This document shows positions 1 through 40,741 of a DNA stretch of 40,741 nt, piece after piece; within the stretch, counting starts at the first letter, position 1, and each line of letters begins with the position of its first letter. The position numbers and the translations under genes are program-made. A model generated the notes under the pieces. The model was not told the DNA's origin. It saw nothing but the letters and a program-made list of their open reading frames with translations, and made no database searches. Origin of the DNA: Perkinsus olseni (Eukaryota); assembly GCA_013115125.1 (NCBI GenBank), contig JABANN010000307.1, forward strand, positions 1 to 40,741. Reading direction: 5' to 3'.

Positions 1-30
1 TAGTTGAGAGAATGGAGTGATAATGCGAGG

Positions 31-1068
31 CTAGTATGAGCACAGCTCCATTGTGTTATGTAGACAGTGCACGTGTTGGTCCCACACAGTAGAAAAACCA
101 CCAGCGTAGGCGATGTCGCCGTAAATGATGCTCAACCTAAACTTCTCGTTGGCCCTCACGTGAGCCAGCACACGGCCAGGATCCGAGTCTGGGAACTGGA
201 GGACTCCGAAACCGCTGACACCTCCCAGAATGCCGCCACCAGTAGTCCCCAAGTCACCAACAAGGAACACGCTGTGCCTTAGAGGGTCTCCAGCGACCAG
301 GCGTGGGGAGGGAGTGAACGTTCTGGAGGTACCGCTGCCTGTTGTGATTCGGATCGTAGAACCCTGGGCTACGTTGGGAATCGTAACCGAGTGGAAATAT
401 CCGGGGTCCCTGAACCCTTGACGTGTAGCTGGAATAGAGCACATATCCTGTGCCTTGTAGGTGCGGGGGCTACTGGTCTCATCATAACGAGTGGGTGTAG
501 TGGTACCGGGCCTCTGGTAGGATACGCTACCTTGCTCACTGGAGGCACTCACCCAATGGACTTGAAGGTTATCATCACCAACAACAGTAACAGCTTGTGT
601 TGGCTCATCATCACCCTGGGCGAAGGTAAGATCTGTTGAACAGACATCCGTACCATCAGCAGTACGATAACTGACCGTGTAACCACCACCACGTGGGTTG
701 ACAGGTCGGAGATCATAACCATCACTCCCAGTCAAAGCCGAGACCAGCACGCGCAGCATGGATAGTGAGGGTGCATCCTTCGGGGAGAACACGATAGTAT
801 CTCCAGTTAGCGCCTGCCGGTCTTTGGCCAACTGTATCTTCACAGGGTCATAACTGTGCTGTAGAACGTTCGGGTTGAGTCGAAAGTGCGATCCACGGCA
901 ACTGGAAGGGCTCGAAGTAGGAGACCTGACAGTAGTGGCGGGAGGAGTACTGGTAGTGGTGGTGCTCACAGGCGAAGAAGACGAGCAGCCCGCAAGATGG
1001 CAAAAGAAAGCGACAAGCAGAACCGATGGGGCGACTTTGCCAATAGGATGGTCAACAAGACTGGGCAT
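31..1068 (-). CDS. Purple acid phosphatase-like metallophosphoesterase, paralog 1 (C-terminal part absent from window)
   Basis: ATG at 1068; hydrophobic N-terminus, FN3-like region (RQGFRDPGYFHSV), GDLG and GDIAY motifs; collinear with the 1429-3111 protein. Frame stops shortly after WDQ, so the GNH and GHxH motifs are missing (intron running off the window, or truncation). Confidence 0.8.
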   Translation of the reverse strand: MPSLVDHPIGKVAPSVLLVAFFCHLAGCSSSSPVSTTTTSTPPATTVRSPTSSPSSCRGSHFRLNPNVLQHSYDPVKIQLAKDRQALTGDTIVFSPKDAPSLSMLRVLVSALTGSDGYDLRPVNPRGGGYTVSYRTADGTDVCSTDLTFAQGDDEPTQAVTVVGDDNLQVHWVSASSEQGSVSYQRPGTTTPTRYDETSSPRTYKAQDMCSIPATRQGFRDPGYFHSVTIPNVAQGSTIRITTGSGTSRTFTPSPRLVAGDPLRHSVFLVGDLGTTGGGILGGVSGFGVLQFPDSDPGRVLAHVRANEKFRLSIIYGDIAYAGGFSTVWDQHVHCLHNTMELCSY

Positions 1069-1428
1069 TCGGGAAACAAAAGAAGCCCTGGTCCGAATCC
1101 TGAGGCCCACCGGCAACACGGCACAAGGAGTCGCGAGAAAAAAACGTACAAAGGCCCGCCTTATTGCGATAGCCAGACGATGAGTTCAAACGCTCGCAGA
1201 TTACAGGTTACCGTTGCATCATGCAAGTTGGTGAGACGATTACGTCACCAATGAGCGTTCCTTCCCGAAGCGCAAAGACTTCGTCAACAACAAAAGGTCG
1301 TCGGGCAAGCGGTTCCAAGTCCTTCACAAACCTATTACTTCAAATTTTAACTACGTCAAAGCACCTCGAGAAAAAGATGAAGCCGCCAGGCAGCCGTAGG
1401 ATTAGCAGTTGAATCAAGACGCAATTCA

Positions 1429-3111
1429 TCACTTTTGCAAGACATATCTGTCCATGACCTTAACACTCTGCCCACTAGCATTCGGCGGGTGTCCCCAAAA
1501 GATGCACTCGAGTATGCTTGCATTATGGACCTTCATCTCGGTGTAGCCAAGCACTGTATCATATACCACCTCCGACCACCACGGTCTGGTATGATCACAA
1601 GGGTAAGCGAGGTACCGAGGGGAGCCGATCAGGGCATGATAAGTGCCATTGATGGGCTTGGTCCGCTCATAGCGATGCCAGTGCCCAGTGACGAAGAGAT
1701 CAACACCAAATTCTTCGAGTAACGGTTTAATATCAGATTCCATGTGCTGCAAAATACCACTTTCCATTCCGGGGTTTGTGCAGGTCTGATAGACAGGACG
1801 GTGAGAAGTGAAGACCAGCCATGGCGTGACACTTCTGTTGACCTTGGAAAGATCATCTCTGAGCCACCGATGCTGGGCGCTGCCGTTGGTAAATTCATGT
1901 TCGCTCGACATCATCACATAGTGCACCAGACCGTGGTCGAAGGAGTACCACCAGGCGAAGCCAGAATCGTTAAACCTCGGATAACGATGCTTGAACGGCA
2001 CGCCACACTCGCCACCAGCGTCATTGAACATGTAATTATTAGTAAAGTTGGGCTGCCAGGTCTGAGAGTTGTTCGTAGAGCCCCACTCATGATTGCCAAC
2101 GCTGACCATGAGAGGGTTCTGCATACCGAAGGTGTCTTCTATTTCCGCGCCATATTGGTCCCAGAGGGTGAGGAAACCGTTGGCGTAGGCCAGGTCGCCA
2201 ATAAGTACGTTCAGACGAATGTTCTTGTTCGCTGTAATCGCCGTTTGAGCAGGGCTTTGAAAGTCACCATAGAAGATCTTACCAAACCCTTCAGCCCCTC
2301 CCAGGGTGGTGACACCAGTGAAGCCCAAGTCACCGAACAAACCCACGCTATGCGGGGTAGGGTCGCCCGGCGGTAGAGCACTAGACGGCTTGAACTCTTC
2401 CGACATGACTTCATCAGACCCAAATTTTACCGTCAAATCCGGTGAATTAGGAATGAGGACGGAGTGGAAGTAGCCGGGGTCGCGCCAACCCGAACCTTTC
2501 GCGGGAAGGTCGCAGAGATCATCAACAGTATACGTCATCGGGTCGGCCATCTCGAGGGATCTCACCCAGCCTGTGGACCCTGTCTTGTACAAGACCCTCC
2601 CTCGGGCACTCGAACCGCTCACCCAGCTGATACGAAGAGACCCATTCCCCTCTGAGGTGATGTGGCCTTGCGTTGGCTCATCATCTCCCAGCCGGAAGGA
2701 TACGTCCGCGATATAGATGACCGTACCGTGCGAGTCTTGCAATCTCAACTCATAACCACTACTACGGGCATTTACAAGGTTCACGATGGCAGTGCCTCCG
2801 GGGTGCTCGGATGTCTCCAGCCGACCCACGTAGTCCGAGAGGGCATCTTTCGCGAGGATATGGATAACGTGATTTGCACGGTACTCAGAAGTCCACGAAA
2901 CTAACAGCGGGTCGAAGCTCCTCTCAAGGATGTTTGTTGACAGTTGCAGAGGCGGGGGTGGCGGTGCAGGGGTTTTTGTGGTAGTAGCGGAGGATTCCCC
3001 CGATTTAGAACAGCCCTTGAGGACGACCACGGCTGTGAAGAAGCATAAGCCCGTTATGAGCCGTCTCACAGATCGTATTCGAAGCCGTGAACAAGATGAC
3101 GCAGAGCCCAT
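1429..3111 (-). CDS. Purple acid phosphatase (calcineurin-like phosphoesterase with FN3-like domain), intronless, 560 aa
   Basis: All five PAP metal-binding motifs in order: GDLG, GDLAY, GNHE, FTSH, GHWH; also GWRDPGYFH, GGECGVP and WYSFDHGLVHYVMMSSEH. Confidence 0.93.
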   Translation of the reverse strand: MGSASSCSRLRIRSVRRLITGLCFFTAVVVLKGCSKSGESSATTTKTPAPPPPPLQLSTNILERSFDPLLVSWTSEYRANHVIHILAKDALSDYVGRLETSEHPGGTAIVNLVNARSSGYELRLQDSHGTVIYIADVSFRLGDDEPTQGHITSEGNGSLRISWVSGSSARGRVLYKTGSTGWVRSLEMADPMTYTVDDLCDLPAKGSGWRDPGYFHSVLIPNSPDLTVKFGSDEVMSEEFKPSSALPPGDPTPHSVGLFGDLGFTGVTTLGGAEGFGKIFYGDFQSPAQTAITANKNIRLNVLIGDLAYANGFLTLWDQYGAEIEDTFGMQNPLMVSVGNHEWGSTNNSQTWQPNFTNNYMFNDAGGECGVPFKHRYPRFNDSGFAWWYSFDHGLVHYVMMSSEHEFTNGSAQHRWLRDDLSKVNRSVTPWLVFTSHRPVYQTCTNPGMESGILQHMESDIKPLLEEFGVDLFVTGHWHRYERTKPINGTYHALIGSPRYLAYPCDHTRPWWSEVVYDTVLGYTEMKVHNASILECIFWGHPPNASGQSVKVMDRYVLQK

Positions 3112-3545
3112 TGATGGGGTAGCAACCTACGCAGGAGAGTAAGCGTGAGTGAGGTTACCACGCGGACCGACTCCGCCGGAATCCGTCAGAGCGCACAACG
3201 GCAACTTGTGCGCCACAAGAAATATGAAATTCTTGTAACGAGAGATCCGCAGGAGTTCGATAAAATTCAACACTAGAGCTAGCAATAGGTACAGCCATAA
3301 AGTTATGGCTGTAATAATGGCGGATACGAGCTCGCCCCAGCCTTCCGCTCCCAGGATGTGGAGGTAGGGTACTAGAGGCTGCTGATTCGACCCAGAGTGG
3401 GTATGGAGTCAGGCGGCTCTAGTGTCCTACTGAACCGTGGTGGCTTCCAACTGCTGGTTGGCAACAATCACTGTTCACACCCTCACCCTCTGCATCACTA
3501 TCACCACGTTAAGAGAGGATAACGAAAATCTCCTCACATTCCGCG

Positions 3546-4191
3546 GGCACGTCCATCGGGTGTCACTAAATTCTCCGTCCTAATCACTAAAAGTAGCGCG
3601 CGCCCAACTGATCGATATCTGCGCACCGCGTTCCCCAGGCACGTGTTGCGTTTTGCACTGCTCATAGCGCACATGGCCCATCGTATACAACCAGCGAACA
3701 CGTTCCGCTCTCGGCATGGTGATGAAGTTGGCCCTCAGCAGAAAAACAAAAGAATCGCCACCAGAAACCCGAAGGATTACCCAAGGCAACCCGAAACCGG
3801 AAGGTTTACCAAGGCAACCCGAAACCGGAAGGGTTACCCAAGGCAACCCGAAACCGGAAGGTTTACCAAGGCAACCCGAAACCGGAAGGGTTACCCGAGG
3901 CAGCCAGAAACCCGAGGGATCACCCAAGGCAACCAGAAACCGGAAGGGGCTATGTAAATTCCTCCGGAGTCCGGAGGAATCGGCAGCAATGGGAAAGCGC
4001 GTAGATATCGATCAGTTGGGCGCGCGCAACCAGGAACCCGAAGGGTTACCCAAGGGCACTTTAATCGACTCCGGTTTCCGGAGTCCGGAAGAGGCGGCAG
4101 CAGTAGGGAAGCGCGCAGATATCGATCAGTTGGGCGCGCGCTAGATTTAGTGATTAGGACAGAGAATTTAGTGACAGCCGATGTTTGTGCC
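3546..4191. mobile_element. Non-autonomous DNA transposon (MITE-like; Merlin- or Mutator-type ends)
   Basis: 79-bp terminal inverted repeats 3546-3624 / 4113-4191 (7 mismatches) starting GGCAC; perfect 9-bp direct repeat CATTCCGCG at 3537-3545 and 4192-4200; no transposase. Confidence 0.9.
3756..3951 (+). repeat. Minisatellite, about 7 copies of a 28/29-bp unit (CCAAGGCAACCCGAAACCGGAAGG(T/G)TTA(C)) inside the transposon
   Basis: Directly visible; central copies alternate 28 and 29 bp, forming a 57-bp higher-order unit; outer copies are degenerate. Confidence 0.95.
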
Positions 4192-5119
4192 CATTCCGCG
4201 CGTCACGTTACATCTTGCTCTCTTGCGATTCCTCAACGACCGGGACTCATCCTCATCCTTCTCAGGTGGATGAAGTTCGGCATGTAATCATGGCTACAAC
4301 AGAACTTGGGGCCGCTAGCCGATGTCGGGCCACTGATCATAACACCACGGGTTCCGATCTACAACCGTTGTGCCCCAGCCGGCGTCCTTGGGGTTGGTTC
4401 GGTTGGCCTAGTGGCATGCTGATGAGTGATAAGCCTTCGACCAGTCATTTTTGACAGAAGCAGCGGCGAAGGCCTTCATTCCGATCCTCCAACCACCCAA
4501 TAGGATGACGTTCAGTTGTGACGCATCTATTGCCAAAGGTACCTGACCTCGCTGTGGCCACAAGTATGGCGGAAGAACCGCTGGTCGTGAGCATACTTGT
4601 GTTACGTTGGAAATCACGAGCATTCAAAGCGTTGTTGCATACTACACCATTTCCCGATAAAAACCTCTCACAAGCCCATTATGAGGGTGATCACTCTACT
4701 TAATTTTTGTCACAAATTTTATTTTTTTGTCGAACAATATTCACCCGAAATTTATTTCTCGTCATGCTCGATCTGAAGTGTATAGCAATCGGTTTGAAGT
4801 CAAACCGCTTCATGGCGTCACGACCTATTCATGGTAGGCTGCAGTGTAATCGATACACTTCTTCGACCTGCGTGACTACGCCAGTGCCTAGGGGCAACCA
4901 CGTGTTGTGATTGTTGCGGTACTCGACTGCCATGGTAACCTCGTCAGAGTACTCTTGGAGTATTCGTTTGATCAGTAAATGGTGTAGACATTATAGTAGG
5001 CTTTTCGGTGGCGCCATTAAACATGAGGCTTTTAAGCGTTGGCAACAGTCTCGCAATAGACGTTCAACGAATCTGCGCTCTGTGACATGCGAAAGTGACA
5101 GATGTGAAGCGCTGTGTAG

Positions 5120-5879
5120 ATGTTGCTTCGCACGTCCATGACGGCGCTGGCGACGTCGCAGTTTCTGGGGATGAATGATCGCTCAAGAAGAGCCGGAGGG
5201 CTCATACCCTCTCACCATCACCAGCTAGTGGGCCTGACGAGCAGTTGCCGTTCCTCAGTCTGTGAGGCAGGCTGATTGTCGCTGTTATCCGCTTTGTACG
5301 CCAGCACGGCCCATCTCCTACCAAGGTGGTGGGTCGACTGAGAAGTAACGGATGCATCAACCTCGCTTAAGCTTGCGGACGTCCAGAGGCTTCCCCATAG
5401 CCGCCCCTGCTTTCAGTACATGTCATGACTCAGTTAAGGCAATGTGTGCGCGTGTGCAAGTTTATAGGCAGACTTTACCGATGGGCTCGATTCCGTGGTG
5501 GCTTTTGGCGCTGATCGTTACGAAGAGATTATAAGGCGCTTTCTCGGAAGGCTTCTCTCAGGGGGTCTGCTCAGACTGAGAAGCTTCCTTTTTTCAAGTC
5601 GCCAAGTTTTCGGGAAATTTTGGCATATCCATTATCCGCAGAATTCATCATCTCAGGATGACTTGTTCGTCACATGCCCAATACTCGGCCCTCTACGTGA
5701 CCCTTCCCCCAGTCGAATTCGAGCGTGTATCGCTCCTCATCCTGACCCTAGAGAAGCTCTACAGCCCGACTGAGTTCGTGCTGCCCGACCGACCGAGCAA
5801 CTCCGTCAAGGCCACCATCAAGCGAGCGATAAAAGGCCGGTGGAAGATGTGCGCTGATCGACTGTCGCGGTTGATTTGA
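5120..5879 (+). CDS. Possible small spliced hypothetical gene or gene remnant
   Basis: Coding-looking segments after AG sites (ADFTDGLDSVVAFGADRYEEIIRRF; YSALYVTLPPVEFERVSLLILTLEKLY...); no consistent model or recognisable family. Confidence 0.25.
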
Positions 5880-5984
5880 CTTTGATTAAAGTGACCCATG
5901 ATCACGTGTAAAATTGAAGTTGTGGTATGGTCTTGCGCTCAGAGTTGGGCAAAAAGCACTCTTCAACACAAAAGCCTCTTCAGT

Positions 5985-8900
5985 CTAGACACTCTCATCA
6001 ATATATTCAATAGTGAGAATCATGGGATAGCACACCATAGTGATAAGGGAAGTCCATCCGATAGCGCAAGGGACAGCGAAGAGCAGGTGCACCTGCATTG
6101 GCCACTCGGCGGAGGTACAGTCCTCCGAGTAACTTACCAAATTCACACCACCCACCATTGACGCGTTGAACACGATCATGGCAGTGGAGAATGGCAAAGT
6201 CGAAATACACGCGGCAACCAGGCGGACACCGAAGCGAAGTATATCGTCATCATCAGGATTACCTGTTGGATTATCGGAGTTAGTCCACCAATGAGCGCCA
6301 GATCGACTAAGCCGCTAACTAATTCTGTCATGGGCGTGGGAACTTCCCGCGCCTTTCTCTTCCCACTGAGACTACAGCTCGTCGTCCCGAATCGACGGCA
6401 GCAATAGAGGTCGACCGGGGGGAGCGTCTTCTCTCCGGCTAATCGATTCGCGACATGAGCTCTTCTCCCAGCGTCACGCGAGGTCGTGGATGGAAGGCTG
6501 GGGTTTTTGTGATCGATATCGAACTCAGTACTCGAGATTGCACCTAGTCGAATGGCCTAAGTCTTGTTGTAAATTACGTAATTGCCGGGAGGATCTAGTC
6601 ATAAGCTATGACTCACCCTCCAGCTAGGTTATGACTCATAACCCAGCTGGAGAGCATGACGGCAAAAACAGCAAGTACGAAAATTCGCGAGAGCACTCCT
6701 CATGCGCCTTCGCACCTCTTGTGTTGAGTTTGGGCCGATACAGTAGCTGATTCGACAACGCTGATAAGAGAATCGTGAGCATCGCCACCTGAAAGTAAGC
6801 GGGCAAATCCGCCGGTACTCAAGGGTTGTTGACTGTTGACGTGAGCACCATGTTAGTGAAGTGCCAGGGATGCTCTGCCGTGTCACAGTGAGTCGGATCG
6901 AGCAGACAGAGCTGACATCGTTCTCCGCCAGCATCGTACCACCTGAGACGACCAAGCTTCTGTGGCCCACAATCATCTCTCGAAACTTTCGATGGCTTGC
7001 GCTACAACAAGGAGAATCTGTGGCCGCCTTAGGGCCTATAAGGCCTGGTCGCGACCAATTGGCAAGAATAAGAAGAAGACCATCATCTCGCTGAACGTCT
7101 CGTTCGTGCGCATCATACACTGCCAGTGGTGGGCTAAGTTGCGCTAGATACGCTTATGTTTAATCTATCGCAAGTCGAGTAAACAAACTCCTTTGAGTTG
7201 CCGTGTTCCGCTACAGTAAGCAATCATGAAGATACTTCGAAGACTCTCCATAGAGTTGCTGCGACACCACTGGAAGCTCCTACCGGTAGAGATAGAGCAG
7301 AATCCCAACTTGCAGGGGCAAGTCGTGAAGGACACTCTTGAGTCCGACCAGCCAGGCGAAACTCGTGGAGGCCCCTCGAACGTTTTCGGTAGAAGCCCCG
7401 CCGAACCATCGCCAAACTAGAACGCATGATATCAGTGTGATCCAGCAGGAAACTCCAACCTGAGATGACAGAGACGACGCGTCCTGACGGCATCCGGAAC
7501 GGTAGCATACGAATAGCAGGTGGTAGAAGTGGCAACCTTGAGAGAGCCATTTCTGTGCCGGCGAGCAATCGTTCTACCGCGGGGCGATGGTGTGTGTGCC
7601 AGTCTAAAGTCCAACGCCGTCACCAGCTAAGTTCGACTTGCTGCCGATGCGCTTCTGGCAACGTAACGATAAGCTCTCTGTGCGATGTTTAAAAATACAT
7701 GCAGCATTGAGAGTTACAGCCCAACGTGAGACTTGTGAGAGAGTAGAGTAAGCGAGAGTTTAAGGTCCAACGCCGTCGCCGGCTTAGGCTGGGTGCCGAT
7801 GTGCTGGCACCTTAACGATGGGCTCTCTGTTGCGCTATTCAGTTAACTCGAATGCTGCTGCTACAACTGGCGGGCGGAACGAACCAGGAACAAACCATCT
7901 CGTTCAAGCCACGTTGTTGTTGCGCTGTAGCAAGCGTCTCTCACCAGGTATCTCGAAGCCGCCAAGTGGAAGTGCTCCTCGCCAACTGCATGGTCGCTGA
8001 GGGCGTGCCACGCCTTAGGCACGGAACATACTGGATGGGAGCGCACCTGAGCCGCGACAGGAGTCCTCCTTGACTTTTCCGTTATGATCTTCTTTAACGG
8101 TGCGTGAACCCTTCGTTGCTATGGAGTAGGGACAAGACTGCAGTGATGCTTTTAAGGTAAAATCCTGGTACTAAAGCAACGAACCCCTCAACAGTGAACA
8201 ATATTTGCACCGGAGAAGTTGCCGTCAATTCGTCACAATAGCGGTAACGAAAACCATTATTGGGCAACTTTCTGTTACGGGCTGTTAACGACCGCGGTTA
8301 CGGTTTAAGGATGCAAAAAAACTGCGGAATTCACAGCTTGACGTGGTGACATTTACCGCACAAAACAGTCTTTGGGTCCCAAACACTCAATTTGAACTTC
8401 ACAGTCGTGTTAAGTTGAGCGCTCCGAAGCCTCACCATTTCCAAGTGGGGTATGTCAGCATCCTCTACGAAGATCCTCAGTCGTTCTCGCGGCGCCTCGA
8501 AGGTCGAATCATCACCGTAGCCAACACTTCGCGTGGTATCGACGATAAGGCCGTCCCATTTTATCGGTTCCGAGAGCTGGGCGGCTGACTCAGTGCCTAG
8601 GCAGCAGCAGCGGTACTCGAGATTTGTGAGAGCGAACCAACCAGACAAGTGCGCCAATCGCCGGAGCTTTCAGGAGCCGTGGAGAGATGATGATCAAATC
8701 AGGATCTCATCCAGGCAAAATGTGGCGTGCGACTAAAGCCCCCCACAAGAACTGGGCACATCGGTGAGAGTCTGAAGAAGTCGGTACGCGTACGGTTATC
8801 TTCAATGCATTTCTGATTTTATTGGAAATCCTCGGAGCTGGGGAGAACATGATGTCGGTTCCAGTTGAACAGAAGAGATGATTAGGGGAAACTCAGGTAA

Positions 8901-9898
8901 ATCGCATATTGCATGCCCGGTTCAAACACGCAGGCCGACTAAACAGCGTTGACAAGACGGCAGCCTACTCTCATCGAGGACCATGATGCTGTGCACGCCG
9001 TAGTTCCGAGGTCTGTAGAATGTCTCAGGTGGGCCCTGGCTTCCACCACTTCTTGTTATGCGCACCTGAGCCGCAGACAGCTCCTAAGTGCACTCATCGA
9101 CTGAGCATCGGCTCTCGCGTAGTCAAGGCGAAGCTCTTGGCGTGTTTAAACGCTGAACTCGTCGGAGGTACTGAGCTCCTCAATGCCAAACGAGTGCTCC
9201 GACGAGCTTCAGTGGAAGGCACGCACGATAAAAGACCAATAGAGACAGTCCTTGTCAATACAGTTCAACAACCGTTGTTCAACAAAGGCGGTACTTCTCC
9301 CAGCCTGATCGAGCTCTGACAGCGTTACCGAGTATCTCTCATGGAACTTCGGCCCGTTCGGCCCCTCCGGCACGACCACCAAAATGAACGTCGGTGGTGT
9401 GCTGGTCGTCTGGAACGTGAATGTAAAATCTCTCGCCCCGTGATGTTGTAATGGGAACTCGTCGTAGAATCTGTCGAAGGCCTCTGGTCAAACTAGGCCC
9501 TGACTCGCTCTCCGTACGCGAGCTTCCAAGCGTCCGATACACAGACACCGTACGAGAGGTGCTCCGCCTGGCCGCAGTGCTGCTGTATGAGGCGATCGTG
9601 GTACTGCAAGTTGGTGTCAATCTCGAAGTAAAGCCTCAACGCACAGAAGAAGCTGACCAGGTGTATCTTATCAACGTGAATCTTCCATGGATCGAGCTAA
9701 GATTCCTACCGCCAACCAGATGAATGCAGTAGGCGCATTGATCTCGCGACGTGAGAAGATGTCCGTTGTGAACTCCGGGAAGCAAATCCCAGCAGAGGGC
9801 TCCTCTCGACCAACGACCGCCTTGGCAGTCGAGGAAGAGCGCAAGTCCCTCGCCGGCCCGCTCCAGTTGTGCAGCTCTACTGGTGTCTGCTCAGACAT
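5985..9898 (-). CDS. Uncharacterised multi-pass membrane protein, about 470-500 aa, 11 exons
   Basis: Phase-consistent GT-AG model: 9898-9710, 9666-9549, 9483-9227, ~9085-8969, 8596-8436, 8046-7945, 7459-7284, 6942-6849, 6788-6716, 6262-6138, 6092-5985 (exon 3/4 boundary ambiguous). One N-terminal TM segment, a ~270-aa soluble region and about 5 C-terminal TM segments. Confidence 0.8.
7605..7838 (+). repeat. Degenerate ~80-bp direct repeat (two copies, period 156) in an intron
   Basis: TAA(A/G)GTCCAACGCCGTC...TGCCGATG...CTGGCA...TAACGAT...GCTCTCTGT at 7605-7686 and 7761-7838. Confidence 0.75.
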
Positions 9899-10071
9899 TG
9901 TGACGGGCTTGCACAATAATTGCCTCCGCTCCTTAATTCTCTCTAGCTAACACAATTGTCCCTTCTGTGTCTTAACCTAGTTGATCAACTCTCCTTGTTC
10001 AGTCCGAGTTGGAATACGCAGACTTTCATCGATTGAGGAACGTGCACTGAGAACACCACGCTCGATCACAG

Positions 10072-13000
10072 TCACACGCCACGAAGCTTATCATCATCAT
10101 CATCATCATACTCGTCAGACAAAAGAAAACGGTCAACAAGGGCTCGGTACTGTTTCTTGAGACACTCTTCGCGGCTGCTCTCTAGATGCTGGTACGCTAT
10201 TCTACACCGACTCTCATCGGGGAAAACCAAAAGCAAGTTTGACGAGGAGCCCAACTTCACTTTCAACTGGCCTGACACGGGTGAAAGGAACTTTGTCGCG
10301 CGCCGCGAAATTGCCCGAGACTTACATGGTTTCTCTCTGTCCAACGACACTTCAGTGGTCGCCATTGGAGCGACGTGCCGAACTATGCCGTAGCCCGGGC
10401 GCGTCCGCTCAGGGGCCGCGAGCAAGAAAGCCGCATTCCATAGGATCAAGTAAAGGGGCTCGGCCGACTTCGTCATTTGAGCCTGGCTTATGGCGTTCAC
10501 TTCTGCTGACCTCAACGCTACGCAGGAGCAACTCAGCCTATCAGATTGACCTGAAAATGGATCGGATTCATCTCTCTGTTGTTAGTAGCCAACTACATCA
10601 GGAACCATGGCCCCGGACGGTTCCGCCATGAATTCTGCCATAGTGGGAGTTTTTCAACGACGAAGTACTGTTGAGAATATGAGACATCTCTGCTACTGTG
10701 ACGATCATTCTGTCCCTGCAGCTCAACCTAGAACTAGGATAATTGCCTGTTGTTAAGGAGTGAATCATAAGGATATGTTTCTACAACACTCATGAGGTTG
10801 TGCAGACTTCAGATGATAATAAGTAGGGTAATTCCAACATACCAAAAAAGTAATTATCTATCAGAAAGTGATACCACTCCCTCCCCGCTTCATCTCTAAT
10901 CATTGATATAACCCTGCCAGCACTTGCGCATGTGCGACAGATGTGAGACCCCTAGACGACGACCTTAGACGCGATTCGCGTCGGATCATATGACAAAATC
11001 CTGATGTATGGAAGCGGTCGGAAGTAGGCGGATGCCGAATCCCCGGACACGCACAGGAAAAATTCCCTCACCTAAATCGAAAGTGCTCCCTTCCTTCGAA
11101 TTAGCCAAAGCACGCTCAGGGTCCTCGCCTGGCGGCGTGCTGATCCCCGGGAGCAGCTCTCGTCTCAGCAGCGAGATCAAGTCTATCGTGTACTTTCCTG
11201 GGGACTTCACAGGAGATGGCGGAGGGAGAAGACCGGGTCGCCCTGGGGGTGTACTCGCTATTGCTGACACGATACTGTCGATACCTGAAACATGAACGAT
11301 GACGAGCGAACTCGTCGAGAAGACAGGGTCACGCTCCAAGTGCCAGACTAAATGTTTCCATGATTCGCCAAAAGGAGAGAGATACGGTTCACGGACGACA
11401 GCGAAGGAGATCACGAATAATAATGATGATTCATCATAATACGACTGCAATACTGGTATGATGCGAGTACGAGTCGCAGCCATAGCTGACGATGGATGGA
11501 CTATCTCAGCCTACCTTCCGCAGAGGGCCCTTCAGCCTCCCCTAGCTCCTCCTCAGCACTGGCAATAGCCTCCCTATACAGCAGCCCTCGAGGGCCATCG
11601 AATACAGTCCGTCGAGCGGTCTCCGCTACGGTACGAAAACACCTCCAGGAGCGATCATTCGGTGTCTTGGAGCTCTCGTCTCGGACGGTCATCCTATACA
11701 CCGCCAGCAGCAGCTGAATGGTAACGATATGCCACTTTTCATTGAAACCTTTTTCGACCAACCGCAGGCATTTCTCCGGCAACTCAGGGTCCTGAAAACG
11801 ATTACAAATTATAACATGCGGTTTCCCGGCTGCACACTGTAATTCACAAGCTTGTTGAGCTTGCAGCCGAAGCCTCGCCCGTGAACAGCGGAAGTGAATA
11901 TAGTAGTCCACGCGCAGCGAGCCTAGTTGCTGTAAGCCATAAATTACTTTATTAATAAATCGCGTAAATAAGTCTACCTGATAACGGATTTAACAGGTAA
12001 TTTTACTAACAGTCATGTGAAAACAAATAGCCCATTGGCTACATCGTACGGCATGCTCCTCCCCGCGGCCAAGTCGGGACCCGCAAGGGTAAAAAACCCG
12101 AAGAGACTATCATCAATTTTTACTCTACCACCGGTGCCTACCTCTGGCAGCAGCTCCGGCGACTCAGCGATCATAGCAACATCCAAAACCACTATCGTCT
12201 CCTCATCTTCACGCAGGCCAAAAGCGGAGGGGCGTAGCTCCTTTATTCTCTCACGCACAATAGGGACGTCCACATAGTGCATCAGCTGGAGCACGACGAA
12301 CTTGGAGAGAGTTCTGCTGCAATGGCCGCGCGGGGACTGCGATGGCGGCGAGAGGAGGGGCTCGAGAGCGTACATGGACAACTTGTCCACCAGAAGGTCC
12401 AATAATGGTTGAATCTGTCGATTCACGGTATGAGCAATCACAAAGCCGCCATAGGGCTATCCCACGGCTATCTAGTACACTAGGTCAGAGTGCGCTATTT
12501 AACACAATAATGCACTTCCGACCCACTTCTGCTTTGGAGAATCTTAGGTTGACTCTGGCCGAAGACGAACAAGCTCCAGCAGCACCTCAACTTACAGTAG
12601 GATTCTCCACAGTAAAGATATCAGCCATATACAGCAACACATCCACAACATCATCCACGGCCGACTCCGCCACTCGCCTTGAAACACTCAAGTCGCCGAG
12701 CTTCTGCCACTGTTCTCGCAAGCCTTTGCTCAGCAGGGCGAAGTAACCTCCGCTGTTGGCAACCTGGCAACAATGACGACGACCACTTCCCTTCTCCTGG
12801 GCCACTTTTTTTCGATTAGAAAGTTGCTGCAGATCAAAGTAGGGAGGTGTCGAGAAGAAGCGACAACATGGCAACATATGAGTATCGTGTGAGGAGAGGA
12901 CGTAGCTAAGTGAAAATGGGCGTACCAAAGGATGAGAGATGGTGGCGATGGCAAAAGACCAGCAATGGTCGTACCGCGACAAAAACAGCGAGAATGGTTC

Positions 13001-14902
13001 TTACCAGAAAGTCCATGCAAGACCGATCGGCCACCTGGTAGATGGCCAAAGTTAGTGTCCGTACGGACGTCCTGACCATGGCATCAGCACTGTTGTACAG
13101 GCGTATGGGGACTGTGTAGAGAACCTGAAGACCACCGCAGGCTGCGAGATTCGTGCTGGGGATGTTCCAACGTACGAACTGGTCACTGTGAAAGAAGAGG
13201 GTGAGCATCTCTGGGTCGAGCCTGAGCGCCAGACCCTTGACGAAGGTAACGTAGTAGGAGAGGAGCTCCTCATCCGCAGACCAGTCACAAGGGGCACCTG
13301 ACAGATGGAGATACTCAGAAGGCCAACATAAAAATGTATTTCCCGTAGAAGGGAAGTGATGAATTTTGACAAGGCTTCAAGGGAGGATGATACCTCCGTT
13401 CTTTCTATCAGTAATACCAACTTTATCATATCATTTCCTCTCAGAACAAATTCAATTCACTGGATATGAGTATCATCAGTATTCTGACAGCGTGCAGTGA
13501 TGATACTAGGATTCTCGAGCTAGTGAGAGAGTGGGTGATGACGGTAGACAAAGGCCCACGCTACGAGACATAGAGGACTCTTGATAATATTGCCAGTACT
13601 GTTCACGATGATCGAACATAGTCTAGAGTAAGCTATTGCTTAGAGCATAGTAGCGACAGCCTACGGTCGACCGGACATGGCAGAAGTGACAAAAAGGCGA
13701 CAACCACGGACCAGACCATGCGTTTTTATGTTCCCCGCTTCGCAACTTTGTTTCAGTTTCGGAGTATCGAAATTGAACCCACTACGTCTCACTCACTTAT
13801 CAGGTTATTGATATGGTCGTTACTGAAAACGTAGATAAGGGACGTCCTCGTCCTGAGATTTTGCGTAAGAAGACTCATCGTCTGCAGCAACTGGATCTTC
13901 ACAGCCACAGCTATCGATGGCATGCTGATCACTTTCACCTAACGACCAATAACTCATACCTTCCAGTATGGCAAAGACCTAGTGTAGTCCCATTGTGTAG
14001 CTATACTGAAACAAATACTCGAGTTGTGTGGTTGTGAATACCCTAACCATGCCTGCCCTGCGACGAGCTCTACGGCAAACCTCCCTTTTTGACACAATCT
14101 TCCCGACAGAATCACCACCAAAATTATCATGACTACGCCTCAGGAGCATCGCAGATTCCACCTTCCCCAGCCTACGAAGTTGCCCAGCATTTCCTTCTCA
14201 CAAAAGTAGTCAAAAAGTTCCTGATGGTCGTTCTGCTCTCCCCAAAGTAGTATCTCCGATATTTCCCTGAGGTCCTCGACCAGACCATCGCATGAAGATG
14301 CAGTGAGGCTATCAGGCTCCTTCAATCGCTCTGTTATTCGGCCATGAATCTGGGCCATCTCGGACAGAGAGTGTCTGAGGTAATGCGAGACCATCAGCAG
14401 CGCTGTCCCATCTTTGCTCAATGAAAGGATTCTCCTGAGTTCTGTTTCCCTTCCATCCTGAACATTCAACTTCATCGTGATTTCACGTAGAAACTTCTTC
14501 CCAAGAGAAGCTCTCATCGAGAGTTTTCCTGTCTGTGAACATTCCCCTACGCAGATGCCAGCTGGGGTTTAACCGCGCCCCAGGCGGTCGGTATCGGAAC
14601 ATACCCTCGCACGCTTCTAGAAAATGCCCCAATAATCCTTGCGTGCGCTCATTAACGTTGAACACCGTAGTCGACTGGCCTTGACCAACTAAGCCCTTCC
14701 CCATCACACTCAGAGGAAACGAAGCTCCTACAGGCCTTTTTCCCTGCGGTTTTCTCAGACAGTTATAAAGCCCGAAATTTCCCCATAACAGCCACTACCT
14801 CTCCTCCCCGCTGAGCGGACTCGCTCGTCCATCCTGAGAACCAGCGCCTGTGGCTGAATCCTGACTAACGGGATACCCGAAGATGCGTCCTAGCAACGAC
14901 AT
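10072..14902 (-). CDS. CLEC16A: CLEC16A / TT9 / GFS9 family endolysosomal trafficking protein (FPL domain), multi-exon
   Basis: Exons in family order: LVEDLREISEILLWGEQNDHQELFDYFCEKEM; VKIQLLQTMSLLTQNL...YVFSNDHINNLI (~13935-13796); DEELLSYYVTFVKGLALRL; DAMVRTSVRTLTLAIY; C-terminal PERTRPGYGIVR...FPDESRCRIAYQHLE. ATG at 14902. Confidence 0.9.
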
Positions 14903-15079
14903 ACCATAAAAAACACAAAACCTAACACCTTCCCGCTGTCGACTGACGTGCCGTGATGCTTTCACCCCGAAGTTGACTACTGAACTCGACAAGGCCGGAC
15001 CACTGGAAGGAGAACGTTGGTGCAGAACCGCTATCAGTGATATGAACAAGGAACGACATTCGGTTGGACGTGAGCAGAT

Positions 15080-17370
15080 CTACTTCGCGGAGTTCCTCTG
15101 CGCGGCCATCTCTCGGTACTTTCTCTTACGCCGCTTGGTCTCCTTTATCTTCTCATCGAACCCAACCTGACCGACCGTATCGTAGTACCACTACAGCGTT
15201 GATTCATACATGTCTGGCATCGAAAATCGGCCCGCCGCGCATTTTCTGCTTTTCTTGTAACGGCTTGGCCCAGACACGAGATTTCCCTCCAACCCGAAAA
15301 CCACTCTGAGTATCTTTCGCATTCGAGAGAGCCCATCGAAATGTCTCTTTTTGAGTCGCTCCAGTGGCAATCCTTTACTCACTATAACTACAAAATAGCA
15401 GCGCTGGGGTTCGAACCCACGCATTACGTTCAAGTATGAAGAAGTCGCCACCACCAACAACCCCACTATCGTACAGTACCTCGAAAAGCATCAGTTCAGC
15501 TTCCTGAACGGCCTTTGAAGTCTTCGTCAGCAACTTCAGTATGGTGGCGTCCTCATCTTCAATCTCCAACTTCTCCATGGTCACCTAATGAAACGACAGG
15601 TGCTGAAAAATGTCGGAAAATTTCTCTTTTGTTGCTCTTCAAGCTCAACCTATTGTCACCCCTAAGAACTCCCATAGCTCAAACCCTGTCCTATCGCGCC
15701 ACCACCAGCACTATCGTAGTGACATCAGACTGCCAACCGCACCCGTCACACGCCAGGAGCCTGCCCTCCCATGATGAGAGCCCCATCCACCCCTACTACC
15801 CCCATCCGTTCCTCCACGCTCTTGACCAGTTTCACATCTCCTTCAGTGACGATACTCACAGCATCTCCCTTCCTGCCAGCTCTCGCAGTTCGACCAGCCC
15901 GATGGACGAAGTCGTCAGGACTCGTTGGCAGCTCGTAATTCAATACCACTCCAACTTGAGGGATATCCAAACCACGACTAGCCACATCAGTCGCCACCAG
16001 TACGCGAACCTTGGCGTTTCTGAACTTCCCCAGTGAGGCCGTGCGCCGCCGCTGATCCTGCAGACTGTGAAGGGCGGCCACCGAGACGCCCAATTTCTCC
16101 AACGTCGAAGCTACGAGCTGGCACGAGCGCAAAGTGGCCGTGAAAATGATCATACTATCCTCAGAGAACTTCTGGCAGACCAAGTAGTTGAGATAGGACA
16201 TCCTTACCATAGCTGGTATAAAGACATACCGAAGCCTCAGATTCGTGGGCAAGTCGCTGCTCGGGTTTGCGTCCAGCAATGGCATTGAGTCCTCCCCGTA
16301 TCTGTCCTGCAGAGCCATCACGTTGTCCGACAGGGTCGCCGTGAAGAGAAGCGTCTGCCGCTTGGCTTTGCCAGGGAGGGCTCGCATGATGTCAGCAATA
16401 GAGCTCTCGAACCCCGACCCGGAGACCAACAGCCGATCGGCCTCATCCAGTACGAGGAACTCTGTGTGAGCAAAGGCCTCGACTAGCGATGAATCGCCAT
16501 TGAGGATCTCCGCGAGTCTCCCCGGTGTCGCAACTACGATGTGGGGCCGATCGTGGATTTGGTTGATTTGTGGTAGGAGACTAGTGCCTCCGACCACGCA
16601 AGAGATCTGACCGTCGATGGGCTTGGAAAGGGCCTCGAATTGCTCGGTGATCTGCACGGCCAGCTCTCGCACCGGCGTGAGGATAACAGCGAAGACGCCG
16701 AAGGGATCCTTGGAGAGCTTCTGGAGGATCGGGAGGGCGAAAGCGGCTGTCTTGCCACTGCCTGAAGAGCGGTAAAAGTTTGGAGATCAACGCGAGATCG
16801 ATGAAGCAAAATCGGTAGCAAACTCACAAGTTCAACGGCAGAATCACTCAGAAACTATCGTTACTCTACAGTACGAAATTCTCGCGCGATTTATAGATAA
16901 GATAGAAGATAAGACTGAAGATAGTTCCTCAAGAGTCGGCCCAGAGTTGATGTCAATTCAAAGCACCACCGGCATCTCCAAGTTGACCCTGTCAATTTTC
17001 TCAGTCTGGAAGATCCCACAGGCCACTGAGCAGCGCAACTACAGAGACAGCACTAAGGATGCCATTCCCAGCCCTTAGTATCATCACACATAAGGAGGCA
17101 TCAATGCAGCAACCCTCAGCGATCTATGAATGAGCCAATAACAATTCGCTGTAGAAGTTCCTCTACCAAGCCCACTATTTCCCTTGCCCTCCCCTCAGTA
17201 CCTGTCTTGCTGGCCCCGACGACGTTTTTCCCGTCCAGAATGGCGGGGATGGCGAGTCGTTGAATCAGCGTCGGTTTGGTGATCTCGAGGCTGCTGCAGA
17301 CGTCCACGACCCATTGGCTGAGGCCAAGGTCCTTGAAGGTCTTGGCTTCGCGCCGGCTCGATGATGACAT
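15080..17370 (-). CDS. DBP8: DEAD-box RNA helicase DBP8/DDX49
   Basis: Exons 17370-17202, 16761-15800, 15584-15480, 15166-15080; Q motif, SKTGSGKT, LSKDPFGVFAVILTPVRELA, DEAD, HRAGRTARAGR and C-terminal GFDEKIKETKRRK typical of the subfamily. Confidence 0.9.
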
Positions 17371-17411
17371 AGTTTGAGAGGGGATGGGAGACTCGGATTT
17401 CAGGTGGTAAT

Positions 17412-17445
17412 AAAATGGAGGATGCAGGGATCGAACCTGCGTCTC
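17412..17445 (-). other. Isolated tRNA 3' end (T-arm, acceptor strand, discriminator) followed by TTTT
   Basis: Minus strand reads GCAGG-TTCGATC-CCTGC-ATCCTCC-A-TTTT with exact tRNA spacing; no D-arm or anticodon arm found adjacent. Confidence 0.6.
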
Positions 17446-18056
17446 TAGATACGTACCCACCCACAAGCATACGGAGCCCGAATAATTTCAAGTTGAGCAT
17501 CGCGGGAGATAATAGCTATGATAGAGAGAATGATGCGATAAAAGCTTTTAAGGTTCTCAGGGGAATCTCAGAAGTTCTGATCTTGTCACGTCATGCGTGT
17601 GCACGCGCGCAGACGATGCGTATGAGAGAACCTGTCAGCTTCCTCAAGTTGCTGACATCGCCTCGCTTGCGATCGCCCTTTTTGCGACTAGTGGTGGCAC
17701 ACTGTCTCCCAAACTCCCTCCTACTCGACGAACAGAATTTCAAGTTCGATAGGGGAATCGCAATCCCCTTATCTTCCAAAGTACTACTGTGACAGTAGTG
17801 GTGTATCATGCAATGATCTGGTCAAGGCGGTTTGCTCGTTCGACTGTGAATCAACGACCATGATAGCAAGAACTGTGAGGTAACACAAGCCACAGAATAT
17901 AGAGAATACTGATGAGCTAAAAACATCATGATACCGACAGGTCTACTACGACGGAGATCACCACCTGTGCACCTCCGCCACAGGCGCGTACACGCTGACT
18001 ACCACACCTTTTGGTATAACAGAAATTCTTGAAATTGTCGAAGGTCATGTAGAAGT

Positions 18057-21000
18057 CTACAAGGCTTGGTCTGAGATTACTTCGAAGAGGACCGGAAAAG
18101 AGCGATGGCTTGCTCGACCTCAGTGTTGTAGCATTCGCGCATCATCTAACAGAGCAAGACATGAGACGAGCCGGGAACACGGGCCCCGCTTCCGCGTTGA
18201 TCCCTGACCAATGCTAAGCGTCAGCAAAGTATTCAATGGTCGGTGAGAGGGCCACTCACCGCCACTCAGAGTGGCCATATGTTGCAATTGGTTTTAAGAC
18301 TCACCTCAGCATCCACCGTTGCCGCGTCAGTGACGATGGTCGTGCTCATCTGAAGCGAACAGAGAAGTATCGGCTGGATAGGGAACTAGCGGATGGTCTC
18401 ACTTGTCCATTATATGTGACAACCGTGAATGTCTGAGGGTTGCTGACATAAGACTGCATTCCTTTGACCTCCCGTCCGCACACGGAACGAGAATCTCTGG
18501 GGCCAGGCACGTTGGTGACGGTGAGGGTTTTTCCCAGCAAGTAACGTTCACCACAAATCGATTGAATGAGAAGCCGGCGGACAAACGGCAAATTCATGAA
18601 GAAGCAGCACAGGCGGATGAAGACTCGGCCTGAAGCAGAGGAAAGGACTCGCAGGAGGGATCTCAAGTGGCGGTTGACAACCGCCGGTTGTATCGTGATG
18701 GATACTTGATTGAACGGAGAAGCAAAACACGGAAATTTCGGTTTCCTGTCCGGAGCCAGTCTGTTCAGGTCGAACTCAAGCCATACTTGAAGCAAGTTGC
18801 TTAGTAGCTGCAAAATGCGTGGCAAGCTCTTATACTATCCGCGTCGGTAGCAGCAAGTCGGGTTAGGAACACTCACTGGGGAGTTCCCGCTGAGTAGCAC
18901 AGTCATCTGTGTAGCATCGTCAATCCGTTGTGTGAACTCATTAGTTCCTAGAAATTGGGCTTGAGAATGAAGCGATGACCACGATGTCATGCTGAGATTT
19001 CGAATTCTTCCGAGGGGAATGTGATCATTTCGCCGGACTTGATATACGCTTGCTTCTCCCTGAACCGCACTCGCCCTCTGTTCAGCTGTACTACGGCGAG
19101 AGCCTTTGTGCCTTTGAGGTTTTGGATATGCCTCATGGGTCCGCCCTTGTAGTTTGGGCTCTGCCTCAGATACAACTGCGGCCGAGTGCTTGATGTGAAG
19201 CGTGACACGATGTCACTGATACCATTCGACCAGTATTTCAAAAGAGAAATCATCAGGATTCCTGATTCAGGAATGATCTATCACTAGGAAAGACCCGTCA
19301 CATCACAGATTTCTCAGAGGTTGGGCCCGAACTCCGGGCTCGAACATCTGCCTCAGTACTAGCTGGGACGCGACCGATGGAGGCATCGTCCTCTCTATCT
19401 CTTCGTCGAGAATTCAGATCCACAGTATACCGCAATCCAGATGGTTCGAGTCCAGCACTCGAGCCCGTCAGTTAAATCGGCTTGGTCGTATCGGCGACAG
19501 TTTCATGGAAACGTCTCGAAACAAGACCTGCTCTACGAGATGATATACAGCCGTTTCGCCGGAGATAATTCGGATTTGAGGCTCACTGAGTCTGGCTCAA
19601 CAAAACGGCGTGCAAAGCTTTCCCCGCGAGTAAGCACAGAGCAGGACGTACCAAACAAGAAAGCAGGGGAGGACTTGAGCCGGCTTGTCTGGAGTTGCGC
19701 GTCGCGTATCCTCTCTCGGATGTCTGCATGTAAGGACACCGGTACCTAATAAGCAGTGACAGTCGGGAATATAACACTGGTGCTGCCCTCACCGAGAAAA
19801 CCCATGATTCGTTTCCCCCGGTCCCAATAGTGGTTTTCCCGTTTGAAGGCCTCATGTTAGCGGTGAACTGGAAGCCCATACGTAGCGATGCCGGATCGGA
19901 GGACTCTTTGCCTTTTTTCACGGCCTGAAGTGACACTACGAATGGCGCAGAGGAATTGTCAGAAATCCTGGCCCAGAAACAAGGTCGTGGATTCGCTAAG
20001 CGACTACAGCATGGTTTTCTAGAGCCGGACATTCCAAGTCGATGTGCGGCAGCCACGGTAGCCGGCAGTGGGCCCAACTGATGCTGTGGACTCGGTGCGG
20101 CGTCCTCCCCACGCGTTCCTTCATAAGGCAATAATCGGCCTCCCACTGACCTCAGCCAGCAGGTATCGTCTTGCAGCCCCGGCGAGCAGCGCCAAAATCA
20201 CATCGTTGACCTTGGCCCCGGTAGCCCGAGAGATGACCTTCAGATCTTCCAAGGGCACCCGCTTGCTGCAACGAACTTCCGAACGCCCGCGCTTGCGCAG
20301 TGTCGGACGAAGACTGGTGTACGAGTCCGGCAACACGGAGAAAATTAGTAGCATGTAGATAGCCCACGGGACAAGCTTCAACCACCGCCACACGACGGAC
20401 CTGAAGTCAGGCCAAATTCCACACAAAGAAATATCGCCAGGCACGGCCTCCCCTCACTCACAGTCCTGATGTGAGCGTGAGCGTCGCCGAATTCCCGCAC
20501 TTGCTCGATCTACCCGGCCCATCACTGGCACTGGTCGAGCCCACCGACGACGTATCCGAGTTGCCCGGCTTCTCCAGTGGATCGGTCAATTCCAGTAAGG
20601 CCATGATGCTCGAGGCCCCATCGGCAAGAGCATGGTGCAACTTGCTAACTACAGTTGTATTGCCGTCCTCGTTATGAATCAAGACAAATCTTATGGGAGG
20701 CAGCTCGTCGCCGAAGGGCGTCGATATGATGTTCTCAATAACCGCCTCGACAGCTGTCATGCCGGGAGACTGTCTGGGGACTTCGGCAGCCTCGAATTCA
20801 TCAACAATCGAGAGGACATCGAATGCCTCGCCGAGGTCCTCCAGGTTATAACGGACATCCAAGCCGAAAAAAGAGGGTGTACTGTAGACACGCGAGCGGT
20901 ACCTAGCACAGAACAGAACAGAAAATATGCCTGGGGCCTCAGCCATTGAATGATACGAAGCCCGTCGGCTGAAAAACACTCGGGCCCTTGAATGTCTAGC

Positions 21001-21486
21001 GGGGCGGTGCAATCACTACAAACAAGAACTGACGGACGGACTCAGCGCTGTGAGAGGAGATTCAGAACTCGCAGAGGGTATCAAATATTGCAGTGGAAGC
21101 AGCCATCCTCCAGTCCAGCTGAGAGCACAACCTCCGAGACGTACTCACCGTGGGTAGGGATCCGAGACGCGATCCTTGAAAAGCTTGGCGAACTCTTCGC
21201 GAGAAATTCTCCTACCTGACAAAATGGAACATGAAAAAGTTCCGTAAATGTCGCCCAAATGGAATTGGTAGAGCCTCTCGAAGAAGCAGTCCGAAGAGCC
21301 CAGGAAGGCGAAAAAGCGCCATGTTGACAAAAAGTCACCTCCGGCGGTCTCCATGCAGCAGCCAATGTTCAAACCGCGGCCGGTTGATTGGTCCTCGATA
21401 GCAGCGAGGAAGTTGGACTCGAACGAGAGCCTTCGTCTCAATCTCGGCTTTGCTTCCTGATTCTCGCCATGAGCGGTGGAAGGCAT
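18057..21486 (-). CDS. Wax ester synthase / diacylglycerol acyltransferase (WS/DGAT), multi-exon
   Basis: Catalytic HHALADG; LEDLKVISRATGAKVNDVILALLAGAARRYL; DIRERIRDAQLQTSRLKSSPA; TVTNVPGP...VVTYNGQ; last exon MMRECYNTEVEQAI...stop at 18057. Confidence 0.88.
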
Positions 21487-21645
21487 CAGCCGGAAAAAAT
21501 TTACTTTCCTAGTCGGGACATCATCAGACTACTGCGCTGGGAAAATCCAACCCGTAACAGCCAGACGTAAATCGTCGCTACTCCAGCGCACTGTAATTCA
21601 ACATAAACCATACAGGACACGACCCACGGCTCCATGACCCATGCA

Positions 21646-22339
21646 TCACGGAAATGTCTTCTTCGTCATGACGATGTAAAAGGCTTCGCGAGTGATTCGC
21701 CACTTGCCGCTCACGCACAGGTCTTCTCGATCCGGATCCGAAGTCGCTTGTCGGACCACTTCGGTGATCTCCTCGACCGAAAGATTCTCTCCGACCTCCT
21801 TGGCCATCCTCTCGACGTCCTGCACGCTGATGTAGTTTTTATCTGACCGCGCGCCACGAAAATAGGGATGCATGTCCAAGAACCGTCGACGGCCTACTGT
21901 CCACGTCAATAAGACGGAAGAGCTTGTCAACCTCGTCCTGGGAAATCTGACCATCATCCGCTTGCTTGCCGCTCAACAACTCGAGGAACTCCTCAAAGCT
22001 GAGAGACGCATTGCCGTCCCTGTCCAGCTCTGATAGCATGGTGAAGATGGTCTCACTCTTGGACCTGAGCAATAGGGAGCCAGACTCCTAATCAAAGCAT
22101 GCGTATTTTCCGGTTTTTTAATCAGAATCAGAAGCCCCACACAAGTACTCATATCCAAGGCTCTTCATCGCAGCTTTCAACTCGGCCAAGCAGATCTCTC
22201 CAGAAGAGTCGGTGTCAAAGAGATCAAAAGCTTCCTTCAGCTCCTCAATCTCGTCCTGCTTCAGACCGGGGCGCTCATAATCTTGAGGGTTGAAAGTACT
22301 GCCTGGCTGCAATGCCTTGTGCTGACTCGAAGCTGGCAT
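21646..22339 (-). CDS. Centrin (alveolate ICL/centrin-like EF-hand protein), 3 exons
   Basis: FNPQDYERPGLKQDEIEELKEAFDLFDTDSSGEI, second EF-hand DRDGNASLSFEEF, AKEVGENLS, C-terminal FYIVMTKKTF; two phase-consistent GT-AG introns. Confidence 0.92.
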
Positions 22340-22577
22340 TACAACACGCTTGAAATCGACAAAAATGACACCCGACGCCGCCGTGGCCCTCCCTCAACCT
22401 TCTAATGACCAGCCAGCTCAACGCAACTCCACCGAAAAACTCCACCGCAGTGGCTGGTGTTGACTGGAGGTTGACATTACAACGACTCTAAACTGACAAG
22501 AAGGACCCTCCACACTGCTGTGACCCTCACGCGACCTTCCAATGATCAGCCAGTCCAACGCAACCCCACTGAAAAAA
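22318..22577 (-). repeat. Tandem ~138-bp duplication of the centrin upstream region and first codons
   Basis: CATTACAAC...ACCTTC(T/C)AATGA(C/T)CAGCCAG..CAACGCAAC(T/C)CCAC(C/T)GAAAAA occurs from 22337 and again from 22475. Confidence 0.85.
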
Positions 22578-22594
22578 GCAAAAATAGAAACACG

Positions 22595-25447
22595 TCACAG
22601 TTTGCCACGTCTCATCAGCATGGTTCTGCGCACCTGCTCCGGCACCCCCCGGGACCACGGCGCTCGGCGGGCCTCCTCCAACAGAGCCTCATAGACCTTA
22701 CCATCCTTCCGCCCCAGTGTTGAGCCCAACAATTGCTGGTCCGAATACTCGAAGGCATCCACTGTCGAGATAGCAATGGGCCGTAGCCCTCTCACCAAGC
22801 TGAGCAGGTCCTCATGCTGGCCTTGCCGAGGGCTCCACTCCGGCAAGAGGGACATGCCAGAGGACGGCATAGAGACAACGCAGTAAGAGTACACTGATAT
22901 CAACTTCTGGACCACATCGACTGTCTCGGTGCTTCCAAGAAGAGGTGCCAACTTCTCCAGACGAAGGAAGGCCCAGCGGGCCAGTATCCACTCGCCGTAG
23001 GCTCGGGCCGCCACGATGTCACAGACGCTGTCGCACCGGTTCCGAGCGATTTCATGCGTCCTGTGAGCTCGCCTCCGTAAATCGATCGAAATCGGTATCG
23101 AAGATTCGTCTTCCTCATGAAAAAAGGAGCCCTGCGCGAGCCCTCTCATCTTGCGGCCAGCGTATGATAGCAAAACCTGGACATCTCCCTCCGCCGTCAC
23201 GCGCCACAAATTATCCAAGCTGATCTTCGCGATGCCACTGTTGAGCAAATACCCATTGCCGCCACAGCAGCGTCGGAGGTCCTCGATAAGATCAGCAGAG
23301 AGTGTGCACGCTACTCCCTTCAATGCACCAATCAGCCACTCAGGCTGCCGGTCAAGGGCAGCGTCAAGGAGTAGCCACTGACCAGCGAGTTTCAAGACGT
23401 AAGCTGAAGCTATGCCCCGTAGAAGTCTCAAGGCCTGGGCATCATGGTCCATGAGCCGAGCCTCTCTAATGGGGTCCAATGGTGATCGACCCTGACGGCG
23501 CACGCAAGAGTACCTAGCAAGAAGCTGTCTGTAACCACCACAGCTCGCGAGCAATCGAAGTGTTCCCGCGTTCCGGGAAAGGTGGTCACTCCGCGAGAAA
23601 GCGTCGCTACAGAGAAAAGAAGAAGCATTCCAACTATGTATGATTGTAGTGATGCGTCTTCGGCATGGACCTTGTCGAACGATCAACAAAAGAGGACCAA
23701 GAAAACGCTTCCACCCAGCCCGCAAGCACAAGCGGAAGGACGTGCATCGCCAATCCCAAGTGTAGCTGTTCCGAAGGCCAGCGGCTGGCCAATAAACGGC
23801 AGTAACGTAGAATCTACTCGAACCTGACCTCGTAGCGATGGTGGCGGCCTTCGCCAATACTCCGCCGGAGAGAGCGATCCAACCGGCCCTCGTAGCCACC
23901 ATAGATGAATGCTCCAGTCTCTTGTCGGCCGTCGGATTGGCGATAAATTTGCCATCATGGGATACCTGAGGAACACCATCTTTACTCCTTCATAAAAACA
24001 AACGGTTTGAAACAAGTTGCTTCAACAACTCTCTACTGTGGCGGGGAGAACGCACTGATGCAGATTGGGCCATTCGCCGTCCCAACCTAGAGGCAAGGCC
24101 CCACCTACCTCCCCCTTGCCAGCTAGTAGAGCATCGAGGGGCACTCGGAGGTGGTCGAGCCTCATCCAGCCGGAATCATGAAAATCTTCTCCCATCTTAG
24201 GTCCGAGTTCGCCCAACTGGATACCTGGCCGGACACAGTGGTCCGCGTCTCGAAGGGTAACGATGAAGCCAGCTACGCCATGATCACCGTCAGGCAGCAG
24301 CAGCCGGGCGTACCTGGCCGATATGAACTGTGCTAGGAACATTTTCACGAGACCCACACAATAGCGTGCGTCGCGCCGAGGGCCAATCCACCCGGCCACC
24401 ACTTAGTGGCAGTCAAGGTCGGAGTGTTCAACCGGAAGCAAGGTCCGCCATCGTCAACAACGAAGGTAGCCGTGGTCTCAAGGCCTCTCACATTGGAGCC
24501 GTGGCCGAGCTCTGTCTGGCAGTACCTAGCCAACCCACCGGTGTTCGCTACGCTTCTTCCAAGCCTTACGAGCCCACGACTTCCATCGTCATCACTTTCG
24601 GTATCCACTCTCTCTTCTGCGTCTCCGAGCCTTGTCCAACGATGGCTTGCAGGAAGGGGACCATCGAGTCCCACATCCCCGAGCTGTCAGGGACGATCTC
24701 GGACATCCACACGACCTCCAAGGGGTCCGCTGCCGACGCCGTGCCTGGACGGGAACCTTCTGTCGGTGCTGAGGTGTGGGAATGCAGGTGAGGCCTGACC
24801 GAGGAGATGACCTACGAGATCGGACTCCAATCGAAGACGTCGTGGAGGACGAGCCAAGACTTCGTTCTATGGCCGATTCCCATGCCAGGTCCCACCTTGC
24901 TCGTGCCAGTAGGCATGAGACGATCTTCAAACGCTAATCAAGTTCAACCGAGATCATAGAAAACAGGATTGTCTTCAACACATGAGAATAAAACGTGGGA
25001 GCGTTCCAGTGGATCAGCAGTCTACTGAGCACTCCCACCAGTCAAGGCCTACCTATAGAGATCGAAGATTGCCCCGATTTATTGCATTAACAGACACGGG
25101 ACAGTCTGCGAACGCTCATCGAGTTCCGGTTCACGCTGGGTGCCCAGTAAACCTCTCCTGGGTTCCAAGTGCGCTCCCAGGATAATTTTTACACGTTAGA
25201 ATCAATCCTGGGAGCGTTCCTGAATTTCATGGGAGGTCTGTTGAACCCTCCAACCAAGGGCCCCTCACGAAGCCTACCTATGAAGATCGAAGAATCTCTG
25301 TAAAGCAGCGGCAGCACGGTCATCTCTACTCTGGCCAGCAGGGTCCACTTCAAGACGGTCGGTTAGGTGGCCCATCCATCGACGACGTCGCTGCCTGCGG
25401 GGGTCACAGCCGTCCAGCAGGAACGTGAGCGATTCCGTCAAGGGCAT
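22595..25447 (-). CDS. ACOX: Peroxisomal acyl-CoA oxidase, multi-exon
   Basis: LTFLLDG N-terminus; [76 protein letters not shown]-terminal GKL (PTS1-like). Confidence 0.93.
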
Positions 25448-25858
25448 AGCGCCAATCAACTTGAGGAAGCGACGCGAGGCTAGGTAACGGCAGGTGGGAG
25501 GTAAGGTGTGAACCAAAATGAGCCGCAAAGATGCGACGATTATATATGAGTAACATCGCTCAAAGCTCGGACAAATTCACCCATTTCGATAATCGTTCAG
25601 TGCAGCCCGCGACGTCCAACCCTCTTGTCACGTGGCCGATCAACAGCATTAATGCCTTTCTGAGAGTGGCTCAGCCGCATCTGGCTCCTCAGGGGTCCTC
25701 CCCGCGTGATGCACATCTTCTGGCTTGCGTGATTGCCGTCAAAACCTGTCGACCTCTGCCCAGCGTACCCGTCGCTTTGGGGGGCCAGCAGTGAACTCAG
25801 ACTAGCGTCACACGGCCTTGCGGCAGCCACCTTCCCTGTAGGGTCTTGGGTGTCGTCT
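25448..25858. promoter_or_regulatory. Divergent strand-switch region, probable bidirectional transcription start
   Basis: Lies between the ACOX ATG (-) and the PTGES2-like ATG (+); the only orientation switch among the well-supported genes. Confidence 0.55.
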
Positions 25859-26976
25859 ATGTTTACTCGTCTTGGATCAAGGCGTCTCTGTGCTGCGGCG
25901 GGAGGCGTGTCGAGGCTTCCTGAGGTTAACATCTATCAGTATGAGATCTGCCCCTACTGTAACAAAGTTAAGGCTTTCTTGGATTGGCAACAGGTGAGGA
26001 GGTTGGGTGATATCTTTGAAACGGGAAGATACTAGGTTGAGGTGGTAAGATACAGAATAGCTCGGGTTGTGACTCGTGCGGCGTCTCACTGTCTGTGATC
26101 TATCTCTTATTCTCAGGTTCCTTACAAGACTATGGACGTGAATCCTCTCACCAAGGGTGAGATACGATTCAGCAAGGACTACCGGAAGGTCCCCATTGCC
26201 TTCATTGATGGCATCCAAGTAGCTGGAACCCGTCGCCTTCTTGGAGGAGGCTCCTCCTGCTGCCAGCTCGCCTCAGGTCAACGACTCCACTGAGATTATC
26301 AAGAAGCTCGTCGAGGCACTAGGCCGAGAGAACGTCAGCCAGCAGCTGCAGGAGCCTGAGATCAGCAAATGGGTCGACTGGACCGACAAGAAGCTCGCGG
26401 TGTTGCTCTTCCCCAACCTCACACGAACCTTTGGAGAGTCGTTCGAGGCCTTCGGCTACATTATGAATATCCCGCACATGTGGTTACCTATGAAGATGGT
26501 GAATCGACTGGTTGGTGGCTGGGCTATGTGGATGGCTAATGACAAGATACGGAAGAAGTACAACATAGACGATGAGCGAGAAGATCTACTCAAATGCATT
26601 GACGTAAGAAGTGGCCTGATTCCGCTCTTATTGTTAGTGAACAGGAGTGGACGGTCGACTTGGCCGCAAGAGGGGGGAAGTTCCACGGCGGTACCAAACC
26701 CGATCTTGCCGATGTGGCTGTGTGAGTGACTGTGAGCGGTGGTGCTTTCGAGTAGGTGAAGGCCAGGTACGGCTGCATAAGATCCCTTGAAGGCTTCACA
26801 ACTCACCATTGGCTACTCAGAAACCACACAGACCTCCTCACATGGTTAGTACTATTGAAGTAGTAGGTGAGGGAAATGAGGTACTCCCCAGGTACAATAC
26901 GATGTTTCGAGCTATGCCGGAGTCCAGTCGGTTGGACCGAGTTTTTGCCTCCCCTATCAAGAGTTCAACTGCATGA
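25859..26976 (+). CDS. PTGES2: Prostaglandin E synthase 2-like glutaredoxin/GST protein, multi-exon
   Basis: YQYEICPYCNKVKAFLD, DVNPLTKGEIRFSKDYRKVP, NDSTEII, KWVDWTDKKLAVLLFPNL, FHGGTKPDLADVAVYG; Arg-rich N-terminus resembles a mitochondrial presequence. Confidence 0.9.
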
Positions 26977-27089
26977 CGTTGACTGTGGCCGGTCTTCGAT
27001 GAATTTTTGAGTGATTTTCGACATGTTTCTGCCTTTTGGTTTTTCTTGAGTTGCCCTCCGCCCTACCTCTTTCAGAGCTCCTTGTTATC

Positions 27090-28353
27090 ATGCCTTCAGC
27101 ACAGCGATGGAAGTGCCGCCTACTGTTCTCTCGGATTGATTTGACCCAAGAGAAGGTTGAGGTGCTTCGTCTACCCCACCCCAGCGACGGCAAGCTAGCC
27201 AACTTCCTCCTCACCTCAGCTGGCAGGTGGGGAGGGCAGGTCTCCGGCTTATCGCTTTGCAATCTGTCGGTGTAGATTGTTCGAGGTCAACTCTTTCGAG
27301 CGGAGCGGTTACAATCGTGGTAGCATCTTTGTGGGTCATGAGACCCTCGTTCGAGACCCTCATGTCCTCCTGGGGACGGAGGTCGCCCCTGTGATGGTCC
27401 TGCTGCCGTACCTGGTGAGCCAGAAAGGAAACCAGGATAGGTTGGTATGGTTGGATCAGCGTCTGTTCATCCTGAGCGACAGATTCGTTACCTTCACGGA
27501 CATCATCCTCGGGGCTAGCACTGAGTACAGCGATTGTAGGGAGGCCTTCAAGCATATGGTCTGCTGCTTTTGACGCTGCTGCTCTCATGAGCTTGTTTCA
27601 GGTTACGCTGTGCCGTGATGGCCTCGAGAAACAGCTCGCTTGTGTGTGTGAAACCAAGGCCGTCTCCAAGGATGCTGAGGTAGTTGCGGAATTTGAGTCC
27701 GTCGCTGCTAGTGTCCCTCGCCCTCGCCCTCTTCAGGAGAAAGTCTATCGATTCAGTCTCGAGCGTTTGGCTGCTTGGCTGGCCGTGATTGTGCGGAAGA
27801 CTACCGAGCAGGTTCCGCCTGGAGTTGGTCGGCGTACCGCTGTATCTTCTGAGTCAGGCTATCTCCTCGGCCTTGTACTTCACTGAAGTTGGCGAGTGCG
27901 CTACTGAGGAGCTGAGAAGGGAGAGGCTCTCGAGGTTCATGTGTGAGGTGTGAGCGAAGGAGCGCCTCGATGGGACTACTTTATTCTCAGTTGTGCTACC
28001 ATTTTGCGATGGGTGATGCTGATCTGGTTGCCAAAGTGGCTCGGCGCTTGGATGTTGGTGAGAGCTTGTCGGAGACCATTGGCAGGGTAGCTCTCTATTA
28101 GATGTCTCCAAAGCGTTGGTCCCGTCGCCTGCGAAGAAAGTGAGCCCTCCTGCTGTGGAGACAGCTCCGGTGAATCAGAAAAGAATCAGACCCAGCGAGG
28201 TAAGAGTAGTTACGGATGAGGCATAGGGATCGTCAGTATCAGCAGGCGAATAAGGTTGACGCTAAGCGAGCCAGACTAGAGCAGGCCGCTAAAGGTTGTA
28301 AGAAGATATCTTCCTTCTTCACGAAGCTTCCAAGCAAGAGCAGCAGCAAGTAG
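27090..28353 (+). CDS. RNASEH2B: Ribonuclease H2 subunit B, multi-exon
   Basis: LRLPHPSDGKLANFL, LFEV...GSIFVG, PVMVLLPYL, LACVCET, YRFSLERLAAWL and C-terminal PIP-box-like KGCKKISSFF. Confidence 0.85.
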
Positions 28354-28467
28354 CCTTTTTGAGACGCATGCTTGCTCTAATTAGTTTCATGCATGTACTC
28401 ATTCTCTGTGTTTTATTTTTGCCTTCGCTAAGGTAATGTCTTGGTTGTAGGTTTACTCCTGTGTATA

Positions 28468-30780
<2,313 letters not shown>

Positions 30781-31638
30781 AAAGGTTCTTCATCCGCTTC
30801 CTCTCCTCTTTCGGTTGTTTCCTTCGACGCTGACAGGCCGCGAAGCCCGATGGTTACTGCTGTCTGAAGTGAGGAGCTTTTACTTTGTCCGACTACTTCG
30901 GTACAGCTGTTGTATATAAACCTTTTCGGTCGCTGTCGTTCATCATACACCGAGTCAGAGTGGGTCGTCTTTATTCGTTCCTGCCATAGTTGCTCGCTGT
31001 TTGTAGCGCTACTGCTACCAAAATACGTCATTTTCACATTAATATTCCTCGACTTATGTCAAAGACCAAAATTGAGACGATTAAAGTCGTCGTCCGGTCG
31101 TCTTTCTTGCCGCCAATTCTGGCCATGCCATATGCTGCTTACGATTGTACCTGATGATGGATCCTTGGTGGTTCAGCAGCTGCAGCAGATCGACAATAAC
31201 ATCCCATTAGGGTGTATCACCCCGCTGTTATTGCGCTCTCGCGTCAGCCGCTGGCACCGTCACCGCTGCTAGCAGCTCCATCGTCATGTTCCTCATTTCT
31301 AGTGTTTTGTCTACCGCACGTATCGAGTATAAATCTTAACTGTGATCGCCTCTTCCCTCATCAAAGCACGGTCGAATGCCCTCCCGCCTACCAGACCGTT
31401 GATATTAATTTTGTGGCCTCACTGACCGGAAGACTGGATCGGTCTTTCCCTTTTTGTCTTCTTCAAGGTCGCAAATGCCGTCGCAAAGGCGGTCAGAATT
31501 CACAAGTGAGGCCGAGAAGACCACAGTCGCCAATTATTGTTATTACCGTTACTGCGTGTGTGGTATACGATCACCTACTACTACCAGTGTGGTAGAGAGA
31601 GGATAAGCAGCAAAAGCATAAGCCCCGCAGCCAGGGGA

Positions 31639-34600
31639 ATGACGTTTGTTGAGGTTGACTTTACTACCATTGGGTAAAATGACGTACGGCTACCGTAGTA
31701 GAGGATGACCCTTTACCAATCACCTCTTCTTCAATTTCCTCACTGAAAAATTCGCTCCAGATAGTAACTTCGGTGTTGAGTTTAAGTAGCTATTAATGGC
31801 TGGGAGGGGCAGCGGACGTTCCCAGTTTGTGTTTGGACACAATGTCCTCAGCGGACGATGCCAGAACCGACCACGTAGTCGTCGGTCACGTCGAAAAGAG
31901 TGTCGACACATTTCCAGTCGGGAACAGTCTCGACTCTGTGGCGGCTGTGGCGGGGCCCATTGGTGAAGAAGGGGAGGCTGTCGTATGGTAGTACGGGAAG
32001 GTGGCATTAATATGGGAGGCCTTCTGGTGGCGCTTCTGTTTTTCTGAGCTCCCGAAAAGGTGGGACTACTTTCGACTCCGGGTAGTATATCTAGCTCGTC
32101 TATCTATCCAAAGCAGCTCCATCTCGATGACTTCCCAGGCTGCCATTGCATCCTGGTCCCTCCCGAGTTCAAGCGCCCCGCCAGTGGGCTAGAGCAGATA
32201 GCGGCATCATTGCTAAGGCGGTTCGACTCATTCAATTATCGACTAACTTCTCAGTTCTTACCCTGGATCCGCCGATCAAGCGACCTGCCGTCTAGCGGTG
32301 TATCGTCCTTGCGAGGACGGCTCAGCCGAAACTGTTCATGCGGTTGTTGTGAAGTTGCCTATGGAAGTTGTGGGAGATGCCAGGGTCACTCACATGGCTA
32401 GCCAGGTGGATCAGAAGTCTGGCGGTAAGGAGAGCGGGTGGTTCCGTGAAAATAGCTGAACGTCATAGAGACTGGATTAAGGCCAAGTCCATTGCGCTTT
32501 CATCTCTTCCACGCTTCCTACTACGATATAATGGGGTTCTGCTTCGCCGTGCTGCTGGGCGTTAGTCTTCGGGATATTTCTGGCCTCAGGTATTACCTTC
32601 TGTCTCCTAACATCCTCCTCGGTCATCCTCTCCCTCAACATCCCTCCCCGACTTTCACGGTCGGACTCTGTCTGGGCTAACCGCCTCGCCTCGGTGTCTC
32701 AGCGCGTCACTACCGTCGCTGGTCTAACTGGGCCGGCCACGTCCTGCACTCTCCTCGGTCCCGGATGGGCTGCCATTGGCTGCGCCGACGGAAACGTTAC
32801 ATTAGCTTGGCTTTCTACATACGACAATGGTCAGGAGACACCGAGCCTGTGCGAGAAGAACCTCGGGTTAGTCGCGCGGAAGAGTGTCTGGTCCAAGATG
32901 ACTAGCATGTTCAGAAGTGAGCCTTCCCATGGCAGTCTGGCCCCGTGTGGCATCTTTGTTCTTCCCAGGTTCCCGGTCCCCCTCAAATCTCTCCGCGGCT
33001 GTGGTTGGACTAGTACCTCTACCCAATCAGGAGCTGCTTTCTGTAACGGCTGATGGCTGCTGCCGCCGATGGTCGGAGCCGTTGTCGGCCTACGCTGGTA
33101 CACCTCCTGCTAGCGAGGCCAATCTTGAAATCTTCGGCGGCATCGTCGTCAGCAACTTCGCAGGCGATGAGCTTCCCGGGTCTCTGGCCGTCGGAAGACA
33201 GGGCGCCGCTGGGGCTTGGGTTGTGAGCATTCTTGACGTAGGCGAGGACGGATCGATCACCGAAGGCCCTTCGATCGACCTGCCGCTCCAACCGGGCTCC
33301 GAACTACTCCGGCTCTCCATTAGTGAGCAGCAATTACTTGTGGTTGGCCGGAGCCCCGAGAATGAGATTGAGATTCTCGTCGGTGATATTTCACCGGAGA
33401 ACGGTGGGGACGGGGCCTTGGCCGGCTTCACGGTCTGTGCCACAACTCAGCAGCAAGGAAAACGAAAAATGGAGCTAGCTAGAGGTGTCACCATCGCTGA
33501 CTTGGAGGACCTTCGAGTGTCTCATGGAGGGCAAACCGTCTCAGAGCTCTGCTCCCTCTTGCCTCCCCCACCGTTTCCGTTGTTCTACGTAGCGGACAGC
33601 TGCGCTACGGTGCTGAGCAGTCGTGACTTTGTGGCAGCATGGTGGGCTTGGACGCTCATTTCGTTGGGGTTGGAGAGCTCGCCGGAGTCTCTCTTCGGTA
33701 AACTCACTGCTGAGAAAAGCGTACAGGCGGTACATGGCATGGCGAGGAGCCTACTGTCTTCTATCGACAGCGCCGTGGACGACGCCAGGACCGCCGTGGG
33801 CTTCGTCGGCAGCGCCTTTCTCATCGCGTCCCCGCATTCGGTATCTGCCCTTCGCCCGGTTGATGACTTATTTGAAGAGAGTCTCCTGAGATTTGGTATG
33901 GGACACTCGCTGGCTTGTGGTGGTGCGGAGGATCTTCTGCTGGACGACGAAGAAGCGTCGGACCCTCAGCGGCTCTGCACGGCGGCGTTGATGGCGGGAG
34001 CCTTCACACTTACGAGTTCCACTCTCATGGTCACAGCTGCAGCAGGCCATATCCAGCCGGTGGTCGAAGCCTGCGTAGAGGCGCTAAACTCCGACGAAAC
34101 TGGATTGCGGATGGTCGGCGAGGCTTCGAACCAGATCCGAGATCTGAAGGGGGCGGCCCGAGAGATCAAGGAACTGATTGCTGCGTCTCGGCAGGTCCCC
34201 AATGACGTTCTCGCCGGCCTGGCCATTTGGACTGAGTGGGCGCTGAACAAGGGAGCGCTAGACAGCCAATGCGGCGCGGCGACCGTGGCGGAGATCCGAA
34301 AATTGGTAGTAGCAGGGAGTAGGGCGAGCAAACTGCTGGTTCTTTGATTTTTGATATCTCAGCATGACGATGTACTCGGAGGAGTGCAAGGAGCGCTCGC
34401 TCTTGACCTCGCCAAGGACACATCTTCGGCCTTGCTGCGGAGTAGTGCTGAAGGCTTGACGAAGGAGGAGCTTTTGAGGCGTTTGATGGAGTACCCGGTG
34501 GACGCTAAGGAGGTGCTGGTGCCCCTGGCTCTCCTCCTTAAGGGAGAAAAGGCCGAAAACTACGTCATAGCCAGGTGAAGCGGGGAGCCTGTTCTCGGGC

Positions 34601-36284
34601 TTCCTCATTAGGCGCTGTGTCCTGTTTCAGATCCATCCTGTCTGATGCCGACAACTGCACTCCCGAGAGACTGGCCTACGTGCTGGAACTTCTGACCAGC
34701 GTCTGCGTCGACGACCAGGGGTCTCTCAGCTCTGTTCTCGGCTCCGGTAACAGTCTGCCTCAGCACTGTGTCCGATTATGCTGTCAAGCGGGTTTCTTCG
34801 AGGCTGAGATAACCTTCGCGAAGCTGCAGGGAGTGGACGCTGTGGACCTGTTCGATCGGGCGCTGGAACTCCGCGACTGGGATACTTGCTTGGAAGCTCT
34901 CACCGAGGGCGCTTTGACTGAACGCTTATCGGAGATGGCGCGAGAGCTCGAACGGTGCGGTGAACTGGGTTGGCTGATGAGGGTGAGGGCCGAGAAAAGT
35001 GGTGCCGCAGCTGCCACTGCGGGGAAGCTTCTCGACGTTATTGTCTCATCCGCGAGACCGGAAACTGTGCGAGAACTCGAGCAGCTCTGGGCAGTGATGA
35101 CCAAAAGTGGAGATCGAGAGCATGCAGCGAGGCTGGCGATCAGGGGGTATCTTGACAACGGAGGAAGCCAGCAGACGCCAGAGCCTGCTCGAGGCCTCCT
35201 TGCTGCGGACTGCACGACTCCTCCCGGCGAAATTCCTGGTGAGCTTCGGCAGCCTGAAGTTGCAGAGTTGGTTGAGAACTCCCAGCCCGAGGTTGTTCTG
35301 TCCACGTTGGATCGATTGCAGTGCCAGAAGAAATGTTTGCTATTGGCCAAGGCGAGCTTGAAGCGCATGAATTCACCTCGGGGAGTCTTTGTGGTTCTCC
35401 GAAACAGCGAAATCTCTGCAGAGGGGTCACGGTTCCTGTTCGTCGACTTCGCCTGGGTGCAACTGAGACTTCAATACGTCTCCCTCTACTCGGCGGTAGT
35501 TGAACTCACTCACGTCAGTGTGGGTGCCGTGGACCCATGGCGCCTCTGTCGAATCGGCTCCTCGCTGGGGCTCCTCAAGCCCGCCGTAGACCTGGCTCGC
35601 TTGGCTGGTCTGGATCCTTGGTCGTCTTGCTTTTTGCCGTTTGTCGAGCTCATCCGGCGGGATGAGAGACCAGCCCTTGCGAGAGAGGATGGCGAGCCGT
35701 CGTTGATGCGGTATGCTTTCACGAGGTTCGACTCGGTCTCGCCCTTGCAGTGTGATGGCAGCACTACTGAGCCCTTGTGGTCAACCCTATTAGTTCTGAC
35801 CGAGAACGACACATACGCTCTGGCTCATGTTCTTGTCTACCTGCTCCGGGTTGAGAAGGCGGCAGTCCCTGATGAACTTGTTGCGAAGCTGCTGGACTTA
35901 GACTGGCTGGCACTACTCAGAGCCTTCATGGTCACGGGTGAACTCGAGCAGGCAGCAGATCTCGCTGTGCAGCAGGTCGAAGACTGGGATCCTCAAGACA
36001 AAGGCTCTCCGATGGACTTGGCACTGATATTGCAAGTGATGGAAGCGCTGGATGCCGCTGTTGACAATGGGAGCGGTGAATTGGTACTAACCATGAAAAG
36101 CTCGTTCGCTTTCGCCCTCGACCATTCTCCTCGGGTTATCTGTGGCTTGGACACCGCGTCGTTCGGTGTGTAGGTACCCCAAAGAGACGCCCTAGGCGGA
36201 GCGGTGGAAGGCCTGAGGGATCGTTTACGTATTGAAGATGAGAGAGCTGTTGGGCTCGCTAAGCTTGGACCTATGTCCTTCTAA
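31639..36284 (+). CDS. NUP160: Nucleoporin Nup160/Nup120-like protein, multi-exon (5' exons uncertain)
   Basis: Beta-propeller-like N-half with SVWSKMTSMF insertion and LLSVTADGCCRRWS; helical C-half ending LLRVEKAAVPDELVAKLLDLDWLALLRAFMVTGELEQAADL...LILQVMEAL, resembling the Nup160 C-terminus. Confidence 0.65.
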
Positions 36285-36369
36285 GTATGATTTCTCCTGC
36301 TCTCCTAGGAACTGCGTTCTGTTAGATGTGGCTCGCTTCATCGGTCTTGCTCAGCTTTTTTCCGCAGCT

Positions 36370-39300
36370 ATGGTGCACCAGGGCGAAGAGGCCCCGCTTA
36401 CCTACAACATCAGTGCTCTCCTCGAAGCGGCTTTCCGTGGTGACGTCGGTGGCATGCAGGCCATCCTGGCTGCTAACCCGACCATGACCGTCAACGACCA
36501 GGACTATGACAAGCGCACTGCTCTTCACCTGGCTGCTGCTGGCGGCAAAGTCCAGGCCGTCAAGTTTCTCGTCGAAAATGGTGCTGTTCTCAAACCCGAT
36601 CGATTCGGCATGCTTCCGATCCATGATGCGGTGATGAACGGCCACTCCGATATCCGTACCATGCTCGCTGATCTCGACCTGTCCTTTGCTGGTGGTATGT
36701 GCTATCTGTCCCCTACCCAGATGGATCTGCTGAGAGACCAGTTGGGGTCCTTCAGTGCTGAGATAAGTCTGACCGGCGAAGAACTGGAGGCCAAAATGAC
36801 GCAAGTTTTCGCCATCATCGTCAAGGAAGGCGTTTTCGCGGCGAAGAGGTTGTGGACGGAGATCCAGTACTACTTCATCGATCTGGGCTTGCACCCCAAG
36901 TACTTCAAGGTCTTCACCAGCGACCAGATCGCAAGGCATATCCATAGTCTCCTGGCGGCCAGGAAGGTCGCCCAGACAACCAAGTCTGACTTCATCCATT
37001 TCGAGATCGAGGAGCCCGACTCGGCGTTCTTCCTCGCTACGTTGGATCCGACTAGGGTGTGGGAAACCGAGCGCAAGGTGGCGAACTACCTCTCCAATTT
37101 CCGCAGCGATGATGCTTTCTCCGTGGTCTTTATGCGATCTGACAAGTCCCCAATACAGGACGGCGGAGGTCTGCCACTCGGGATCTTCATAGTCGACAAA
37201 ACGCACTTCCAGCCTGGTGTGTACGCGTCGAAGGACGTGGGTGACGAAGAGAATATCAAAGTGGTGGCGAGTGAGAAGTTTCTTAAGTCCAAGACGGAGG
37301 AGAATCAGCAATTCTATCAGTCTCTCATTCACGAGGCGATGGTCACTCGGAACGCTGTCGTGAGAATCATAGAGCCTCCAGCTCACATGGTCACCAAGGC
37401 CGGAGCTAAGATAGTCCAGTTCGCCGCCTATGATGCTGAGCGCAGAGGCAAGGCCTACATGCTAGAGGTCTATGAGTGCTTGAGGTCCCACAAAGTTATG
37501 CCCAGAAGGATGTACGTGGAGACCTTCGCCAATGGCATCGTCACCTATCACATGTACTTTGATCCGGCCTTTACTCCGGATCAGCTGGAGGAGTTGGCTC
37601 AGACACTCCGCTATGCTAGCCATTTCAAGCACAGTCCGAAGAGGTCGGCGCTGGTCTGGGATCTGGTGTTGAAAAACGAGATCACTCCCGAGCATGCCAT
37701 TTTTCTCATCTCGGCCGCTAAGTTCGTCTTCTCGTTCTTTCCGAAGGAAACTCACGAGTACTTGGACCTGGCCGACTTCTTCAAGTCCAACCAGGATATG
37801 AAGAGCAAGCTGGATGAGATGTTCTTGCAGACCATGTCCAACTCCATCACCTACGAGCGCATCTACGACGCTCTGTCCACCCACTATGCTCTGACCCTAC
37901 CGGTGTTTGAGGATTTTAAGAGGATCGCCACGGGCGAATGCAAGCCATTCAACAACGATGAATTGGAGAAGAGAATAGACGAGGAGGTGTGGTCCCGGTT
38001 CGACGGGAAAATCCTGAAGACTCTCCTCAAGCTCAATGCCCATCTGCAGATGACCAACTTTTTCAAGGCTGGCACGGCCGCCGCCATCGCCATGAGGTTC
38101 GACGGTCAAGTGGTGTCTGACAGGCCCAAGAGCCTCTTCCCGGTCGTCCCGCATGCAGTGTATCTGATAGTTGGGCGGAACTTCTACGGCTTCCATATAA
38201 GGTTCCGAGATATCGCTCGGGGTGGGATTAGGATGATCATGTCGAGGAACCGCCAAGTTTATAACAAAAACTGCGCCACCCTGCTCGAGGAAAACTACAA
38301 TCTGGCTCTTACGCAGCAGCTGAAGAATAAGGACATTCCTGAAGGAGGGTCTAAGGGGACGATACTACTGGACTTGGAAGACCAGCATCTCCAGACGAGC
38401 GGTCGTGATGCCTTCAACAAGTACATCGATGCCCTACTGGACTGTATGATGTGGAAGGAGACTGGCCTGGCCTCGCATCTTCCCAGGGAAGAGATCCTCT
38501 TCTTTGGCCCTGACGAGAACACCGCCGGGTTCATGGACATGGGGGCGTACAGGGCGAAGGCGCGAGGCTACACCTACTGGAAGGCATTGACCACCGGCAA
38601 GTCTACCAAGTTGGGTGGTGTACCCCATGACAAGTACGGTATGACCACCAACTCGATTCACGAGTATGTCTTGCAGTTGTTGGACGCCCTGGACATCCAG
38701 GAGTCTTCAGTGACGAAGGTTATGACTGGTGGTCCCGACGGCGACCTCGGCTCCAACGAGATTCTCATATCCAAGGACAAGACTATCGCTATCTGTGATG
38801 GTTCTGGTGTTCTGTACGATCCTGAAGGACTGGACAGAGGGGAGCTCACGAGGCTGGCTAGGGAGAGGAAGCCCGTCTCGTATTTTGATCGTAGTAAGCT
38901 GTCTGCCAACCCGAAGTCCTTTTTGGTTAAAGTCGATGACACTGATGTTGTCCTGCCGAATGGTCAGCACTACAAGTCCGGCGTGGATGTGCGCAACACC
39001 TTCACGTCTCTCGAGTACTGCTCGGCCGATCTCTTCGTTCCGTGCGGAGGGCGTCCGGCTACTGTGAACATCCGGAACATTCAAGACATGTTCCACGCCG
39101 AGACTAAGCAGCCGAAGTTCAAGTTCATCGTCGAAGGCGCCAATCTGTTCTTCACCGACGATGCGAGGCGTGTGCTGGAAGACGCTGGTGTGCATCTCTT
39201 CAAGGACGCGTCTACTAACAAGGGAGGGGTCACTTCGTCGAGCTTGGAGGTGTTCGCTGCTCTGTGCATGGACCCCGACGACCATGAGAAGAACCTGACG

Positions 39301-39816
39301 GTGAAGGACCCTAACAGCCCACCTCCCGAGTTCTACGAACAATATGCGCAGGAGATCATTTCTGTCATTCGCCACAATGCTAGGATGGAGTTCAACGGCA
39401 TCTGGACTGCCAATCATGAGGTCATGGTCGTCGACGGCTCCGACTTCGTTAAGAAGATTGATGCCAGCGCGATGCTCTCCAGAAAGATCAACCACCTTAA
39501 GGCATATATTATGGAGGTCCTAGAGGCGGAGGACCCCGAAAACGATTGGATGGTCCGCGCGGTCCTCAGGCGCTGCGTGCCACGACTGTTGCTGGTGCAT
39601 TGCGGACTCGACCAGATCCTGGAGCGCACGCCCGAGGCCTACATCATGGCCACGGTTGCCACTTGGATCGCCAGCACCTTCGTCTACAAGTATGGGCTCA
39701 ATGCCAGCGAGTTCGCCTTCTATCAGTTTATGCGGTCGTTGGAGCAAAGCAGCGGGGGAGAGATGACTCCGGCAGATATGGGGAGGCCGCGTCATTTGGG
39801 CTCCTTCAGCCTATAG
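36370..39816 (+). CDS. GDH2: Large NAD-specific glutamate dehydrogenase with N-terminal ankyrin repeats, intronless
   Basis: GFHIRFRDIARGGIR, QQLKNKDIPEGGSKG, FFGPDENTA, TGGPDGDLGSNEI, PCGGRP, IVEGANLF, NKGGVTSSSLEV; ATG 36370 follows a TTTTTTCCGCAG acceptor. Confidence 0.95.
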   Translation: MVHQGEEAPLTYNISALLEAAFRGDVGGMQAILAANPTMTVNDQDYDKRTALHLAAAGGKVQAVKFLVENGAVLKPDRFGMLPIHDAVMNGHSDIRTMLADLDLSFAGGMCYLSPTQMDLLRDQLGSFSAEISLTGEELEAKMTQVFAIIVKEGVFAAKRLWTEIQYYFIDLGLHPKYFKVFTSDQIARHIHSLLAARKVAQTTKSDFIHFEIEEPDSAFFLATLDPTRVWETERKVANYLSNFRSDDAFSVVFMRSDKSPIQDGGGLPLGIFIVDKTHFQPGVYASKDVGDEENIKVVASEKFLKSKTEENQQFYQSLIHEAMVTRNAVVRIIEPPAHMVTKAGAKIVQFAAYDAERRGKAYMLEVYECLRSHKVMPRRMYVETFANGIVTYHMYFDPAFTPDQLEELAQTLRYASHFKHSPKRSALVWDLVLKNEITPEHAIFLISAAKFVFSFFPKETHEYLDLADFFKSNQDMKSKLDEMFLQTMSNSITYERIYDALSTHYALTLPVFEDFKRIATGECKPFNNDELEKRIDEEVWSRFDGKILKTLLKLNAHLQMTNFFKAGTAAAIAMRFDGQVVSDRPKSLFPVVPHAVYLIVGRNFYGFHIRFRDIARGGIRMIMSRNRQVYNKNCATLLEENYNLALTQQLKNKDIPEGGSKGTILLDLEDQHLQTSGRDAFNKYIDALLDCMMWKETGLASHLPREEILFFGPDENTAGFMDMGAYRAKARGYTYWKALTTGKSTKLGGVPHDKYGMTTNSIHEYVLQLLDALDIQESSVTKVMTGGPDGDLGSNEILISKDKTIAICDGSGVLYDPEGLDRGELTRLARERKPVSYFDRSKLSANPKSFLVKVDDTDVVLPNGQHYKSGVDVRNTFTSLEYCSADLFVPCGGRPATVNIRNIQDMFHAETKQPKFKFIVEGANLFFTDDARRVLEDAGVHLFKDASTNKGGVTSSSLEVFAALCMDPDDHEKNLTVKDPNSPPPEFYEQYAQEIISVIRHNARMEFNGIWTANHEVMVVDGSDFVKKIDASAMLSRKINHLKAYIMEVLEAEDPENDWMVRAVLRRCVPRLLLVHCGLDQILERTPEAYIMATVATWIASTFVYKYGLNASEFAFYQFMRSLEQSSGGEMTPADMGRPRHLGSFSL

Positions 39817-40741
39817 TTCTTTTTTGTCGTATTTTTTCGTTGAACCCGGATCAGTTTCCGTAGTACTTTTTTCCATCGATATGTGTGTATTGCGTTGGTA
39901 ATATGTGAGGATGGAAAGTGGCCCGAATAGAGCCGATGAGAACCCACGGAGATAGATTTTGTTAAAACGGCAACTGCCGAGTTCTCTGACCTATCCTTGC
40001 AGCTACTTGATATTCATTTTGCTACACCTGCGACCAGGAGACCATAATGAATGCCGAATTGCCTGAAAGTCGGGCCTATCCGCCCCGCCGGACATGGTAA
40101 GGTTGAGGGGTATTGAGGAGGAAGTTGACTTCAGTCGTCTTGTAGGTGATTATGGAGATGAAAGGAGGCGGCTGCTGTACATTCGTGCCCTGGTCATCAC
40201 TCGCTCGCTCTTCAGCCTACGTAGGGGACGATGAATTGAAATTTTCCGGAGAGGATGATTATGTAATCATCATACAGTAGCTGCAGTGCGCGCAACTAGC
40301 TTCGTCGCGTGTGTAGTTTGAACTTCGATATAGTCGAGAGACAACATTCATGATGAGCGAGAAGGCCCACAAAAACGCTTCGATGAGGCAAAGCATTATG
40401 CCGTGCAAGTTTTTATTTCCAGGGGCATTTTACTCATTTTATCGGCGAAAAACTGGGCCGAGTTAGCCGGCAAGCAGAGGTTCTACCTTTAACCGACGGA
40501 GGGACAACCTTTGGCAGAGGTTTTTGCAGTATATACCTAGCCTGACGAAACGAGCCCAATCGGCTTATAAAACCACGAGAGAACTCTATTTTAAATTACC
40601 ACACTTCGGCGCGTGGGTCTGGAGGATTAGACTCGAGGAGTCTATCCCGAGGGATCGACGGTCATTGAAAGGGTGTCGTGCCGTTATTGTATTTCTGTGC
40701 ACCCAAACACTGACCGCGAGCCCTGCGCCCGGGTGTGGCGG

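Follow-up and report, generated by a model that had tools for sequence, protein, structure and literature searches.

A conserved Gly-Cys signal on Perkinsus purple acid phosphatases hints at lipoprotein-like membrane tethering in a eukaryote

Two neighbouring genes for Npp/PPD-type purple acid phosphatases lie in a 40,741-nt stretch of Perkinsus olseni DNA (contig JABANN010000307.1, hereafter the window), and both begin with a segment that reads like a bacterial lipoprotein signal. What is such a signal doing on a eukaryotic enzyme? A preliminary description had assigned LAGC to 996-985 and LKGC to 3021-3010, with a hydrophobic segment directly in front of either word and a Ser/Thr/Pro tether behind it; both were recovered in this setting, on the minus strand (Table 1).

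Table 1. Features of the two phosphatase genes in the window
Feature	Coordinates	Strand	Basis
Paralog 2 CDS, P0001, 560 aa, Npp/PPD-type purple acid phosphatase, one open frame	1429..3111	-	Metallophos E 1.6e-13
Paralog 2 spliced-leader acceptor AG; first ATG downstream at 3111	3127..3128	-	transcript-contig loose end
Paralog 2 n-region MGSASSCSRLRIRSVRR, net +5	3061..3111	-	
Paralog 2 hydrophobic segment LITGLCFFTAVVV	3022..3060	-	hydropathy
Paralog 2 box L-K-G-C (Cys34); strict lipobox mismatch at -2	3010..3021	-	
Paralog 2 Ser/Thr/Pro tether, S/T/P/G = 75% of 20 residues	2950..3009	-	
Paralog 2 metallophosphoesterase domain, residues 257-481	1669..2343	-	
Paralog 1 CDS in window, P0082, 345 aa, purple acid phosphatase cut off past GDxxY motif	31..1068	-	
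Paralog 1 spliced-leader acceptor AG; first ATG downstream at 1068	1088..1089	-	extra transcript letters
Paralog 1 n-region MPSLVDHPIGK	1036..1068	-	
Paralog 1 hydrophobic segment VAPSVLLVAFFCH	997..1035	-	hydropathy
Paralog 1 box L-A-G-C (Cys28); strict lipobox match	985..996	-	
Paralog 1 Ser/Thr/Pro tether	907..984	-	
Repeated sequence breaking paralog 1; same 71 nt run into different sequence in other contigs	1..71	.	

Paralog 2 retains all seven metal-ligand residues (D261, D306, Y309, N340, H437, H477 and H479), and no joints within its coding sequence were found in the contigs. Its nearest solved structure is lupin PPD1 (3zk4, E 6.8e-38; runner-up 2e-20), with which it shares an Fn3-like N-terminal part and a metallophosphoesterase domain. 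The five motifs DxG, GDxxY, GNH[ED], xxH and GHxH are complete in this protein and in P0002, P0004 and P0005. Paralog 1 has 39% identity with paralog 2 across 283 aa. In the window it retains just the first two of these motifs and is a truncated allele with its break at 71/72; the full-length alleles P0004, P0238 and P0239 depart from the window sequence at this point, and loose ends fall at position 71 in three of four runs. The AlphaFold model of P0001, built on a five-row alignment, had a mean pLDDT of 43. ESM Atlas returned two leads for residues 8-145 of the same protein, both below 0.9; for residues 1-60 of P0004 it gave no usable feature match, and all structure rows had TM < 0.5.

Both start codons are placed by spliced-leader remnants in transcript contigs, so that LKGC and LAGC end true N-terminal hydrophobic segments. 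At paralog 2, the reverse complement of the loose end at 3128 (run X8), together with the genomic AG, reproduces the final 11 nt of the Perkinsus leader (sequence from PMC9399869). The support at paralog 1 is weaker: five extra letters at 1089 (run X1) and the genomic AG equal the leader's final 7 nt.

In a six-frame scan of the window, two of five [LI]xGC words followed a hydrophobic 12-mer, and these were exactly LAGC and LKGC; the cut-off (mean hydropathy ≥ 2.0) was chosen once their values of 2.36 and 2.01 were known. Order-3 Markov simulations (n=100) yielded a mean of 0.06 such words, and two were reached in 1 of 100, a test that is soft because the threshold was set post hoc and the two copies are paralogous and hence not independent. 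Conservation is the stronger support for the box. Among seven clade representatives from P. olseni, P. marinus and P. chesapeaki, all of which keep Gly-Cys and the Ser/Thr/Pro tether, only four columns of the first 61 residues are invariant: M1, G33, C34 and P53. The N-termini are otherwise diverged, as had been claimed, with a mean identity of 34% across representatives (0.34 versus 0.57 for the domain). Loss of the Cys from orthologs had been named beforehand as grounds for abandoning the idea; the residue is present in 7/7, across the three species. The earlier claim that LxGC-S is kept proved too broad. Its G-C core is invariant, whereas position -3 is Leu or Ile in six representatives and Asp in one, and position +2 is Ser in six and Ala in one.

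The box Cys sits at position 22-34 in every representative, closing a signal with an n- and an h-region; the stretch between the final charge of the n-region and the Cys spans 17 residues in five representatives and 14 and 22 in the other two, and the tether that follows is 55-90% S/T/P/G. Gly at -1 and Ser or Ala at +2 occur in all seven, although the cleavage site itself is putative. LAGC fits the lipobox and LKGC is off at one position (-2), as first described; overall, the strict pattern [LVI][ASTVI][GAS]C matches four of the seven representatives, and LKGC, LEGC and DLGC do not fit. Pfam LPAM_1 matched one of the seven N-termini (E 2), and NCBIfam lipoprotein models gave E values of 0.03-0.4, far short of their cut-offs. 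The net charge of the n-region ranges from 0 to +5. Paralog 2 has 9 N-glycosylation sequons versus 3.9 in shuffles (P 0.011), an excess that is not significant in six of the seven representatives (P 0.17-0.39); n-region charge and the paralog 2 sequon excess would fit a lumenal domain. The final 35 residues show no sign of a C-terminal membrane segment. In the cysteine table, the other cysteines of the mature chain form co-varying pairs and the box Cys is left unpaired; an intramolecular disulfide for this residue was rejected on these grounds, with one exception, the extra Cys 536 found in paralog 2 alone. The x-x-Gly preceding the putative cut is acceptable to ordinary signal peptidase as well, under its (-3,-1) rule (PMC12190922), an observation that counts against a lipid anchor.

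The family tree places the origin of the box within Perkinsus. In a quick tree of 51 hand-chosen rows (17 Perkinsus and 34 others), a branch with SH-aLRT 99 sets the box clade apart, and its sister group is the other Perkinsus clade (100), amid eukaryotic homologues; the box was gained on one branch, and the seven representatives, all descending from that single gain, are not independent. It is missing from the sister clade (0/5 proteins tested) and from nearly all other homologues, a pattern that speaks for a signal acquired in Perkinsus under selection. Other Npp/PPD-type members differ in having ordinary signal peptides: 131 of 133 signal-bearing homologues tested are without Gly-Cys, and the two that have it, both with a tether fraction of 0.35, carry no tether. 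The nesting of the phosphatase among eukaryotic homologues indicates that the box is not a bacterial relic. A lipoprotein gene acquired by whole-gene transfer, or bacterial contamination, would suit the single open frames of both genes across the covered region and the textbook lipobox LAGC. Against this stand the spliced-leader remnants on both genes, closest relatives that are Perkinsus and then eukaryotic enzymes, and the database results: GTDB genomes gave 124 pattern matches but no confirmed relative, phages none, and plasmids eight weak partial matches at 24-31%. We therefore rejected this origin as highly improbable. A metagenome scan gave five loci, with 28-35% identity or a short stretch only.

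The explanation we favour, at a probability of about one half, is that the box Cys carries a lipid anchor, through a lipoprotein-like signal acquired in Perkinsus by an ancestral secreted phosphatase of eukaryotic origin. The Gly-Cys signal hints at lipoprotein-like membrane tethering of enzymes in a eukaryote. The hydrophobic segment would insert in the ER membrane with the N-terminus cytosolic and the enzyme lumenal; a membrane enzyme would recognise [L/I]-x-G-C and lipidate the Cys, and the signal would be cleaved just before it. Lipid and flexible Ser/Thr/Pro tether together would then keep the phosphatase at the outer or lumenal leaflet; there, on the cell surface or inside a vacuole, it may scavenge phosphate or nucleotides. 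The likeness to bacterial lipoproteins (Sec/SPII; Lgt, LspA, Lnt) extends from the basic or neutral n-region, hydrophobic segment and terminal [L/I]-x-G-C to the small +2 residue, the disordered Ser/Thr/Pro tether and the folded domain after it. Unlike them, the Perkinsus genes are eukaryotic in descent and bear spliced leaders, and their box has Lys, Glu or Leu at -2 in 3/7 and Asp at -3 in 1/7.

Three readings do without this anchor. The 17-residue segment may stay in the membrane as an uncleaved type II signal anchor, with Gly-Cys ending the helix and the Cys S-acylated or aiding packing. The basic n-region (up to +5), the near-constant 17-residue uncharged run, the stalk-like tether and the scant polar c-region in paralog 2 and P0002 would all suit such an anchor; we nevertheless think it unlikely, as a segment of 17 residues, His and polar ones among them, is short for stable anchoring, DHHC acylation is cytosolic whereas the Cys would be lumenal, and a helix end has no need of a Cys as such. 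Somewhat less likely still is an ordinary cleaved signal whose free N-terminal Cys enters an intermolecular disulfide, within a dimer or with the cell wall or another protein, and bears no lipid. Disulfide-linked dimers occur among plant purple acid phosphatases and provide a precedent, the box Cys has no evident partner in its own chain, and the site satisfies the (-3,-1) rule. Left unexplained, however, are a -1 residue that is Gly in 7/7 and never Ala, the Leu or Ile at -3 in 6/7, and a Cys pinned to +1 when anywhere in the tether would serve.

The ancestral signal may, finally, have chanced to end in Gly-Cys, the dipeptide being kept by chance or for a family-specific reason. A single gain on the tree agrees with such an accident, as does the search for the box in other families, in which low-power region profiles gave two matches among 106 candidates, both from the query's own family. 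That search was too weak to recover even held-out family members (in leave-one-out runs, N-terminal profiles missed 3/7 at 44-52 columns and 7/7 at 25 columns), and against the accident stand signal regions that have drifted to a mean identity of 34% with G and C unchanged. We give the accident the lowest standing of the three.

If a lipid is attached, two kinds of modifying enzyme come into question. One would read the box before cleavage, as an Lgt homologue or as an unrelated analogue of the sort seen in archaea; this is a tentative proposal, favoured over the other because of the conserved residues upstream of the Cys. Archaeal lipobox proteins offer a lipobox-like signal outside bacteria, and PMC12462473 and PMC13631571 describe their lipidation without Lgt, via AliA/AliB, which means that a box can be served by non-Lgt enzymes; the Haloferax system, as presented there, differs in its thioether-linked archaeol. 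When, in a weak test, E. coli Lgt was compared with proteins of 511-2000 aa, no Perkinsus name appeared among the best 120 of 156 matches, most of them unnamed, and the long Lgt relatives examined (20 sequences and 10 clusters) were bacterial-looking or unnamed.

The other candidate, a Hhat-like MBOAT acting after ordinary signal peptidase, appears less probable. The preliminary description had called Cys lipidation non-standard for eukaryotic secretory proteins, which holds with one qualifier: according to PMC8061759, Hhat/Rasp palmitoylates the N-terminal Cys that signal cleavage exposes on Hedgehog and Spitz. Those substrates, as depicted in this source, are acylated in the ER lumen and membrane-held, and may have Ser or Ala at +2. 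Recognition there lies downstream of the Cys, requires a basic residue within seven residues and involves no conserved upstream box; in Perkinsus, a basic residue occurs within +1 to +7 in two of the seven representatives. A plant GUP1/HHAT orthologue is given as inactive on peptides in a 2026 preprint (10.64898/2026.08.27.744591). No published account of such a signal in Perkinsus was found in the openly available literature searched; a PS51257 match on a chromerid photosystem subunit is mentioned in PMC5643376.

That a native eukaryotic enzyme gained this box and has conserved it implies a box reader in Perkinsus, an alveolate that can be transfected and a shellfish parasite that kills farmed oysters and clams. 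Should the Cys be lipidated, the eukaryotic ER would house a bacterial-type pathway, or else the lipid anchoring would follow a new chemistry. It is conceivable, if doubtful, that Perkinsus runs a general ER lipoprotein pathway, in which a lipobox-reading transferase, derived from bacterial Lgt or invented independently, serves a signal grafted onto unrelated native hydrolases as an alternative to GPI anchoring; if true, lipobox lipoproteins would extend to the third domain of life. Lipidation of the Cys would also set apart a class of surface enzymes in the parasite whose current annotation is simply "secreted" or "hypothetical", and treatment could selectively target the enzyme that modifies them.

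Domain and structure-database matches identify both minus-strand genes as Npp/PPD-type purple acid phosphatases, with a Metallophos match at E 1.6e-13 and lupin PPD1 (3zk4, E 6.8e-38) as the closest structure match of a window phosphatase. The two paralogs share 39% identity over 283 residues. Among named homologues of paralog 2 (P0001), the best four come from P. olseni and P. marinus, and the named members of the clusters holding both window proteins are all from P. olseni; the enzymes themselves are unexceptional within a known family. No introns were seen in either gene (window 72–3111; open frames, contigs without joints), unlike the neighboring genes, which seem split into exons.

Features of the window
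Feature	Coordinates	Strand	Remarks
Repeat interrupting paralog 1 at 71/72	1–72		Starts with TG on the minus strand; in other contigs it leads into different sequence; candidate transposon terminus
Paralog 1	31–1068	−	Departs from full-length alleles after WDQH at 71/72; lacks the last three metal-ligand motifs
Paralog 2	1429–3111	−	Every metal-ligand motif present
Repeat-bounded element just upstream of paralog 2	3545–4192		80-nt terminal inverted repeats (91%), internal 28/29-nt tandem repeats, 65-nt duplication; looks like a candidate MITE or non-autonomous DNA transposon; almost no transcript cover
Two putative DEAD-box helicase genes, in pieces	15746–17466; 28970–30677		Second with a Gly/Lys-rich tail
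1194-aa ORF	36232–39816		Putative NAD-dependent glutamate dehydrogenase of the large type; ankyrin-like repeats, by resemblance, at its N-terminus

The junction that truncates paralog 1 recurs in contigs of two or three sequencing runs, and a further P. olseni model (P0230) has it too, while P0004, P0238, and P0239 are full-length versions, so two alleles of this gene exist.

Contigs assembled from three of four runs (X8 recorded as RNA, the RNA status of X1 and X2 being a guess) span both phosphatase genes and end at 3128, most of 3169–4300 being uncovered. At 3128, nine extra letters on one X8 contig, read together with the AG of the genome, are identical to the final 11 nt of the P. marinus spliced leader (22 nt; PMC9399869); at 1089, five extra letters on one X1 contig plus AG match its final 7 nt. 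The first ATG downstream of the acceptor lies at 3111 in paralog 2 and at 1068 in paralog 1, which places the Cys of the Gly-Cys box at residues 34 and 28, respectively, right after the sole N-terminal hydrophobic segment. The N-termini of both paralogs are real. Contigs of paralog 2 extend to 1146–1213, about 57–124 nt short of the paralog 1 acceptor (window 1089–1428), and the tight tandem may derive from one precursor resolved by trans-splicing. The public P. olseni models P0239 and P0230 join both paralogs into a single protein, an apparent annotation error to judge from the spliced-leader site that paralog 1 has of its own at 1089.

The preliminary description had located a lipobox-like motif at 996–985 (LAGC, paralog 1) and 3021–3010 (LKGC, paralog 2), and both were found there. 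Among five [LI]xGC words in the six frames of the window, only these two follow a strongly hydrophobic 12-mer, against an average of 0.06 in simulated sequences, a comparison of little weight since the threshold was picked after viewing the data and the two copies are paralogs. The proposal had been made to depend on conservation of the Cys in orthologs, and it is kept in all seven representatives of the box-bearing clade, from three species: P0001, P0002, P0004, and P0081 of P. olseni, P0005 and P0244 of P. marinus, and P0083 of P. chesapeaki. Their boxes read LKGC, ITGC, LAGC, LAGC, LEGC, ISGC, and DLGC, with Gly at −1 in 7/7 and Leu or Ile at −3 in 6/7. The Gly-Cys part of the motif is thus invariant, but the strict lipobox [LVI][ASTVI][GAS]C fits just four of the seven. 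In an unanchored alignment, M1, G33, C34, and P53 are the only invariant residues within the first 61 positions, and mean pairwise identity is 0.34 upstream of the domain versus 0.57 within it. The last charged n-region residue precedes the Cys by 17 residues in five representatives, and the following 20 residues, the tether, are 55–90% Ser, Thr, Pro, or Gly. Profile matches to bacterial lipoprotein signals were weak (LPAM_1, one of seven N-termini, E 2; NCBIfam lipoprotein models, two of six proteins, E 0.03–0.4). On sequence grounds, the signal resembles a working lipoprotein signal; its assignment to the Lgt/LspA class is only putative, and paralog 2, whose LKGC had already been noted as deviant, fails the strict box.

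Gly-Cys at a hydrophobic N-terminal segment occurs in only two of 133 other homologues that begin with Met and carry such a segment (from a set of 211, mostly unnamed), both without a tether, and is absent from all five proteins examined from a second Perkinsus clade. In a quick IQ-TREE tree (51 hand-chosen rows, midpoint root), a single branch (SH-aLRT 99) separates the 11 box-bearing rows from all others, and that second clade (six rows) is their sister; the pair, supported at 100, is placed among named eukaryotic homologues, and two rows taken as bacterial, one by name and one judged from sequence, fall outside. Relatives were confirmed for none of 124 pattern matches in GTDB genomes and for none in phages; plasmids gave eight weak partial matches. 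That the box is a bacterial relic appears highly improbable, and the simplest history is that a native eukaryotic enzyme acquired box and tether once, before P. olseni, P. marinus, and P. chesapeaki diverged. That a native protein took up such a signal and has since kept it unchanged suggests that something in Perkinsus reads it; that the box is an accident of this family seems improbable.

The remaining mature cysteines of the box clade fall into pairs (55/141, 209/379, and 454/515 in P0004), which leaves the box Cys unpaired, save for one extra Cys found in paralog 2 alone. Paralog 2 lacks both cysteines of the C55/C141 pair (P0001 residues 55–133, window 2713–2949) and the other six representatives keep both, a joint loss and retention that marks a predicted disulfide. 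The domain start and the CLC motif each have two cysteines in the sister clade and one in the box clade. Engagement of the box Cys in an intermolecular disulfide is a slightly stronger contender than accident, though still unlikely. No C-terminal membrane segment is visible in the box-clade proteins. The n-region net charge ranges from 0 to +5 across the seven representatives, and paralog 2 has nine sequons versus 3.9 expected (P 0.011), the other six showing no significant excess; charge and sequons fit, without proving, a lumenal enzyme with its Cys at the lumenal membrane face. A signal anchor left uncleaved is the least unlikely of these alternatives.

The reading we favor, with a probability of roughly one half, is that the box Cys would acquire a lipid, the signal would be taken off, and the enzyme would be held by tethering at the lumenal or outer leaflet. 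Tentatively, a box-reading transferase (Lgt or an analogue) would act ahead of cleavage, which would account for the residues at −1 and −3. Archaea show that enzymes other than Lgt can lipidate a box-type signal (PMC12462473). An E. coli Lgt query against proteins of 511–2000 aa gave none named Perkinsus among the 120 of 156 matches listed. A more doubtful route would start with signal peptidase and leave the acylation to an Hhat-like MBOAT, for which Hedgehog and Spitz offer eukaryotic precedent (PMC8061759); according to the same paper, however, Hhat recognizes residues downstream of the Cys and requires a basic residue, which is absent in five of seven representatives. The plant Hhat orthologue is reported as inactive on peptides in a preprint (10.64898/2026.08.27.744591).

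A literature search, with most subscription journals and supplements outside its reach, found no description of such a signal. We suggest only tentatively that a general lipobox pathway operates in a eukaryote; the N-terminal signal would represent a variant of N-terminal Cys lipid anchoring, itself a known type.
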